Origin: a virus
Length of the DNA: 14,943 nt
Virus genome (UHGV): UHGV-1730386
Reading direction: 5' to 3' (one strand)
Shown here: positions 1-14,943 of the stretch, piece by piece
Position numbering within the stretch: position 1 is the stretch's first letter
Layout of the letters: each line of letters starts with the position of its first letter
Made by a program: the position numbers and the translations under genes
The notes under the pieces: generated by a model
What the model saw: the letters and a program-made list of their open reading frames with translations, nothing else
Told to the model about the DNA's origin: nothing
Databases searched by the model: none

Positions 1-381
1 GATAAACTCTTCAGGGTGTTCGGCAAGATACTGTTTCTTCTCATGGGTAGTTTTCCATGAAACATCTACAAAGACGTTAGGAAGCGTCTCTACAACGAAC
101 TTACCATGACCACGTTTATCGGTCTTTACGTCAGTCACTTTAAACTCTTCAGTGTGCATCTTCTTGTGTTTAATCAAGAAGTATGAACGGTGACCACACT
201 CGTAGAAAGATTCTGGAGATATTGAACGGTACATTGCCCCTTCAAACTTCAGCTTAACCCAATTATCATGAGCAGTGTCAAATTCTTCCCAAGAGTTAAC
301 ACGTATTGTCTGAACAGGTACAACCCTGCAAGCATAACCAAGTCCAACAAGGGGTGAGTTGTCAATAACTTCTCGGGCCAT
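1..381 (-). CDS. ATP-dependent DNA ligase, C-terminal portion (motif IV/V and OB-fold region); C-terminus lies beyond window start; out of frame with the upstream ligase ORF
   Basis: Minus-strand ATG at 381..379 opens a stop-free frame to position 1 (127 codons): MAREVIDNSPLVGLGYACRVVPVQTIRVNSWEEFDTAHDNWVKLKFEGAMYRSISPESFYECGHRSYFLIKHKKMH... It contains EGAMYR (ligase motif IV-like, EGxxxK/R) and FLIKHK (motif V-like, hhKxK). This ORF is absent from the supplied track because it has no stop inside the window. Confidence 0.5.
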   Translation of the reverse strand, partial: MAREVIDNSPLVGLGYACRVVPVQTIRVNSWEEFDTAHDNWVKLKFEGAMYRSISPESFYECGHRSYFLIKHKKMHTEEFKVTDVKTDKRGHGKFVVETLPNVFVDVSWKTTHEKKQYLAEHPEEFI

Positions 382-1004
382 GATTTAGTATTGTCACAGA
401 TATCGTACCAGTAAAATTTAAGAAGGTGACGGTTTGGATTGTCAGCATTCTTAATCATCGACACAATATCTTCCAAGTCCCAACCATGAGCATAAATCTC
501 ACCGTCAAAGTCTTCAACTTGTGGGTGACACCTCAGCATTAGGAGTAAATCTGGGATTAGTTCTGCTGGGACGTTATAAACAGTGTTCTCACGAGAATAA
601 GCTGTGAAGCTCACTGTATCAACATCTCTTGAAATCCTGCAACGAACACCATCAAGTTTAGGTTGAGCGTCAGCAGGGAACTTCAAGTACTTTGCGTGAC
701 TAATCTTTACAGCATCGTGAGCAAGCTGTACACCAACCTTTTCAACACTCTCTGCTTCAGATTTCGTGTAAGTATAACCTTTGCGGTCTACTTGTTTCTT
801 GTACTTTGCAGCAACTTCAAAGAGAGCTTGCTGTTCAGCATTACGCTCATTCTTTTTACCGATGTTCTTTGGCTCTGCTGTATATTCTTCAAACATCATT
901 TTGCCGTTTTCTTTGCCATAAGTGGTAACCACCTTATCACCTACAGCAACACACGACCAAACGTTAAAAGAGCCATCTTTATTTTGTTTGTACAGAATTG
1001 TCAT
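249..1004 (-). CDS. ATP-dependent DNA ligase, N-terminal nucleotidyltransferase domain; last ~45 codons before the stop look like out-of-frame read-through
   Basis: The 251-aa ORF carries covalent nucleotidyltransferase motifs in order: motif I PKLDGVRC (KxDGxR, adenylated lysine), motif III FDGEIY, motif IIIa FYWYDI. After YWYDI the frame becomes hydrophobic low-complexity sequence (LLTTHPLLDLVMLAGLYLF...) while motifs IV and V appear in another frame. The ATG at 1004..1002 overlaps the upstream stop (ATGA). Confidence 0.7.
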   Translation of the reverse strand: MTILYKQNKDGSFNVWSCVAVGDKVVTTYGKENGKMMFEEYTAEPKNIGKKNERNAEQQALFEVAAKYKKQVDRKGYTYTKSEAESVEKVGVQLAHDAVKISHAKYLKFPADAQPKLDGVRCRISRDVDTVSFTAYSRENTVYNVPAELIPDLLLMLRCHPQVEDFDGEIYAHGWDLEDIVSMIKNADNPNRHLLKFYWYDICDNTKSWPEKLLTTHPLLDLVMLAGLYLFRQYVLTLGKNLTLLMIIGLS

Positions 1005-1207
1005 TTTCTCTTCCCACCAATTTCTACATCAATAACTTGCACATCATCATCCACATCAAACTTATGGATAACATTCTCTACAGTGTACATCCAACCATCA
1101 ATCCTTACCCATTCACCTTCTCGTGGCACTATTGGGTTACGTTGGGCAACTGTAGTAGTTGAGTGTATAACGTCATAAAGGTGTATATAATTTACTAAAA
1201 CTTGCAT
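1001..1207 (-). CDS. hypothetical protein (68 aa)
   Basis: ATG-initiated ORF in the leftward gene string. Its stop overlaps the ligase start codon (ATGA at 1001..1004), suggesting translational coupling. No recognisable motif. Confidence 0.5.
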   Translation of the reverse strand: MQVLVNYIHLYDVIHSTTTVAQRNPIVPREGEWVRIDGWMYTVENVIHKFDVDDDVQVIDVEIGGKRK

Positions 1208-1216
1208 AGAAACATC

Positions 1217-1465
1217 TTAAAAGAATAAGTCTGAAGCTTTAGTTACAAGTCGGTTTGGAGAACCATTATAGTGTTCTTCAAAACCTTCTTGACAAGTGTT
1301 GTATAATTTCTTGAACTCTGCCACGTCAACTGGTTTAACATCCTTTTTAGCACATAGGAAAAGATACCAGTCATAACCTAGCCCTCTGCACCAAGCTTCT
1401 GAGATATAAGCTATTGACTTATCGTCATTTTTAAAGATATCTATTGCTTCTTGCTCTTTACCCAT
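1217..1465 (-). CDS. hypothetical protein (82 aa; start moved to internal ATG)
   Basis: The track ORF 1217..1507 begins at a TTG. An in-frame ATG at 1465..1463 is preceded by GGAG and overlaps the upstream stop (ATGGGTAA), so I take it as the start. No recognisable motif. Confidence 0.45.
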   Translation of the reverse strand: MGKEQEAIDIFKNDDKSIAYISEAWCRGLGYDWYLFLCAKKDVKPVDVAEFKKLYNTCQEGFEEHYNGSPNRLVTKASDLFF

Positions 1466-1670
1466 TTTGATTTCTCCAAAACTCAATGTCAATAAGTTCC
1501 TGTGCAATGCTTCTCATGTTACCTTTCAAAAAAACCTTTTCAGAGTTAGGTAGGCTTGCATTATCAATGAGCCTATTCATTCTGTCAAAAAGAGTTTTCT
1601 TCCGATTCTTGATAGTCTCTTTTGAAGCCACTTGCATCATGGCGAGATGGGTTCTTCCACGGTGACTCAT
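1458..1670 (-). CDS. hypothetical small basic protein (70 aa)
   Basis: ATG at 1670..1668 overlaps the stop of the upstream ORF (ATGA). Arg/Lys-rich N-terminal half (MSHRGRTHL...KNRKKTLFDRMNR). Stop overlaps the next start. Confidence 0.5.
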   Translation of the reverse strand: MSHRGRTHLAMMQVASKETIKNRKKTLFDRMNRLIDNASLPNSEKVFLKGNMRSIAQELIDIEFWRNQNG

Positions 1671-1867
1671 AGATGCTCCCCTTTAAGGTAACCTGTCTTA
1701 TCCTTGATAATCTTGCCTCCAGCAATAAAAATATCAACCTTGTAAAGATTTTCATTAGAAATCTTGAGGTGTTTATGGCTACTACAAATAATGATGCACA
1801 TGGACTCAATCTCACTTTGCGAGTATCCAGCACATTGCAGTTGAACTTCAATTTCTGAAATAGTCAT
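1667..1867 (-). CDS. hypothetical protein (66 aa)
   Basis: ATG at 1867..1865 is preceded on the minus strand by AGGAG at about 6-nt spacing. First gene downstream of the DNA polymerase stop. Confidence 0.5.
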   Translation of the reverse strand: MTISEIEVQLQCAGYSQSEIESMCIIICSSHKHLKISNENLYKVDIFIAGGKIIKDKTGYLKGEHL

Positions 1868-1894
1868 ATAAGTCTCCTATACAATATATAGTAT

Positions 1895-1923
1895 ATGGTA
1901 CTCTTCCATGAGCACCTTGTCAA
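1895..1923 (-). promoter_or_regulatory. candidate sigma70-like promoter (TTGACA-N17-TACCAT) just downstream of the DNA polymerase stop, reading leftward
   Basis: On the minus strand: TTGACA (plus 1918..1923), a 17-nt spacer, then TACCAT (plus 1895..1900), followed by an AT-rich leader and the AGGAG RBS of ORF 1667..1867. Sequence match only. Confidence 0.25.
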
Positions 1924-1928
1924 CACTA

Positions 1929-4628
1929 TTAGTGGACTTCAAGCCACGATTTACCAACCTTACCAGTACCCGTTACCAAAGTATCCTTCTTCAGCCCCAA
2001 GTTTTTAGAAGCTTGACCATAATACCAGTCAGTTACTGCCTTAACTTCTGCTGTCATGCTTTCTGGACATTCCCAGCTTGTTTCGTCGTGGTAAGCACAA
2101 AGTAAACGAGCACCGATAGCTGGCTTACGACCATTTAGTTTCATCAAACCTTCATCAATCATACGACGACAAGCAAGGTTGATTGCTTCATTCTGAACTT
2201 GTGCTTCTGAACCCATCAACAGATAGTTCAAGAGTTTGTGTGGAGATTTACACCACAACCACGCCCCAGCAACCTGAACAAATCCACCTTTAGCAATTGC
2301 AGCAGTTTTACCAAAGACCTCTTCAAGAGCTTTCTTAGTTGCTTTAAAGTCAGCTTCTAAGTTATCAATCAGTTTCTTAATCTTCGGCAAACGAACAAAG
2401 TAAGTCTGCTTAGTCAATGCACCTTCTTGAGTAGTTGAAGCTTTGATGGTCTTAGCAAACTTCTCATCACCCGCACCGAACAGCAGTGCATAGATACCGT
2501 TTTTAGCTTTTTTACGACCCTTACTAATCTCGTGAAGAAGATTCTCATCCTGAGTCATACGACAAGTCAAGATATCCTGCTCATCATTCAAGCTGAAGTA
2601 AATACTGTTCAGTGTGTGAGCATCAGTGCCTGAATAGACTACGTACAAGTCGTTTTCAGAGTCATAACGCAGATACTTGTCAACTTCTGGGTTAAGGTAT
2701 TCGTCGAAGTGTTTGCAGTAATAACGACCATCTTCTTGACGAATAAACTCAATTTCTTCCTTACCTTCTGTTACTGCTTTGGTGAACTCTTTATCACCCA
2801 TAAAGTTACACAGTAACACAAGCTGTGCAGAGTTCATATCAACGGATACTACGTTGGTTCCTTCTTCACAAATCCAGACTGCCCTCATTGGTTCCCCGTA
2901 AACAGCAGCCCCAGAAGGTACGTTCACAATACCATACTGTGTCATACGACCAGTTGAAGTACCAAACACCATTGCACCAGCACTCAAGCGACCATCTGGA
3001 CGAATCTGGTTTAACCAACCTTTCTCGTCATCTTTTGAGTTCTCAATAGTTCTACGTCGGTGCATCAAAGTATAGTACTTCGCAATCTTTTGTCCAAGTT
3101 CACCTTCAATGGTGTCATAAGAAGATTCAGTAAGTTTAGGTGAAGTACGAATCAAGCAAGGCTCAAGCAAATCTGTGTACTTCCTAACAGACCAGTTATG
3201 CTCAATGTAATGAACCCCTTCATGCTCAATGTAGTTCAATCCACAACGTTCAACCATCTCATCCCACTTAGGATGTTTACGAATCATCTTCTTATTATCT
3301 TTGAAGCGACATACCTTGATTGGACGGTTATCAGAATCCTTTTTGTAGTTCCAATCATCAGGAATCCAGCCAACAGATTTCAAGTATTCCTTCACCACTG
3401 CAACTTGAGTCATACGTGAAACTTCAAACTCAATTGGTGTATAAGGTGCATCAACAAGACCTGTGTAACGGCTTGACTCCATTTCAAAGTGATTTACTAC
3501 GTGGTTATTGTAGTACTTCACAGTTTTAACTGTCTTAACTGGCTTCCAATCCTTACACTTCTTGCCAGCCTTAGCATTCAACTCATTGCAGATTGCACGA
3601 GCATCTTTCATTGCTACAAAACCTTCCCTGTACTCTTCACCAGTGACAGTGTTAGTTGGAGTGTAGCAATTACGTTTCTCAATGTTGAAAATCTTTGTAG
3701 TTGGTTTCCCATATGGCTTGATAGGGTACGTCTTCAGTTCCCCTTCACGCATCTGCTCACGATACTTTGTCTTTGGATACTTTGTGATACGTTTCAAACC
3801 ATCTACATGACCAAATGTTTCAACATACTCATTCCATGCCTTGGCAAACTCTTCACCAGTTACTTTACCTTTCGTCTTAATAGTCGGAGGTAAGAACGGT
3901 TCAACTTCAGAGGCTAACTCAGAAGTCATCTTATCCAGTTCTTCTACACAGGACTTCATAAGGTCAATGTTAGCTTTCCAACCATTAATAGCTTGTTGAC
4001 TCATCCAGAAAGAAGTCTCTTTAGCTCGCATGTAGGTTTCGTAAGTATCTACACCACACTTCTTAAGCTTAAGGTATTCATTATCCATAGCACGTTTTGC
4101 TTTGGCGTTGATTCGAATATCCTCAACAACACGGTTAAGAATATCAGCGTTCCACACACCCCACTCTTCAATCTCTGGTTTACGAACACCAACACGAGCA
4201 CCCCATGCAGCCAAGCCATGAGCACCTTTGTAACCTTTTGGTGTAGGTCTATCCATCCACTGCACACGAGATTGTATAAGTGAATCCTGAAAGAAGTCAC
4301 TCCAAGGTTTACACTTAGGATTATCAAAGTTCCACAGGTCAGGTGCAATATGGTTGAACACCCACCAGTCATAACCAAGACCATTGTGGATACAAAGGCG
4401 TTTGGCTTTCAATGCAAACTCCACACCTTCACGCAAACCACCTTTGATGTATTTTGTATACTTGTGACCAAGGATAGGCTCATCAGTGAAAACCCACACA
4501 GCAGGTTCATCACTATCATCTTTGTAATCTGCGAATGCCATAACGTGAGCTTTTGTAAACTCAAGCAGCAACCCGTCAGTTTCTGTATCACCAACCAAAT
4601 GTAAGTTTTCAAAATCTACATTGTTCAT
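1929..4628 (-). CDS. DNA polymerase, family A (Pol I / T7 gp5-like) with N-terminal 3'-5' exonuclease domain
   Basis: 899-aa ORF. Exo I motif VGDTETDGL and an HNGLGYD Exo II-like motif at the N-terminus. Polymerase motif A SVDMNSAQLVLL, motif B (O-helix) RKKAKNGIYALLFGAG, motif C YHDET. GAGGGAG RBS about 6 nt upstream of the ATG at 4628..4626. Confidence 0.92.
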   Translation of the reverse strand: MNNVDFENLHLVGDTETDGLLLEFTKAHVMAFADYKDDSDEPAVWVFTDEPILGHKYTKYIKGGLREGVEFALKAKRLCIHNGLGYDWWVFNHIAPDLWNFDNPKCKPWSDFFQDSLIQSRVQWMDRPTPKGYKGAHGLAAWGARVGVRKPEIEEWGVWNADILNRVVEDIRINAKAKRAMDNEYLKLKKCGVDTYETYMRAKETSFWMSQQAINGWKANIDLMKSCVEELDKMTSELASEVEPFLPPTIKTKGKVTGEEFAKAWNEYVETFGHVDGLKRITKYPKTKYREQMREGELKTYPIKPYGKPTTKIFNIEKRNCYTPTNTVTGEEYREGFVAMKDARAICNELNAKAGKKCKDWKPVKTVKTVKYYNNHVVNHFEMESSRYTGLVDAPYTPIEFEVSRMTQVAVVKEYLKSVGWIPDDWNYKKDSDNRPIKVCRFKDNKKMIRKHPKWDEMVERCGLNYIEHEGVHYIEHNWSVRKYTDLLEPCLIRTSPKLTESSYDTIEGELGQKIAKYYTLMHRRRTIENSKDDEKGWLNQIRPDGRLSAGAMVFGTSTGRMTQYGIVNVPSGAAVYGEPMRAVWICEEGTNVVSVDMNSAQLVLLCNFMGDKEFTKAVTEGKEEIEFIRQEDGRYYCKHFDEYLNPEVDKYLRYDSENDLYVVYSGTDAHTLNSIYFSLNDEQDILTCRMTQDENLLHEISKGRKKAKNGIYALLFGAGDEKFAKTIKASTTQEGALTKQTYFVRLPKIKKLIDNLEADFKATKKALEEVFGKTAAIAKGGFVQVAGAWLWCKSPHKLLNYLLMGSEAQVQNEAINLACRRMIDEGLMKLNGRKPAIGARLLCAYHDETSWECPESMTAEVKAVTDWYYGQASKNLGLKKDTLVTGTGKVGKSWLEVH

Positions 4629-4887
4629 TTTAACTCCCTCTCAAATCATACTGCTTAATACCCTACTCCAATTTTTATGAAAAAGCAAGTTGACAAAGCA
4701 CTTGACAAGGTGTTAATCTTTGCGGAGTGGGTTTTATCTTAATAGACTCTCTTTACAGGTTAACTATACAGATTCTTTAAAACCCTTAAAAGATTTTTAA
4801 TAGCCTTTTAAAAGCTTTAAAGTTATACGTATAGAATACGTAAAGATAAGAGATTAAAATCTTTATAGAAACTTAGTAGAGGCAATT
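4629..4887. promoter_or_regulatory. AT-rich divergent intergenic control region between the leftward polymerase block and the rightward block
   Basis: 259 bp of non-coding DNA flanked by divergent start codons at 4628 (-) and 4888 (+). Contains tandem TTGACAA heptamers (4690..4696, 4702..4708), perfect palindromes CTTTTAAAAG (4805..4814), CTTTAAAG (4815..4822) and TATACGTATA (4824..4833), and a possible leftward promoter (GGTTAA 4758..4763 and ATCTTA 4736..4741 on plus, i.e. TTAACC-N16-TAAGAT on minus). Confidence 0.45.
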
Positions 4888-5310
4888 ATGCAGAGGATGT
4901 ACATTCACCCAGATATACAAAACTTCATTGATGCTTTAGAGAAACTTGAAAGGCTTGACTTAGAAGCACAGAAGGAATACGCTTTCCATCATCGACGTAT
5001 GGTTGATGTGCAGCATGAGATAGAGTTGTCAGAAGGGTACGACGATAAGATGAAGTGTTCAGTCTTTGAGCACATGAAAGAAATATCTTCAGAAAGACGT
5101 AAAGCAAAAGATACTATCTTTTTGATAGATACCTTAAAAAATAAGTTGCAAAATGGAACGGATTTAGATAGTCTATCACAACTGCTTCAGGATGCAGAGA
5201 ATACATGGGACAGGAATTACTTCCCAAGGTCTGAAAAAGGACTTGACTTCTCTTCACAAGAAAGCTTAAGATTATCACGACTAACTATTAACAAAATGAG
5301 AGAGAATTAA
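4888..5310 (+). CDS. hypothetical protein (140 aa)
   Basis: ATG-initiated ORF with upstream AGAGG, first gene of the rightward block. No motif recognised; predicted largely helical and charged. Confidence 0.6.
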   Translation: MQRMYIHPDIQNFIDALEKLERLDLEAQKEYAFHHRRMVDVQHEIELSEGYDDKMKCSVFEHMKEISSERRKAKDTIFLIDTLKNKLQNGTDLDSLSQLLQDAENTWDRNYFPRSEKGLDFSSQESLRLSRLTINKMREN

Positions 5311-5311
5311 T

Positions 5312-6115
5312 ATGACTACTGTAAATGAAATGCTGTCCTCAAAAGGTATTGATAGTAACTTTATGCTCAATACAATTGAAAGTCTTGCTATTGTAATGCG
5401 TAGCAACACATTCAGTTCCAAGGTAATGCCTGAATCATATCAGGTTAATGGAGATATCTCTGATGAGTCATCGTTTCGCTCACAAGTTAAACTCCTTCTA
5501 AGTGACCGTAAACTCGCTCTGGCATCTGTAGCGGTTGGTGTAGATGCCTTTGCTGGTTATATCTTTGACAACATGCAGACTGGTGACTTTAAAGTTCTTT
5601 CTGAGGAAGAGAAAGAAGGAATCCTTAACTTCTCTGAAGATGCTACCTTTGAACTGATTATCAACTCAATTGCAAGTGTTATGGCTGTTCTTGAGAAGCG
5701 TGTTCAAGATAAACTTCCACGCTATGAACAACTTGATTGGGGGTTCGTAGATATCTTTGAGCGAGTGCTGGAGATGGTGACCCTTACTAGTGAGCAACTT
5801 AAAGAGGTTGTTGCGCGTGAAGCTGAACATGGACTTGATGAGATTCAGGTTAAACTTACCGCATTGGTCCCATCAATCATCACTGTAATGGGTATCCACG
5901 CTCTGTTTGAAGTCGCTCAACTGATTGATGCACCTATAGAGTTTGTTGAGCAGATTGCTGGTGATGTAAGTGGTGAAGCACTACGCGAAGTCATTATGCA
6001 GACTGGTGCAGCAGTACTCCAAGAGAAAATTGCTATCCACTTCGGTGATGAGTTTGTTGAGACTCTTCAGGCTATCTCTGAAAAAGAAAAACTGGACTCT
6101 AACCAGATTCACTAA
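5312..6115 (+). CDS. hypothetical acidic protein (267 aa)
   Basis: ATG one nucleotide after the upstream stop. Strongly acidic composition (many Asp/Glu, few Lys/Arg) and no catalytic motif recognised. Followed by a hairpin and T-tract. Confidence 0.65.
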   Translation: MTTVNEMLSSKGIDSNFMLNTIESLAIVMRSNTFSSKVMPESYQVNGDISDESSFRSQVKLLLSDRKLALASVAVGVDAFAGYIFDNMQTGDFKVLSEEEKEGILNFSEDATFELIINSIASVMAVLEKRVQDKLPRYEQLDWGFVDIFERVLEMVTLTSEQLKEVVAREAEHGLDEIQVKLTALVPSIITVMGIHALFEVAQLIDAPIEFVEQIAGDVSGEALREVIMQTGAAVLQEKIAIHFGDEFVETLQAISEKEKLDSNQIH

Positions 6116-6127
6116 TACAATTGTTTT

Positions 6128-6157
6128 CCCCAAGCCTCCTTAATTGGGGGCTTTTTA
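6128..6157 (+). terminator. candidate rho-independent terminator
   Basis: CCCCAA (6128..6133) pairs with TTGGGG (6144..6149) around a 10-nt loop, then GC and TTTTT (6152..6156). Lies immediately after the stop of ORF 5312..6115. Confidence 0.4.
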
Positions 6158-6173
6158 TTATGAGAGGTTTATT

Positions 6174-6911
6174 ATGAAGAGTATTATTGCATTCACTGGT
6201 AAGGCACGTTCTGGTAAAGATACTTCCTGCACCATCGTTAAGAACCACTTGATTGAAGAAGGCTACGCTGTTAAAGTCTTTGCGTTCGCAGATAATCTTA
6301 AAGCAACTGCTGGAGATATCTTTGACTTAGATTGGCAAGACTTGTATGGCGACACCAAAGAGAAACCTCAGAAATTTGACTTAACATTCTCAAATGTGCA
6401 TAGTAACGTTAAATATTCTTTCTTCAGACACTTGAAAGATAAAGGTATACATAATGATGAGAAACTTTGTGGTGAAATCACAGACAGACTTATCAAAGAA
6501 CTGAAGAAGGTTGCTAAACCGACTCTCTTGACAAGGATGGGTTTCAGGAATGAATACATCTTCTCTTCACGACAAATCCAACAAGTTTGGGGTAGTGAGG
6601 TTATTCGTAAAATCCTTGGGGAGCGTTTCTGGATTATTGACCTTGCAGAAAGAATAGAAAAGTTTTATGGTGAAACAGAAAGAAAAGGCCACATTCCAGT
6701 AATCCTAATTTGTGATTTGAGGTTTGATATTGAAGCTGAATTTATCAAGAGCTATAATAGTCAAATCATCGAAGTGACCAGAAATGGTATTGAGCAGGTT
6801 GCTTCACACCATTCTGAAAAAGGTATCTCTACACGCTTCGAAAGAGATATTATTCAGAACAACGGAACAATAGATGAACTTGCAGATAAACTGAAAGTCA
6901 TCATAAAATAG
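6174..6911 (+). CDS. deoxynucleoside monophosphate kinase (T4 gp1-like dNMP kinase)
   Basis: N-terminal P-loop IIAFTGKARSGKDT, matching the GxxRSGKDT signature of phage dNMP kinases. The track start at 6144 is a TTG inside the terminator; I use the ATG at 6174, preceded by GAGAGG. Confidence 0.7.
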   Translation: MKSIIAFTGKARSGKDTSCTIVKNHLIEEGYAVKVFAFADNLKATAGDIFDLDWQDLYGDTKEKPQKFDLTFSNVHSNVKYSFFRHLKDKGIHNDEKLCGEITDRLIKELKKVAKPTLLTRMGFRNEYIFSSRQIQQVWGSEVIRKILGERFWIIDLAERIEKFYGETERKGHIPVILICDLRFDIEAEFIKSYNSQIIEVTRNGIEQVASHHSEKGISTRFERDIIQNNGTIDELADKLKVIIK

Positions 6912-6924
6912 AGAGATATTGAAG

Positions 6925-7116
6925 ATGAGAGATAATAACTTGAAAGTTGTTGACCACCGTAGTGTAGAACTCTCATCTCTTTCTAAAGAAGTAATGATGG
7001 AGCGACTTGAAAGGGTCGCTTCTCGTCGGAAAGAGATTGCAGAAGAAATTCATGAATTAGATAAGATTGAGAATGGTCTTAAAGCAGAACTGCGTCGTAG
7101 AGGTGTAAATGGCTAA
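6925..7116 (+). CDS. hypothetical small charged/coiled-coil protein (63 aa)
   Basis: The track ORF starts at TTG 6919; I use the ATG at 6925. Sequence is Glu/Lys/Arg-rich and heptad-like. Its stop overlaps the primase-helicase start (ATGGCTAA, 7109..7116). Confidence 0.45.
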   Translation: MRDNNLKVVDHRSVELSSLSKEVMMERLERVASRRKEIAEEIHELDKIENGLKAELRRRGVNG

Positions 7117-9097
7117 ACCAAGAAAATTGAAAGAAGCTGGTCAATTTGTAGGTCATTGTGCATGTCCTAAATGTGATTCTTCAGATGCAGGTTCAATTTA
7201 TCATCACGACGACGACTCATATTCAATGACTTGTTTTAGTTGTGGTAAAGGTTTTCCAGAGTGGGATTTTGATAAAGGTCAAATTGTGAGCACAATGTCC
7301 ACAGGTTCTGATAGTAAAAATCGTAAGTTTCGTGGTATGGATTTAGATGATGTTAAAGAAAACCTCGAAGCAATGGATTTAAAAGACAGGAAGATTCCTG
7401 CAAAGGTTTTAGAACGTCTTGGTATTAAAGTTGACGTAGATGAGAATGGAGATATTGACGCTCATTTCTATCCAACTTATAAGAAGGATGAAGATGGGAA
7501 ATTGAAGCATGTTGGTTATCGAGTTCGTCACAAATACCCTGATGACCACCCTAAAGAACAGCTTCGTGGTAAGTTAAAAGACTTCTCAGGCGGTGTAGGT
7601 GATATTAAAGGTGAACTGGCGATGTTCGGTTCATGGATTGCACCTGAAGGTGGTAATCGCTTATTCATCTGGGAAGGTGAGATGGAATGTGCTACAGCAG
7701 TCTATATGACTTCTTTAGCAATTAAGGATAAGTCACGTAGAAAGAACTACTGTCACGTATCTGTCCCATCTGGTGCAAACGTTAAGTCTATCAAGGAGAA
7801 CTATCAGTACATCACATCCTTTGATGAGATTTACCTTTGCTTCGACAACGATGAAGCAGGTGCTAAGGTAACTAAGGAAGCTGCTGGTATCCTTCCTATT
7901 GAAAAGGTTCGACTGTTCCAGTATCCTGAAGGTGTTAAAGACCTTAGCGAGTGGTGGACTAAATTCTTTAAAGACAAAGATACAGTCTTAGAAGGGTTTA
8001 AGCAGAGAATCTATAATGCACCTCGTTACTGCCCTGCTGGTATTAAGAACTTTGCAGACGGTTTCGAAGCAATGAAGAATCGTGGTCAGATTCCTTTGAT
8101 TCCTTTTCCAGAATCTTTCGGGGATTTGAACAAGTTAACTTATGGTGGTTATGGGTTAGGCGAAATCACTACACTGGCTGCACCGTCATCTGTTGGTAAA
8201 TCTGCCTATACTCGTGAAATGATTTATACAGCATGGAAAGATACTGAGTACAACATTGGTGTAATTCCTGTAGAAGATACTTACGAAGAACTTATGGAAA
8301 TGCTCTGTGCAATCCATCTAAGTAAGCAGATTTCAGAGATTCCTTACGATGAGCGAGATTGGGATGAGCTAAAAGGAGCACATGCGGATTTGTCAAAAGG
8401 TCGTCGTATTCACATCGTAGACCATCAAGGGGCAATTGACCAAGACAACTTGCTAGAATTTGTTGACTATCTTGTTAACAGTCTTGATTGTAAGATTATC
8501 ATCCTTGACCCAATTACATTGGCTTTGTCACGCTCTGATACTGACGAAGAAGAAGTCCTGTCTGAACTGTTGCGTCGTTGCAAGCGTTATCAGTATGCTC
8601 AGGTAAACGTATGTCACGTTCGTAAGAGCGCAGGTGGTCAGAAAGCTAACTCTGAAGGTGGAGATATCTCTGAAGAAGATATCAAGGGTTCTGGTGCATA
8701 CTTCCAGATTTCTATGAACAACATTTTGTTAATGCGCAACAAGGTTGACCCAGACCCTGTTAAGAAAAACTTGACAAAAATCAAGTTAACTAAATGTCGT
8801 CGTCATGGTAAATCCACTGGTATTGCTGGTCACACTTGGTATAATCCAGAAACAGGCCGTCTTATCAAGGCTGCTGGTTGTGGTGTTGATATTGATGGTG
8901 CAGCAGAGAATATCCGTCAGCAGTATGGTATTGGTGATGCTGAAGACCATTACGATGATACCATGCCACACTATGAAGATGAAGCATTTGACCGTGATAC
9001 TGGAGAGTTGTATACTCAAGAGCAACGTCAGAGTTCTACAATTCCTCCTGCAATCAATGAGGATGGTGATGATGACTGCCCGTTTGAAACTGACTGA
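7109..9097 (+). CDS. bifunctional DNA primase-helicase (T7 gp4-like: zinc ribbon, TOPRIM primase, DnaB-family helicase)
   Basis: 662 aa. N-terminal zinc ribbon CACPKCDS...CFSCGKG. TOPRIM acidic motifs WEGEMECA and CFDNDEAG. Helicase Walker A AAPSSVGKSAY and Walker B IIILDPIT. Acidic C-terminus ending DDDCPFETD. Confidence 0.9.
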   Translation: MAKPRKLKEAGQFVGHCACPKCDSSDAGSIYHHDDDSYSMTCFSCGKGFPEWDFDKGQIVSTMSTGSDSKNRKFRGMDLDDVKENLEAMDLKDRKIPAKVLERLGIKVDVDENGDIDAHFYPTYKKDEDGKLKHVGYRVRHKYPDDHPKEQLRGKLKDFSGGVGDIKGELAMFGSWIAPEGGNRLFIWEGEMECATAVYMTSLAIKDKSRRKNYCHVSVPSGANVKSIKENYQYITSFDEIYLCFDNDEAGAKVTKEAAGILPIEKVRLFQYPEGVKDLSEWWTKFFKDKDTVLEGFKQRIYNAPRYCPAGIKNFADGFEAMKNRGQIPLIPFPESFGDLNKLTYGGYGLGEITTLAAPSSVGKSAYTREMIYTAWKDTEYNIGVIPVEDTYEELMEMLCAIHLSKQISEIPYDERDWDELKGAHADLSKGRRIHIVDHQGAIDQDNLLEFVDYLVNSLDCKIIILDPITLALSRSDTDEEEVLSELLRRCKRYQYAQVNVCHVRKSAGGQKANSEGGDISEEDIKGSGAYFQISMNNILLMRNKVDPDPVKKNLTKIKLTKCRRHGKSTGIAGHTWYNPETGRLIKAAGCGVDIDGAAENIRQQYGIGDAEDHYDDTMPHYEDEAFDRDTGELYTQEQRQSSTIPPAINEDGDDDCPFETD

Positions 9098-9350
9098 TAG
9101 TTATCTGAAGGAGGGCATCACGCCCTTCTATTCAGAAAATAGCACTAAAAAATTTGCAAAAGATTGCTTGACTAAGATTGAAGAGTTCGCTAAAGTACTA
9201 ATCAACAAGGGGCATGATGTTACTTATGAACATGAAAGCCGTGAAGATAAAGACTTGTTTGCACTGTCAATTGACAAAGCTGAAACAATTTATCTTTTTA
9301 CCTTGACTTTAAAAACATTTGAATATGAAATATATCGGAGCACAAAATGA
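9072..9350 (+). CDS. hypothetical protein (about 92 aa; start uncertain, overlaps the primase-helicase 3' end)
   Basis: The frame is open from inside the helicase gene to TGA 9348..9350. The only ATGs are at 9057/9063/9069/9072, before the helicase stop; GAGGA at 9060..9064 sits upstream of 9072. Its stop overlaps the next ATG (ATGA at 9347..9350). The track ORF 8805..9350 is an over-extension. Confidence 0.3.
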   Translation: MTARLKLTDSYLKEGITPFYSENSTKKFAKDCLTKIEEFAKVLINKGHDVTYEHESREDKDLFALSIDKAETIYLFTLTLKTFEYEIYRSTK

Positions 9351-9484
9351 AACACTCTAAAGCATTTGAAGCAGTATTTGGAGATTCCCTGAAAGCAACT
9401 GCTGGTAAGTCTGCTGAACATTACAAAACGAAGCGAGTTCGCACTGGTAAGACTGCTCGTAAAGCTGCCAAGAAAGCTGCTTAA
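9347..9484 (+). CDS. hypothetical small Lys/Ala-rich basic protein (45 aa)
   Basis: MKHSKAFEAVFGDSLKATAGKSAEHYKTKRVRTGKTARKAAKKAA. GGAG at 9337..9340 lies 6 nt upstream of the ATG, which overlaps the upstream stop. Below the length cut-off of the supplied track. Confidence 0.4.
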   Translation: MKHSKAFEAVFGDSLKATAGKSAEHYKTKRVRTGKTARKAAKKAA

Positions 9485-9489
9485 AATGT

Positions 9490-9518
9490 TTGACATGGGG
9501 GTATGAAGCATGTAAGAT
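9490..9518 (+). promoter_or_regulatory. candidate sigma70-like promoter upstream of the SSB-like gene (TTGACA-N17-TAAGAT)
   Basis: Perfect -35 TTGACA at 9490..9495, a 17-nt spacer, then TAAGAT at 9513..9518 (4/6 to TATAAT). Downstream RBS AGAAAGAGG precedes ATG 9572. Sequence match only. Confidence 0.4.
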
Positions 9519-9571
9519 TGTACTCCCAATAAGATTTGAATTGATAGTTAATTTGAGAAAGAGGTATTAAA

Positions 9572-10426
9572 ATGTCTAAAGTTGTTAAAATGAAATCTCC
9601 GGTAGAAAAATACAACGGTAAAGAACTTGAAACTTATCGTTACCTGCTGAAAGATGTTTGGTTCTACTACTTGAATACTATTCCACGTCCTCAGAAGGGC
9701 AAGTCTGTAGACAAACATTTCCCAGGCAAAGACTGTAATTACAGCGTTTCAATTCTGGCAAAAGACGGTAACAAGCTCTTTAAAGAGTTCACCAAGTCTA
9801 AAAAAAATCCAGATGGTTGGGATAAGGTCACTACAGAGACTGTTGATGCAGATGACTTTGAAGAGAAGTTTGGTTGTGAGCCTCCATTCGAAGCTGACAC
9901 TTATTACATCCTGAAGGTTAGCCGTTCAGCAGCTTACAAAGATGGTGCTGTATGGTCAGCAAAACAGAGTTTCCCTGTGATGCTGGTTGAAGAACTGAAC
10001 GGTAAACGTGTTGCGGTTAAGCAACCTATGAAGAAAATTAAGGCAGCAAAATCTGACAAGCATGACGATGACAAGACTTACGATGTTGTCTGTCCAGATA
10101 TTGCAGTCGGTAATGGTTCTTTTGGTAGTGTGATTCTTTCGACTCACTTCTACACCTTCGAAGGTAACGTTCTAACTAAGCCAATTCAGGAGCAGTTTAT
10201 CATTGATACTCTGGTTCCATACACTGGTGGTACTGGTGGTGCAACCGAGACTGAACTTGATGAAGACGAACTGGCACTGCTTGGTCTCGCAGGTGTTGAA
10301 GACAACGGTGAAATCTCTGAAGAAGATGCAAAAGATTCTGATGATGATAAAGGTGGTGACGACGATGACGACGACCTGCCAACACCGGATGATGACGACG
10401 AAGACTTCGAGACTGACGACGAATAA
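9572..10426 (+). CDS. putative single-stranded DNA-binding protein with acidic C-terminal tail (T7 gp2.5-like architecture)
   Basis: 284 aa with a long poly-Asp/Glu tail ending DDDDDDLPTPDDDDEDFETDDE. Sits between primase-helicase and exonuclease, as in T7-like replication modules. Has the best promoter-like sequence in the window upstream and a terminator downstream. Call rests on architecture and position, not on sequence identity. Confidence 0.5.
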   Translation: MSKVVKMKSPVEKYNGKELETYRYLLKDVWFYYLNTIPRPQKGKSVDKHFPGKDCNYSVSILAKDGNKLFKEFTKSKKNPDGWDKVTTETVDADDFEEKFGCEPPFEADTYYILKVSRSAAYKDGAVWSAKQSFPVMLVEELNGKRVAVKQPMKKIKAAKSDKHDDDKTYDVVCPDIAVGNGSFGSVILSTHFYTFEGNVLTKPIQEQFIIDTLVPYTGGTGGATETELDEDELALLGLAGVEDNGEISEEDAKDSDDDKGGDDDDDDLPTPDDDDEDFETDDE

Positions 10427-10446
10427 TAGTCAGTAACTAATACAAA

Positions 10447-10474
10447 GCCCTGTACAGAACGTATAGGGCTTTTT
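10447..10474 (+). terminator. candidate rho-independent terminator after the SSB-like gene
   Basis: Stem GCCCTGTAC (10447..10455) pairs with GTATAGGGC (10461..10469), 9 bp including one G-U, around a 5-nt loop AGAAC, followed by TTTTT (10470..10474). Confidence 0.5.
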
Positions 10475-10488
10475 CGTATGGAGGTACA

Positions 10489-11529
10489 ATGAATCAGTAT
10501 ACACTTACAAAGCTCCCAGAAAGCGTTACACACGTCTTCATTGACGCAGACAGCATTGCTTACAAGGGTGCTTGTGTAGTTGAAAAAGCAAAGTACAAGT
10601 ATGTGAATAAACTTACCGCTGAAGAGTCTGATGACTTTGATAGTGCTAAGTTAGCTTCACAATGGTTAGCTGACCAGAGAGTTCTTACAGAGGAACTTGG
10701 ACTTGACTTTGATGAAGATGAGTGGGAAAGACAGACTTGGAAGGAAGCCAAGAGCGAAAAAGAAGCTATTATGGCAACTCAGCAGGTTCTTCAAGAATGG
10801 CTTAAAGTTGTCGGTAAAGAGCGTCAATGGATGGGTTACCTGACTGAGAAGGGTGTTCACAAACACAAAGACATTAAAGGTCTTGAACATCAATATCAAG
10901 GTAACAGGAAAGATGCGGTGACACCTACGCACCTAGTTGCTTGTCGTGAGTATCTTCTGTCACGACCTGAGTTTAAGCTTCTCAAAGGTGGCTTTGAAGC
11001 TGACTCAATCGTTATTGCAAAAGCTGAAAAGATGGGTAAAAAAGCTGCTCTTATGAGTATTGATAAAGACCTTCGTCAAGCTGAAGGTACATATTGTATT
11101 GATATGACTTATGAGAAAGCACCACTTATCTTTATTGCTGATAATAACATTGGAGAGATTTGGGATTGCCCTATCAAATCCAAACCAAAAGCTAAGAAGA
11201 CAGTCGGAGTAGGCTTCAAATTCCTCTGCTATCAAGCTGTAGCAGGTGATAATGCAGATAACTACTTTGGCCTTAAGGGTGCTGGTAAAGTTGCTGTAAT
11301 GAACGCTCTGGAAGGTAAAACAACCTATAGAGAATGTTTAGATGCTGTTTATGAGTTGTATGCAAAGAAAGACTCTTACACCTATGTGTCGTGGGACGGT
11401 CAAACAATTACCAGAACACCTTTAGAGTTAATGCACCAGCACTTCTGGATTGCATACCAAGAGCGAAATCCAAAGGATGATTTCACGTTTGAAAAATATG
11501 GATGGGAGCCTACTATGAATGAAGATTAA
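10489..11529 (+). CDS. 5'-3' exonuclease / flap endonuclease (T7 gp6 / RNase H-like, PIN-fold family)
   Basis: 346 aa. N-terminal acidic motif VFIDADSIAYKG, central IDKDLRQAEG, and C-terminal AGDNADNYFGLKGAGKVAV, arranged like the metal-binding Asp clusters and helix-hairpin-helix region of phage 5'-3' exonucleases. GGAGG RBS at 10480..10484. Confidence 0.7.
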   Translation: MNQYTLTKLPESVTHVFIDADSIAYKGACVVEKAKYKYVNKLTAEESDDFDSAKLASQWLADQRVLTEELGLDFDEDEWERQTWKEAKSEKEAIMATQQVLQEWLKVVGKERQWMGYLTEKGVHKHKDIKGLEHQYQGNRKDAVTPTHLVACREYLLSRPEFKLLKGGFEADSIVIAKAEKMGKKAALMSIDKDLRQAEGTYCIDMTYEKAPLIFIADNNIGEIWDCPIKSKPKAKKTVGVGFKFLCYQAVAGDNADNYFGLKGAGKVAVMNALEGKTTYRECLDAVYELYAKKDSYTYVSWDGQTITRTPLELMHQHFWIAYQERNPKDDFTFEKYGWEPTMNED

Positions 11530-12028
11530 AGGTTTCGGTAATTGTCCTGTTTATGGTCATTGGGTATCTTTATGCGGGGAAGTTGACCCCGCTAAACTGT
11601 TCGGGTTTGTCTACCTAGTCTATTGTAAGAAAACTGGACAGTATTACATTGGTAAAAAACAGTTCAATAGTATCACTAAGAAGAAGGTTGCTGGAAAGAC
11701 CAGACGTAAGGTTGTCACCAAAGAGAGTGACTGGATGGTTTACCAGACTTCTTCTGAGTACATTAAGAAAGATATTGAAGCTTTTGGTATGAAAGAGTTT
11801 GACTTCTACATTGTGCAAACCTATTATACACGAGGTGGATTAGTCTACGGAGAAGCAAATCTCCAACATAAGTTCGATGTTATGACAAAAAGGATTGACT
11901 CGAAACTCAGACTCTTCTACAATGCCAATATTGCAGCTATCAAGTTCCTTACAAAAGAAACTTATGAAGAAGCTGAGAAACGTATTAACAAAATCATGAA
12001 ACTTAACGAGAGAGAAAATCATGTTTAA
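11519..12028 (+). CDS. putative GIY-YIG family nuclease (single-domain, 169 aa)
   Basis: FGFVYLVYCKKTGQYYIGKKQF matches the GIY-(10-11 aa)-YIG pattern with VYL replacing GIY. It is followed by a basic stretch with Arg (KTRRK), then FDFYIVQ, a conserved-position Glu (GEANL) and YNAN (the GYN-like Asn). Start overlaps the exonuclease stop by 11 nt. Confidence 0.5.
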   Translation: MKIKGFGNCPVYGHWVSLCGEVDPAKLFGFVYLVYCKKTGQYYIGKKQFNSITKKKVAGKTRRKVVTKESDWMVYQTSSEYIKKDIEAFGMKEFDFYIVQTYYTRGGLVYGEANLQHKFDVMTKRIDSKLRLFYNANIAAIKFLTKETYEEAEKRINKIMKLNERENHV

Positions 12029-12230
12029 AGCTATCAAGCACGACCATCAAGCTAAAATCGAAGCTGGCTTGGATAATCTGAAGACGGTTATTGCAAAGGC
12101 TAAAGAAGCCACTGAAACAGAGATGGATGCTCTGGAGTCTCAAATTCAGCACCTGATTAACAAACGTGTTGAACTGAAAGCCCGTCTGGATTATATTTTG
12201 TCTAAACAGGAATTATTTCAGGAGGTTTAA
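12021..12230 (+). CDS. hypothetical small coiled-coil protein (69 aa)
   Basis: Start overlaps the upstream stop (ATGTTTAA) and stop overlaps the next start (TAATG at 12228..12232). Heptad-like charged sequence (KIEAGLDNLKTVIAKAKEATETEMDALESQIQHLINKRVELKARLDYIL). Confidence 0.5.
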   Translation: MFKAIKHDHQAKIEAGLDNLKTVIAKAKEATETEMDALESQIQHLINKRVELKARLDYILSKQELFQEV

Positions 12231-12985
12231 TGTTTAATTCCAGAGAATCCGTAGTAAATTGGAATCTTCGTTGTGGTAATACTCCAAAGGTTCTATACAG
12301 CCCTGAATATTGGGAATCACTGAAGAGTCAATCTCTTTGTATGTTGGAAGAAGCTAAAGAGTTAGTGGCAGCAGTTGAAGCAAAAGACCCTGTTGAAACT
12401 CTTGATGCTCAGGCTGATTTGCAGTATGTTTTAGATGGTTTGGTATTCTTGTCACAGCATGACCACGATGGTGCTATGGAAGCTGTTTGCCAGAATAACA
12501 ACCTGAAATATACAGATAGCTATCAAGAAGCTGTACAACGTATGTTTGACATTGAGAAACGTACTGGTGATGAATGCTATCTACGTCCGTCAATGGTTGA
12601 AGGTAAAGAGTGGTTTGCAGTAGTACGTAAATCAGATGGTAAGATTATGAAGCAGTCTAATCTCCCAAAAGTTCAGCTTGCAGAGTTTATCGCAGAGGTT
12701 GAATCTAAAGAGTTATTCGTGGTAGTATCTGACACATGTGTTATCTGTCAGGGCTTACTAGGAAGTCTGAGAAGCCTTGGTGTAGATAACTTCACAGAAA
12801 TTACTCCAATCAGTTCTAAAGCTGATAGAGATTTCTGTAGAGATAATGACTTGTGGGTTGCAGATATCGTTTACTACGATGGTGAGAAGTTCCATACGAC
12901 CTCATACCCGAAGTTGAACTATGATGCAAATAACCTGAAGAATTGGTTAAAAGGGGTAGGTTATAATGGATTCACAGAACACTAA
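12230..12985 (+). CDS. hypothetical two-domain protein: N-terminal MazG-like all-alpha NTP pyrophosphatase-like region plus C-terminal glutaredoxin/thioredoxin-fold-like region (CVIC)
   Basis: 251 aa. N-terminal LEEAKELVAAVEAKDPVETLDAQADLQYVLDGLVFL resembles the EExxE...D acidic helices of MazG/HisE-like proteins. C-terminal KELFVVVSDTCVICQGLLGSLRSLGVDNFTEI...DLWVADIVYYDGEKF resembles a glutaredoxin/NrdH beta-alpha-beta unit with a CxxC. CAGGAGG RBS at 12217..12223. Domain calls are pattern-level only. Confidence 0.4.
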   Translation: MFNSRESVVNWNLRCGNTPKVLYSPEYWESLKSQSLCMLEEAKELVAAVEAKDPVETLDAQADLQYVLDGLVFLSQHDHDGAMEAVCQNNNLKYTDSYQEAVQRMFDIEKRTGDECYLRPSMVEGKEWFAVVRKSDGKIMKQSNLPKVQLAEFIAEVESKELFVVVSDTCVICQGLLGSLRSLGVDNFTEITPISSKADRDFCRDNDLWVADIVYYDGEKFHTTSYPKLNYDANNLKNWLKGVGYNGFTEH

Positions 12986-13289
12986 TAAAGCAGAGGTGGC
13001 TCAGGAGAGCCATTTCTCAAACTATAATATTTCTATGACAGTATTCATGAATGATTCACTGTTAGCGAAATATGGTGAAACTCCAGATACACTTCTGGAT
13101 AACGAACAAGTTCTTAAAGCTGTCCTGTACAAATATGGCTTTAACATTGATAAAAAGTTCTCTTATGAGATTTGTCAGCACAGAAATACTTATGGTCAAG
13201 TAGTTGTAGCTCCTCTGTTTATTGGTGTAGAACGCACAGATGAGCAGTGGACTTATTTAAAACGAAATCTGGATAGATACCATGTCTAA
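12966..13289 (+). CDS. hypothetical protein (107 aa)
   Basis: ATG at 12966 is preceded by GGGGTAGG and overlaps the 3' end of the upstream gene by 20 nt. No motif recognised. Confidence 0.5.
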   Translation: MDSQNTNKAEVAQESHFSNYNISMTVFMNDSLLAKYGETPDTLLDNEQVLKAVLYKYGFNIDKKFSYEICQHRNTYGQVVVAPLFIGVERTDEQWTYLKRNLDRYHV

Positions 13290-13617
13290 AGCTAAAAAGT
13301 TGACTATTGAAGATGTTAAATCTGGTGTAGAACTAGGTGTTGACAAATATGGAGAACCACTCCACTTCGGTGACTTTGTAATGTATACAGAAGATTGCAA
13401 AGGTCGTAGTGATATTAAGTTTGGTCGTGTTGTTTCTAAAGTTCGTGGTAACTTTTCAATTGCAAGGATTGATGACAATATCCATGAAAAACTTGAAAGA
13501 ATCTTCAGTGACCAATATGGTAGCTGGTATTGCAATGCAATGTCTAAAGGCTCAATTACCAAAGTATCTCAAAGATTCTACGAACTCTGGGATAATCAAA
13601 AGATTTTTAGCATTTAA
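13282..13617 (+). CDS. hypothetical protein (111 aa)
   Basis: ATG 13282 overlaps the upstream stop (ATGTCTAA). Followed directly by a strong hairpin terminator. No motif recognised. Confidence 0.55.
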   Translation: MSKAKKLTIEDVKSGVELGVDKYGEPLHFGDFVMYTEDCKGRSDIKFGRVVSKVRGNFSIARIDDNIHEKLERIFSDQYGSWYCNAMSKGSITKVSQRFYELWDNQKIFSI

Positions 13618-13624
13618 TCTCTAA

Positions 13625-13647
13625 GGGGTCTCTTCGGAGACCCTTTT
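13625..13647 (+). terminator. rho-independent terminator (GGGTCTC-TTCG-GAGACCC followed by TTTT)
   Basis: Perfect 7-bp GC-rich stem (13626..13632 with 13637..13643) closing a TTCG tetraloop, then TTTT at 13644..13647. Lies 8 nt after the stop of ORF 13282..13617 and 20 nt before the nrdA start. Confidence 0.65.
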
Positions 13648-13666
13648 CACCTGTAGGATTCAAATA

Positions 13667-14943
13667 ATGATTAAAACTATTCGCAAATCTAACGGAAACG
13701 TTGTAACATTCGAGCCTGAACGTTTGAATAAGTGGGCTTCATGGGCTGACAAACGAGGTATTATCTGGTCAGAAGTTACAATGGAAGCTATGAAACGTGT
13801 CTATGAAGGTTGCACCACTAAAGAGATGCACCAAGCTATGATTGACGTTTGTATTGATAAGCAAAGTCAAGAATACTCTGACATGGCTGGACGACTTCTG
13901 TTAGGTATTATCTATAAAGAAGCTTTTGGTGGATTCACTAAAGTTCCAAATCTTTACGTATTTGTTAAGAATATGGAAGAGTCAGGTTTATGGGAGAAGA
14001 TGGATTACTCACGAGAAGAGTTAGAATACCTTCAAGGCTTCATCGTTCACTCAAAAGATATCTCCTATGGTTATGCAGTACTGAAACAGTTCCGTGACAA
14101 GTACGGAATCCGTGACATTAAAACTGGACAACTCTTTGAGTCACCTCAGTTTATGTTTATGGGAATGGCTATGAAAGCCTTTGAGAGACAGCCTAAGCAC
14201 CGTCGCTTAGAGGATGTTATCAAGCTGTATACTTATCTGTCAGACTTGAAAATTAATGCTCCAACTCCTTACCTGAATGGTTTGAGAGCTACTAAGTCAG
14301 GTTATGCTTCATGCTGCTTGATTAAAGCTAACGATACCGCTGAATCACTTGGTATTGCTACAAAGGTAGCTTATGATATGACTACAAAGCAAGCTGGTAT
14401 TGGTATGCTTATGGAGACCAGAACGATTGGTGACGGGATTCGTCAGAATACCATTGAGCATATGGGGAAACTCCCTTATTATAAGCTTGTACGTGCTGCT
14501 GTAGAGGCTAATAAACAAAAGAGTAGAGGTGGTTCAGCGAACAACTTCTACACTGCTCTTGACCCTCAGATTGAAGATTTACTTCGTCTGAAGCACCCTA
14601 CAACGGTTACTTCAAAGCGTATTAATGAGATGGATTACTCATTTGGAACAAACGATTACTTCTGGCAATGTGTGCAGTATGATACAGATTGGCTACTATT
14701 CTCTTACAAGGACGCTCCAAAATTGTATGATATGTTCTACACAGCAAGTGCAGATGAGTTTGCAATGGCTGTTGGACATGCGGTTCACACTGGTGTTAAA
14801 CATAAGCGAGTAAAAGCTCGTGAGATTGCTAAGTTGTTTATCCAGCAACGTTATGCAACTGGTCGTGTTTATCCGTTCTTTACGAACAACGCAAACACAC
14901 ATACGCCGTTCAAAGAACCTTTGAAAATGTCTAACCTGTGCAT
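13667..14943 (+). CDS. nrdA: ribonucleoside-diphosphate reductase large subunit (class I, NrdA), N-terminal 425 aa; 3' end beyond window
   Basis: ATG 13667 with AGGA upstream; stop-free to the window end, so absent from the track. N-terminal ATP-cone-like segment (IRKSNGNVVTFEPERL). Segments recalled as closely matching E. coli NrdA: FESPQFMFMGMAM, INAPTPYLNGLRATKSGYASCCLI, RINEMDYSFGTN, YATGRVYPFFTNNANTHTPF, and the terminal SNLC. Confidence 0.9.
   Translation, partial: MIKTIRKSNGNVVTFEPERLNKWASWADKRGIIWSEVTMEAMKRVYEGCTTKEMHQAMIDVCIDKQSQEYSDMAGRLLLGIIYKEAFGGFTKVPNLYVFVKNMEESGLWEKMDYSREELEYLQGFIVHSKDISYGYAVLKQFRDKYGIRDIKTGQLFESPQFMFMGMAMKAFERQPKHRRLEDVIKLYTYLSDLKINAPTPYLNGLRATKSGYASCCLIKANDTAESLGIATKVAYDMTTKQAGIGMLMETRTIGDGIRQNTIEHMGKLPYYKLVRAAVEANKQKSRGGSANNFYTALDPQIEDLLRLKHPTTVTSKRINEMDYSFGTNDYFWQCVQYDTDWLLFSYKDAPKLYDMFYTASADEFAMAVGHAVHTGVKHKRVKAREIAKLFIQQRYATGRVYPFFTNNANTHTPFKEPLKMSNLC

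Follow-up and report, generated by a model that had tools for sequence, protein, structure and literature searches.

A DNA ligase gene divided between two reading frames by an apparent 7-nt deletion in a metagenome-assembled Felix O1-like phage

The DNA ligases of Felix O1-like phages (Ounavirinae), among them Felix O1 ORF207, Sf13 gp110, ESh22 URY12832.1 and SUSP1 agp040, belong to PHROG 114, combine the Pfam domains PF01068 and PF14743 and are each encoded by one open reading frame (ORF) of 1101-1104 nt. The second of these domains aligns with residues 303-363 of the intact Sf13 ligase and scores 25.6 bits there, below the cut-off of 28 bits. Motifs IV and V of DNA ligases form part of the nucleotide-binding pocket, and both the OB domain and motif VI are needed for self-adenylation. 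The closest solved structures are the ligases of African swine fever virus (ASFV), Chlorella virus PBCV-1 and T4, at an identity of only about 19-20% in comparisons that were made with an intact relative (P0001, 89% identical and not the product of the gene described here). The predicted model of P0001 (pLDDT 93.9) shows the three-domain ligase fold in a structure search, a result that concerns the relative and not the product of the gene described here, and its best PDB matches are to the ASFV ligase (E=1.7e-25, TM 0.82, covering all three domains), with the ligases of PBCV-1 (2Q2T) and T4 (6DT1) also among the best, and these matches confirm the identity of the intact family. The ASFV enzyme (PDB 6IMJ/6IMK) matches the intact family by sequence as well, over residues 25-350 (E=1.2e-7).

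Here, we analysed a window of 14,943 nt from UHGV virus genome UHGV-1730386, which carries such a ligase gene at its start. Along its full length, the window shares 97.4% identity with Shigella phage ESh22 (Mooglevirus, Ounavirinae), compared with 83-87% for about 260 other records of Felix O1-like phages from Escherichia, Salmonella, Shigella and Citrobacter. It belongs to a metagenome-assembled Felix O1-like phage (Ounavirinae, Mooglevirus-like). Its ligase gene shares with those of the Felix O1-like phages a common position, downstream of the DNA polymerase gene and a small overlapping ORF, as well as the order of the motifs, and is 87-91% identical to them at the nucleotide level over all 1004 nt present. 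Unlike them, it is laid out in two frames, has 7 nt fewer and has its last ~29 codons hidden, and, in contrast to the ligases of solved structure, it cannot encode the complete fold in one chain. The N-terminal domain of the Felix O1-type ligase (residues 1 to ~90, corresponding to window positions ~1004-740) aligns with the N-terminal DNA-binding domain of the ASFV enzyme, as judged from the sequence match to 6IMJ/6IMK and the whole-model fold match of P0001. The features of the locus are collected in Table 1; no tRNA genes were found in the window.

Table 1. Positions in the window of the two parts of the ligase gene, their motifs and the sites discussed in the text
Feature	Position	Strand	Remark
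Ligase gene, 5' part	372..1004	-	frame of ATG 1004, codons 1-211
First-frame ORF	1004..249	-	251 aa, from the ORF list
Motif I, KLDGVR	659..642	-	in ORF 1004..249
Motif III, FDGEIY	509..492	-	in ORF 1004..249
Motif IIIa, FYWYDI	416..399	-	in ORF 1004..249
First ATG of the -1 frame	379..381	-	two codons past TAA 387..385
Deletion junction	372..373	-	sole gap in the alignment with intact ligase genes
Ligase gene, 3' part	1..372	-	-1 frame relative to the first
Out-of-frame tail	249..371	-	40 codons, KLLTTHPLL...IIGLS, then TGA 251..249; from the translations
CCCC run	351..354	-	only spot in the overlap for P-site tRNA re-pairing after a -1 slip
Motif IV, EGAMYR	243..226	-	-1 frame
Motif V, FLIKHK	180..163	-	-1 frame

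The 5' part of the gene starts at an ATG that overlaps the stop of the small upstream ORF (ATGA), aligns without gaps to the ligase genes of Sf13, IME338 and SUSP2, and encodes a DNA-binding-like domain at the N-terminus, followed by the first half of the nucleotidyltransferase domain. Motif I, whose lysine is adenylated (consensus KxDGxR), is present as KLDGVR, in which K116, G119 and R121 are invariant across 51 homologues, and motifs III and IIIa share its frame, as in an ATP-dependent DNA ligase. The native residues of the predicted 251-aa product end with ...KSWPE (residue 211) and are followed by 40 hydrophobic, out-of-frame residues (KLLTTHPLLDLVMLAGLYLFRQYVLTLGKNLTLLMIIGLS) up to the TGA. 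This tail shows no similarity to anything, and its bases, when read in the -1 frame, align to the ligase of the relatives. The 3' part of the gene covers the equivalent of residues ~214-337 in the relatives of 366 aa and reads IMAREVIDNSPLVGLGYACRVVPVQTIRVNSWEEF...EGAMYR...FLIKHK...AEHPEEFI in the -1 frame, thereby including most of the OB domain (up to ...AEHPEEFI). Motifs IV (EGxxxR/K) and V (LxKxK) do not lie on the polypeptide that carries motif I, which leaves that polypeptide without a complete nucleotidyltransferase domain, and motif VI, which in the relatives (...LQFPVGLVIRDYE) is located within the last ~29 codons, falls here under a 102-N gap of the scaffold. Upstream, the -1 frame is closed by TAA 420..418, TGA 396..394 and TAA 387..385; from the codon after the last of these it is open to window base 1, and over 384..252 both frames are open. 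Its first ATG is a chance product of TCA TGG read one base off.

The initial annotation of this DNA had placed motifs I, III and IIIa in the first frame, and motif IV-like and motif V-like sequences together with OB-like sequence in a different frame that runs to the window start, and it had noted that the first frame turns hydrophobic between them and that the second carries TGA and TAA stops. We recovered each of these features, with all coordinates verified on the minus strand. The second frame had also been taken to open at ATG 381..379; this ATG does exist, and the actual change of frame takes place at 373/372, within the interval 249..420 to which the event had been assigned.

Both pieces are recognizable as ligase. 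On the profile of PHROG 114 (ATP-dependent DNA ligase), the 251-aa product aligns at positions 109-336 (E=1.5e-51) and the 127-aa product of the second frame at positions 365-473 (E=2.4e-25), and because the two pieces match consecutive parts of one profile, they represent real ligase sequence and not a chance resemblance. Similarly, positions 3-82 of the PF01068 profile are matched by the first piece and positions 154-204 by the second, with separate scores of 15.3 and 17.4 bits, both below the 26.2-bit cut-off, and once the 7 nt are restored a match over profile positions 3-204 reaches 32 bits and exceeds it. The proposal that a ligase gene is split across two frames is therefore confirmed by the matches of both profiles to both pieces, and the opposite case, in which the 251-aa product would be a complete ligase and the frame 1..381 would be devoid of ligase similarity, is contradicted by the PHROG 114 match of the 127-aa product.

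Sequence alignment traces the split to one 7-nt deletion in a known, well-conserved phage gene. Against the ligase genes of Sf13, IME338 and SUSP2 (1101-1104 nt each), window positions 1004..1 align with exactly one gap; the 1004-nt alignment is reported with four intact ligase genes and this single gap, which is likewise the only one in BLAST alignments to the closest among 18 related loci. The 7 missing nucleotides are GCGNCGT, from the codons Glu-Arg-Arg between motif IIIa and motif IV, and the relatives carry GCGACGT, GCGTCGT or GCGCCGT at the junction. Where the relatives read TGGCCTGAGCGACGTGAAAT, the window reads TGGCCCGA, a gap of seven positions and GAAGTT, and the placement of the junction (373/372 or 372/371) is ambiguous by one G. 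Removal of 7 nt shifts the downstream codons to the -1 frame, which is what we observed. A frameshift-aware comparison of the kind recommended in the initial annotation, in which the ESh22 ligase was placed on the window by tblastn, located residues 1-224 in frame -2 (92% identity) and residues 213-337 in frame -1 (95% identity), and restoring the 7 nt yields one open frame that spans all 337 codons present in the window.

The deletion removes Arg213, the first arginine of Glu-Arg-Arg; conservation at this position is at least 90% in the 51-homologue alignment, which reaches down to about 28% identity. In the P0001 model the break maps to the beginning of the helix formed by residues 210-218, right behind the strand of motif IIIa and midway through the nucleotidyltransferase domain. 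No homopolymer or repeat is present at the site, which has 1 nt of flanking microhomology. A mosaic junction was considered as the cause and rejected, as the identity to ESh22 and Sf13 shifts at about 1007-1210 and across the N gap, and not at the deletion. We are highly confident that the locus carries a simple lesion of this kind, be it a mutation or an artefact.

The split layout is not conserved among related phages. The 7 nt are present, and the ORF is undivided, in Felix O1 ORF207 (1101 nt), Sf13 gp110, IME338, SUSP2 and ESh22 as well as in twelve IMG/VR genomes, and every relative that was aligned base by base has the 7 nt and one ligase ORF of 366-367 aa. When the Sf13 protein was used as a tblastn query, 428 of the 465 phage records contained the ligase as a single stretch that matched 80% or more of the query; among records sampled across the full ranking, only one, an UNVERIFIED draft, had a fragmented ligase. 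Ligase homologues in a collection of 5.8 billion proteins are 353-429 aa long, and the few shorter ones are partial or come from phage RP3. A degenerate pattern of the deleted junction had 0 matches in IMG/VR, two allele-specific strings (29-32 nt) were likewise without a match there, and no allele-specific match was found in complete E. coli genomes or plasmids. Matches of the junction pattern in two metagenome contigs and two genome contigs were discarded as chance, since BLAST assigned them to unrelated DNA. The closest ligase genes are about 90-91% identical, and the ancestral intact allele was not recovered in the collections scanned. The exact 251-aa product occurs on one contig only (ERZ28622977; scaffold NIEL14-1_SAMEA1966253_METAG-scaffold_655, 23.5 kb, from an ENA metagenome), the locus of which is 100% identical to the window. 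A deletion that is private to one metagenome scaffold points either to a genuine mutation that disabled the gene recently or to a mistake in the assembly or the reads.

Several database entries bear a resemblance to the present case. The GenBank records of fjerdesal, momo and GEC_vB_BS, in which 'DNA ligase (x2)' is listed, were inspected as candidate split ligases and set aside, as the true ligase is intact in them. The second 'ligase' of these records is a small ORF of ~72 aa upstream of the ligase (fjerdesal_96, momo_126, GECvBBS_gp104c), and the label 'DNA ligase' on homologues of this small upstream ORF looks like a propagated mis-annotation. Escherichia phage RP3, another metagenome-assembled genome, has a truncated ligase of 246 aa (P0006, UKH47816.1) that ends with ...VVPVKSRRGNYWVEFF; this end lies ~30 codons downstream of the position of the lesion in the window and resembles degraded sequence. 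The RP3 truncation indicates that disrupted ligase genes recur in metagenome-assembled genomes of Felix O1-like phages. A literature search for a frameshifted Felix O1 ligase returned nothing relevant.

Two overlapping frames with the downstream one in -1 are also seen in the programmed -1 frameshifts of the phage tail chaperone G/GT, of T7 gene 10A/10B and of dnaX, and a -1 ribosomal frameshift, programmed or tolerated, for example by a P-site slip at the CCCC run, could in principle produce a near-full-length ligase here. The geometry would allow it, given that the second frame is -1 relative to the first, that both are open in the overlap and that tRNA-Pro can re-pair perfectly with the CCCC run after a -1 slip. 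However, the described systems rely on a conserved slippery heptamer and a layout that is kept in relatives, and the window has neither: an X XXY YYZ heptamer in the zero frame is absent between 384 and 249, and the two-frame layout was seen in no relative examined. Moreover, the 131 nt at 400..270 fold at -25.6 kcal/mol compared to a shuffle mean of -28.3 (z = +0.72), which argues against a stable stimulatory RNA structure around or after the junction. The joined product would still be without the nearly invariant Arg213, and according to the P0001 model a slip at the CCCC run would exchange 8 native residues for 6 foreign ones at the start of the 210-218 helix. We therefore consider a frameshift of this kind very improbable.

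A ligase made of two polypeptides, namely residues 1-251 and a second chain starting at ATG 381, which would assemble into an active enzyme, fares no better. The in-frame ATG two codons past the stop that opens the second frame, and the presence of all motifs visible in the window on the two pieces together, are compatible with it. Yet the 25 nt before ATG 381 (ACGATATCTGTGACAATACTAAATC) contain no Shine-Dalgarno sequence, translational coupling is impossible because the first frame stops 130 nt beyond this ATG, and the gene prediction for the source contig leaves the second piece without a gene. In addition, the break does not coincide with a domain boundary: it interrupts the nucleotidyltransferase domain between motifs IIIa and IV, where a helix begins in the model of P0001. 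The split is conserved in no relative examined. An enzyme assembled from two chains is accordingly a most unlikely outcome. That the broken gene still gives ligase activity without Arg213, by slippage at the CCCC run or by assembly of the fragments, we regard as barely conceivable; if it did, this would be a Felix O1-like phage with a recoded or two-piece ATP-dependent ligase. We conclude that the split is neither a programmed nor a conserved feature and involves no special coding mechanism. Of the four causes that had initially been put forward without a preference, a pseudogene and an indel error remain, and two polypeptides and a programmed frameshift are disfavoured.

The phage itself may have an intact ligase, the 7 nt having been lost through an erroneous or chimeric read or a wrong path in a mixed-strain assembly graph at low coverage. 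The source is a metagenome scaffold with a run of 102 N (scaffold 4005-4106) in the same gene, which begins directly beyond window base 1 within the 3' end of the ligase, conceals the final ~29 codons with motif VI among them, and lies about 370 nt from the deletion. The scaffold is also mosaic, and its ligase is a roughly 90%-identity island relative to any known phage. On the polymerase side, the flank of the ligase matches both ESh22 and one IMG/VR genome at 97-99.6% identity, the window beyond the ligase region (1210-14943) is 97.6-98.7% identical to ESh22, and the scaffold past the N gap is SUSP1/SUSP2-like (92-94%) and not ESh22-like. The ligase gene thus lies between mosaic breakpoints, where co-occurring strains would confuse an assembler, and both the N gap and the identity island would be expected from low coverage or from mixed strains. 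The restriction of the allele to a single contig and the full preservation of the downstream part of the gene, with a dN/dS of about 0.05 and no stop, are likewise in line with an error. We see such an error as a substantial possibility, albeit not a probable one, since the ligase contains the sole frame disruption among 21 genes common with ESh22 in 14.9 kb, the site lacks the homopolymer or repeat and has only the 1 nt of microhomology described above, and De Bruijn graph assemblers should require reads that span the junction.

Other differences from ESh22 accompany this mosaicism. Window positions 1007-1209, with a 68-aa ORF at 1001..1207 on the minus strand, replace about 550 nt of different small ESh22 genes. 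ESh22 has an insertion of ~500 nt encoding a protein with an HNH endonuclease motif between the exonuclease and the next gene, and this insertion is missing at window positions 11505-11514, which makes the site free of the homing endonuclease of ESh22. Outside the window, G/T-rich repeats that recur every 10 nt (GGTNNGGT-like; scaffold 4196-4390) form two clusters in the long non-coding stretch after the ligase, flanked by repeated TAAGAG(T/G)(C/G)TTTT-like boxes.

We believe, by a modest degree of preference, that the deletion is genuine and that the assembled sequence records an evolutionarily very recent null allele of the ligase gene. The 20 other genes common with ESh22 each give a single-frame match, 19 of them at 83-100% identity and one at 48%, so that the assembly does not appear to be indel-prone in general, and the loss of 7 nt at a non-homopolymer site would be atypical of a base-calling error. 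The out-of-frame 3' part of the gene comprises 124 codons without a stop or a further indel, and we found no pseudogene decay downstream of the lesion in these codons: dN/dS relative to the relatives (0.04-0.10) equals that seen when intact genes are compared, and private amino-acid changes number three in the out-of-frame part and three upstream. The undecayed state of the downstream part implies that the lesion is either very recent or not real, and is predicted by both readings.

The 7-nt loss shifts the downstream ligase codons to the -1 frame, and the gene as written would give a 251-aa product of 211 native and 40 nonsense residues, from which motifs IV, V and VI are missing along with the OB domain; the remaining ligase coding sequence is left untranslated. 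Given the roles of these motifs and of the OB domain, this product should be inactive. If the null allele is genuine, the sampled phage population would carry it, and this loss of ligase may be tolerated if the NAD-dependent LigA of the host seals the nicks and Okazaki fragments of the phage DNA.

There is precedent for such tolerance. The ligase of T7 gene 1.3 is dispensable on ligase-proficient (lig+) hosts. In phage SUSP1, a Felix O1-like phage, a transcriptome-wide CRISPRi-ART screen did not place the ligase agp040 among the Fit or Semi-fit genes, and four of the six replication genes were scored as fitness genes in the same screen (PMC11879866). The SUSP1 ligase is 88% identical to that of the window at the DNA level, and its negative result was obtained by knock-down in a laboratory host and does not prove that the ligase is dispensable. 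Both are phage ATP-dependent ligases whose loss or knock-down is compatible with growth on a ligase-proficient enterobacterial host, and together they make a natural ligase null allele plausible. In contrast to these laboratory mutants or knock-downs, the allele described here, if real, would be a null allele from a natural sample.

Our analysis has little importance beyond annotation and reveals no new mechanism. The appropriate label for the gene is a frameshifted or disrupted DNA ligase (a pseudogene or possible assembly error), rather than a 251-aa ligase or a hypothetical protein. A real deletion, however, would provide a natural example of a Felix O1-like phage without a ligase of its own that lives on the LigA of its host, which would be in keeping with classical T7 genetics and the knock-down screen of SUSP1 and would add a small data point on which replication genes can be lost.

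Follow-up and report, generated by a model that had tools for sequence, protein, structure and literature searches.

Small ORFs between replication genes have been described in T4-type phages (Arbiol et al. 2010, PMC2839356; Comeau et al. 2014, PMC4122927), as hyperplastic regions and as cassettes with promoter-early stem-loops (PeSL). In the hyperplastic regions, runs of small non-essential ORFs lie between core replication genes and are shuffled among close relatives, and short conserved gene-boundary sequences are plausibly recombination sites. The PeSL cassettes combine a conserved sigma-70-like early promoter with a separate, transcription-terminating stem-loop, and a genome contains many of them beside its variable ORFs. 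In Felix-O1-like phages, the genes of interest here belong to PHROG families whose members are annotated 'hypothetical protein' in Felix O1 (Felix01p173, gp174, Felix01p168) and SUSP1 (agp044, agp042), and likewise in Moogle, Michonne, Sf13-Sf19 and ESh19-22. The only functional work on the small genes of Felixounavirus found in the literature was a CRISPRi-ART screen of SUSP1, in which agp041-045 were all scored 'Not Fit' and the polymerase 'Fit' (PMC11879866 supplement). The SUSP1 ligase was also 'Not Fit'; the screen used one laboratory host and its authors report a false-negative rate (PMC11879866).

The stretch of DNA analysed here (the window, 14,943 nt) comes from a metagenome-derived lytic phage of the Ounavirinae (Mooglevirus/Suspvirus-like). 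An earlier note, made from the sequence alone, had described four small ORFs between a polymerase and a ligase gene; their lengths, coordinates and common strand were confirmed (Table 1). The polymerase matched Pfam DNA_pol_A (E 1.1e-14) and phrog_17 (E 4.6e-112) and was 99.8% identical to that of ESh22. The synteny check that the note had proposed was positive: in ESh22, Sf19, mistaenkt, SUSP1 and 18 IMG/VR contigs the PHROG genes are likewise flanked by the family A polymerase and the ATP-dependent ligase, with order and strand unchanged, and an identical four-gene layout was present on an independent 81-kb Logan contig.

Table 1. Features of the polymerase-ligase interval and its predicted promoter block (positions in the window)
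Feature	Position	Strand	Details
ATP-dependent DNA ligase gene	1..1004	minus	last gene of presumed operon; phrog_114 match, E 1.5e-51
ORF4	1001-1207	minus	68 aa; phrog_4427; pI 5.1
ORF3	1217-1465	minus	82 aa; phrog_9065; pI 5.0
ORF2	1458-1670	minus	70 aa; phrog_5180; pI 10.6 (10.58)
ORF1	1667-1867	minus	66 aa; phrog_4230; pI 6.3
Conserved non-coding block	1870..1926	minus	~55 nt; upstream of ORF1; promoter scan; nearly invariant in 25 loci
Shine-Dalgarno AGGAG	1878-1874	minus
Candidate -10-like TACCAT	1900-1895	minus	17-nt spacer from -35
Inverted repeat arm GAGTACC	1903-1897	minus
Inverted repeat loop ATGGAA	1909-1904	minus
Inverted repeat arm GGTGCTC	1916-1910	minus
Candidate -35 TTGACA	1923-1918	minus	promoter scan
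Family A DNA polymerase gene	1929..4628	minus	899 aa; upstream neighbour, left anchor of cassette

The ORFs had been described as a chain joined by start/stop overlaps. This held for three of the four junctions, one of them with the ligase: the ORF1 stop and the ORF2 start share an ATGA (1670-1667), the ORF2 stop and the ORF3 start overlap in ATGGGTAA (1465-1458), and a further ATGA is common to the ORF4 stop and the ligase start (1004-1001). It did not hold for ORF3 and ORF4, where the stop (1219-1217) and the following start (1207-1205) lie 9 nt apart. Shine-Dalgarno motifs precede ORF1-3 and the ligase, and that of ORF4 is weak in the window. In the ORF list ORF3 reaches up to a TTG at 1507; relatives keep the ATG at 1465, which has GGAG 8 nt upstream. 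Two disruptions were seen at the downstream end. The ligase ORF ends at 249 after 251 aa and the remainder continues in another frame to position 1, the gene being broken by a 7-bp deletion (GCGTCGT, present in every relative, is absent between 373 and 372). In a public scaffold, which is another assembly of the same phage, ORF4 is interrupted by a palindromic insertion of 32 nt (1184-1196 in that ENA scaffold).

The gene sets between polymerase and ligase differed among 22 relatives. Genes for an HNH endonuclease, a zinc-ribbon protein or a lipoprotein, or a borderline Tad2-like gene, can occupy the interval in relatives. Most of them have the lipoprotein gene, which the window lacks. ORF4 precedes other small genes, not the ligase, in many relatives (F13, F20, F14), and SUSP1 has no counterpart of ORF2 or ORF3. 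ORF2 is therefore not universal, and its constancy in loci L004-L021 is partly a selection effect, since ORF2 served as the query by which these loci were collected. The accessory gene ORF1 exists in two types, which are allelic or paralogous. In Felixounavirus a paralogue of 33-40% identity follows ORF2, and both copies are present in UAB_Phi87 (L010).

Relative to the catalogued families, the window differs in nothing essential and represents only a new mosaic of known alleles, with ESh22-like ORF1, ORF2 and 5' ORF3 followed by Felix/Sf19-like ORF4. A recombination breakpoint was located inside ORF3: the gene is identical to ESh22 over its first two thirds, and its 3' third belongs with another lineage. 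Over the gene, nucleotide identity to contig L034 was 98.8%; locus L004 is 100% identical through the polymerase and ORF1, but only 50% in ORF3. Judged from these alignments, ORF3 is a recombinant that occupies a variable slot. The 3' ends of ORF2, ORF3 and ORF4 supply the ribosome-binding site and start context of the next gene, whichever gene that is. The interval as a whole is best described as a hyperplastic accessory-gene cassette, in which genes are swapped at these reused junctions.

The ORF3 slot is filled differently in two relatives, SUSP1 (agp043) and the Michonne-type locus L006. Both have there a gene resembling Tad2/DUF2829 (PF11195, Thoeris anti-defence 2-like), and the SUSP1 gene has the C-terminal KASDLFF of ORF3 and the same downstream junction. 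The slot-mates scored 24.5-24.9 bits against a Pfam gathering threshold of 25 (E 3-4e-5), over only the N-terminal half or so of the PF11195 model, and a PDB sequence search with this neighbour found no Tad2 structure. ORF3 itself differs in being without similarity to PF11195, and none of the other window proteins matched that model either.

The earlier note had recognised no motif in the four proteins, and broader searches agreed: scans of Pfam, NCBIfam and PADLOC (defence-system proteins) and sequence and fold searches of the PDB gave no significant match, with nothing below E 0.05 in the PDB profile searches by sequence for any of the four families. For ORF1 in particular there was no Pfam or PDB match. 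In these searches none of the four proteins matched a characterised anti-defence or takeover protein. The profile-HMM and structure-prediction searches that the note had proposed assigned each ORF to a PHROG family and yielded AlphaFold models of ORF2 and ORF4; they did not reveal a function. All four proteins are too small for enzymes and are without catalytic motifs.

The strongly basic character noted for ORF2 was borne out (K+R 13 against D+E 7). Its AlphaFold2 model (pLDDT 84.8) consists of helices 3-14, 17-36 and 42-68, the last of which resembles designed coiled coils; a Foldseek search of the PDB with this model returned nothing at E<1 and only non-specific helical matches at E>1. Homologues of ORF2 include those of Erwinia Kolesnikvirus and T4-like Karamvirus phages. 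The ORF4 model is a confident five-stranded beta protein. Some ORF4 orthologues carry the label 'ATP-binding sugar transporter' (Gifsy-2-type small beta-barrel).

For ORF3, repeated low-scoring matches to winged-helix domains were obtained. The window protein scored 12.8 bits against RFX_DNA_binding (PF02257), under the gathering cut-off of 27. Within its family, 7/23 members matched RFX (best E 0.019) and 3/23 matched Cdc6_C (PF09079; best E 4.3e-4), all below the curated thresholds, and a profile search of the PDB gave 2qby (E 0.17) and 1dp7 (E 0.35). The family motif Y-x2-Y-(L/I)-x2-C-x5-6-P-(V/L)-x3-4-F aligns with helix 2-turn-helix 3 of the winged-helix domains; however, the ORF3 family is acidic and a wing segment is not evident. 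The ORF3 core is possibly helix-turn-helix-like, on these sub-threshold matches. The representative search for ORF3 widened the family and gained no annotated relative. The remote relatives (57-88 aa) have the common motif W..R(D/G)..Y..Y...C......P and are found within runs of small early genes adjoining a T7 Gp5.9-like gene. The multi-stretch matches from the ORF3 search (580-4037 aa) were probably compositional.

The position between polymerase and ligase, fixed in more than 250 genomes, raises the question of whether the small proteins, mainly those of ORF2 and ORF4, are auxiliary replication or repair factors that act with either enzyme, for example as ligase/clamp adaptors or DNA-end binders. 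The ATGA that would couple ORF4 translation to the ligase, the basic charge of ORF2, common for nucleic-acid binders, and the strong purifying selection on the genes would all be consistent with such a role. We nevertheless regard it as unlikely. Against it stand the many relatives in which ORF4 is not followed by the ligase, the lack of ORF2 in SUSP1, and the Karamvirus homologues of ORF2, which lie beside a tRNA cluster, far from replication genes. No resemblance to known accessory proteins of the replisome emerged from the PDB searches by sequence or by fold. Furthermore, the SUSP1 orthologue of ORF4 (agp042, 88%) and even the ligase were 'Not Fit' (PMC11879866).

Among the families considered here, the SUSP1 screen covers homologues of ORF1 and ORF4 only. 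The ORF1-family gene, agp044, is a 35%-identical copy of the paralogue type and was also 'Not Fit' (PMC11879866), so that these two SUSP1 homologues were dispensable under the conditions of the screen. A 'Not Fit' result in one laboratory host is equally expected of a redundant replication helper. The four genes of the window appear to be dispensable in the laboratory, and we assign them accessory status because SUSP1 lacks ORF2, because ORF1 and ORF3 were found in only 70 and 47 phage records, respectively, and because agp041-045 were all 'Not Fit'.

The candidate promoter that had been placed upstream of the ORFs was found again. It matches the consensus at 10 of 12 positions and is part of a block with hardly any variation between genera (25 loci), while the flanking genes reach dS values of ~1. 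The -10 element is poor, being TACCAT in the window and TACCTT in most relatives, and promoter-like matches were not enriched in the region overall (17 found against 13 +/- 3.7 expected). Two internal promoter-like sites in ORF2 (1588 and 1492) were rejected as promoters: they are a by-product of conserved codons, and Sf19-type relatives do not retain them. The block travels with the first small ORF, be that ORF1 or ORF2, and stays downstream of the HNH gene where this has been inserted after the polymerase. At the equivalent position, the Erwinia phages M7 and Ep030 have GATGCACA-AGGA-TGTGTATC. This pattern points to a predicted promoter of the sigma-70 type that is deeply conserved.

The inverted repeat within the block showed two compensatory pairs in the Erwinia phages, with 91% of cells paired compared to 21-55% with slid partners. 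The RNA fold of the block gave z = -2.25, and an Rfam search over 900-2050 returned no family match. As in PeSL cassettes, a sigma-70-like promoter is combined with a potential stem-loop, but here the repeat is embedded in the promoter spacer and extends into the -10 element, with no separate terminator hairpin. It has no U-tract or T-run, and the scan called no terminator-like site there or elsewhere between 1001 and 1928. The predicted block also differs from PeSL elements in copy number, one copy being present in the 14.9-kb window, where a site at 4702 shares only TTGACAAGGTG. In addition, the reused junctions are coding 3' ends and not repeated promoter-terminator units. VIPR-type YNNGG repeats, as reported for SUSP1 (bioRxiv 10.64898/2026.04.26.720920), were not found in the window, and neither were tRNAs.

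The conserved palindrome between -35 and -10, with its compensatory changes across genera, could be taken as the binding site of a regulator encoded in the cassette itself, which would then be autoregulated. The putative regulator would be ORF3, given the recurring sub-threshold matches to H2-turn-H3, or ORF2, given its high pI and coiled-coil-like C-terminal helix. This reading is very improbable. The palindrome is invariant in phages without ORF3 (most Felixounavirus loci) and also in SUSP1, which lacks both ORFs; the putative recognition helix of the ORF3 family is as acidic as the family itself; every winged-helix score was under the curated cut-off; and in relatives another gene, downstream of the ligase, carries a transcriptional-regulator annotation.

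That the four ORFs are genes was supported by several types of comparison. Each matched its PHROG profile HMM over essentially the whole protein and the whole profile (E 1.6e-34 for ORF1, 8.9e-44 for ORF2, 1.7e-39 for ORF3 and 1.7e-41 for ORF4), all four families being function-unassigned in PHROG. Homologues were found by tblastn in 70 (ORF1), 285 (ORF2), 47 (ORF3) and 257 (ORF4) phage records. Where dS was unsaturated, pairwise dN/dS against relatives was 0.04-0.2 for the four ORFs, with 0.07-0.19 for ORF1 (close relatives) and 0.06-0.16 for ORF2. The earlier note would have abandoned the ORFs had they been non-conserved or free of coding constraint; since both conservation and constraint were seen, they stand as genes. 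Because the ORFs occur in 47-285 phage genomes with such low dN/dS, we take ORF1-ORF4, on this comparative evidence, to be genuine, conserved small protein genes. The notion that AT-rich phage DNA produced these frames by chance, or that they are decaying remnants in it, without a functional protein, might draw on their shortness, their lack of a Pfam domain, the interruption of ORF4 in one assembly and the frameshift in the adjoining ligase, but is scarcely tenable and is already refuted by the full-length PHROG matches, the intact orthologues in tens to hundreds of isolates and the dN/dS well under 1 at dS up to ~1-2, to which the start contexts kept across relatives and the confident models of ORF2 and ORF4 can be added.

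The explanation that we consider probable overall is that these real small genes form a swapped cassette in a short promoter-driven operon and encode binders of host or phage macromolecules. ORF1-ORF4 would be the promoter-proximal part of this operon, with the DNA ligase as its last gene, and we infer that they are co-transcribed from the predicted sigma-70-type promoter with its spacer inverted repeat, their translation being coupled through the ATGA and ATGGGTAA overlaps. ORF2, a basic three-helix protein, and ORF4, a small beta domain that is frequent in phages, may be the widespread anchor genes of the cassette, with ORF1 and ORF3 as interchangeable occupants of variable slots and with recombination at the reused junction sequences exchanging whole genes. 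The four proteins would act stoichiometrically and be conditionally useful, not needed for basic replication. Possible roles would include host takeover, counter-defence and competition between phages.

The earlier note had suggested host-takeover or anti-defence functions. The evidence for this remained circumstantial, consisting of the gene-swapping hot-spot, the near-cut-off Tad2-like slot-mate and the 'Not Fit' homologues, and for the four proteins a part in host interaction or counter-defence is plausible but unproven. We can offer only tentatively, as something we would rather doubt than expect, that at least one of them is an uncharacterised counter-defence or inter-phage-competition factor, and that the cassette is switched on from the predicted promoter, the palindrome in its spacer being an operator that phages of Escherichia and Erwinia alike have conserved. 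The best candidate for such a factor would be ORF3 (phrog_9065). It alternates with the Tad2-like gene in one fixed slot, and the Gp5.9-like gene beside which its remote relatives lie is of the RecBCD-inhibitor type.

The finding is largely ordinary, because the genes are already catalogued as function-unassigned, with hundreds of Felix-O1-like phage genomes listing them as hypothetical proteins, and seem not to be needed in the laboratory. The present work adds no function for them, and its significance is small as it stands. The map of the polymerase-ligase cassette points experimenters to slots in which to look for host-interaction genes of candidate phages for therapy and biocontrol. The predicted promoter block with its embedded palindrome is a tractable and very strongly conserved regulatory element, and phrog_9065 is a widespread small-protein family with a defined motif that would be cheaply testable.

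The first 5 kb of the window matched 295 phage records by megablast, all of them Felix-O1-like myoviruses of the subfamily Ounavirinae, with Shigella phages ESh22 and ESh21 the closest (96% identity, 96% query coverage). Two metagenome sequences also encode the exact ORF2 protein, a 23.5-kb scaffold (ENA ERZ28622977, sample SAMEA1966253) and a 1.1-kb contig at NCBI. The four small ORFs between the DNA polymerase (pol) and ligase genes have the sizes reported in the earlier note, and the one described there as strongly basic is ORF2. The three start/stop overlaps quoted for their chaining are correct (ATGA at ORF1/ORF2 and ORF4/ligase, ATGGGTAA at ORF2/ORF3), but ORF3 and ORF4 are separated by a 9-nt gap. 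GGAG-type ribosome-binding sites were seen upstream of ORF1, ORF2, ORF3 and ligase; that of ORF4 is weak in the window (AAGATG) compared with AAGAGG in an otherwise near-identical contig.

Features of the pol-ligase region and of related loci (L-numbers); coordinates without an L-number are those of the window
Feature	Coordinates	Strand	Remarks
Family A DNA polymerase (pol)	1929-4628	minus	flanks ORF1 side
Candidate promoter	1923-1895		TTGACA-N17-TACCAT
Inverted repeat	1897-1916	minus	arms 1916-1910 and 1903-1897
ORF1	1667-1867	minus	66 aa, pI 6.3
ORF2	1458-1670	minus	70 aa, basic, pI 10.58
ORF3	1217-1465	minus	82 aa, pI 5.0
ORF4	1001-1207	minus	68 aa, pI 5.1
ATP-dependent DNA ligase	start at 1004 (249-1004; 1-372)	minus	flanks ORF4 side
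ORF2 homologues, Karamvirus	L025 2420-2704; L023 4001-4159		49-58% identity
Lipoprotein gene (example)	L001 5295-5540
HNH/AP2-domain homing endonuclease	L003 4570-5082		directly after pol stop
Tad2-like gene in ORF3 slot	L026 1009-1221; L006 4207-4407		SUSP1; Michonne-type
ORF2 with premature stop	L034 2038-2226		81-kb contig
32-nt insert in ORF4	L027 3488-3519		ENA scaffold; window 1184-1196

Each ORF gave a full-length match to one PHROG family of unknown function (ORF1 phrog_4230, ORF2 phrog_5180, ORF3 phrog_9065, ORF4 phrog_4427; E 1.6e-34 to 8.9e-44), and tblastn found matches in 70, 285, 47 and 257 deposited phage genomes, respectively. Pairwise Nei-Gojobori dN/dS values between the window and its relatives were 0.04-0.2 where dS was unsaturated, and about 0.3-0.66 for deeply diverged ORF1 paralogue pairs with dS above 1. 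Both the conservation and the coding constraint whose absence would have counted against the ORFs were thus found, and the four are almost certainly real genes. They are already known as annotated hypothetical genes and belong to catalogued but uncharacterised families.

ORF1 gave no signal in Pfam or PDB. Its family comprises two types, 33-40% identical and placed before or after ORF2, and phage UAB_Phi87 has both. The AlphaFold2 model of ORF2 (21 homologues, pLDDT 84.8) has three helices (3-14, 17-36 and 42-68) and found no PDB match with E below 1 by Foldseek; in the profile search of PDB, the last helix matched designed coiled coils, weakly, and nothing else was matched. Homologues of ORF2 are present in Erwinia Kolesnikvirus phages and in T4-like Enterobacter Karamvirus phages, which indicates that the gene has moved between phage families. 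The Karamvirus copies lie just upstream of a tRNA cluster and are unannotated in myPSH1140 and Entb_43; in Entb_43 only the last 17 nt overlap the neighbouring gene.

Among 1.84 billion representative proteins, a profile search for the ORF3 family gave 31 matches at E 1e-3 or better. About 20 small proteins among them, all phrog_9065, have the motif W-x-R-(D/G)-x2-Y-x2-Y-x3-C-x5-6-P-(L/V) in common. Sub-threshold matches to RFX_DNA_binding (7 of 23 family members, best E 0.019) and Cdc6_C (3 of 23, best E 4.3e-4) fall on the helix-turn-helix part of the winged-helix domain, and Cdc6/Orc1 (2qby, E 0.17) and RFX1 (1dp7, E 0.35) were near the top of the ORF3 profile search of PDB. This apparent winged-helix likeness is a lead rather than membership, and plain DNA binding is disfavoured because the family is acidic. 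Remote relatives occur in long runs of small early genes, with a dCMP deaminase, thioredoxin, ThyX and a T7 Gp5.9-like gene as neighbours.

For ORF4, the model has five beta strands (pLDDT 81.9, pTM 0.69) and gave seven BFVD matches with E of 1e-3 or better; weaker matches included many 60-80 aa proteins of Caulobacter, Pectobacterium, Vibrio, Bacillus, Arthrobacter and T4-like phages. All are uncharacterised. The label 'ATP-binding sugar transporter' on one orthologue has no support. The ENA scaffold, otherwise a 100% match to the window, carries an extra 32 nt that disrupt ORF4 in that assembly. This insert consists of the ORF3-ORF4 junction in reverse complement and a 10-nt repeat, makes a 22-nt palindrome, and probably arose as an assembly artefact where the junction varies between strains.

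The candidate promoter noted earlier was present, matching the consensus at 10 of 12 positions. By itself the site is not unusual, since 17 promoter-like sites were found in the region against 13 +/- 3.7 expected. What sets it apart is conservation: a stretch of about 55 nt that runs from GTTGACA to the AGGAG ribosome-binding site hardly varies among Mooglevirus, Suspvirus and Felixounavirus loci, whereas the genes on either side differ by ~20%, with dS reaching values near 1. The block sits before the first small gene, ORF1 in Moogle-like phages and ORF2 in most Felixounavirus, and downstream of the HNH homing-endonuclease gene where one is inserted after pol. A scan found no terminator-like site between pol and ligase, so that ORF1-ORF4 are likely, we infer, to be co-transcribed with ligase. 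Upstream of pol, the divergent intergenic region at 4629-4887, facing plus-strand replication genes, has adjacent TTGACA boxes at 4690 and 4702 and several 11-12-nt tandem repeats; the second of these boxes has TTGACAAGGTG in common with the ORF1 promoter. This is probably a compound regulatory region.

The promoter spacer contains a 7-bp inverted repeat (GGTGCTC, loop ATGGAA, GAGTACC) that lies between the hexamers, its GAGTACC arm overlapping the -10; enterobacterial Ounavirinae show no variation in it. In Erwinia phages M7 and Ep030, GATGCACA-AGGA-TGTGTATC occupies exactly the same register: two pairs differ in both arms (G-C to A-T, T-A to A-T), one pair is gained and one G-T pair is kept. 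In the repeat alignment 91% of cells were paired, compared with 21-55% when partners were slid by 1-3 columns. The compensatory changes are supportive but thin evidence, as they amount to one evolutionary event. As RNA, the promoter region gave a fold z of -2.25, and no Rfam family matched over it. The repeat could serve as an operator on the DNA, or form an RNA hairpin in transcripts that read through from pol.

In 22 related loci, every forward ORF of the pol-ligase interval was mapped, and the ORFs were clustered. ORF2 served as the query that retrieved L004-L021, which biases its constancy there, and SUSP1 is entirely without it. The general order was pol, an optional HNH endonuclease, the promoter block, an optional ORF1, ORF2, a variable slot (ORF1 paralogue, ORF3, Tad2-like gene or a 47-58 aa gene), a small lipoprotein, ORF4, optional small genes including a CxxC zinc-ribbon protein, and ligase. 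Of these loci, the window has the shortest interval (925 nt). Contig L004 and the window are 100% identical in pol and in ORF1 and 98.6% in ORF2, but only 50% in ORF3. The first two thirds of the window ORF3 are identical to ESh22 and the remainder follows another lineage, and ORF4 is of the Felix/Sf19 type (85-88% identity, against 53% to the ESh22 type). Junctions recur with different partners: the final codons of ORF2 (ATTGACATTGAGTwTTGGAGAnAnCAAAAATG) lead into ORF3, an ORF1 paralogue or a Tad2-like gene, and those of ORF4 (GGTGGTAAGAGAAAATG) into ligase or either of two other genes. KASDLFF is the C-terminal end of ORF3 and also of the Tad2-like proteins of SUSP1 and the Michonne-type contig, and in SUSP1 the sequence into ORF4 is likewise common to both.

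Most relatives have a 74-89 aa lipoprotein gene (lipobox L(V/S/A)GC, phrog_902), possibly of the superinfection-exclusion type, at the ORF3/ORF4 gap (window 1208-1216). It is absent from the window, L018 and L034, and in L018 an ORF3-family gene is also joined straight to ORF4. An assembly accident was ruled out for the layout without it, the same being found in the independent contig L034: pol, genes of 72, 62, 82 and 68 aa, and an intact 366-aa ligase (nucleotide identity to the window 98.8% in ORF3, 92% in ORF4). ORF2 of L034 has lost its last 8 residues to a premature stop (GAG to TAG); either the C-terminal tail is dispensable or that copy is decaying. Homing endonuclease genes of the HNH/AP2 kind follow pol in L003, L006, L007, L009, L013 and others, and are absent from the window.

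In the window ligase, 7 bp (GCGTCGT) present in every relative are missing between 373 and 372. As a result, the frame breaks after ~211 codons and stops at 249; what is left of ligase is read in a different frame as far as the window edge. On the public scaffold, ligase is called as the same 251-aa gene. A ligase-defective phage may be viable, given that the SUSP1 ligase was 'Not Fit' in a knock-down screen; an assembly error is equally possible.

That screen, a CRISPRi-ART study, targeted each gene of SUSP1 for knock-down (PMC11879866). In its annotation table, agp044 is placed in phrog_4230, the family of ORF1, agp042 in phrog_4427 and agp043 in phrog_3474 (PMC11879866); agp042 is 88% identical to ORF4. 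According to the source data of Fig. 6a, the ligase (agp040) and agp041-045 were each 'Not Fit' and pol (agp046) was 'Fit', with scores of 0.72 (p 0.13) for agp042 and -0.30 for agp044, the authors acknowledging a false-negative rate (PMC11879866). Where knocked down, the homologues are dispensable on a laboratory host. The product of agp043 and its Michonne-type counterpart matched Pfam PF11195 (Tad2-like, Thoeris anti-defence 2) over just the N-terminal half of the model and slightly below the cut-off of 25 bits (E 3-4e-5, 24.5-24.9 bits); no Tad2 structure was found for them by sequence.

The pol-ligase interval works like T4-type hyperplastic regions in architecture (PMC2839356, PMC4122927), and is very probably an accessory-gene cassette. 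The reading with the best support is a short operon in which four small, translationally coupled accessory genes would stand ahead of ligase. The promoter block is reminiscent of the T4-type PeSL promoter/stem-loop cassettes (PMC2839356, PMC4122927), but fails their definition because the repeat lies inside the promoter spacer, a terminator hairpin with a T-run is absent and the window has a single copy. The main rival gives the widespread ORF2 and ORF4 an auxiliary role in replication or repair and is rather improbable. Autoregulation by ORF2 or ORF3 through the promoter palindrome is unlikely, as the palindrome is unchanged in phages without either gene.

The string of four ORFs described earlier is confirmed, and its interpretation finds partial support; the host-takeover or anti-defence role is still one that we infer. 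ORF1-ORF4 are under purifying selection, yet each is missing from some relatives. Homing endonucleases, zinc-ribbon genes, a lipoprotein and a Tad2-like gene occupy the same slots, and this pattern tentatively suggests that the four proteins might act as small binders, serving the phage as conditionally useful host-interaction or competition factors.

Follow-up and report, generated by a model that had tools for sequence, protein, structure and literature searches.

A Felix O1-like phage probably has two host-type promoters, standing back to back, and a long, strongly conserved leader built of a repeated 8-base word in the AT-rich gap between its DNA polymerase gene and its primase-helicase operon

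Introduction

What occupies the AT-rich gap which separates the DNA polymerase gene of a Felix O1-like phage from the oppositely oriented operon carrying its primase-helicase gene: promoters, an operator, a replication origin, or several of these? Felix O1-like phages are widely used in the typing of Salmonella and E. coli, in biocontrol and in reporter-phage engineering. To our knowledge their promoters, their temporal control and their replication origin have never been mapped.

The window (the whole stretch of 14,943 nucleotides which was analysed) comes from a Mooglevirus-type Felix O1-like phage and has 99.5% identity with Shigella phage ESh22 (Ounavirinae, Mooglevirus). The spacer at 4629-4887 is bounded by a minus-strand ORF encoding an 899-aa family A DNA polymerase (1929-4628) and by a plus-strand ORF of 140 aa (4888-5310), and the genes on its flanks include, besides the polymerase, a dNMP kinase and a primase-helicase. 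A first-pass annotation had described it as an AT-rich divergent control region with a cluster of palindromes, which might be operator sites for a dimeric regulator and/or a replication origin. The ORF positions and the GC content (29.7% in the spacer vs 39.7% in the window) bear out the AT-rich gap between divergent gene blocks. For the homologous 96-97 spacer of Felix O1, divergent promoters were assumed in the genome paper but none could be found (PMC3185647).

There is no rival location for the promoters of the two divergent gene blocks, and we read the spacer as the transcription control region of the replication module, made up of a leftward promoter (P_L0), a rightward promoter (P_R1) and a leader array. 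We give this reading a probability of roughly 0.7. In kind the spacer is an ordinary element; the promoters predicted within it were previously unrecognised.

Results

Conservation patterns were drawn from 22 unique sequences and a deeper clade (L058/L059), with about 25 distinct spacer sequences overall. Chance IMG/VR matches to the signature pattern, which lay on non-homologous contigs, were set aside (L014, L018, L020, L022, L025, L033, L045, L046, L050 and L051). The core of the spacer (4680-4870) is under strong purifying selection, because it was 86-92% identical across genera where the third codon positions of the flanking genes were 53-76% identical. Recombination which homogenises the spacer among co-infecting phages could be a partial cause of this high conservation. 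The 17-bp inverted repeat, the ACAGATTCTTTAAA core and the TATAGT element were not kept in L058/L059, so the repeat and the ACAGATTCTTTAAA core are not universal parts. No conserved small ORF was found in the spacer: the window version has ORFs of 20-26 aa only, the ATG at 4677 is missing in Felix O1 and the frames are broken by 1-nt indels between clades. No Rho-independent terminator (a GC-rich hairpin with a T run) was found within 4400-5100 on either strand.

Phylogenetic footprints support two back-to-back sigma70-type promoters whose -35 hexamers are 1 bp apart (Table 1), and the earlier description as a divergent control region is thereby supported, with promoter-like elements diverging from 4683-4695. 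On the rightward side, P_R1 scored 12.1 on the weight matrix (99.9th percentile of the window: 10.4). Its TG, T-12, A-11 and T-7 were invariant across clades and the variation was confined to the 'n' of the extended -10 (T/G) and to position 3 of the hexamer (A/G). Its weak points are an 18-nt spacer and a -10 hexamer which matches the consensus at 3 of 6 bases. The records of phages ASO1B and ASO1A carry independent computational promoter annotations at the first TTGACA. A second plus-strand candidate, TTGCGG-17-TAGACT (score 10.3), was rejected, as it is not conserved in the Felix, Susp and pEC clades.

Table 1 Features of the spacer and of a related site, with positions in the window ("." = no strand assigned).
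Feature	Position	Strand	Remarks
Sigma70-like promoter TTGACA-17-TACCAT, separate from the spacer	1895..1923	-	Between polymerase stop codon (1929) and next minus-strand ORF (1867)
Shine-Dalgarno region of DNA polymerase gene	4634..4642	-	GAGAGGGAG on the minus strand, 5 nt before ATG at 4628; read from sequence
-10 hexamer TAGGGT of predicted P_L0	4660..4665	-	Predicted start near 4653
P_L0 spacer, 17 nt	4666..4682	-	Exactly 17 in every clade, sequence scrambled
-35 hexamer TTGCTT of predicted P_L0	4683..4688	-	Invariant in 22 unique sequences and L058/L059
-35 hexamer TTGACA of predicted P_R1 (first tandem copy)	4690..4695	+	6/6 consensus matches; invariant in all clades
Second TTGACA, inside P_R1 -35/-10 spacer	4702..4707	+	Invariant; nucleotides between the two hexamers vary freely
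Extended -10 of predicted P_R1, TG-n-TAATCT	4711..4719	+	TG 4711-4712, hexamer 4714-4719; predicted start near 4726
Invariant block at predicted start, TTGCGGAGTGGGTTT	4720..4734	+	Nearly invariant down to L058/L059
Predicted transcribed leader of rightward operon, ~160 nt	4726..4887	+	AT-rich CTT(T)A.AG array
Large imperfect dyad, centre near 4798	4736..4860 (125 bp)	.	Overlaps least stable 150 bp
Word CTTTAC	4751..4756	+	Changes in concert with inverted-repeat arms: CTTTAT in Moogle, CTTAAC in Felix
Possible internal leftward promoter TTTTAA-17-TATAGT (speculative)	-10 at 4763..4768	-	Left dyad arm; weak -35, score 7.0
Possible internal rightward promoter TTAAAA-18-TAGAAT (speculative)	4808..4837	+	9/12 matches in simple scan; weight-matrix score 8.0
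Inverted repeat TACGTAT-AGA-ATACGTA, 17 bp	4826..4842	.	Operator-like palindrome or small hairpin
Shine-Dalgarno GAGG of 140-aa gene (ATG at 4888)	4879..4882	+	AGAGG invariant

On the leftward side, P_L0 scored 7.5 on a generic sigma70 matrix (99th percentile of the window: 5.9). The 17-nt spacer of P_L0 is the least conserved stretch, with a mean pairwise identity of 0.66, and is flanked by hexamers under constraint: T-12, A-11 and T-7 of the -10 were kept in all clades, and positions -10 to -8 varied (TAGGGT, TAATGT, TAAGGT, TAGTGT and TAATTT). CTCCCTC in the Shine-Dalgarno region of the polymerase gene was also conserved in the alignment. From P_L0 (TTGCTT from 4688 to 4683, TAGGGT from 4665 to 4660) transcription would enter the DNA polymerase gene through a leader of about 25 nt. 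From P_R1 it would run through the 140-aa gene and a 267-aa gene and past a terminator-like hairpin at 6132-6153 into the dNMP kinase and primase-helicase genes. In the literature searched no transcript 5' ends had been mapped for any Ounavirinae phage, and every start site given here is a prediction. In Felix O1, ORFs 96 and 101 were transcribed within 5 min, and ORFs 96-99 and 101 were listed as maximal at 25 min (PMC3185647).

The -35 hexamer of P_R1 follows AAAAAG-N4, an arrangement shared with the canonical promoters of this phage, and the A-tract AAAAAG (4680-4685) overlaps the 17-nt spacer of P_L0. An UP element would be an A-tract at about -46 to -38 occurring together with -35 hexamers. 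A strict pattern, TTTAAAA(A)G 2-6 nt upstream, was found at 9 of 31 intergenic and 5 of 158 coding TTGAC[AT] sites (p = 3e-5), and left out P_R1 itself, whose upstream word is GAAAAAG-N4. Judged by this co-occurrence with -35 hexamers, the A-tract appears UP-like and is a putative alpha-CTD site. For IHF, Fis, DnaA, boxA and alternative sigma factors, inspection by eye gave weak partial matches to the consensus sites only.

The two TTGACAA copies which the first-pass annotation had placed at 4690 and 4702 were both present. A tandem of this kind is expected 0.01 times by chance with one mismatch allowed, and 0 of 2000 shuffles of the spacer contained two copies. The first copy would be the -35 of P_R1 and the second would lie within the promoter spacer, with no -10-like hexamer 16-19 nt downstream of it. 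The promoter alone is no explanation for the invariance of the second TTGACA and of the next 27 nt. The same tandem arrangement was found at two further sites in the genome.

The annotation had also reported that an 11-mer, TTGACAAGGTG, recurs on the minus strand at 1910-1920. An exact minus-strand copy does exist (2 occurrences vs 0.02 expected), at 1913-1923; all other coordinates were correct. This copy appears to be no more than the -35 of a further strong promoter of sigma70-like type, located downstream of the polymerase gene (Table 1); that promoter had the top minus-strand score of the window (14.1) and was also found by a simple promoter scan.

The palindrome cluster proved to be something else. 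Of the six palindromes listed, three are genuine and stand where they had been placed, CTTTTAAAAG (4805-4814), CTTTAAAG (4815-4822) and TATACGTATA (4824-4833); the other three, CTTTAAAAC, CTTAAAAG and ATACGTA, are not palindromes, and the second ATACGTA does stand at 4836-4842. Nor was there an excess over background, with 7 palindromic 6-mers vs 5.8 expected from the dinucleotide composition of the spacer, 4 palindromic 8-mers vs 1.8 (p about 0.10) and 2 palindromic 10-mers vs 0.54 (p about 0.11). CTTTAAAG occurred a further four times in the coding DNA of the window, and the perfect CTTTTAAAAG was confined to the lineage of the window, other clades having CTTTTAAAAAG.

The TTTAAA-centred 'palindromes' represent a repeated 8-base word which in most cases is not palindromic, and the cluster as a whole would be the leader downstream of P_R1. 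CTT(T)A.AG units stand at 4738, 4751, 4764, 4785, 4796, 4805, 4815, 4861 and 4872, with a period of about 11 bp (11-13 bp) and a lag-11 autocorrelation of z = 4.1 in the leader. The pattern CTT[TA]A[ATC]AG was found 5 times in the spacer of the window (0.13 expected) and 7, 6, 4, 4 and 2 times in other clades, with expectations of 0.05-0.19; the L058 leader has 6 units on its minus strand too. In our preferred reading the array, which is in helical phase, would be a protein-binding platform on the DNA which binds RNA polymerase alpha subunits and/or a phage-encoded regulator and so sets the strength and timing of the operon. The CTT(T)A.AG word is also the UP-like companion of the -35 in other promoters of the phage.

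Two larger symmetries are laid over the array. The imperfect 125-bp dyad had a gapped self-vs-reverse-complement score of 38 (15.3 +/- 3.4 in dinucleotide shuffles), which was reached by 0 of 500 shuffles. As a paired structure it was rejected: 65% of its positions are paired with almost no covariation, and the DNA fold is marginal (z = -1.7). The 17-bp inverted repeat is expected 0.03 times by chance; 96% of its cells are paired, and its covariation score was reached by 0 of 500 shuffles, with compensatory changes from C:G to T:A in the Moogle clade and from T:A to A:T in the Felix clade. L058/L059 have TTATATAA in its place. The proposal of operator sites for a dimeric regulator is plausible for this inverted repeat only, which would serve as an operator-like site, and the TTTAAA-centred words are not special as palindromes. 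For the word CTTTAC, whose changes go along with those in the arms of the repeat, an anti-Shine-Dalgarno role was also considered and dropped, its pairing with GUAGAG at 4876-4881 being confined to the window and the Moogle clade.

We consider it quite unlikely that the symmetry and the concerted changes merely reflect how the DNA mutates. In this view template switching during replication of an AT-rich quasi-palindrome would copy one arm onto the other, so that compensatory changes and inverted loops appear with no selection at work, and small palindromes would arise by chance. Such an origin would suit the palindrome counts, which do not exceed the composition expectation, the lack of conservation of the inverted repeat in L058/L059, and phiST56, in which the loop of the repeat is flipped from AGA to TCT, a classic outcome of template switching. 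However, it explains covariation and not conservation: the whole core is under strong purifying selection, the unit array was kept through sequence turnover in five other clades, and the dyad and tandem hexamers are far above chance.

The leader might instead act as RNA, as a structured or protein-bound 5' UTR controlling terminator read-through (nut/put-like), processing, stability or translation through the hairpin at 4826-4842 and an alternative pairing of 4751-4756 with 4840-4845. All units have the same orientation, downstream of a promoter, and do so in three paralogous cassettes heading transcription units; compensatory changes are seen at two pairs of the hairpin, the covariation of the left word with the 3' arm could be due to two helices that exclude each other, and the terminator-like hairpin lies downstream. 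The passage of transcription past many terminators was left open in the Felix O1 paper (PMC3185647). Even so, single-sequence folding was no better than shuffles (z = -1.0 for the plus strand and -0.2 for the leftward leader), the RNAalifold consensus was weak with a covariation term of -1.2, and the best Rfam score was 23 bits against a threshold of 78 bits, i.e. no match. The large dyad is paired at 65% only, with covariation limited to a 7-8-bp hairpin, and the hairpin, a 7-bp AU-rich stem, is lost in L058/L059. The palindromic CTTTAAAG and CTTTTAAAAG units and the six minus-strand units of the L058 leader fit DNA recognition better, and a role as RNA seems quite improbable to us.

It is conceivable but doubtful that the dyad arms form another, internal pair of promoters standing back to back, of the delayed ('middle') kind, for the polymerase and primase operons. 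The AT-rich UP-like words in the centre would then be common to both promoters, and the 17-bp palindrome, which overlaps the rightward -10, would be their point of control. The arms are mirror images (CTTTTAA..G.TTTAAAG-N4-5-YGTATAG), TATAG(T/A) is the common -10 of the phage, the TATAGT at 4763..4768 is invariant in Felixouna-, Susp- and Mooglevirus, and the leftward promoter is annotated computationally in the ASO1B record. In addition, the sequence AAAAGATTTTT (4788-4798) looks like a distal UP subsite, placed for the rightward promoter at about -56 to -46. A late peak of expression would also suit delayed promoters, and Felix O1 ORFs 96-99 peak at 25 min (PMC3185647). Against this, the -35 hexamers are poor (scores of 7.0 and 8.0), and the arm signature AAAG-N-GTATAG occurs with the same architecture nowhere else in the genome, and so defines no promoter class. 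Neither the TATAGT element nor the palindrome is preserved in L058/L059, phiST56 has a rearranged -10 and Moogle an altered one, and transcription of the polymerase gene is already accounted for by P_L0.

The array in its preferred reading calls for a binding partner. The 140-aa protein encoded next to the leader, the one gene product examined for this role, belongs to a PHROG of unknown function and has 10 homologues only; it was modelled as a helical hairpin (pLDDT 72), for which there was no structural match at E < 0.2 and nothing informative in the PDB. It was dropped as a candidate for a leader-binding factor, having no recognisable DNA-binding fold and so few homologues.

A replication origin was the other function proposed for the spacer: it would be, or would also be, an origin of the T7 type, in which the P_R1 transcript or R-loop opens the AT-rich stretch for the polymerase and primase-helicase encoded on the flanks, and the repeated units or the dyad could further bind an initiator. 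We consider this unlikely. The stretch at 4731-4880 is the least stable of all 150-bp windows in the 88-kb genome (rank 2 for 100-bp windows), a high-scoring promoter stands immediately upstream of it, and the polymerase and primase-helicase genes lie on either side; low stability downstream of a strong promoter is, however, equally expected of an AT-rich promoter region, and other AT-rich, repeat-laden non-coding DNA is found at window-equivalent 42-43.7 kb. The phased array and the large dyad, a conservation much denser than promoters alone need, and sites changing in concert between clades, as origin iterons can, all fit an origin, yet with three paralogous cassettes, one of which sits among small early genes, nothing singles out the copy in the spacer. 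Read on the minus strand, each TTGACAA contains TTGTC, a word that agrees with the T7 primase site 5'-(G/T)2GTC-3' but is too short to be diagnostic.

A GC-skew inflection had been named as a sign of an origin. It is fully accounted for by the switch of coding strand: the skew reverses at each of the four switch points in the genome, and the coding-strand skew was +0.10 for plus-strand genes vs +0.11 for minus-strand genes. The skew is no evidence for an origin because it is confounded by gene orientation.

Discussion

The spacer, as a promoter region, can be set beside several known systems. Sigma70 promoters with an UP element and an extended -10 (of the E. coli rrnB P1 type, and the strong early promoters of virulent coliphages) are like P_R1 in their consensus -35, TGn, T-12/A-11/T-7 and an A-tract which stops about 4 nt short of the -35, and P_R1 is presumably read by the unmodified host RNA polymerase early in infection. 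Unlike them, P_R1 has a second invariant TTGACA in its spacer and an invariant initial transcribed region, and 5-9 repeats of the UP-like word lie downstream of the start, a place at which P_R1 would not be expected to contact the alpha-CTD.

The divergent early regions of temperate phages (lambda OR/PR-PRM, 186 pR-pL and P2 Pe-Pc) have a similar arrangement, with close opposing promoters in a short region and a palindromic site overlapping a promoter element. The phage described here differs in being virulent with no repressor gene identified, in having one covarying palindromic site and in having repeated units which are mostly non-palindromic.

The primary origin of T7 (phi1.1A/phi1.1B with an A/T-rich cluster, at 3761-3821 in the T7 origin region; PMC12839067) likewise has a promoter with duplicated recognition elements facing a 100-150-bp AT-rich, easily melted stretch. 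In both phages a T7-like family A polymerase and a gp4-like primase-helicase are encoded alongside, and TTGTC words are present. The differences are that the spacer has a host sigma70-type promoter in place of promoters for a phage RNA polymerase, that it has one promoter with two -35 hexamers and not two complete promoters, and that the GC skew gives no support to the candidate origin.

The likeness nearest at hand is within the same genomes. Two paralogous promoter-leader cassettes stand elsewhere in the genome, making three in all, and the leader of the spacer is related to the two paralogous leaders with z = 3.0 and 4.9. The other divergent junction is built alike: its tandem TTGACA is invariant, the gap within the tandem is variable, and a TAGnnT -10 stands 17 nt from the first copy, together with a leftward TTGACT-17-TACCAT; a block resembling TTGCGGAGTGGGTTT, GGGGTTTATCT, stands after the third cassette. 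The rightward site at the other divergent junction is the P41 of Whichard et al. (PMC3185647), in the 40-41 divergent spacer of Felix O1. P41 resembles P_R1 in its TTGACA-N6-TTGACAAG, in a -10 placed 15-17 nt after the first hexamer and in having a conserved, AT-rich leader which contains CTTAAAAG units and an inverted repeat; in the Felix clade P41 and the element of the window have the same first 24 nt. It differs in heading a morphogenesis block where the spacer heads a replication block, in the sequence of its inverted repeat (AGATATC-N6-GATATCT) and in having a consensus-like leftward partner, TTGACT-17-TACCAT.

We suggest, tentatively and with more doubt than confidence, that the spacer is one of three paralogous copies of an undescribed cassette, which a phage factor would read in order to time long operons or to fire a T7-like transcription-activated origin. 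The parts of such a cassette would be a sigma70 promoter with a second invariant -35-like hexamer between its -35 and -10, 27 invariant nt spanning the start, and 5-9 phased CTT(T)A.AG words. If this were true it would answer how a phage without an RNA polymerase, a sigma factor or a known polymerase modifier orders its gene expression, a question open since the Felix O1 genome paper.

The reading as a transcription control region offers predictions in the form of starts near 4653 (leftward) and 4726 (rightward), the key bases of each promoter and a family of three promoter-leader cassettes. The repeat array and the invariant second -35-like hexamer go beyond standard promoter models. Should they turn out to be a timing device or an origin, the engineering of Felix O1-like phages would gain useful parts and a gap in understanding would be filled; otherwise the region is simply a bidirectional early promoter which is well conserved.

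Phage identity and conservation of the spacer

The window derives from a myovirus of the Felix O1-like type (subfamily Ounavirinae). Over 1.1 kb around the spacer at 4629-4887, it shared 99.5% identity with Shigella phage ESh22 (genus Mooglevirus) and 60-90% with approximately 300 further phages infecting E. coli, Salmonella, Shigella, Citrobacter, Erwinia and Pectobacterium. The spacer is flanked by two divergent gene blocks and is one of the 2 divergent junctions in the full ESh22 genome. We found that it is a real, strongly conserved element of an ordinary kind, probably a bidirectional early promoter region; the first-pass annotation was right to call it a control region, and also to call it AT-rich (29.7% GC vs 39.7% in the window).

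Alignment with eight relatives, drawn from three genera, gave 86-92% identity for the core (4680-4870) and only 53-76% for third codon positions in the genes on either side. Purifying selection therefore acts on the non-coding core with the same strength as on the polymerase gene. Positions 4650-4679 were the variable exception within the aligned spacer. The 140-aa protein next to the spacer shared only 63% identity with its counterpart in Felix O1, and no recognisable fold was obtained for it. In a deeper Ounavirinae lineage, L058 and L059 (Logan assemblies SRR12736308 and SRR27912342), this protein is ~59% identical, the promoter block is the same and the leader is remodelled; these contigs are useful for comparative work. 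The Erwinia phages phiEa21-4 and vEam_W_25 of Kolesnikvirus (L010 and L012; 287-763) carry an HNH endonuclease gene as an insertion separating the polymerase gene from the spacer, a single TTGACA-17-TACATT in the spacer and a second promoter, TTGACT-17-TATGAT, with an inverted repeat (TCTTTA...TAAAGA) bracketing its -35.

Two further genes were also noted. The 267-aa ORF (5312-6115), in the middle of the replication module, is annotated as "minor tail protein" by PHROG and under the same name in several RefSeq records; this label may be wrong, since a replication module is an odd site for a tail gene. A SegE-like GIY-YIG homing endonuclease gene (11519-12028; Pfam PF19835, E = 6e-27) lies within the replication/nucleotide-metabolism block.

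Table. Genes and predicted promoter elements around the spacer, with the further tandem TTGACA sites of the genome
Feature	Position	Strand	Remarks
Family A DNA polymerase gene	1929-4628	minus	
Gene block right of spacer		plus	140-aa gene, 267-aa gene, dNMP kinase gene, gp4-like primase-helicase gene
P_L0 -10, TAGGGT	4665->4660	minus	TA...T kept
P_L0 -35, TTGCTT	4688->4683	minus	invariant
P_R1 -35, first TTGACA	4690-4695	plus	preceded by AAAAAG-N4
P_R1 -10, TAATCT	18 nt after first TTGACA	plus	TG two bases upstream
Tandem TTGACA	other divergent junction, upstream of Felix O1 gene 41 equivalent		
Tandem TTGACA	site among small early genes		

Predicted divergent promoters

The canonical promoters of this phage have the form TTTAAAAAG-N3-5-TTGACA-N17-TATAGT/TAGAAT. 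TTTAAAA(A)G was found 2-6 nt upstream of TTGAC[AT] at 9 of 31 intergenic hexamers vs 5 of 158 coding ones (p = 3e-5), and thus behaves as an UP-like companion of the -35. The predicted rightward promoter, P_R1, scored 12.1 on a sigma70 weight matrix, exceeding the window's 99.9th percentile. Across 22 unique sequences and the deeper clade L058/L059 recovered from public assemblies, its -10 region varied only at the "n" of TGn and at the third hexamer base, with TG, T-12, A-11 and T-7 constant, which is the footprint that would be expected of an extended -10 promoter. The leftward element, P_L0, which we take to be the DNA polymerase promoter, has a spacer of exactly 17 nt in all clades despite scrambled sequence. 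The two -35 hexamers are separated by 1 bp and the predicted starts (~4653 for P_L0 and ~4726 for P_R1) by ~73 bp; these starts are predictions, as no transcript mapping for the Felix O1-type phage group was found in the searched literature. In the genome paper of Felix O1 (PMC3185647), divergent promoters were assumed for the homologous spacer (96-97) but none was found; detection of ORFs 96 and 101 is reported within 5 min, and 25 min is listed as the time of the maximum for ORFs 96-99 and 101.

The motif coordinates of the first-pass annotation were all correct except that the minus-strand copy of the 11-mer TTGACAAGGTG lies at 1913-1923, not 1910-1920; its 2 copies are far above chance (0.02 expected). 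This second copy is contained in a strong sigma70-like promoter (TTGACA-17-TACCAT, 1895-1923, minus), the window's top-scoring minus-strand site, 6 nt past the polymerase stop codon and ~30 nt before the next small ORF (start 1867). TTGTCAATTGACA (9265-9276), which lies in a short gap following the primase-helicase gene, comprises two back-to-back TTGACA on opposite strands and may be another small bidirectional promoter.

The tandem TTGACAA was far above chance (0.01 expected). The second TTGACA falls between the -35 and the -10 of P_R1, and no -10-like hexamer is present 16-19 nt downstream of it; the promoter model leaves it unexplained. This hexamer and the next 27 nt (AGGTGTTAATCTTTGCGAAGTGGGTTT) are invariant as far as the L058/L059 clade, and the five or six bases separating the hexamers are free to vary. 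The tandem arrangement recurs at two further genome sites. At the gene-41 junction, the first hexamer has already been named promoter P41 (Whichard et al., PMC3185647), and this element and the window element begin with the same 24 nt in the Felix clade. The three sites are paralogous cassettes of promoter and leader.

The AT-rich block, a probable leader

Given that P_L0 already covers transcription of the polymerase gene, the best reading of 4726-4887 is a leader for the rightward operon. It contains an imperfect dyad (4736-4860, centre near 4798) with a gapped score of 38 vs 15.3 +/- 3.4, reached in 0 of 500 dinucleotide shuffles, and shows autocorrelation at lag 11 (z = 4.1). No wider class of promoters is defined by the dyad-arm signature. 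The whole leader forms an array of CTT[TA]A[ATC]AG units, the identical word to the UP-like element upstream of canonical promoters. This motif, defined from the window, was found in 7, 6, 4, 4 and 2 copies in five other clades, whose leaders have diverged (0.05-0.19 expected); in all but one of these clades, 0 of 2000 shuffles reached the observed count, and the array was present even where single units had shifted position. The three cassette leaders are mutually related (z = 3.0 and 4.9), with a common 5' module in which three units are spaced at 12-14 nt, and periodicity in the two paralogous leaders peaks at 12-14 nt. As far as the searched literature shows, this conserved array of 8-base words is new, as are the three cassettes, the invariant second -35-like hexamer and the predicted P_R1 and P_L0.

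RNA folding of the putative leaders was no better than for shuffles; the spacer gave no convincing consensus RNA structure and no Rfam match, and contains neither a terminator nor a conserved ORF. Between the 267-aa gene (end 6115) and the dNMP kinase gene there is a terminator-like hairpin on the plus strand (6132-6153; AAGCCTCC-TTAATT-GGGGGCTT then TTTATT), which rightward transcripts would have to read through or restart beyond. In the early small-ORF block of ESh22, a repeated intergenic leader, AATCCTAAACTGGAGA, includes the ribosome-binding site; its 8-mers have 13-14 intergenic occurrences and zero in coding DNA, and promoter spacers of this block sometimes contain terminator hairpins (GGGGCTT...AAGCCCC).

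Palindromes and inverted repeat

The real signal of the spacer is not the "palindrome cluster" originally described. Three of the listed sequences (CTTTAAAAC, CTTAAAAG and ATACGTA) are non-palindromic, and perfect palindromes are not above the dinucleotide-composition expectation of the spacer (8-mers and 10-mers: p ~0.1 each). CTTTAAAG does occur 5 times in the window (2342, 4815, 5587, 7966 and 9778) vs 0.53 expected, with 0 of 300 dinucleotide shuffles reaching 5, but 4 of the 5 copies are in coding DNA; perfect CTTTTAAAAG is confined to the window's lineage, with CTTTTAAAAAG in other clades.

Operators, also proposed, are plausible at one site only, the inverted repeat TACGTAT-AGA-ATACGTA (4826-4842), which is far above chance (0.03 expected). 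Its symmetry survives a C:G to T:A change (Moogle clade) and a T:A to A:T change (Felix clade), and its loop is flipped in one phage. CTTTAC (4751-4756) changes together with it, to CTTTAT in Moogle and CTTAAC in Felix. These patterns fit an operator-like site for a putative phage-encoded dimer, a small hairpin, or template-switch "correction" of a quasi-palindrome, a mutational process for which selection is not required. In L058/L059 the repeat is absent and TTATATAA stands in its place, so it is not universal to the element.

A possible replication origin

A replication origin in the spacer would be compatible with the promoter reading; we consider it unlikely. The circumstantial points in its favour are extreme helix instability (4731-4880 is the least stable of all 150-bp stretches in the whole 88-kb genome), a strong predicted promoter directed at this stretch, phased repeats and T7-like replication genes on the flanks. 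The parallel is the T7 primary origin, whose region contains an A/T-rich cluster at 3761-3821 (PMC12839067). The GC-skew inflection there is no evidence, since each of the four strand-switch points shows a skew flip that follows the coding strand, and genes of either orientation have equal coding-strand skew. Against an origin here, the genome contains three similar cassettes, and another AT-rich, repeat-laden non-coding region elsewhere.

At a convergent strand junction, ESh22 has a long, very AT-rich and mostly non-coding region (~14.0-15.7 kb; window-equivalent 42.0-43.7 kb) with numerous TATAG, CTTAAAAG and CTATAAAG units on each strand. For windows of 60 and 100 bp, helix stability reaches its genome-wide minimum here, and the region is a further candidate cis-acting element, whether origin, packaging site or terminal repeat.

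Follow-up and report, generated by a model that had tools for sequence, protein, structure and literature searches.

Two adjacent genes, ORF A and ORF B, open a rightward gene block in the 14,943-nt stretch of viral DNA analysed here (UHGV-1730386, hereafter the window) and are divergent from the DNA polymerase gene. Annotation of the window ORFs with Pfam, NCBIfam and PHROG identified the module around both genes as one of DNA metabolism. The features are as follows:

1929-4628, minus strand: DNA polymerase, family A, read leftward; further left lie several small ORFs and a DNA ligase
4629..4887: divergent control region, 259 nt, from the DNA polymerase gene to ORF A
4690-4695 and 4702-4707: hexamers of the direct repeat TTGACAA in the control region
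4808-4837: promoter-like TTAAAA-18-TAGAAT, overlapping the invariant GTATAGAATA
4829-4838: GTATAGAATA element, invariant in all five aligned phages
4888..5310, plus strand: ORF A, 140 aa, ATG start, TAA stop at 5308-5310
5312..6115, plus strand: ORF B, 267 aa, ATG start
6132..6158, plus strand: intrinsic-terminator-like hairpin, AAGCCTCC-TTAATT-GGGGGCTT followed by TTTTT
6174-6911, plus strand: dNMP kinase of the rightward block, after the terminator-like hairpin
between dNMP kinase and primase-helicase, plus strand: 65-aa ORF of the rightward block
7109-9097, plus strand: primase-helicase of the rightward block, net charge -27
9572-10426, plus strand: 284-aa acidic ORF, pI 4.44, net charge -27
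rightward of the 284-aa ORF, plus strand: 5'-3' exonuclease, last named member of the rightward block

Positions 4600-6200 share 99% DNA identity with the Shigella phages ESh22 and ESh21 (Ounavirinae, Mooglevirus) and 83-84% with Suspvirus phages (SUSP2, mistaenkt). Judged by sequence, the window is a Mooglevirus, i.e. a Felix O1-like myovirus of the subfamily Ounavirinae, and its gene order matches that of SUSP2, Sf13, Felix O1 and Bas63. Both ORFs were found with exactly the coordinates and lengths given in a preliminary description of this DNA, and each has a purine-rich ribosome-binding site (AGAGG at 4878-4882 for ORF A, GAGAG at 5300-5304 for ORF B). Only a single base separates the stop codon of ORF A from the ATG of ORF B, which makes translational coupling plausible; in Sf13 the two orthologues overlap.

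Flanking signals of the gene pair

The intergenic region upstream of ORF A is strongly conserved out to Felix O1. In an alignment of the control regions of the window, Sf13, SUSP2, Felix O1 and Pectobacterium phage Wc4-1, the TTGACAA repeat is kept in the first four, while GTATAGAATA is present in all five, the Pectobacterium phage included. In a promoter scan the promoter-like site matched 9 of 12 positions, and the number of sites was no higher than in shuffled sequence.

Downstream of ORF B, the hairpin ends 16 nt before the dNMP kinase start at 6174. Its 8-bp stem has a calculated energy of -13.4 kcal/mol and a z-score of -1.67 against shuffles, which is modest taken alone. However, Sf13, SUSP2, Felix O1 and Bas63 all keep the hairpin, and at the metagenomic locus L004, a distant relative, the letters of the stem differ, pairing is kept by compensatory changes, and a T-run follows.

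As the preliminary description had it, the two genes thus lie between a control region, which we infer to act as a promoter, and a presumptive terminator that would close the ORF A-ORF B unit. With conserved signals on both sides, ORF A and ORF B form a discrete two-gene unit.

Family breadth and divergence

ORF A (pI 5.6) is the orthologue of Felix O1 ORF97 (NP_944959) and of Bas63 gp48 (bas63_0048, QXV81739), with 63% identity to each, and matches PHROG 4039 (function unknown) over residues 1-140 of 140 (E 2.3e-78). Homologues occur in 300 phage records (tblastn), among them Ounavirinae of Erwinia and Pectobacterium. ORF A is much better conserved than ORF B: over six genera-level sequences 45 residues are invariant. 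Among them are four histidines, a VDxQHExELS motif and the basic patch RRxxKDT, and this conservation suggests a specific, possibly nucleic-acid-related role. The dN/dS against SUSP2, 0.118, indicates purifying selection. One distant metagenomic relative keeps ORF B without ORF A. ORF A is co-expressed with ORF B and may serve as its partner or regulator.

ORF B is the orthologue of Felix O1 ORF98 (NP_944960) and of Bas63 gp49 (bas63_0049, QXV81740) and matches PHROG 4251, a family labelled 'minor tail protein', at E 7.7e-117 (residues 1-265 of 266 profile positions). It aligns over its full length with bas63_0049 of the Bas63 genome (MZ501086) at 41% identity (E 1e-78). In Felix O1 and Bas63 the pair ORF97/ORF98 and gp48/gp49 occupies the same slot, shares flanking genes, control region and terminator with the window, and consists of full-length orthologues, but the ORF B of the window is only 41-42% identical to theirs and belongs to another allele class.

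Homologues of ORF B were found in 259 phage records (tblastn). Where inspected, the records for ORF A and ORF B were Felix O1-like by name or taxonomy, with a handful bearing other host names. The IMG/VR loci, 28 for ORF B and 30 for ORF A, come without exception from contigs between 51 and 94 kb long, most of them 81-94 kb. When 1.84 billion cluster representatives were searched exhaustively with the ORF B profile, 10 clusters matched, six of them full length. On this sequence sampling the ORF B family is confined to Felix O1-like phages; even in metagenomic relatives at 18-27% identity the order polymerase, ORF B, dNMP kinase and primase-helicase is kept. The homologue counts together with the low dN/dS show ORF A and ORF B to be real genes, more than chance reading frames.

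Is ORF B as conserved as the genes around it? Amino-acid identities of the window proteins to those of Sf13 / SUSP2 / Felix O1 are:

DNA polymerase: 94 / 94 / 87%
ORF A: 87 / 78 / 63%
ORF B: 46 / 84 / 42%
dNMP kinase: 75 / 64 / 57%
Primase-helicase: 94 / 93 / 93%
Exonuclease: 94 / 92 / 89%

ORF B is the divergence outlier of a conserved replication block. The allele in the window is of the Suspvirus type (84%), whereas the other Moogleviruses compared carry an allele that is 46% identical, and megablast alignments to these phages skip exactly the ORF B gene. There are at least three allele classes (ESh22/SUSP type, Moogle/Sf13 type and Felix O1 type), with about 40-48% mutual identity, and a fourth (P0014) is 43-49% identical to the two classes compared with it. 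ORF B alleles have thus been exchanged between genera. Such divergence, combined with alleles that cross genera, is the pattern expected of a recombining accessory gene. ORF B evolves at several times the rate of the replication enzymes around it, yet purifying selection still acts on it, with a constraint about threefold weaker than on the polymerase and the primase-helicase (dN/dS against SUSP2 of 0.145, compared with 0.046 and 0.050, respectively).

Composition and predicted structure of ORF B

The preliminary description had called ORF B strongly acidic. Indeed, the protein contains 45 Asp and Glu against 21 Lys and Arg, its pI, calculated as had been proposed there, is 4.41, its net charge is -24, and the family is acidic throughout (pI 4.25-4.8). 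The charge density is less striking. ORF B has a net charge of -0.09 per residue and 16.9% Asp and Glu, a charge density about 40% of that of T7 Ocr, which has -0.24 per residue and 29% Asp and Glu. Other proteins of the window are comparable: per residue the 284-aa ORF matches ORF B closely in acidity, and in total charge the primase-helicase comes close to it.

The preliminary description had also found no catalytic motif in ORF B and had left both products without a function, and our searches agree on both points. No Pfam, NCBIfam or PADLOC family scored above threshold for either ORF, and scanning each family member did not change this. At a permissive Pfam threshold, members of both families gave only scattered matches in one or two members, which we regard as noise. 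Among PDB sequences, the ORF A profile had no match under E = 1 and the ORF B profile none below E = 0.3. Across the ORF B family M1 (the start codon), T3, K11, E23, N32, G76, I189, K239, G245 and F248 are invariant; the nine positions other than the start codon do not form a catalytic-looking set. The best-conserved stretches lie near the two ends of the protein, TVNEML-EKGI at the N-terminal and KIAI-FGDEF at the C-terminal side. Two further segments, around residues 68-86 and 184-203, are conserved hydrophobic helices (Kyte-Doolittle 1.4-1.96, 19-residue window), while the overall hydropathy is near zero. A transmembrane prediction on a summed transfer-energy scale did not separate a holin control from ORF B and was uninformative.

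A first AlphaFold model of ORF B, built on 10 close homologues, had a pLDDT of 54 and was discarded; Foldseek against the PDB with this model gave noise only (E above 0.28, TM below 0.3). The alignment was then widened: second and third word-indexed searches added two sequences, and exhaustive HMMER added five divergent full-length members. With these divergent members a confident model was obtained (pLDDT 88.7, pTM 0.88), with fourteen helices and essentially no beta structure. The independently predicted Moogle homologue superposes on it with a TM of 0.93, which corroborates the fold. The confident model had no convincing fold relative among PDB structures, and Foldseek against viral models (BFVD) returned only its own family. 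The modelled ORF B is compact and all-helical, its fold is an orphan, and the two hydrophobic helices would form the core. The profile and structure searches suggested in the preliminary description have thus left ORF B, database labels aside, without a known family or fold relative.

One possible role of ORF B would be that of a membrane-associated helical bundle, e.g. in superinfection exclusion or in modulating the envelope or lysis timing, its hydrophobic helices inserting into or docking on the inner membrane. The two conserved hydrophobic helices and the near-zero hydropathy leave room for such a role, which we regard as improbable.

Published data on orthologues and possible roles of ORF B

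Knockout data are available for the Bas63 orthologue. In the PhageMaP preprint, the fitness of gene 49 knockouts in three replicates is +0.98 / +0.97 / +1.12 on S17 and +0.42 / +0.85 / +0.48 on MG1655 (10.1101/2024.10.10.617714). The accessible portion of its data on defence strains gives +0.56 / +0.12 / +0.29 for TerY-P, -0.10 / +0.69 / +1.03 for AVAST type 4 and +0.29 / +1.41 / +0.32 for Sir2-HerA (10.1101/2024.10.10.617714). In the same sheets polymerase and primase-helicase score from -0.7 to -2.6; knockouts of polymerase, primase-helicase, ligase and gp55 are not viable, the gene 49 knockout is viable, and the dNMP kinase is likewise dispensable (10.1101/2024.10.10.617714). In pooled screens of this kind complementation by co-infection can mask defects, the authors' examples being T7 genes 4 and 5 (10.1101/2024.10.10.617714). 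For growth on laboratory E. coli, Bas63 can do without its ORF B orthologue.

Expression has been followed by RT-PCR in Felix O1, where the mRNAs with a 25-min peak comprise ORF97 and ORF98 as well as ORFs 96, 99, 101 and 104; the peak of ORF98 coincides with that of the polymerase and lies outside the set peaking at 5 min, and the 60-min group holds ORFs 72, 73, 76 and 77, to which the authors ascribe roles in packaging and morphogenesis (PMC3185647). As stated in the preliminary description, both genes come first in the rightward unit. They lie inside a replication module, and their Felix O1 counterparts peak at 25 min, not with the 5-min set.

In PHROG 4251, RefSeq and UniProt, ORF B carries the label 'minor tail protein', which would make it a low-copy virion component. 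Apart from the label, one observation speaks for this: in the accessible sections of the Bas63 cryo-EM report, one small helical density at the tip of the puncture device was left unassigned (PMC12609058). The authors, however, ascribe it to a product of the baseplate module, and the structural proteins named in these sections are gp3 to gp21, not gp49 (PMC12609058). [quoted passage not shown] Gp98 is not among the 17 proteins, Gp23 to Gp77, detected in the Felix O1 virion by two mass-spectrometry approaches (PMC3185647), and the virion gene-product table of Sf14, a phage of the same genus as the window, in which mass-spectrometric detection is marked, contains gp20 and gp29-gp55 only (PMC11821841). 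Moreover, the gene lies in the replication module, between DNA polymerase and dNMP kinase, and not in the structural module; the ORF98 mRNA does not peak with the 60-min morphogenesis group (PMC3185647); and the gene 49 knockout is fully viable, with positive fitness in S17 and MG1655, in which most Bas63 structural genes have negative fitness (10.1101/2024.10.10.617714). The original Felix O1 GenBank record, AF320576, called ORF98 'unknown'. Given this conflict with virion lists, gene position, expression timing and knockout viability, we reject the label and consider a tail function hardly credible. About 250 Felix O1-like genomes carry the ORF B gene, many of them with this label, and since it is contradicted by proteomics, cryo-EM, position, timing and knockout, its correction is of practical value.

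By analogy with T7 Ocr, the preliminary description had suggested, as a hypothesis only, that ORF B is a DNA mimic or anti-restriction protein. In such a role its negative surface would imitate DNA and titrate out restriction enzymes, of type I or otherwise, or other DNA-binding defence proteins. The two proteins do share several traits: both are acidic (ORF B throughout its family), both are all-helical (ORF B as modelled), both are encoded close to where a transcription unit begins, which for ORF A-ORF B is the first unit past a control region, and both are non-essential, Ocr in restriction-less laboratory hosts and the fast-evolving ORF B through its orthologue in laboratory hosts. They differ in size (Ocr about 116 aa, ORF B 267 aa, i.e. 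2.3 times as large, at the lower charge density given above) and in location, since Ocr is encoded at the leading genome end and ORF B inside the replication module with a mid-infection mRNA peak. In neither sequence nor fold does ORF B resemble Ocr, ArdA, Gam or another solved protein. E23 is the sole invariant acidic position, so that no conserved charge pattern is evident, and known small mimics differ from ORF B, which combines a near-zero hydropathy with two hydrophobic helices. The published data, though indirect, point the same way. MG1655 has an intact type I system (EcoKI), and T7 gene 0.3 (Ocr) was scored as more essential there, i.e. the method flagged Ocr, whereas the gene 49 knockout had positive fitness in this host (10.1101/2024.10.10.617714). 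Bas63 itself is reported to be remarkably sensitive to several restriction-modification systems. With no sequence or fold match, a lower charge density, an mRNA peak in mid-infection and a knockout without cost in MG1655, the Ocr-type idea is unsupported, and we judge it highly improbable; charge-based mimicry against some other target is possible.

The position of the gene raises the question of whether ORF B takes part in replication itself. A core replisome component, such as a processivity factor, helicase loader or SSB, was rejected, as the knockout is viable and neither sequence nor fold points to gp59, lambda P, gp2.5 or other proteins of this kind. The main rival to the account that we favour below is a non-essential subunit of replication or nucleotide supply, e.g. 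an adaptor that would use its conserved terminal segments to tether the dNMP kinase or another enzyme to the polymerase or the primase-helicase, and would help only under limiting conditions. The slot between the polymerase and the dNMP kinase/primase-helicase is invariant even at 18-27% identity, and the neighbouring dNMP kinase is, like ORF B, dispensable in Bas63 and unusually divergent. The coincidence of the Felix O1 mRNA peak with the replication genes (PMC3185647) is also in line with an adaptor. In the model, a conserved C-terminal tip of ORF B (I/L-H or L-Q) is located on a low-confidence tail. In this it is reminiscent of the tails through which T7 gp2.5 and gp4 interact with other proteins. 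On the other hand, the presumed phage partners are conserved at 87-94%, compared with 42-46% for ORF B, which would be odd for a tightly co-evolving subunit. The alleles of ORF B and the kinase do not co-vary (84% and 64% against SUSP2, 46% and 75% against Sf13, respectively), and there is no likeness to a known replisome accessory protein. We therefore regard the adaptor as conceivable but doubtful. Simply relaxed constraint on a minor replication accessory would, as against the account favoured below, also fit the fast evolution and dispensability of ORF B.

Taken as they stand, the two genes are conserved hypothetical genes of an ordinary kind for a phage. They form a short, probably translationally coupled unit, composed of a conserved putative promoter region, ORF A, ORF B and a conserved putative terminator, which heads the rightward DNA-metabolism transcription unit. 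ORF B would be an accessory factor made along with the replication proteins, and would most likely act by binding a protein, i.e. a host factor, a defence component or a phage DNA-metabolism protein, rather than by catalysis. A non-catalytic binding role is suggested by the invariant positions, which number only nine and do not make up a catalytic-looking set, and by the conservation in the N- and C-terminal segments; the diversification of ORF B would follow variation in the binding partner. This protein-binding accessory factor, for which evolutionary pattern and context argue, is the account that we tentatively favour, with somewhat short of even confidence. Against it, the accessible text on the 12 defence systems analysed in Bas63 does not name g49 as a counter or trigger (10.1101/2024.10.10.617714). 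The idea of an accessory, host-interacting product in the preliminary description is in this respect matched by the dispensable Bas63 orthologue, by ORF B being the most divergent gene of the block and by its exchanged alleles, but not in the specifics taken from Ocr.

The DNA-metabolism (class II) genes of T7 are interspersed with small non-essential inhibitors of host factors, gp1.2, gp4.5, gp5.5 and gp5.9. By analogy, ORF B may resemble these proteins, which are dispensable or conditionally required, are encoded amid replication enzymes and act by binding a host protein; they are, however, much smaller and unrelated in sequence, so that the comparison is one of analogy and not of membership. 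Positional analogues are gp116 of Erwinia phage SunLIRen (283 aa) and a protein of Pectobacterium phage Wc4-1 (273 aa), both encoded in the slot between the ORF A orthologue and the dNMP kinase/primase-helicase and similar to ORF B in length and acidity (pI 4.5-4.8). Homology of these analogues to ORF B was not demonstrable (hhalign E 0.06-0.09, BLASTP E above 0.2), and tblastn with the Erwinia gp116 retrieved only Kolesnikvirus-type relatives, a diversity too low for a better profile.

ORF B is the sole fast-diversifying, recombining gene in a conserved replication module and has an orphan fold, which makes it a reasonable target in the search for new phage-host interactions. In a more specific form of the protein-binding account, which we hold to be unlikely, ORF B would be the founder of a counter-defence or host-takeover family with a new fold, binding a variable host DNA-metabolism or immunity protein, possibly via its negative surface. 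If this were true, the three or more allele classes (40-48% identity), swapped among Mooglevirus, Suspvirus and Felixounavirus, would be variants specific to particular hosts, and the host range in Shigella, E. coli and Salmonella would depend in part on them. Felix O1-like phages serve in Salmonella diagnostics and are candidate agents of biocontrol and therapy. As by-products, the analysis makes a widespread mis-annotation correctable and flags ORF B as a candidate host-interaction factor.

A variable island and the position of B

The 140-aa ORF A (orthologue of Felix O1 ORF97), the acidic 267-aa ORF B (orthologue of ORF98) and the dNMP kinase gene form a local variable island, which is flanked by two highly conserved enzymes.

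6174-6911, plus strand: dNMP kinase, 57-75% identity to relatives, dN/dS 0.16

Within the block the kinase ranks second in divergence, and, according to the PhageMaP gene-knockout preprint, a knockout of its Bas63 counterpart, g50, is viable (10.1101/2024.10.10.617714). In more distant Ounavirinae, the orthologue of A is retained, and the position of B is taken by acidic proteins.

L007 (Erwinia phage SunLIRen), 4952-6359: region that includes an acidic protein of 283 aa in the slot of B
L008 (Pectobacterium phage Wc4-1), 4938-5759: acidic protein of 273 aa in the slot of B

Both proteins are close to B in size and have a pI of 4.5-4.8, but no similarity to B could be detected in their sequences; in the Erwinia phages, the slot holds an additional acidic ORF of 187 aa. 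These proteins represent either the same fold after extreme divergence or a non-orthologous replacement.

Further acidic and anti-restriction candidates

The acidity of B is equalled by that of a second protein in the window.

9572-10426, plus strand: protein of 284 aa, pI 4.44, net charge -27, PHROG 3877

This protein is 84-94% conserved across genera, and its Bas63 orthologue, gp55, is essential by score (-0.5 to -2.4) in the PhageMaP data (10.1101/2024.10.10.617714). Based on its position and charge, it could be a candidate for the missing single-stranded-DNA-binding protein of the T7-like replisome.

The preliminary description had raised, as no more than a hypothesis, a DNA-mimic or anti-restriction role for B by analogy with T7 Ocr. 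In the PhageMaP table, the label 'restriction alleviation protein lar*' is carried by Bas63 gp32, which is needed by score (about -0.7 to -1.75; 10.1101/2024.10.10.617714); this label derives from manual BLASTp annotation, and gene 32 lies in the leftward block, beyond the region equivalent to the window. If Felix O1-like phages encode an anti-restriction gene, gp32 is a better-labelled candidate than B.

The divergent control region

Sequence alignment showed that the control region between the DNA polymerase gene and A is kept as far out as Felix O1.

4690-4708: direct repeat TTGACAA with 12-nt spacing, conserved to Felix O1
4829-4838: GTATAGAATA element, invariant, Wc4-1 included

No convincing -10 element accompanies the TTGACAA repeat, and the Felix O1 authors found no obvious promoter in this region (PMC3185647). 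The repeat and the GTATAGAATA element may represent phage-specific regulatory sites.

A possible ligase frameshift and a probably doubtful label behind the exonuclease

249-1004, minus strand: DNA ligase gene, reading-frame break near 350-365
11519-12028, plus strand: basic ORF of 169 aa, 3' of the exonuclease

Compared with the intact ESh22 ligase (367 aa), the ligase gene of the window looks frameshifted: one frame reads MTILY...TKSWPEK followed by nonsense up to the stop at 249, while a second frame carries on as REVIDNSPLV..., matching ESh22. The break could stem from an indel introduced during sequencing or assembly, or the gene could be genuinely split; PhageMaP likewise has two neighbouring 'DNA ligase' entries for Bas63, g39 and g40 (10.1101/2024.10.10.617714).

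For the 169-aa ORF, the sole match is a faint one, to group I intron endonucleases of the GIY-YIG type (E 0.03), and metagenomic relatives carry a SegE-type GIY-YIG gene at its position. Its counterparts in SUSP2, Sf13 and Felix O1 are labelled 'NAD synthetase', probably another doubtful annotation. At the same locus, ESh22 has an extra HNH endonuclease gene.

Follow-up and report, generated by a model that had tools for sequence, protein, structure and literature searches.

An acidic C-terminal peptide common to the primase-helicase and the gp2.5-type single-stranded DNA-binding protein in a Felix O1-like phage

Why would the primase-helicase of a phage end in the same few residues as a second, smaller protein of the same replication region? 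The question is raised by a 14,943 nt stretch of DNA (the window) from a Felix O1-like phage of the Ounavirinae (Mooglevirus), with 99% identity to Shigella phage ESh22. The original prediction was that the primase-helicase and an SSB-like protein share FETD within their acidic C-terminal tails, and that these tails contact the DNA polymerase as do those of phage T7 gp4 and gp2.5. Translation of the ORFs confirms the shared FETD. The primase-helicase (7109..9097, + strand) ends ...NEDGDDDCPFETD, or over a longer stretch ...AINEDGDDDCPFETD, with the motif at residues 659–662 (9083..9094, + strand, TTT GAA ACT GAC), preceded by NEDGDDDCP. The 284 aa protein (9572..10426, + strand) ends ...DDDDEDFETDDE, also given as ...DDDDDDLPTPDDDDEDFETDDE (tail peptide PDDDDEDFETDDE), with the motif at residues 279–282 (10406..10417, + strand, TTC GAG ACT GAC), followed by DE. 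The F is fourth from the C-terminus in the helicase and sixth in the SSB. The region 8990–10426 takes in two small ORFs, along with the tail of the helicase and the entire 284 aa gene.

The polymerase, the primase-helicase, and the 284 aa SSB are all T7-type, as had been predicted. The 662 aa T7 gp4-type primase-helicase carries a Toprim primase and a helicase in one chain (Pfam Toprim_2 at 222–281, DnaB_C at 336–494) and matches phrog_239, "DNA primase/helicase", with an E value of 3e-180; its counterparts in ESh22 and relatives are annotated DNA primase/helicase. The 899 aa family A polymerase (1929..4628, − strand, Pfam DNA_pol_A), the putative receptor of both tails, has T7 gp5 as its best PDB sequence match (E 2e-10, against 5e-4 for Taq), and the top 27 Foldseek matches to its model (pLDDT 88.7) are all T7 gp5, the first being 6P7E, with E values down to 3e-27. 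The T7-like replication module is completed by a T7 gp6-type 5'-3' exonuclease (10489..11529, + strand; phrog_107 exonuclease, E 9e-64), the Felix O1 counterpart of which is annotated as exodeoxyribonuclease, gene 6.

The label "SSB-like" had been a guess made without database support. Indeed, the 284 aa protein has no significant match in Pfam, NCBIfam, or a PDB sequence profile search, and against PHROG it matches phrog_3877 only ("unknown function"), with no direct match to phrog_112, the family that T7 gp2.5 matches at 1.8e-56. Intermediate proteins (P0178, P0184, P0192, P0206, and the SSB of the outgroup L015, which is confirmed to be gp2.5-like) match both families and bridge the two, while hhalign aligns the 284 aa protein to T7 gp2.5 with 68% probability, including the IGxGS strand motif. 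Its OB-fold domain (residues 1–218, 9572..10225, + strand) is followed by a disordered acidic tail. On its gp2.5 fold, as modelled, and the PHROG profile bridge, which bear out the guess, it is a gp2.5-type single-stranded DNA-binding protein that was previously unannotated. It resembles the gp2.5-like SSBs (T7 gp2.5, 1JE5; Enc34 ORF6, 5ODK; DUF2815, 4KLK; phrog_112) in its disordered acidic C-terminus and in the location of its gene inside a replication module. It differs in that identity to them is 14–15%, with the phrog_112 link made via intermediates only, in its larger size, with a 218-residue domain that has additional strands at the N-terminus and a hairpin inserted at ~136–156, and in having short helices only in place of the long helix of gp2.5. 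A literature search found no paper tying Felixounavirus or Ounavirinae to SSB or gp2.5, and Felix O1 goes unmentioned in the main text of Lopes et al. 2010 (PMC2896510). Members of phrog_3877 are occasionally mislabelled as methyltransferase or primase/helicase.

The motif stands at the tip of a long variable arm in each protein. The helicase extends for 77 residues past the conserved ...YNPETGRL (8864..9094, + strand; 29% D/E), and this extension is highly variable among orthologues, except at the tip; relatives at 56–93% identity mostly retain an F-x-T-x end, though the preceding ~70 residues cannot be aligned. The SSB tail (residues 219–284, 10226..10423, + strand) is 48% D/E with 2 K/R, has pLDDT of 30–40, and varies in length and sequence except for an ELDEDELAxLG segment and the tip. 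Down to 43% identity, the SSB family alignment (A1) has an invariant F279 and a nearly invariant T281, while the acidic linker is variable in length and sequence. The motif consists of a run of acidic residues, optionally a Pro, an aromatic (F/W), a variable residue, an invariant Thr, and Asp/Glu.

Absence of the motif from orthologues had been set beforehand as the finding that would count against the prediction. Both proteins were compared from each genome of 14 related lineages, plus two outgroups, and the prediction withstood this test. The SSB ends in [FW]-x-T-[DEN] in 14/14 matched lineages, some with a further acidic extension, and the helicase in F-x-T-x in 12/14, one of the others being degenerate and one lacking the motif; both proteins bear it in 12 matched genomes. 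In the window the helicase/SSB pair is CPFETD/DFETDDE. Elsewhere the pairs are CPFETE/DFDTED, CPFETE/APFETE, GFETE/DFDTEDDEE, EFQTA/NFETE, GFVTA/DFETE, QFSTT/EFETD, NFVTV/DFETE, DFVTT/GFETE, and GFETN/DWETE, together with IPFRTE/VPFKTE in phiEa21-4 (R/K at the position after F) and GFQTE/GFQTE in Wc4 (Q/Q). At the variable positions of the motif the within-genome BLOSUM sum is 79, against 40 for shuffled pairings (permutation P = 0.007; P = 0.0016 on a reduced set), a signal that comes mainly from three lineages, the lineages being phylogenetically non-independent. The acidic C-terminal peptide, aromatic-x-Thr-Asp/Glu, is the same in the primase-helicase and the SSB, is conserved, and co-varies between the two, and there is good support for its being a shared docking peptide.

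The two tips are not equally constrained. The helicase motif is looser than that of the SSB, with E, Q, R, V, or S after the F and E, D, A, T, V, or N in the last position (CPFETE, GFETE, IPFRTE, GFQTE, EFQTA, GFVTA, QFSTT, NFVTV, DFVTT, and GFETN among orthologues), which allows for non-identical roles of the two tails. In Hafnia phage SarahDanielle the SSB ends in EWETN and the helicase lacks the motif; a hidden frameshift that would restore it was sought in all frames and none was found. The helicase tip is degenerate in one further lineage (L016, FVIDRGKDY). On these two cases, the contact made by the helicase would be one that can be dispensed with or replaced. The looser helicase motif and its loss in one lineage are what might be expected if the tails were independent, that of the SSB regulating ssDNA binding and that of the helicase serving otherwise (hexamer regulation or a primase contact), with convergence in composition. 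Acidic tails with an aromatic are, indeed, near-universal in the SSBs of phages and bacteria, 128/148 SSB relatives having an aromatic among their final 4 residues. Generic composition does not, however, predict an invariant Thr two positions past the aromatic in both proteins, nor the same clade-specific three-residue extension on both, nor the matched changes seen in phiEa21-4 (R/K), in Wc4 (Q/Q), and in the terminal Trp of the outgroups, and independent tails are improbable.

The sharing might also be due to chance or be a by-product of copied DNA or of constraint from a small ORF in another frame (about 9069–9350). That a single tetrapeptide should recur in two acidic tails of one window is no more than modestly unlikely: when the ORFs of 60 aa or longer in the complete Felix O1 genome are paired, 12 of the 14,028 pairs (0.09%) have any 4-mer in common in their last 12 residues. 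The small downstream ORF does overlap the last codons of the helicase. But [FWY]-x-T-[DE] is present in the last 10 residues of just 2/168 Felix O1 ORFs of at least 60 aa, precisely the primase-helicase and the SSB, with one extra chance match among 390 when ORFs of at least 30 aa are included, and the motif is conserved across lineages to 43% identity. In the window FETD is encoded by different codons in the two genes, and synonymous codons also differ in every other genome checked, which means that the motif is not a copied DNA segment and rules out gene conversion. Constraint from the overlapping ORF is ruled out as well, as the motif is kept in phiEa21-4 and lineage L010, where no ORF lies over the helicase end, and no gene overlaps the motif in the SSB. 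The comparative data effectively refute chance or a by-product, for which the likelihood is negligible.

Unlike the aromatic-terminated tails of T7, these tails have x-T-[DE] after the aromatic, in some cases with more acidic residues beyond it. Wider relatives do have a terminal aromatic (for example ...DDIPF and ...DEW), which makes x-T-[DE] a clade-specific extension. Many distant SSB relatives end in ...DDD[IL]PF (for example P0015, ...DDDLPF), and in the two distant outgroups both proteins are Trp-tipped (helicase/SSB ...REEQW/...DDDEW and ...VLGWE/...NDDEW). The motif derives from a terminal-aromatic tail.

For T7, PDB 6P7E shows the C-terminal peptide of gp4, DTDF, in complex with gp5, and the tail of gp2.5 has its anchor in this same front basic patch, made up of K587/K589/R590/R591 (PMC12339929). 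The partners of the gp2.5 tail include both the polymerase and the helicase, and in the OB groove it is a competitor of ssDNA (PMC10359462; PMC5686142). The likeness of the phage studied here to this system is considerable: gp4-type helicase, gp2.5-fold SSB, gp5-type polymerase, and gp6-type exonuclease are all within the window, helicase and SSB each have an acidic, flexible arm in which a single aromatic near the tip is critical, and the tips of the two are alike within one phage. The aromatic is the last residue of the T7 tails (NC_001604: gp4 ...DWSNDTDF, gp2.5 ...EEADEDGDF), whereas here x-T-[DE] follows it, with two more acidic residues in the SSB, and the invariant Thr two positions past the aromatic is unlike T7. 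The arms are also much longer, with 77 residues past ETGRL in the helicase against 22 past ETGWL in T7 gp4, and 66 residues in the SSB tail. The genomes differ too, being of 86–90 kb in a myovirus as opposed to 40 kb in the podovirus T7.

For T7 gp2.5 deprived of its terminal Phe, suppressors are reported to map to the polymerase. The polymerase of the window itself differs from gp5 where the T7 tails dock. BLASTP pairs T7 VKWKRRWIK, which includes the front basic patch (K587, K589, R590, R591), with AIAKGGFVQ in the window, and the equivalent segment is conserved in the clade as [AS]I[AS]KGGF. The sequence of the T7 patch is not conserved in the window polymerase, where KWKRRW is replaced by IAKGGF, so that the receptor must differ; if it is the polymerase that bears the receptor site, then judging by the aligned residues that site is not the front basic patch with the sequence that the patch has in T7. 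Clade-specific invariant basic residues are R201, K729, K749, and K751, the last three of which are upstream of the KGGF segment in the same region of the polymerase. Lysine-rich segments occur at 350–375 and 432–456. At the position of the T7 thioredoxin-binding loop there is a folded insertion of ~85 residues (strands 289–326, helix 340–354, strand 361–373, with a lysine-rich segment), and there are two further insertions relative to T7 gp5. The lysine-rich hairpin at 355–373 is weakened as a candidate for a conserved receptor, the equivalent not being basic in the shorter polymerase of the motif-bearing P0132.

The predicted T7-like tail contact therefore stands in part. It agrees with the T7-type proteins and with the conserved, co-varying motif, and does not agree with the non-conserved T7 patch, the non-terminal aromatic, or the missing helicase tail tip of SarahDanielle. 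With all three T7 counterparts present, T7 wiring is the most economical reading, and the two tips probably serve as alternative ligands for a single receptor site at the replication fork, the gp5-type polymerase being where that site most likely lies; from the T7 homology we infer both that the site is common to the two tips and that it is on the polymerase. The tail peptide is then a lineage-specific variant of the polymerase-tethering tail of T7. The tips would compete for the site. Docking of the helicase tail would keep the polymerase tethered through leading-strand synthesis and polymerase exchange, and docking of the SSB tail would allow the polymerase to take hold of SSB on the lagging strand and displace it. 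Without bound DNA, the SSB tail probably folds back onto its own DNA-binding groove, as in T7.

Conservation and co-variation show a common constraint and are silent on the partner, and a shared receptor other than the polymerase (the SSB groove, the primase-helicase, a different protein of the phage, or a host protein whose normal ligand is the host SSB tip) would also accommodate the absence of the T7 basic patch, as well as the binding of the T7 tail to the SSB's own groove and to the helicase. If it were the groove, the SSB tail would be self-inhibiting and the helicase tail would hand ssDNA to the SSB; a self-groove role accounts for the SSB tail but not for a helicase bearing the same tip. 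The host variant draws on a resemblance to bacterial SSB. The C-terminal tip of E. coli SSB, ...DDDIPF, is a hub for many partner proteins, the receptors of which require the free carboxylate of the terminal Phe. An acidic run and Pro-Phe are also seen here, DDDCPF in the window helicase and DDDDIPF in that of phiEa21-4, and DDDDIPF-RTE, DDDCPF-ETD, and the ancestral ...DDDLPF are closely like the bacterial tip. Yet the extended tips of the window proteins, DDDCPF-ETD and DEDF-ETDDE, have no free Phe carboxylate, which the x-T-[DE] extension abolishes; the SSB fold is gp2.5-type, unlike the bacterial tetramer, and the tip is on the helicase too, unlike the bacterial system. Set against the economy of T7 wiring, a receptor elsewhere than on the polymerase is rather unlikely.

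A contact with the polymerase may, more tentatively, have been rewired from that of T7, such that, where T7 has an acidic run with a C-terminal aromatic carboxylate read by a basic patch, an internal [FW]-x-T-[DE] is read by a different, clade-specific pocket with the Thr as determinant. The pocket might be near K729/K749/K751 or in one of the three folded insertions specific to the lineage, the invariant Thr might be a determinant of specificity or of regulation (for example by being phosphorylatable), and helicase, SSB, and receptor would co-evolve as a three-way unit.

Felix O1-like phages are widely used in Salmonella typing, biocontrol, and therapy. The assignment of a replicative gp2.5-type SSB function to phrog_3877 applies to a protein that is "hypothetical" in about 300 deposited genomes of this group, and the motif may serve as a simple marker for SSBs that escape sequence searches in T7-like replication modules. 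It also offers a handle for mutagenesis, peptide competition, and structural work, and the natural matched variants of tail and receptor (F-x-T-E, terminal PF, terminal W) would allow the specificity and evolution of replisome contacts to be studied. The T7 principle, by which helicase and SSB compete via look-alike tails for a single site, appears to be valid beyond the Autographiviridae, with the sequence of the tip drifting in step in the two proteins.

The primase-helicase (7109-9097, plus strand) and the 284 aa protein downstream of it (9572-10426, plus strand) end exactly as the original prediction stated, with FETD present in both, at residues 659-662 (nt 9083-9094) of the first and residues 279-282 (nt 10406-10417) of the second. 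The 3.3 kb stretch containing both genes has 99% identity to Shigella phage ESh22 (Ounavirinae, Mooglevirus) and 86-88% identity to many Felix O1-group phages of Shigella, Citrobacter, Escherichia, and Salmonella. In the complete Felix O1 genome, considering ORFs of 60 aa or longer, any 4-mer is common to the last 12 residues in 12 of 14,028 ORF pairs, and [FWY]-x-T-[DE] lies within the last 10 residues of only 2 of 168, these being the orthologues of the two genes. This distribution rules out chance as the source of the motif. The codons are synonymous but different, TTT GAA ACT GAC in the helicase and TTC GAG ACT GAC in the 284 aa protein, and likewise differ in every other genome inspected; the motif is therefore not a duplicated DNA segment, and DNA copying is ruled out. 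A small ORF (approximately 9069-9350, plus strand; annotated in ESh22 and Felix O1) begins in another frame within the last ~29 nt of the helicase gene, which makes the helicase tip codons dual-coding in the lineage of the window. Overlap with this ORF is ruled out as the source, since the motif is kept in lineages without it.

The 284 aa protein had been called SSB-like in the original prediction, a label without database support. It has no Pfam or NCBIfam match and no significant PDB sequence match, its PHROG family (phrog_3877) is of 'unknown function', and nearly all GenBank records of its orthologues read 'hypothetical protein'. One Erwinia phage record names the orthologue 'putative SSDNA-binding protein', while others are misnamed as 'methyltransferase' (Yersinia P778) or 'putative DNA primase/helicase' (JLBYU32, SunLIRen). 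Profile-sequence comparison with T7 gp2.5 gives 68% probability, across strands bearing a shared I-G-x-G-S motif. An exhaustive profile search identified 163 relatives of gp2.5-like size. T7 gp2.5 matches the 'Gp2.5-like ssDNA binding protein' family phrog_112 at 1.8e-56; both this family and phrog_3877 are matched by several of the 163 and by the SSB encoded on a distant contig. In the genomes examined the gene is always between those for the primase-helicase and the exonuclease. The protein is concluded to be the gp2.5-type SSB of the phage, with ssDNA binding as its predicted activity.

The replication module encoded in the window also includes a DNA ligase (249-1004, minus strand; ORF shortened by a frameshift), a family A DNA polymerase (1929-4628, minus strand), a dNMP kinase (6144-6911), two small ORFs between the primase-helicase and the SSB, a T7 gene 6-type exonuclease (10489-11529), a GIY-YIG-like endonuclease, and a MazG-like protein. 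The ligase ORF matches that of Felix O1 as far as ...DICDNTKSWPEK, diverges thereafter, and stops at 249; the frame switches near nt 365-370, and the remaining ligase (REVIDNSP...EHPEEFI) runs to the window edge in another minus-strand frame. Either the frame switch is a sequencing error, or the gene is a genuine pseudogene or contains a recoding site. The 260 nt intergenic region at approximately 4629-4887 separates the divergently transcribed polymerase from the plus-strand replication genes, and a GC-skew sign change coincides there with the lowest GC content of the window; the region is likely to be a divergent promoter region and is possibly origin-related. Several database annotations in the module look wrong, including those of SSB orthologues. 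The ORF at 11519-12028 (plus strand) is 'NAD synthetase' in RefSeq and phrog_447, yet it has a further match to a homing-endonuclease PHROG, and matches to Pfam SegE_GIY-YIG are seen among its relatives, while that at 5312-6115 (plus strand) is named 'minor tail protein' (phrog_4251) despite its location.

Alignment of orthologue C-termini shows that the motif is kept. Across SSB family members with identity as low as 43%, the acidic linker varies freely in length and sequence, yet F279 never changes and T281 almost never does. Most primase-helicase relatives at 56-93% identity end F-x-T-x, and the ~70 residues before their tip are unalignable. Tips were compiled as 16 genome-matched pairs, 14 within the clade and 2 outgroups. 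Within the clade, the SSB has [FW]-x-T-[DEN] in 14/14 lineages and the helicase has F-x-T-x in 12/14. Given as helicase/SSB, the pairs are CPFETD/DFETDDE (window), CPFETE/DFDTED (Felix O1), IPFRTE/VPFKTE (Erwinia phiEa21-4), GFQTE/GFQTE (Pectobacterium Wc4), and QFSTT/EFETD (Yersinia P778), and for the compared contigs CPFETE/APFETE (L010), GFETE/DFDTEDDEE (L011), EFQTA/NFETE (L007), GFVTA/DFETE (L008), NFVTV/DFETE (L018), DFVTT/GFETE (L019), and GFETN/DWETE (L020). In contig L016 the helicase tip is degenerate (DFVIDRGKDY; SSB DWETE), and the primase-helicase gene is immediately followed by an inserted gene for a PIF1-family helicase (L016:8950-10320). The helicase of Hafnia SarahDanielle lacks the motif in any frame (SSB EWETN). 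The outgroup pairs are ...REEQW/...DDDEW (L015) and ...VLGWE/...NDDEW (L021).

Between the two acidic-tailed genes there is a conserved, very basic 45 aa ORF (9347-9484, plus strand; phrog_4424; ...HYKTKRVRTGKTARKAAKKAA), orthologues of which in Wc4 and L016 retain R-x-R-[TI]-G-K-T-R-K. It is missing from phiEa21-4, Hafnia SarahDanielle, and L010, all of which retain the SSB tail, with the helicase tail retained in phiEa21-4 and L010 but not in Hafnia; it is therefore not an essential partner of the tails. Distant primase-helicases (P0033-P0083 and L015:7001-8938; 42-47% identity) have a second tail element, [PA]-[LI]-N-[SG]-F-[GEQN], ~5-12 residues ahead of a terminal or near-terminal Trp. 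This element is absent from the SSB tails that were examined. Just upstream of the L015 primase-helicase, a third small protein (120 aa; L015:5995-6357) carries a T7-style acidic aromatic tip (it ends ...GGLDDDF) and could be an additional client of the proposed docking site.

The terminal residue is aromatic in 92 of 148 wider SSB relatives, typically as ...DD[ILVS]PF or ...DDEW, and a further 36 have an aromatic within the last four residues; [FW]-x-T-E is present only in the closest. The x-T-[DE] is therefore read as a clade-specific extension, and the Felix O1-type tip is best read as an ancestral acidic-Pro-Phe tip so extended in both SSB and helicase. At the variable positions -2, -1, +1, and +3 relative to the aromatic, helicase and SSB tips are more alike within a genome than in shuffled pairings (BLOSUM sum 79 versus a mean of 40, P = 0.007; P = 0.0016 once close sister lineages are dropped). 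The signal comes mainly from phiEa21-4, Wc4, and L010, and because so few lineages drive it and lineages are not independent, the co-variation is supportive of a common constraint, not decisive. Independent functions for the two tails, with convergent composition, would leave the invariant Thr, the shared extension, and the matched changes unaccounted for.

That helicase and SSB share an acidic aromatic tail is textbook knowledge for T7. The window primase-helicase is a phrog_239 match with Toprim and DnaB-like domains. The best solved relative of the polymerase by sequence is T7 gp5 (E 2e-10; Taq 5e-4), and the top 27 Foldseek matches of its model (pLDDT 88.7) are all T7 gp5, the first being 6P7E, a complex with the gp4 tail peptide. 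With the SSB, all three T7 counterparts are therefore present. In T7, structure 6P7E shows the gp4 C-terminal peptide DTDF on gp5, and the front basic patch (K587, K589, R590, R591) is also where the gp2.5 tail anchors (PMC12339929). The gp2.5 tail contacts the helicase as well as the polymerase, and it vies with ssDNA for the OB groove (PMC10359462; PMC5686142). The best explanation here, which we infer by homology with T7, is that helicase and SSB tips are alternative ligands of a single site, for which the polymerase is the most likely location; docking would keep polymerase and helicase tethered and would allow the polymerase to engage SSB and displace it. The comparative data would fit equally a receptor in the SSB groove, on the helicase, or on a host protein that binds the tip of the host SSB, although the extension after the Phe argues against the canonical host SSB-tip receptors.

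If the polymerase is the receptor, the details of docking must differ from T7: the aromatic of the window tips is not C-terminal, the gp5 front-patch segment KWKRRW aligns with IAKGGF, and three folded insertions specific to the clade (residues ~289-373, ~438-497, and ~625-665) set the polymerase apart from T7 gp5 and shorter relatives. The first, of ~85 residues, stands in place of the thioredoxin-binding loop, suggesting that a processivity or docking module built into the polymerase replaces the host thioredoxin partner. Two features of the polymerase are weak leads to the receptor. The first is a set of basic residues that are invariant in the clade and specific to it, R201, K729, K749, and K751; all but R201 fall in the counterpart of T7 542-563, which is upstream of the T7 patch. 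The second is the pair of lysine-rich segments 350-375 and 432-456, although in one relative with the motif the equivalent of 350-375 is not basic.

A literature search found no paper that connects Felix O1-type phages to a gp2.5-type SSB or to the [FW]-x-T-[DE] motif. To a specialist, a T7-like shared tail in these phages would be coherent, not startling. The functional assignment is useful for a previously unannotated family, and the lineages provide natural matched tip variants for study of how replisome contacts are encoded.

Follow-up and report, generated by a model that had tools for sequence, protein, structure and literature searches.

An open frame behind the primase/helicase gene of a Felix O1-like phage is very probably a homologue of Felix O1 gene 102

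The open frame that follows the primase/helicase gene in the 14,943-nt stretch of phage DNA analysed here (the window) is very probably a real protein-coding gene. Comparison with related genomes points to a gene of 92 codons (9072..9350) that is homologous to Felix O1 gene 102, belongs to the early replication block, and starts inside the helicase gene. An earlier note on this DNA had described the frame as lacking an independent start codon and had offered two readings, a gene that begins within the helicase coding sequence or a non-coding stretch that carries promoter-like elements. The first reading is borne out by a conserved ATG and Shine-Dalgarno sequence 26 nt before the helicase stop, and by a frame that is constrained in relatives. 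The non-coding part of the second is refuted by this constraint, and among its promoter-like hexamers only the one at 9168 has both a −10 partner at 17 nt and conservation. The source phage is a Mooglevirus (Ounavirinae, Felix O1-like), and the window shares 99.5% identity with Shigella phage ESh22. The following features surround the end of the helicase gene:

7109..9097, + strand: DNA primase/helicase gene, 662 aa (from the ORF list; PHROG 239, E 3e-180; Pfam Toprim_2 and DnaB_C)
9072..9350, + strand: very probable 92-codon gene plus TGA, MTARLKLTDSYLKEGITPFY...FEYEIYRSTK, homologue of Felix O1 gene 102 and PHROG 4982
9072..9097, + strand: dual-coding overlap of 26 nt, with the helicase tail ...DDCPFETD-stop against MTARLKLTD in the +1 frame
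9337..9340, + strand: GGAG Shine-Dalgarno sequence of the 45-codon gene, formed from the CGG AGx codons of the small gene (CGG is Arg91)
9347..9484, + strand: next small gene, 45 aa, homologue of Felix O1 gene 103 (PHROG 4424, E 4e-27)

The helicase ORF (7109..9097) ends in tandem stops, TGA at 9095..9097, where the earlier note had placed it, and TAG at 9098..9100. As had also been claimed, one frame (codons at n mod 3 = 0) then stays open to TGA 9348..9350, for 83 sense codons beyond the helicase stop, and our reading of the sequence confirms that it holds no ATG past 9097. At this composition an 84-codon stop-free run has a chance probability of ∼0.0034, and 83 codons without an internal Met are nothing unusual (P ∼0.12–0.21). 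The ATGs reported inside the helicase 3′ end are present, at 9057, 9063, 9069 and 9072, with a GTG in frame at 9066. They are not the only ones, as had been stated: the frame is open back to 8790 in the window, with more ATGs at 8805 to 8979. These are immaterial, because relatives show that only the ATGs of 9057..9072 matter.

Other gene pairs in the window overlap by 4, 8, 11 and 20 nt; at 26 nt, the present overlap is long for the window. Since overlaps of 8–20 nt are common among neighbouring genes here, the apparent anomaly of a frame lacking an independent start codon dissolves. At the other end of the small gene, its stop and the start of the 45-codon gene overlap as ATGA, a junction present in 32 of 35 distinct sequences. 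The Arg91 CGG codon is invariant in all relatives, and the GGAG to which it contributes has a duplex energy of −5.8 kcal/mol at a spacing of 5. A homologue of the 45-codon gene is also next in Yersinia phage P778. A 284-aa gene starts at 9572, past the sole real intergenic gap.

Conservation and coding constraint

Among relatives the frame is conserved, has the correct boundaries and is under constraint. We read 46 related loci, corresponding to 35 distinct region sequences with the window counted among them; 18 of these loci were examined first, and the wider set of 35 spans three genera (Mooglevirus, Suspvirus and Felixounavirus). A tblastn search with the product of the 92-codon gene returned 253 phage records (34–100% identity), 251 of which cover at least 80% of the protein, and the primase/helicase adjoins the homologue in all 253 without exception. 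The position after the primase/helicase and before a gp103-like gene of 45–49 aa is kept in the annotation tables of 15 relatives, the primase/helicase annotation being common to the ESh22, Moogle and Felix O1 gp101 counterparts. The corresponding CDS is annotated in ESh22 (URY12819), Moogle (gp30), SUSP1 (agp052), Sf15 (gp48), Mordin, Alf5, HY02 and Felix O1; records that leave the small gene unannotated include KhF2, BPSELC-1 and Si3.

A frame of 92 or 93 codons is kept in 32 of the 35 distinct sequences across the three genera. The three exceptions comprise two single nonsense changes and one frameshift, so either the small gene may be dispensable or these three broken-frame assemblies may contain errors. 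Synonymous divergence is saturated between genera, and length differences are whole codons. The earlier note had named synonymous-site variation free of coding constraint as evidence against a gene; what we found within genera is a pN/pS of 0.43 in the small-gene frame, and thus constraint, versus 0.78 and 1.12 in the shifted frames. Within-genus differences number 405, 268 and 657 at codon positions 1, 2 and 3, with third-position changes dominating. The dN/dS ratio is below 1 in 116 of 116 pairs, with a median of about 0.5 that corresponds to moderate purifying selection. The middle of the protein is fast-evolving and the N-terminal 30 residues are best conserved. Codon usage, which the earlier note had proposed examining together with conservation and related genomes, agrees: this is the only frame with a positive score (+12.6 bits, 0 stops), versus −33 to −86 bits and 4–14 stops in the other five.

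Start site and route of expression

Two Shine-Dalgarno-like sequences bear on where the gene starts:

9059..9063, + strand: GAGGA, predicted Shine-Dalgarno sequence of the small gene, lying within the helicase gene (from duplex energy with the 16S 3′ end)
9108..9114, + strand: AAGGAGG, codons 13–15 of the small gene (AAG GAG GGC, Lys-Glu-Gly)

The ATG at 9072 is the best-supported start. All 46 related loci (35 distinct region sequences) begin with ATGACTG, and amino-acid conservation begins exactly at Met-Thr. The overlap motif ATGACTG[CT]CC[GA]TT[TC]GAAACTGA is nearly invariant in the three genera, with codons 2, 6 and 7 of the small gene codon-invariant. The small ORF is bounded upstream in relatives, because, among the 18 loci examined first, an in-frame stop lies 12–18 nt before the ATG in every one outside the window's lineage. 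This stop has been lost in the window and ESh22, so that their frame is open 280 nt further upstream, and the annotation of the start is ambiguous owing to an additional ATG at −3.

The Shine-Dalgarno duplex for ATG 9072 reaches −9.8 kcal/mol, exceeding those of the helicase gene and the 284-aa gene (−7.1 kcal/mol each); in the window's lineage GGTGA lengthens the pairing as far as 9068. Duplexes of −5.9 to −8.3 kcal/mol at a spacing of 4–5 occur in six relatives that represent the three genera, and a ribosome-binding site is annotated at the equivalent position in Moogle and Mordin. The start of the distant Yersinia phage P778 homologue likewise lies inside the helicase 3′ end, with a duplex of −4.2 kcal/mol at a spacing of 7. 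We rejected a hairpin of UCCUC (9044–9048) with the GAGGA as a conserved regulatory structure; it occurs only in the window's lineage, and other relatives have CCACC.

A real gene that starts instead at ATG 9057 or 9063, GTG 9066 or ATG 9069 is unlikely. The best of these, ATG 9069, is a possible alternative to 9072: the ESh22 annotation begins at its equivalent (a 93-aa form), its duplex of −7.9 kcal/mol is acceptable, and some database clusters begin MMT... or MQMT.... However, the ATG at 9072 alone is found in every relative, as Moogle and Felix O1 have no ATG at −3, and both the PHROG 4982 profile and the Felix O1 annotation begin at its equivalent. The PHROG match (E 3.1e-36) aligns residues 2–91 of the 93-aa form with positions 1–90 of 92, so that the profile begins at the residue encoded at 9072. 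Neither 9057 nor 9063 has a Shine-Dalgarno sequence (duplex energy above 0). In-frame TTG codons at 9168, 9255 and 9303 were also rejected as starts, since they lack a Shine-Dalgarno sequence (−1.0 kcal/mol or weaker) and the best-conserved N-terminal residues lie upstream of them.

The strong AAGGAGG was correctly described as having no usable start: no ATG, GTG or TTG follows within 5–13 nt in any frame. We therefore rejected it as a start signal, together with ATC 9117 and ACG 9120, which are not conserved (relatives have TTT or TTC, then ACA, ACG or GAA). Its Glu14 and Gly15 are invariant, encoded within AAG GAG GGY in Mooglevirus and Suspvirus and within AGA GAG GGG in Felixounavirus.

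We propose the following route of expression. The small gene would share an early mRNA with the helicase gene, and a promoter-like site at 8988..9016 (see below) may add to its transcription. 30S subunits would initiate at ATG 9072 (less likely at 9069), guided by GAGGA 9059..9063. Ribosomes completing the helicase would keep the start site unfolded, and small-gene translation would therefore probably be coupled to that of the helicase. With a start 26 nt upstream of a stop, de novo Shine-Dalgarno-led initiation is likelier than termination-reinitiation. At the distal end, the ATGA overlap may pass ribosomes on to the 45-codon gene.

The frame could in principle be reached without any start of its own, by a programmed +1 ribosomal frameshift or stop readthrough yielding a C-terminally extended helicase. 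Because the +1 frame of both the window and ESh22 is open from 8790 onwards, a shift at any point within the final 300 nt of the helicase gene would join the two reading frames. We nonetheless judge recoding to be highly improbable: the tandem in-frame stops TGA TAG count against readthrough, and in relatives outside the window's lineage the +1-frame stop 12–18 nt before the ATG leaves hardly any space in which a shift site could be conserved. Inspection of 9050..9097 by eye showed no slippery or prfB-like motif, and the conserved ATG with its properly spaced Shine-Dalgarno sequence accounts for the frame without recoding.

Promoter-like elements in and around the gene

We scanned for sigma-70 consensus sequences, scoring both hexamers together out of 12. 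The elements relevant here are:

8988..9016, + strand: TTGACC-N17-TATACT, 10/12, within the 3′ part of the helicase gene, ∼56 nt before the ATG of the small gene
9168..9196, + strand: TTGACT-N17-TAAAGT, 9/12, inside the small gene, with the −35 over the Leu33-Thr34 codons
9490..9518, + strand: TTGACA-N17-TAAGAT, 10/12, strong sigma-70-type promoter-like element in the sole real intergenic gap, upstream of the 284-aa gene (9572)

Promoter-like sites are not significantly enriched in 8500..10000 (6 found versus 3.0 ± 1.7 expected). The element at 8988..9016 is the counterpart of the predicted Felix O1 P102, TTGACC(N17)TATACT at 67839–67867 (Whichard et al. 2010); in Moogle and SUSP the −10 has decayed to TACACA or TACACT. 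Equivalents of the 9490 element read TTGACA-N17-TAAAGT in P778 and TTGACA-N17-TAGAAT in Felix O1. Among the three hexamers listed in the earlier note, the TTGACT at 9303 was placed correctly and the other two were off by one, their true starts being 9168 (TTGACT) and 9271 (TTGACA). Those at 9271 and 9303 have no −10 partner and are conserved only among close relatives, not in Felixounavirus. At 9168, 23 distinct Felixounavirus sequences have TTGACA-N17-TAGAAT (11/12) at the same position and spacing, and 10 distinct Mooglevirus and Suspvirus sequences (window included) have a −35 of TTGAC[TG] or TTGATT with TAAAGT.

This −10-like hexamer at 17 nt, and the retention of the pair in three genera, speak for a reading of 9098..9346 as a non-coding regulatory spacer whose sigma-70 promoters (9168, 9271, 9303) serve the downstream genes. 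Such a spacer is very hard to reconcile with a frame intact in nearly all distinct relatives, a pN/pS that is lowest in that frame, and five other frames full of stops. The missing −10 partners at 9271 and 9303 and the unenriched site count likewise argue against it, and we regard it as extremely improbable.

If 9072..9350 is a real gene, as we favour, it could still contain a functional promoter at 9168..9196 that gives a separate transcript for the 45-codon and downstream genes. We consider this conceivable but doubtful. Neither the position of the two hexamers nor their 17-nt spacing differs between Mooglevirus, Suspvirus and Felixounavirus, and the −10 variants TAAAGT and TAGAAT encode A/G/C-K-V and Y-R-M, respectively, yet both fit TAnnnT. 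The Leu33 TTG codon is invariant though TTG makes up 22% of Leu codons in the window's genes. However, the −35 coincides with a conserved Cys-Leu-Thr (Cys and Leu invariant, Thr nearly so), and 11 of the 22 invariant residues of the small gene are also codon-invariant, so that retention of TTG is not special. Moreover, the element is absent from the distant homologue of Yersinia phage P778, and by a rough estimate, made without calculation, about one 11/12 match per genome is expected by chance.

Protein family and relation to known phage genes

Sequence and model searches describe a narrow family. The PHROG 4982 entry carries the label ‘unknown function’. A profile built from 16 relatives retrieves 88 clusters of 91–95 aa, and an exhaustive profile search with HMMER turned up only seven among 1.84 billion cluster representatives. 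Members occur only in Felix O1-like phages, apart from a few distant relatives that include one in Yersinia phage P778. Searches of Pfam and NCBIfam with the small protein gave no match, and a sequence profile search of the PDB gave only AcrIIA4 at chance level (E 0.6). The AlphaFold2 model (pLDDT 80.8, pTM 0.69) is a confident one and shows a small alpha/beta fold with a beta strand, then a long helix and a four-stranded sheet; the product is probably soluble. Foldseek found nothing in the PDB below E 0.26, and a fold search of BFVD returned only the family's own member.

The gene itself is ordinary and already known, from GenBank records and the 2010 Felix O1 genome paper. Felix O1 gene 102 is 67920–68201, encoding 93 aa from an ATG equivalent to 9072; its product is also ORF246 of GenBank AF320576. 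ORFs 101 and 105, which flank gene 102, are transcribed within 5 min of Felix O1 infection. The Felix O1 helicase is closest to the T7-group gp4 (Whichard et al. 2010). A literature search found no early-phase transcriptome, proteome or TSS map for the Ounavirinae. The window's gene resembles gene 102 and its annotated homologues in identity (36–100%), length (92 or 93 aa), ATGACTG start and ATGA junction, and differs from them in nothing of substance.

More broadly, the arrangement is that of compact phage operons, with a start and Shine-Dalgarno sequence embedded in the terminal part of the preceding same-strand gene, which is read in another frame. Out-of-frame overlapping starts and translational coupling are known from many gene pairs of T7, T4 and lambda. 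In T7, the small ORFs 4.1 to 4.7 lie downstream of the gene 4 primase/helicase. Here the likeness is positional only, in that small ORFs lie between a gp4-type primase/helicase and an exonuclease in the early/middle replication block; our searches found no sequence or fold similarity of the small protein to any characterised protein.

The product is most likely a non-essential early accessory protein. More tentatively, and with considerable doubt, we conjecture either that the small gene has a second role as a conserved internal promoter of the sigma-70 type (TTGACW-N17-TAnAnT) or that the 92-aa protein is stoichiometrically coupled to the primase/helicase as its partner or regulator. The latter idea stems from the start of the small gene being welded to the acidic C-terminal tail of the helicase, even in the distant Yersinia phage. 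The apparent anomaly of an open frame without its own start is what dense gene packing normally produces in a Felix O1-like phage. Beyond correct annotation the finding is of minor importance, the start being best set at the universally conserved ATG (9072 in the window). As a confidently foldable family restricted to Felix O1-like phages, these proteins are also candidates for functional screens of early phage proteins.

Setting and annotation of the small gene

The small gene (9072..9350, plus strand, 92 codons) has its start codon and Shine-Dalgarno sequence inside the primase/helicase gene, and its stop overlaps the start of the 45-codon gene that follows (9347..9484). The region shares 99.5% identity with Shigella phage ESh22 (Ounavirinae, Mooglevirus) and 83–85% with Moogle, Mordin, Sf13-19 and others; it matches 259 Felix O1-like records in total. 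A replication and nucleotide-metabolism block surrounds the small gene:

Minus strand: ligase, DNA polymerase
Plus strand: dNMP kinase, primase/helicase, three ORFs of unknown function, exonuclease, MazG
7109..9097, plus strand: primase/helicase, 662 codons (PHROG 239, Toprim and DnaB_C)

ESh22 carries an annotated CDS equivalent to 9069..9350, and Moogle has the gene as gp30 with a ribosome-binding site. It is also annotated as overlapping the helicase end in SUSP1, PC79-13, Sf15, Mordin, Alf5, LMP33, HY02, Pr103Blw, UAB_Phi87 and Felix O1. In the Felix O1 genome paper, gene 102 is given as 67920-68201 (93 aa, pI 6.6, without a homologue); it starts at the ATG that corresponds to window position 9072. 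The protein matches PHROG 4982, of unknown function (E 3e-36); the start of the profile falls on the residue encoded at 9072. The ORF is intact but unannotated in KT184314 (KhF2), MN227145 (BPSELC-1), NC_041922 (Si3) and several other Felixounavirus records; annotation is therefore inconsistent across the subfamily.

Coding constraint and family extent

The earlier note described a frame that stays open after the helicase without a start codon of its own, and most of that description holds. The helicase stop, TGA 9095..9097, has a second in-frame stop (TAG) right behind it. The +1 frame (codons at n mod 3 = 0) stays open as far as TGA 9348..9350 and has no ATG after 9097. In-frame ATGs do lie at 9057, 9063, 9069 and 9072, but they are not the only ones, as others occur upstream, in an open stretch of this frame that reaches back to 8790. 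A GTG (9066) and three TTGs (9168, 9255, 9303) are also in frame. At the window's composition an 84-codon open run has P ∼0.0034; 83 codons without an internal Met are unremarkable (P ∼0.12–0.21). Because relatives outside the window's lineage have an in-frame stop 12–18 nt before the conserved ATG, the long upstream opening is, on this comparison, an accident of lineage.

The small protein was found by tblastn in 253 phage records, 251 of them at ≥80% coverage, with identities from 100% to 34%, and its gene always adjoins the primase/helicase. We compared 46 related loci, representing 35 distinct region sequences with the window included. The motif ATGACTGYCCRTTYGAAACTGA is universal among the 46, and 32 of the 35 sequences retain 92 or 93 codons and a terminal ATGA overlap with the next gene. 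The other three, all IMG/VR Felixounavirus contigs, are disrupted by nonsense codons at 81 (L041) and 52 (L043) or by a frameshift after codon 23 (L046), so the gene is probably dispensable, or else these assemblies contain errors. All 116 pairs have a Nei-Gojobori dN/dS under 1 (median 0.50; mostly 0.1–0.45 in close pairs). Within genera, differences fall 405, 268 and 657 times at the three codon positions, and pN/pS is 0.43 in the gene's frame versus 0.78 and 1.12 in the shifted frames, which contain 4–7 and 10–14 stops. A codon-usage score trained on the window's other genes gives +12.6 bits in this frame versus −33 to −86 bits in the five others. Yersinia phage P778 encodes a distant homologue that likewise starts within the primase/helicase 3′ end; behind it come a 45-aa gene homologue and the same promoter type.

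The earlier note had asked whether coding constraint is missing from this frame among relatives; by dN/dS, pN/pS and codon usage it is present. This comparative evidence refutes a non-coding spacer, and 9072..9350 is a real gene. A frameshift or readthrough extension of the helicase likewise finds no support: the helicase has two stops in a row, the +1 frame of relatives is closed by the upstream stop, and no slippery site is visible by eye at the helicase end.

An AlphaFold2 model of the protein (36-sequence alignment; pLDDT 80.8, pTM 0.69) predicts a strand (4–11), a helix (22–45) and four further strands (50–56, 60–67, 72–79 and 83–90). Foldseek of this model against the PDB returned nothing below E 0.26, BFVD only the family's own member, and Pfam, NCBIfam and PDB sequence searches were empty; a profile search run exhaustively over 1.84 billion representatives gave just 7 clusters. 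These searches yield no informative match, and the family is, as far as they reach, confined to Felix O1-like phages plus a few distant relatives, one in P778.

Start site and helicase overlap

The first of two readings offered earlier, a gene beginning inside the helicase coding sequence, is right: the conserved ATG and Shine-Dalgarno are found there. Translation probably starts at 9072, the only candidate present in every relative and the point where amino-acid conservation begins (Met-Thr). It has the strongest upstream pairing to the 16S 3′ end, −9.8 kcal/mol (GAGGA 9059..9063 extended by GGTGA); the helicase and the 284-aa gene each score −7.1. In six relatives checked from three genera the duplex is −5.9 to −8.3 at spacing 4–5, and in the P778 homologue −4.2 at spacing 7. 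The ATG at 9069 has a duplex of −7.9 kcal/mol, but neither Moogle nor Felix O1 has one at −3, and initiation at 9069 is quite unlikely. The 16S scoring found no Shine-Dalgarno upstream of 9057 or 9063.

The small gene and the helicase share 26 nt (29 nt from 9069), which in the other frame encode ...DDCPFETD*, the helicase tail. This arrangement is typical, as other gene pairs in the window overlap by 4, 8, 11 and 20 nt. At 9062..9100 the helicase finishes in acidic residues and a single aromatic one (DGDDDCPFETD) before TGA TAG; this tail is dual-coded with the small gene's N-terminus. T7 gp4 has a similar acidic C-terminal tail, which contacts the DNA polymerase. Near the other end of the small gene, the rare Arg codon CGG at 9336 is invariant because of the GGAG Shine-Dalgarno of the next gene.

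Promoter-like elements and expression

Indeed, no ATG, GTG or TTG stands at a usable distance from the AAGGAGG at 9108..9114, whatever the frame. We rejected it as a start signal: it encodes Lys-Glu-Gly (codons 13–15; Glu14 and Gly15 invariant), written AAG GAG GGY in Mooglevirus and Suspvirus and AGA GAG GGG in Felixounavirus. Of the hexamers reported at 9169, 9270 and 9303, all exist and the last was placed correctly; the others begin at 9168 and 9271. Neither TTGACA 9271 nor TTGACT 9303 has a −10 partner or is conserved in Felixounavirus. The promoter-like elements are:

8988..9016, plus strand: TTGACC-N17-TATACT, equal to predicted P102 of Felix O1
9168..9196, plus strand: TTGACT-N17-TAAAGT, promoter-like, inside the small gene
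9490..9528 in the window, about 1137..1180 in related locus L007 and about 1089..1135 in related locus L047: promoter-plus-inverted-repeat sites

The −10 of the 8988 element is degraded in Moogle and SUSP. An internal promoter at 9168 would explain a promoter-like pair at the same position and spacing in three genera: TTGACA-N17-TAGAAT in 23/23 distinct Felixounavirus sequences, and TTGAC[TG] or TTGATT with TAAAGT in all 10 distinct Mooglevirus and Suspvirus sequences, window included. However, the −35 covers the Leu33-Thr34 codons of a conserved Cys-Leu-Thr motif, codon invariance is common in this gene anyway (11 of its 22 invariant residues), and the P778 homologue lacks the element; such a promoter is possible but unlikely.

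A strong promoter-like site, TTGACA-N17-TAAGAT, precedes the 284-aa gene (9572..10426; PHROG 3877, unknown function, no Pfam match), which is labelled ‘methyltransferase’ in the P778 record and ‘hypothetical’ everywhere else. Arms of an inverted repeat flank its −10 hexamer (GGGGGTAC... / ...GTACTCCC; MFE −12.2 kcal/mol, z −1.5). The same architecture occurs with different sequences in Felix O1 (AGAGTATCA / TGATACTCT) and P778 (GTGAGGGTA / TACTCTCAC), so the arms covary, which suggests a conserved promoter-plus-stem-loop unit. Two copies of TTGACAAGGTG on opposite strands, 1913..1923 (minus) and 4702..4712 (plus), may be further promoters of the TTGACA-NGGGG type found at 9490 (3 matches observed, 0.6 expected). 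One copy sits in the divergent intergenic region that separates the DNA polymerase gene from the plus-strand genes; the other follows shortly downstream of the polymerase gene.

The small gene is an ordinary, already annotated gene; what looked like a ‘missing start codon’ is an out-of-frame overlap of the normal kind. We infer that the gene shares an early transcript with the helicase; in Felix O1 the flanking ORFs 101 and 105 are transcribed within 5 min of infection. Initiation at 9072 would be Shine-Dalgarno-directed, probably helped by helicase-translating ribosomes holding the site open, and termination-reinitiation at the ATGA junction would pass ribosomes to the 45-codon gene. In the 9043..9063 region, a short hairpin can form between UUCCUCC (helicase Ile-Pro-Pro codons) and the GAGGA Shine-Dalgarno; CCTCC occurs only in the window's own lineage, with CCACC in other relatives. 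This hairpin would tie translation of the small gene to ribosomes reading the helicase.

Follow-up and report, generated by a model that had tools for sequence, protein, structure and literature searches.

A 45-codon open reading frame (ORF) in the window, i.e., the whole 14,943-nucleotide stretch of viral DNA that was analysed (UHGV virus genome UHGV-1730386), is almost certainly a genuine protein-coding gene, as judged from its comparison with related phages. Sequence similarity shows it to be an orthologue of ORF103 of phage Felix O1 and a member of PHROG 4424, so that the gene belongs to an already catalogued family of hypothetical proteins that is confined to Felix O1-like phages. We tentatively propose that its product is a polyanion-binding accessory factor of the phage DNA-metabolism/replication module, a reading that we put forward at somewhat less than even confidence.

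The reading frame was read directly from the sequence and runs from an ATG at 9347-9349 to a TAA stop codon at 9482-9484 (Table 1). The preliminary description had pointed to a well-spaced GGAG and to an ATGA overlap with the upstream frame, and both are present as described; the overlap implies that the 45-aa gene is probably translationally coupled to the 93-aa ORF. The product is MKHSKAFEAVFGDSLKATAGKSAEHYKTKRVRTGKTARKAAKKAA, a protein of 4.9 kDa that contains 13 lysine and arginine residues (10 Lys, 3 Arg) and 3 aspartate and glutamate residues. With a net charge of +10 and a pI of 10.6 it is indeed very basic, as had been claimed, and it has neither cysteines nor a hydrophobic segment. 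The interval 8000-11000 contains 27 ORFs that reach 30 aa or more, so a length of 45 codons is by itself not above chance, and the significance of the small ORF comes from the comparative evidence only. The window DNA is AT-rich, and short ORFs are common in it.

Table 1. Features of the window discussed in the text
Feature	Position	Strand	Basis or remark
Family A DNA polymerase	1929-4628	other strand	
140-aa ORF, 267-aa ORF, and dNMP kinase		+	PHROG; same gene run as the helicase
T7-gp4-like primase/helicase	7109-9097	+	PHROG
Promoter-like site TTGACC-17-TATACT, 10/12	8988..9016	+	within the primase/helicase gene, at its 3' end
Upstream partner, 93 aa, PHROG 4982 (Felix O1 ORF102)	9069..9350	+	annotated in relatives
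Shine-Dalgarno sequence GGAG	9337..9340	+	6 nt 5' of ATG 9347
ATGA start/stop overlap with the 93-aa ORF	9347..9350	+	upstream TGA at 9348-9350
Small protein-coding gene, 45 aa	9347..9484	+	ORF scan, PHROG 4424, annotated homologues, pN/pS
Sigma-70-type promoter-like site TTGACA-17-TAAGAT, 10/12	9490..9518	+	6 nt past the stop, 5' of the 284-aa gene
Conserved hairpin, 11-bp stem	9496..9528	+	per-lineage folding
284-aa protein with long acidic C-terminal tail, PHROG 3877			after the promoter-like site 9490..9518
gp6-like exonuclease			next after the 284-aa gene

The window region shares 99.5% identity with Shigella phage ESh22, and its identity to Citrobacter phage Moogle and to a large number of other Shigella and Citrobacter phages (Ounavirinae, Mooglevirus) is about 85%; by these values the window is assigned to a Mooglevirus phage of the Ounavirinae. 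Homologues of the 45-aa ORF are annotated as hypothetical proteins in four phages: ESh22 (URY12818.1), Moogle (CPT_Moogle29 / YP_009145672.1, where the ribosome-binding site is annotated as well), Pectobacterium phage Arno162 (orf116, AZV02156.1), and the type phage Felix O1 (ORF103, YP_001504375.1, 49 aa). The word "unannotated" in the preliminary description is thus right for the supplied, size-limited ORF track and wrong for the public records of these four phages. The gene is not a discovery because the RefSeq record of Felix O1 has listed ORF103 for years. The match to PHROG 4424, whose label is "unknown function", covers the full product (residues 1-45 on profile positions 1-45 of 49; E 4.1e-27, 95 bits). 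Matches obtained by tblastn were found in 262-263 phage records, almost all of them Felixounavirus, Mooglevirus, or Suspvirus and four of them Pectobacterium phages; phages of Escherichia, Salmonella, Shigella, Citrobacter, and Pectobacterium are represented. Felix O1 ORF103 is a full-length homologue with 80% identity that shares the ATGA coupling, the core motif, and the position between ORF102 and ORF104, but it ends in KAASKDKHNFQ (49 aa), whereas the window protein ends in KAAKKAA (45 aa).

The conservation of the ORF and its start codon in relatives, which had been suggested as a test, speaks clearly in favour of the gene. The ORF is intact in all 31 loci that were first collected, in three metagenomic loci, and in Felix O1. 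Every Felix-, Moogle-, and SUSP1-type locus examined retains the ATG together with its Shine-Dalgarno sequence and the ATGA overlap; the overlap is found in all 18 distinct sequences of these types and in the metagenomic relative L032, while in Arno162 and L033 an upstream TAA stop codon sits 2 nt 5' of the ATG instead. Likewise, each locus of the Felix, Moogle, and SUSP1 types carries CGGAG, as does L032, with AGAGG in its place in Arno162 and L033. Over the first 40 codons of the 18 distinct Felix-, Moogle-, and SUSP1-type sequences, the variable columns are distributed over the three codon positions as 8/5/29, i.e., 29 of the 42 fall on third positions. The pooled pN/pS ratio is 0.14 in the frame of the ORF vs. 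1.2 and 4.1 when the two remaining sense frames are read, and pairwise values stay between 0.09 and 0.35 even at a pS of about 0.7, which is near saturation; amino-acid identity of 60% is kept at saturated synonymous divergence. These ratios show that purifying selection acts in the frame of the small ORF only. Of the six frames, this one alone is uninterrupted from end to end of the interval in each of the eight lineages checked, and an antisense ORF of 79 aa (9290-9529) that overlaps the small gene is interrupted by stop codons in 6 of the 8.

A non-functional ORF would have to be a product of chance, or its frame would have to be held open by conservation at the DNA or RNA level (a regulatory RNA or the coupling alone). 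Short ORFs are frequent in AT-rich sequence and the gene call is drawn wholly from comparison, which leaves this reading some room, but it is contradicted by the skew towards third codon positions, by a low pN/pS solely in the ORF frame, by the identity of the proteins despite saturated synonymous sites, and by the intact ORF, ATG, and Shine-Dalgarno sequence in every lineage. An Rfam search of the small-gene interval likewise gave no family match. The substitution pattern excludes a chance or non-coding origin, which we regard as scarcely conceivable. A programmed frameshift that fuses the 93-aa and 45-aa frames was also considered and was dropped because the overlap contains no slippery heptamer in any lineage. 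In the literature on Felix O1-like phages, no Ribo-seq, RNA-seq, or small-protein proteomics data were found.

The conserved part of the protein is its core, which consists of the first ~40 residues and is non-repetitive. It is described by the invariant motif SK.F..VFG.S..AT.GK.A..[YF]...KR[VI]R.GKTA[RK], which includes three invariant glycines (G12, G20, and G34) and is shared by the window protein and every full-length homologue that was aligned. The C-terminal end, on the other hand, is exchangeable: the KAAKKAA tail (residues 39-45) is specific to the Mooglevirus/phiSUSP1-like lineages, and other tails are KAASKDKHNFQ in Felixounavirus, DHQR or DHRK in the Pectobacterium phages, and KHKKSEK in L032. 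Despite these different tails, the net charge (+8 to +10) and the pI (10.1-11.1) are similar in all five lineages. The emphasis that had been placed on a KAAKKAA-type, histone-like tail is therefore not sustained since the tail is swapped for other sequences elsewhere in the family and it is the ~40-residue core and the charge that are conserved.

The likeness to histone-like Lys/Ala tails is limited to the composition of the last 7-11 residues of the window protein (KAAKKAA) and to its high positive charge. The C-terminal domain of histone H1 and the bacterial AlgP- and Hc1-type tails are long repeat arrays, whereas the window protein has one short, unconserved Lys/Ala stretch (a single run of about 7-11 residues with no visible tandem repetition) next to its non-repetitive core. 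A histone-like, DNA-condensing, or packaged internal protein that acts through this tail would account for the KAAKKAA end and the net charge in the window phage, but not for the single short tail, which has unrelated replacements in most family members, nor for the location of the gene in a replication operon rather than among the structural genes. Shotgun mass spectrometry of Felix O1 virions identified 16 ORF products and ORF103 was not among them, although VFGDSLK-type peptides should be detectable; this is a weak negative (PMC3185647). Altogether, we consider such a function highly improbable.

The degree of constraint on the small protein is best seen next to its neighbours. Its identity to the homologues in Felix O1, L032, and Arno162 is 80, 60, and 60%, respectively, compared with 93, 86, and 68% for the primase/helicase, 89, 70, and 52% for the exonuclease, 84, 75, and 44% for the 284-aa neighbour, and 36, 39, and 22% for the 93-aa partner. 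The constraint on the 45-aa protein is thus comparable to or above that on the 284-aa protein and the exonuclease and far above that on the 93-aa partner, which by these values is a fast-evolving protein. Such strong constraint argues for a specific interface rather than for generic electrostatic binding.

In the AlphaFold2 model of the 45-aa protein, which was built from an alignment of 13 sequences and has moderate confidence (mean pLDDT 74, pTM 0.33), two helices span residues 5-18 and 23-44. Helix 1 displays a small, conserved hydrophobic face formed by F7, V10, F11, and L15, and helix 2 is ringed by basic residues, with a low hydrophobic moment over residues 20-30. Because the three core glycines are invariant and the confidence of the model is modest, the peptide on its own could be disordered in part, adopting its fold only when it meets a specific partner. 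The GRAVY value is -0.88 and the hydrophobic moment does not exceed 0.36 over residues 1-20; high values at residues 31-35 arise only from the K/A tail. A membrane-active or holin-like role appears unlikely because a hydrophobic segment is lacking and the N-terminal helix has no strong amphipathic moment.

The 45-aa gene closes a plus-strand run that comprises the 140-aa ORF, the 267-aa ORF, the dNMP kinase, the primase/helicase, the 93-aa ORF, and finally the 45-aa gene itself. The first 29 nt of the 93-aa ORF lie within the 3' end of the primase/helicase gene. The order primase/helicase, ORF of about 93-107 aa, ORF of 45-46 aa, gene of about 285 aa, and exonuclease is the same in ESh22, Moogle, Felix O1, Arno162, and L032, and also in L033 up to the gene of about 285 aa, where that contig ends. 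In the loci examined, the 45-aa gene is always accompanied by the 93-aa gene. The 93-aa partner was confidently modelled with AlphaFold2 as a beta-alpha-beta4 (alpha+beta) domain (pLDDT 85), for which a structure search with Foldseek returned mixed generic alpha+beta domains and no significant or diagnostic match.

The helicase, the acidic-tail gene, and the exonuclease recur in Erwinia phage phiEa21-4 (Kolesnikvirus), with only 102 nt separating the helicase from the acidic-tail gene and without either of the small genes. Similarly, the 284-aa gene was found in 302 phage records, 29 of them from Erwinia phages, and the small gene in 262, none of them from Erwinia phages. Judging from this distribution, the 93-aa and 45-aa genes behave as a co-inherited accessory pair and not as core parts of the replisome; the pair would lie outside the minimal replisome because phiEa21-4 keeps the replication genes without it.

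As to the 284-aa neighbour, it was considered whether it is a single-stranded DNA-binding protein (SSB) of the T7 gp2.5 type, but both single-sequence and profile searches of the PDB yielded low-complexity acidic matches only, so that an "SSB-like" designation would derive from its position and acidic tail alone. In Felix O1, the flanking ORFs 101 and 104 reach maximal expression at 25 min, and the RT-PCR table of the same study does not include ORF102 and ORF103 (PMC3185647).

Searches for a function of the small protein returned few leads. Pfam, NCBIfam, and PADLOC gave no match for the 45-aa peptide, the 93-aa partner, or the 284-aa protein, Foldseek gave zero matches when the 45-aa model was compared with the PDB, and no paper that gives a role for an ORF103-type protein was found in the literature. 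A profile search of 1.84 billion representatives, the full set at 50% identity for about 15 billion proteins, added only two genuine clusters (L032-type and Pectobacterium-type), each of which belongs to the same group of phages; two other matches turned out to be repeat artefacts.

When the small-protein family was used for a profile search of the PDB, only a match at chance level was obtained. This lead was a tandem chain of ribosomal protein eL39 (E 0.093), where R-x-R-T-G-x-T-x-R and R-L-R-T-G-N-T-I-R look alike over a short stretch. eL39 (PF00832) is of similar length (45-51 aa) and is also very basic, but it is not homologous to the 45-aa protein by any test. The matched chain is a tandem duplicate with a per-domain E-value of 66, none of 13 family members matched PF00832 even at E-values up to 10, hhalign against the eL39 alignment gave a probability of 0.5%, and Smith-Waterman scores (calculated with an H. 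marismortui sequence) were similar to those of shuffled sequences, with z-scores between -0.7 and 1.3.

With these results in hand, we tentatively favour an accessory factor that acts inside the infected cell beside the replication proteins. The basic C-terminal half would bind a polyanion, which could be DNA, RNA, or an acidic protein surface, and the conserved F/V/F/L face near the N-terminus would provide the contact with a protein, for which the co-translated 93-aa product is the most plausible candidate, with the 45-aa gene being read by translational coupling from the same mRNA as the 93-aa gene. This proposal is based on the charge of +10, the basic helix 2, the hydrophobic face of helix 1, the co-translation, the location in an early/middle operon, and the fact that the protein is not among the virion proteins identified. 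Binding to nucleic acid is plausible from the charge alone. Small inhibitors that bind proteins, however, typically carry a high positive charge as well.

The main rival to this accessory-factor proposal is a host-directed inhibitor or anti-defence factor, i.e., a micro-protein for host takeover that, alone or with the 93-aa partner, would inhibit a conserved host protein. Small phage proteins of this kind have precedents in several systems: ORF104 of phage 77 targets the helicase loader DnaI, T7 gp2 targets RNA polymerase, and lambda Kil targets FtsZ. The accessory nature of the pair, which is absent from phiEa21-4 and has no match in the 29 Erwinia records with the same replication genes, would fit this explanation, as would the very fast evolution of the 93-aa partner, which is reminiscent of arms-race genes, and the location in an early/middle operon. 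Tight constraint together with the invariant glycines further suggests a specific, conserved interface. On the other hand, no similarity to a known inhibitor or defence-related family appeared in the searches that were run. In addition, the small inhibitors of DNA-binding host proteins that have been characterised are for the most part acidic mimics of DNA, which a peptide with a charge of +10 does not resemble. A role in host takeover is therefore regarded as possible but doubtful.

A bolder proposal is that the 45-aa protein and the fast-evolving 93-aa protein constitute a two-gene accessory cassette, so far overlooked, that belongs to the T7-like replisomes of myoviruses and in which the invariant basic micro-protein would be a specific adaptor. 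It would tune the replisome through DNA or RNA or through the acidic C-terminal tails ([PG]F-x-TE) that co-evolve in the helicase and the 284-aa protein, or else it would neutralise a conserved host factor or a defence system. We consider this cassette unlikely, yet if it were true it would amount to a new functional class of replisome-associated micro-proteins.

Small accessory and takeover proteins are a familiar component of phage replication modules, as exemplified by the small proteins encoded by genes 1.x-5.x of T7 and by ORF104 of phage 77. The 45-aa protein resembles them in its size class, in being dispensable in some relatives, and in its place among T7-like replication genes (a gp4-like primase/helicase, a family A polymerase, and a gp6-like exonuclease), but no similarity in sequence or fold to any of them was detected. 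The case illustrates that cut-offs on ORF size hide real genes, although the practical value of the finding is modest. Its importance would grow only if a specific role at the replisome or on a host factor were shown experimentally. Of the proteins encoded in the replication region of Felix O1-like phages, which are used for Salmonella typing and biocontrol, the 45-aa protein is one of the better conserved. As a peptide of 45 residues is cheap to make and the gene is easy to knock out, the system is tractable for studying small accessory proteins beside a T7-type replisome.

The small gene is followed by a hairpin (Table 1) that starts 12 nt after its stop codon and whose loop and 3' arm contain the -10 hexamer of the promoter-like site located there. 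The hairpin was assessed by folding each lineage separately and not by RNAalifold on an alignment. Folding z-scores range from -2.4 to -4.3 in five lineages, in which the arms differ in sequence yet stay complementary. When RNAalifold was applied to an ungapped MAFFT alignment of the hairpin region nothing was found, since the arms of one lineage do not line up with those of another. The hairpin may form the 3' end or the terminator of the small-gene transcript. phiEa21-4 has both promoter and hairpin directly after the helicase stop codon, without the small genes, and in L032 the peptide is present and the hairpin absent.

This arrangement raises the question of a third function, namely that of an RNA-binding regulator, whose basic helix would bind the stem-loop in read-through mRNA and tune termination, processing, or stability, much as the arginine-rich-motif peptide of the lambda N type does on boxB. 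The lineage-specific hairpin with complementary arms immediately past the stop codon in five lineages would be compatible with such a regulator, as would a C-terminal half in which Lys and Arg abound on every face and the observation that L032, the sole lineage without the hairpin, encodes a peptide more divergent than that of any other Enterobacteriaceae-type locus. However, the hairpin does not need the peptide, as phiEa21-4 keeps it without the small gene, and the peptide of L032 occurs without the hairpin. Moreover, with 3 Arg vs. 10 Lys the protein hardly fits a classical arginine-rich motif, and the arm sequences vary by lineage while the core of the peptide is invariant. A regulator of this type is hence very unlikely.

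Transcription of the small genes could start upstream of both. The site at 8988..9016 is a candidate promoter for the two of them, and its sequence is that of the proposed Felix O1 promoter "P102" (TTGACC-N17-TATACT, in the 3'-terminal part of the helicase gene; Whichard et al. 2010, PMC3185647). The site at 9490..9518 is intergenic and has a perfect -35 hexamer, and TTGACA recurs at the equivalent position in Moogle, in SUSP1-type and Felix-type phages, in Arno162, and in L033. The small gene had been described as lying just before the best promoter-like element in the window. It does adjoin this site, but the rank does not stand: the window contains eleven promoter-like sites of 10/12, so that the adjoining one is tied with ten others, and it falls below a site of 11/12 at position 1588 on the minus strand.

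The promoter-like sequence 3' of the small gene (the 45-aa basic ORF) lies within a conserved hairpin, whose 5' arm is held in the promoter spacer and whose loop and 3' arm hold the -10 hexamer. The same element was noted for the loci L002, L003, L006, L010, L033, and L036, and the z-scores for folding are -2.4 to -4.3 in five lineages. The arms are complementary in each lineage despite their differing sequence (GGGGGTA/TACTCCC, GGAGTAC/GTACTCC, AGAGTATCAA/TTGGTACTCT, GAAGGTAGTC/GATTACCTTC, and GGGAGTGTTAA/TTAACATTCCC). In the Erwinia phage phiEa21-4, which lacks both small genes, the hairpin is found immediately 3' of the helicase stop codon, and it is absent from the metagenomic locus L032. 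The promoter-bearing hairpin may serve as a weak terminator or 3'-end element and as a promoter in one. The same layout, in which a hairpin at the end of a gene encloses a promoter, is seen on the minus strand, where a second TTGACA lies directly past the stop codon of the DNA polymerase gene (1929) and the hairpin reaches -13.4 kcal/mol over 46 nt. This layout may be a recurring regulatory module in this phage group.

Coordinates of features in the window, or in the named locus of a relative
Feature	Position	Remarks
TTGACA, then strong hairpin	1923-1878	minus strand; GGTGCTC...GAGTACC
Candidate promoter P102	8988-9016	within helicase coding sequence
93-aa gene	9069-9350	Felix O1 ORF102; PHROG 4982
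C-terminus of primase/helicase	9071-9097	
Promoter-like element in conserved hairpin	9490-9528	TTGACA-17-TAAGAT; 3' of small gene
Same element, L036	2855-2900	
C-terminus of 284-aa protein	10391-10426	
HNH/'NAD synthetase' protein	11519-12028	slot past exonuclease; PHROG 447/7363; likewise in ESh22
SegE-type GIY-YIG protein, L032	6163-6660	slot past exonuclease

Upstream, the 93-aa gene shares 29 nt with the helicase gene, and translation of the small gene is coupled to that of the 93-aa gene. The 93-aa protein shares 36% identity with its Felix O1 counterpart, as against 80-93% for the neighbours, and on sequence comparison the gene is evolving much faster than every one of them. Its structural model is a beta-alpha-beta4 domain with a confident fold (pLDDT 85), for which no diagnostic match was found.

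The primase/helicase and the 284-aa 'hypothetical protein' both end in an acidic run followed by a common short motif, which co-varies by lineage between the two proteins (helicase/284-aa protein: PFETD/DFETDDE in the window, PFETE/DFDTED in Felix O1, PFETE/GFDTEDDDE in L032, GFQTE/GFQTE in the Pectobacterium phage Arno162, and PFRTE/PFKTE in phiEa21-4). In phage T7, gp4 and gp2.5 carry acidic, Phe-terminated tails that compete for the polymerase. The shared motif resembles these tails and by analogy suggests that the 284-aa protein is the phage SSB, an identity for which sequence searches gave no confirmation. Further downstream, the endonuclease-type genes just past the exonuclease differ among relatives, as would fit a slot where mobile endonucleases often insert (a hot spot).

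In tblastn searches, the Felix O1-type small protein also matched, at 73% identity, Staphylococcus phage SA1 (GU169904.1, a 147-kb record; 103180-103290) and two 'Campylobacter' phage records; mis-assembly or contamination is the probable source of the Felix O1-like sequence in these records. In protein P0014 of Salmonella phage GE_vB_7A (MG969404.1), a variant form of the small protein, the tail is frameshifted (KLHVKQLLKISTTSSN), and in the same record the 284-aa gene is broken into two pieces (tblastn); these anomalies likely stem from sequencing errors rather than biology.

Follow-up and report, generated by a model that had tools for sequence, protein, structure and literature searches.

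The question raised by this locus is what function is served by a small GIY-YIG-type nuclease gene that directly follows an exonuclease gene in the virus genome UHGV-1730386, of which a window of 14,943 nucleotides (the whole stretch of DNA that was analysed) was available to us. An earlier note on the window had left three functions side by side, namely a host-DNA-degrading endonuclease similar to T4 endonuclease II, a free-standing homing endonuclease, and a repair nuclease. In the analysis described here, the first two are disfavoured, and a nuclease of the repair or recombination type provides the best fit.

The GIY-YIG gene occupies positions 11519..12028 on the + strand and encodes 169 amino acids plus a stop. 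Its ATG (11519-11521) is located within the upstream 346-aa exonuclease ORF (10489..11529, + strand), and the overlap between this start and the exonuclease stop, which had been noticed previously, is confirmed as 11 nt when read from the sequence. A Shine-Dalgarno sequence, GGGAG (11504..11508, + strand), was read from the sequence 10 nt upstream of the ATG, within the 3' end of the exonuclease gene, and at the opposite end the last 8 nt of the GIY-YIG gene, including its stop, are shared with the next ORF, which has its ATG at 12021. Orthologs include p201 from Felix O1, agp056 from SUSP1, and gene 57 from Bas63 (bas63_0057, 87% identity). As orthologs are found in the hundreds and dN/dS is as low as 0.04-0.05, the ORF is a genuine gene and not a chance ORF, and the gene is real and intact.

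Pfam searches assigned residues 21-138 of the protein to the GIY-YIG family PF19835 (SegE_GIY-YIG) with 94.8 bits, where the curated gathering threshold is 25 bits, and the profile search proposed in the earlier note thus places the ORF in the GIY-YIG superfamily. The protein has the alpha/beta GIY-YIG fold, and its AF2 model has a pLDDT of 93.7. The GIY...YIG core (11603..11659, + strand) extends from G29-F-V-Y32 through Y43-I-G45-K-K47, with Y32 and Y43-I-G45 placed on strands 29-36 and 42-48 in the AF2 model. Ten residues are invariant across 260 family members, and all ten are present in the ORF; the invariant set is identical in the short and the long (homing-type) members of the family. 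These residues include G29, Y32, Y43, G45, and K47, the predicted metal-binding catalytic Glu112 (codon 11852..11854, + strand), and Asn135 of the YNAN motif (codon 11921..11923, + strand), each conserved in 260/260 members. The motif residues on which the GIY-YIG assignment had originally been based (Y32 of GIY, Y43 and G45 of YIG, E112, and N135 of YNAN) are accordingly all invariant. This did not apply to the downstream catalytic Arg, as no Arg is invariant among the 260 members, and the canonical Arg after the YIG motif (Arg27 in I-TevI) is without an invariant counterpart; R62 is an Arg in 39% and R131 in 51% of them. The invariant basic residue is K47, which directly follows the YIG motif in the protein, and position 46 is a Lys or Arg in 257 of the 260 members.

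A further invariant motif (260/260), W72-x-x-Y75-x-x-S78, is encoded by positions 11732..11752 on the + strand, its secondary structure being taken from the AF2 model. It stands in the place of the Arg27/His31 helix of I-TevI and may be its functional equivalent. Residues 49-69 (FNSITKKKVAGKTRRKVVTKE; 11663..11725, + strand) constitute a basic beta-hairpin insertion with AF2 strands at 50-55 and 64-69, and the family median for this region is 8 Lys/Arg per 21 residues. The hairpin is likely a sequence-independent arm for DNA contact. Searches of PDB sequences with the ORF protein and with the family profile gave no match, and the clade is without a solved structure. C9/H14/C19 had been considered as a candidate zinc site near the N-terminus, but conservation of the cysteines is limited to close relatives, and the site was therefore rejected.

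T4 SegE belongs to the same catalytic-domain family as the ORF (hhalign probability 96%). It is a peripheral member of PF19835 with a score of 36.5 bits, and, unlike the ORF, it is devoid of an N-terminal 'GHW' extension and of the 21-residue basic hairpin, which corresponds to a gap in the hhalign alignment. The catalytic domain of I-TevI (PDB 1LN0 / 1MK0) shares 14% identity with the ORF, and the profile alignment is insignificant (probability 13%); instead of the I-TevI Arg27 helix, the ORF has the basic hairpin plus the W72/Y75/S78 loop. The function of I-TevI depends on a linker, a zinc finger, and an HTH. In the ORF, no NUMOD3, NUMOD1, or HTH tail was detected by Pfam searches, which returned PF19835 only, and the parts of the AF2 model outside residues 21-138 consist of short N-terminal strands and one C-terminal helix, with no extra domain. 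Both results agree with the original description of the protein as having no appended DNA-binding domain.

Tails of the NUMOD3, NUMOD1, or HTH type, which are typical of homing enzymes, are nevertheless present in about 40% of the family members, NUMOD3 being found in 49 of 82 long relatives. In the domain tree, the ORF is located within an all-short clade of 15 members, which is nested in a clade of 45 short and six long members, and gains or losses of tails are frequent in the tree (38 changes). T4 SegE, after which PF19835 is named, is an experimentally shown homing endonuclease (PMC2988022). The abundance of tails and their frequent gain and loss would thus be compatible with the ORF being a free-standing homing endonuclease like T4 SegE, either still active or active until recently, which makes a site-specific cut in relatives and is then copied in by repair, or a nuclease serving marker exclusion between phages. 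Some short homologs also support such a role, as two of the sampled contexts resemble homing-endonuclease islands. However, the ORF itself has no DNA-binding module, and the distribution and evolution of the gene point in another direction.

The GIY-YIG gene was found following the exonuclease gene in all of the 28 IMG/VR viral contigs whose loci were recovered via the exonuclease, and variable presence among syntenic relatives, which the earlier note had suggested as a check, was therefore not seen. In tblastn searches of phage records at ≥80% identity, about 253 records contained the GIY-YIG gene versus 257 containing the exonuclease, and about 98% of the exonuclease-bearing records also have the GIY-YIG gene. 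One of the 28 contigs (L051) has a frameshifted copy. The dN/dS of the GIY-YIG gene (0.049 and 0.040) equals that of the exonuclease and is below that of MazG (0.11-0.13), and the low values hold across genera, as opposed to the decay expected of fixed homing genes. In Erwinia Kolesnikvirus, the gene has the same position with synteny kept, and identities are 60% for the GIY-YIG protein, 54% for the exonuclease, and 37% for MazG. An HNH-AP2 gene is located between the exonuclease and the GIY-YIG genes in 12 of the 28 contigs, and it is this gene that is the mobile element at the junction. Its presence in these relatives also shows that the GIY-YIG gene can do without direct translational coupling to the exonuclease. 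In addition, the position of the GIY-YIG gene is unchanged even where the identity between the neighboring exonucleases falls to 23%, so that they offer no shared DNA target for homing. Promoter-like sites were no more numerous than expected by chance in the promoter scan, and none specific to the GIY-YIG gene rose above chance. Thus, unlike the Seg-type homing endonucleases, the ORF has no NUMOD3/NUMOD1/HTH tail, is core and not sporadic, and is under strong purifying selection, and we consider a homing or marker-exclusion function decidedly improbable.

The upstream gene encodes a FEN-type 5'-3' exonuclease (phrog_107, E = 8.6e-64), which also has weak matches to 5'-3' exonucleases/Pol I and is the candidate functional partner of the GIY-YIG protein. 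Downstream, a 69-aa ORF (12021..12230, + strand; phrog_4442) and a gene for a MazG-like pyrophosphatase (12230..12985, + strand; phrog_2144, E = 1.2e-91) belong to the same co-directional block, and a terminator scan, in which counts did not exceed chance, identified no + strand terminator between 9400 and 13800. The 69-aa ORF evolves fast (its identity to Bas63 is only 41%) and does not qualify as a conserved partner of the GIY-YIG gene. The possibility that it is a split-off DNA-binding partner was rejected on the basis of its dN/dS (0.15-0.52) and coiled-coil look.

The association with exonuclease genes extends to distant relatives, the neighborhoods of which were looked up protein by protein. 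In marine podovirus-like contigs (about 35-42 kb), the gene order is primase/helicase, PolA, SSB, FEN exonuclease, short GIY, Metallophos protein, and RNR, and the exonuclease adjoining the short GIY gene is homologous to that of the window. The GIY protein is the best-conserved protein of the replication module common to the window and the marine contigs (49-51% identity, compared to 27-30% for primase/helicase, 25% for PolA, and 23% for the exonuclease). The high identity between the Ounavirinae and marine GIY proteins could, however, reflect a more recent horizontal transfer instead of constraint. A 252-aa protein encoded downstream in the marine contigs was considered as a counterpart of the MazG-like gene product of the window, and was rejected as it is the Metallophos protein. 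No T7 endonuclease I gene was found within 10 kb on either side in the marine contig searched. In the four T4-like lineages sampled, the short homolog is located zero to five genes from genes of the Mre11/Rad50 type, and these neighborhoods may represent shared synteny and not independent events. In these contigs and lineages, the short GIY gene is next to or near an exonuclease gene of the FEN type or the Mre11/Rad50 type, and the same genomic logic, with a small endonuclease gene adjoining an exonuclease gene in the replication block, is seen for gp3 and gp6 of T7 and for EndoII/IV and gp46/47 of T4. The fold of T7 gp3 is unrelated to the GIY-YIG fold of the ORF. It is this recurrence beside exonuclease genes, a circumstantial argument, that makes repair or recombination the best fitting of the three functions initially proposed.

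We therefore favor, with a probability of roughly 0.45 for the reading as a whole, that the ORF encodes a predicted catalytically competent, domain-only DNA endonuclease of the SegE clade (PF19835); that the gene is a fixed, vertically inherited, and strongly constrained part of the replication/recombination block, domesticated and not a mobile homing gene; and that the protein is an accessory endonuclease whose nicks or breaks are used by the exonuclease of the phage during replication, recombination, or repair. Nuclease activity, the substrate, and cooperation with the exonuclease are here what we infer for the GIY-YIG protein. Having no sequence-reading module, the protein would contact DNA via the basic hairpin and the N-terminal strands, and its cuts would be either sequence-independent or selective for DNA structure or damage. 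The co-expressed FEN-type 5'-3' exonuclease, or in T4-like relatives an exonuclease of the Mre11/Rad50 type, could then enter at the resulting nicks or breaks, and the pair may trim replication intermediates or have a part in repair or in recombination-primed replication.

Knockdown results from SUSP1 bear on how strongly such a pair would be needed. Knockdown of agp056 gave a fitness of 0.50 (KS p = 0.48) and the classification 'Not Fit', whereas knockdown of the exonuclease ortholog was classified as 'Fit' (PMC11879866 supplement). The two proteins are thus not equally required, the GIY-YIG ortholog being dispensable and the exonuclease not, and because knockdown had no measurable cost in the laboratory host, the role of the GIY-YIG protein appears to be accessory or conditional. 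As the screen also missed the primase/helicase, the negative result for agp056 is weak. Dispensability in a single-phage laboratory infection would also be in line with a selfish or competition gene, as in the homing scenario above.

The knockdown is less easily reconciled with a junction-resolving or debranching endonuclease, an analogue of T4 gp49 or T7 gp3 which would clear branched replication intermediates before packaging. A normal phage yield depends on gene 49 in T4 and on gene 3 in T7, in contrast to the 'Not Fit' ortholog in SUSP1, and the similarity of the protein to SLX1 is weak. The position in the replication module is analogous to that of T7 gene 3 beside gene 6, and the annotation of the SUSP2 genome includes neither a resolvase nor a recombinase; more than half of this genome is, however, unannotated, and a resolvase may therefore be hidden in it. 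A resolving function is in our opinion highly improbable.

Breakdown of host DNA by pairs of endonucleases and exonucleases is known from T7 (gp3/gp6) and T4 (EndoII/IV with gp46/47), and with these pairs as precedent, the GIY-YIG protein might attack host DNA in the manner of T4 EndoII or T7 gp3. The host chromosome would then be nicked, and the exonuclease would convert the DNA to nucleotides for the adjacent nucleotide-metabolism enzymes. The gene does adjoin an exonuclease gene, with genes for MazG, dNMP kinase, and RNR nearby, and the homolog in cyanophage S-SM2 is located just downstream of nrdB, like denA in T4. A scavenging gene would also be dispensable in rich medium. DenA (PDB 2WSH), however, matches PF01541 only, and does not align to the PF19835 family (hhalign probability 0.2%). 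Furthermore, these phages are not known to have a modified-base system that could protect their own DNA from a non-specific nuclease. [quoted passage not shown] Host or plasmid DNA degradation of the T4 type is thus not seen in SUSP1/SUSP2 despite their orthologs, and on this indirect, published evidence together with the family assignment, the EndoII-like option appears rather improbable.

A gene that is conserved yet dispensable when defense systems are absent shows a pattern typical of anti-defense genes, and the protein could accordingly be a nuclease directed against host immune nucleic acid or a competing element, such as retron msDNA or the origin of a satellite or plasmid. In Bas63, the small protein gp77, described as having a GIY-YIG domain, counters retron Ec67 (PMC11482910), and in ICP1, nucleases of the homing type have been domesticated and are directed against satellites (PMC10448857). 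Known anti-satellite nucleases do, however, have DNA-binding domains. Anti-defense genes are usually variable and located in accessory regions, whereas the GIY-YIG gene is a core gene embedded in the replication block, both in myoviruses of enterobacteria and in marine podovirus-like phages, whose hosts are very different. Bas63 gp77 was examined as a possible ortholog and rejected, since it is a different gene (bas63_0077) with no similarity to the ORF and no Pfam GIY-YIG match. The gene numbers in the Bas63 paper equal the locus tags, as calibrated on g79/g80 and g84/g85, and gene 57, the true ortholog, is absent from the validated counters named in the text of that paper (PMC11482910). An anti-defense function is therefore considered unlikely.

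With respect to the family, a wider and still doubtful extension of the accessory-endonuclease reading is that the short SegE-type branch represents an ancient endonuclease with a housekeeping role in the replication modules of phages, making nicks or breaks as a partner of FEN-type or Mre11/Rad50-type exonucleases. Myoviruses of the Ounavirinae would have it in common with T4-like marine myoviruses and with abundant marine podovirus-like phages. In this scenario, homing endonucleases of the Seg type would have branched off when the housekeeping domain gained DNA-binding tails, and the short forms would not represent homing genes in decay.

Hundreds of phage genomes carry this gene under the annotation 'GIY-YIG homing endonuclease' or 'NAD synthetase', neither of which fits the evidence. 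The latter label, which the ORF receives from its match to phrog_447, was rejected as it is supported neither by Pfam, NCBIfam (no match), and the fold search nor by the Felix O1 genome paper, and the 'homing endonuclease' label on many GenBank records is unsupported. A widely propagated annotation is thereby corrected. The finding also qualifies the published claim that the "superspreader" phages SUSP1/SUSP2 and Felix O1 are without endonuclease-like products. Since Felix O1-like phages are used in biocontrol of Salmonella and E. coli, effects of the nuclease on host or plasmid DNA would be of practical relevance. The group of uncharacterized small nucleases adjoining phage exonucleases is very large, with 2,282 cluster representatives, many of them from ocean metagenomes, and offers a tractable case for studying conversions between selfish nucleases of the homing type and nucleases with housekeeping functions.

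The 169-aa GIY-YIG ORF lies on the plus strand at 11519-12028 and, as the earlier note had proposed, its start overlaps the preceding gene; the overlap with the 3' end of the 346-aa exonuclease ORF (10489-11529) measures 11 nt. A GGGAG ribosome-binding site (11504-11508) precedes the ATG, and the stop overlaps a 69-aa ORF starting at 12021. The window belongs to the Ounavirinae (Felix O1-like myoviruses) and shares 99% identity with Shigella phage ESh21 and ~91% with the Mooglevirus Silverhawkium. The gene has already been annotated, inconsistently, in hundreds of genomes and its family is in Pfam; profile searches placed residues 21-138 in PF19835, SegE_GIY-YIG (E = 5.7e-27, 94.8 bits, cut-off 25), in agreement with the superfamily suspected from the sequence. 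No NCBIfam model matched the protein, and no PDB entry was detectable by sequence search with the protein and its family profile. The corresponding PHROGs family, phrog_447, is named 'NAD synthetase', a name carried into many RefSeq records; we found no evidence in favour of this identity. An exhaustive profile search with the family yielded 2,282 cluster representatives (E <= 0.001), and the AlphaFold2 model, based on 85 homologs, was confident (pLDDT 93.7, pTM 0.88). Among 260 near-full-length domains, ten positions were invariant (G29, Y32, Y43, G45, K47, W72, Y75, S78, E112, and N135), all of which are kept in the window protein. The GIY, YIG, Glu, and YNAN assignments made previously are right, since these residues are invariant across the 260 domains. 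The downstream Arg that was also listed shows no such conservation: 39% of the members have Arg at the position of R62 and 51% at that of R131, and the invariant basic residue of the family is K47.

The best 147 of the 2,282 representatives were surveyed for domain architecture and split at 200 aa, giving 65 short and 82 longer members. The long members carry the classical DNA-binding toolkit of homing endonucleases, with NUMOD3 in 49 of 82 and with I-HmuI-like NUMOD, NUMOD1, and assorted HTH domains as further tails. None of these NUMOD or HTH modules was found in the window protein by Pfam or in its model, where the catalytic domain is flanked by nothing more than short strands at the N-terminus and a single helix at the C-terminus, and the absence of an appended DNA-binding domain was thus correctly noted. 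The GIY-YIG endonuclease domain that the ORF encodes is predicted to be catalytically intact and has no sequence-reading module attached. Architectures clustered when the 260 domains were placed in a neighbour-joining tree (38 inferred changes versus ~79 with shuffled labels). There, the window protein groups with short members only, in a clade of 15 that lies within a larger one of 45 short and six long members. The ORF thus belongs to a stable short lineage rather than being a one-off truncation. T4 SegE, itself a peripheral PF19835 member (36.5 bits), matched this clade with an hhalign probability of 96% but lacks its N-terminal 'GHW' extension and its 21-residue basic beta-hairpin (median of eight Lys/Arg).

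Variable presence among syntenic relatives, which could have been expected of a mobile gene, was not observed. In all 28 IMG/VR loci gathered by the exonuclease alone, the GIY-YIG gene was directly downstream of it, counting loci with an HNH-AP2 gene in between. By tblastn, 253 phage records carry the gene at >=80% identity, versus 257 for the exonuclease, and homologs with 50-63% identity occur in Erwinia, Yersinia, and Pectobacterium relatives. Kolesnikvirus (Erwinia) keeps the order primase/helicase, hypothetical, exonuclease, GIY-YIG, small ORF, MazG, and nrdA, with an exonuclease/GIY-YIG overlap of 8 nt; of the proteins shared with the Erwinia phage, the GIY-YIG protein is 60% identical, the exonuclease 54%, and MazG 37%. 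Nei-Gojobori dN/dS values against Silverhawkium and Bas63 were 0.049 and 0.040 for the GIY-YIG gene, equal to those of the exonuclease (0.049 and 0.044) and below those of MazG (0.108 and 0.133). The variable element at this junction is a ~490-bp HNH_3 + AP2 gene, found in 12 of the 28 loci and in ESh22, and inserted exactly between the exonuclease and GIY-YIG genes (2569-3105 in L002 and ~4480-5020 in L031, two of the related loci). This gene, absent from the window (junction 11519-11529), is a typical free-standing homing endonuclease and the truly mobile element of the locus. A +1 frameshift in an A-run (ATTAAAAAACGAT versus ATTAAGAAAGAT in the window) splits one ortholog, located at 4995-5481 in L051 (IMGVR_UViG_2706796256, 86,231 bp), which probably represents Escherichia phage EC6. 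In BFVD, the EC6 ortholog likewise consists of two ORFs (87 and 91 aa), and the split reflects either an error in sequencing or a pseudogene of rare occurrence. Judged from these comparisons, the GIY-YIG gene belongs to the core and is not mobile. The free-standing homing endonuclease suggested as one option fits poorly with a gene that is fixed, strongly constrained, and devoid of a sequence-reading module.

T4 seg genes are known for embedded promoters serving downstream genes. Two sigma-70-like sites with 10/12 matches lie on the plus strand inside the ORF, upstream of the next genes, at 11799-11827 (TTGACT-17-TATTAT) and 11895-11923 (TTGACT-17-TACAAT); the number of promoter-like sites in the region was not above chance (11 versus 10.0 +/- 3.1).

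A second option, a host-DNA-degrading endonuclease with T4 endonuclease II as precedent, can be compared with published lysate data. SUSP1 and SUSP2 release intact plasmids, and a 130-bp host rpoS target was >30-fold higher in SUSP2 than in T4 lysates (Keen et al. 2017, PMC5241400). Both phages encode orthologs of the ORF (agp056, 93.4% identical, in SUSP1 and gp057 in SUSP2), so the data on a near-identical protein contradict an endonuclease II-like part in the bulk destruction of host DNA. Independently of this, T4 DenA is assigned to another Pfam family and gave no alignment with this one. Limited nicking of host DNA for nucleotide salvage is rather unlikely. Keen et al. (PMC5241400) regard SUSP1, SUSP2, and Felix O1 as devoid of anything like known hydrolytic endonucleases, which overlooks the conserved GIY-YIG gene (gp057 in SUSP2) and at least one HNH gene (gp046); the observed phenotype is unaffected, while the genomic rationale wants qualifying.

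In the SUSP1 CRISPRi-ART screen (PMC11879866, supplement file 16), agp056 was 'Not Fit' (score 0.50, KS p = 0.48, seven guides), whereas the exonuclease agp055 was 'Fit' (1.87, p = 0.005). The primase/helicase was likewise 'Not Fit', and false negatives therefore occur in the screen. The ortholog is evidently not strongly required in the laboratory host. An anti-defence or anti-parasite nuclease is unlikely as an explanation of the gene. That it encodes the phage's debranching enzyme would agree with the lack of an annotated resolvase in the SUSP2 genome, but the knockdown speaks against an essential role, and we regard this as very improbable. Among the strongest effects of the screen was agp054 ('Fit', 2.82, p = 3e-7), whose counterpart in the window is a 284-aa protein (9572-10426, plus strand, phrog_3877) upstream of the exonuclease; it had no Pfam match and is an important replication-block gene.

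According to the PhageMaP preprint (PMC11482910), retron Ec67 is countered by Bas63 gp77, to which a 'GIY-YIG catalytic domain' is ascribed. We rejected gp77 (bas63_0077; 21949-22464 in the Bas63 locus, outside the window) as an ortholog, as it shows no similarity; the true ortholog is bas63_0057 (87% identity), which the text does not mention. bas63_0077 has homologs in SUSP2 (gp073) and SUSP1 (agp073) and no Pfam GIY-YIG match at E < 0.01. It may be a second, very divergent small nuclease in these phages, or the published domain call may come from structure prediction only.

Short homologs also neighbour exonuclease genes in distant phages. Marine contigs of ~35-42 kb, with rIIA/B-like genes upstream, show the order primase/helicase, PolA, SSB, FEN-type 5'-3' exonuclease, short GIY-YIG gene (131-145 aa), Metallophos protein, and then RNR. 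Four of the proteins of this module have homologs in the window, the GIY-YIG protein being by far the best conserved (49-51% identity, whereas primase/helicase reaches 27-30%, PolA 25%, and the exonuclease 23%). The ~252-aa calcineurin-like metallophosphoesterase of these podovirus-like contigs (PF00149; 24.3 bits for L015) is encoded at 5416-6171 in L015, 5398-6156 in L017, and, after one small ORF, 5639-6415 in L053. It fills the slot held by a MazG-like gene in Ounavirinae, and Metallophos (Mre11-type) genes adjoin T4-like homologs too. Where the marine contigs are T4-like, Mre11/Rad50-type genes are separated from the short homolog by zero to five genes. Given their shared synteny, these T4-like cases may be non-independent, and the association is therefore treated as suggestive. 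The homolog of cyanophage S-SM2 (3957-4604 in L005) is apparently broken into two ORFs in the annotation, one labelled 'sodium:alanine symporter'; it immediately follows nrdB, the same place that denA occupies in T4 (1518-1952 in L056). Two other contexts resemble homing-endonuclease islands: a short homolog beside an HNH gene, and another lying between dCMP deaminase and an RNR with an intein, in the opposite orientation. The latter region looks like a mobile-element hot spot; in the T4-like contig concerned (5770-8070 in L019 and L020), intein sequences interrupt the RNR large subunit and a separate Hint-domain ORF lies nearby. For the window gene itself, a homing or exclusion enzyme is quite improbable.

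From enterobacterial myoviruses to marine podovirus-like phages, the gene is fixed and strongly constrained within a replication/recombination block. This pattern agrees with a domesticated nuclease that would benefit the phage under certain conditions, and not with a homing endonuclease. The recurrent place beside FEN-type or Mre11/Rad50-type exonucleases points to a putative endonuclease-plus-exonuclease pairing. From this adjacency and pattern we propose, with a probability of roughly 0.45, that the GIY-YIG protein would make sequence-independent or structure-/damage-selective nicks or breaks, and that the exonuclease would extend them in recombination-primed replication, repair, or processing of intermediates; activity, substrate, and partnership are all presumed. 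What is new is the evidence for the short clade as a core, non-mobile, exonuclease-associated gene, with both common labels ('NAD synthetase' and 'homing endonuclease') unsupported. The short clade may even have served phage exonucleases as a housekeeping partner since ancient times and have given rise to the Seg-type homing enzymes, although we consider this doubtful.
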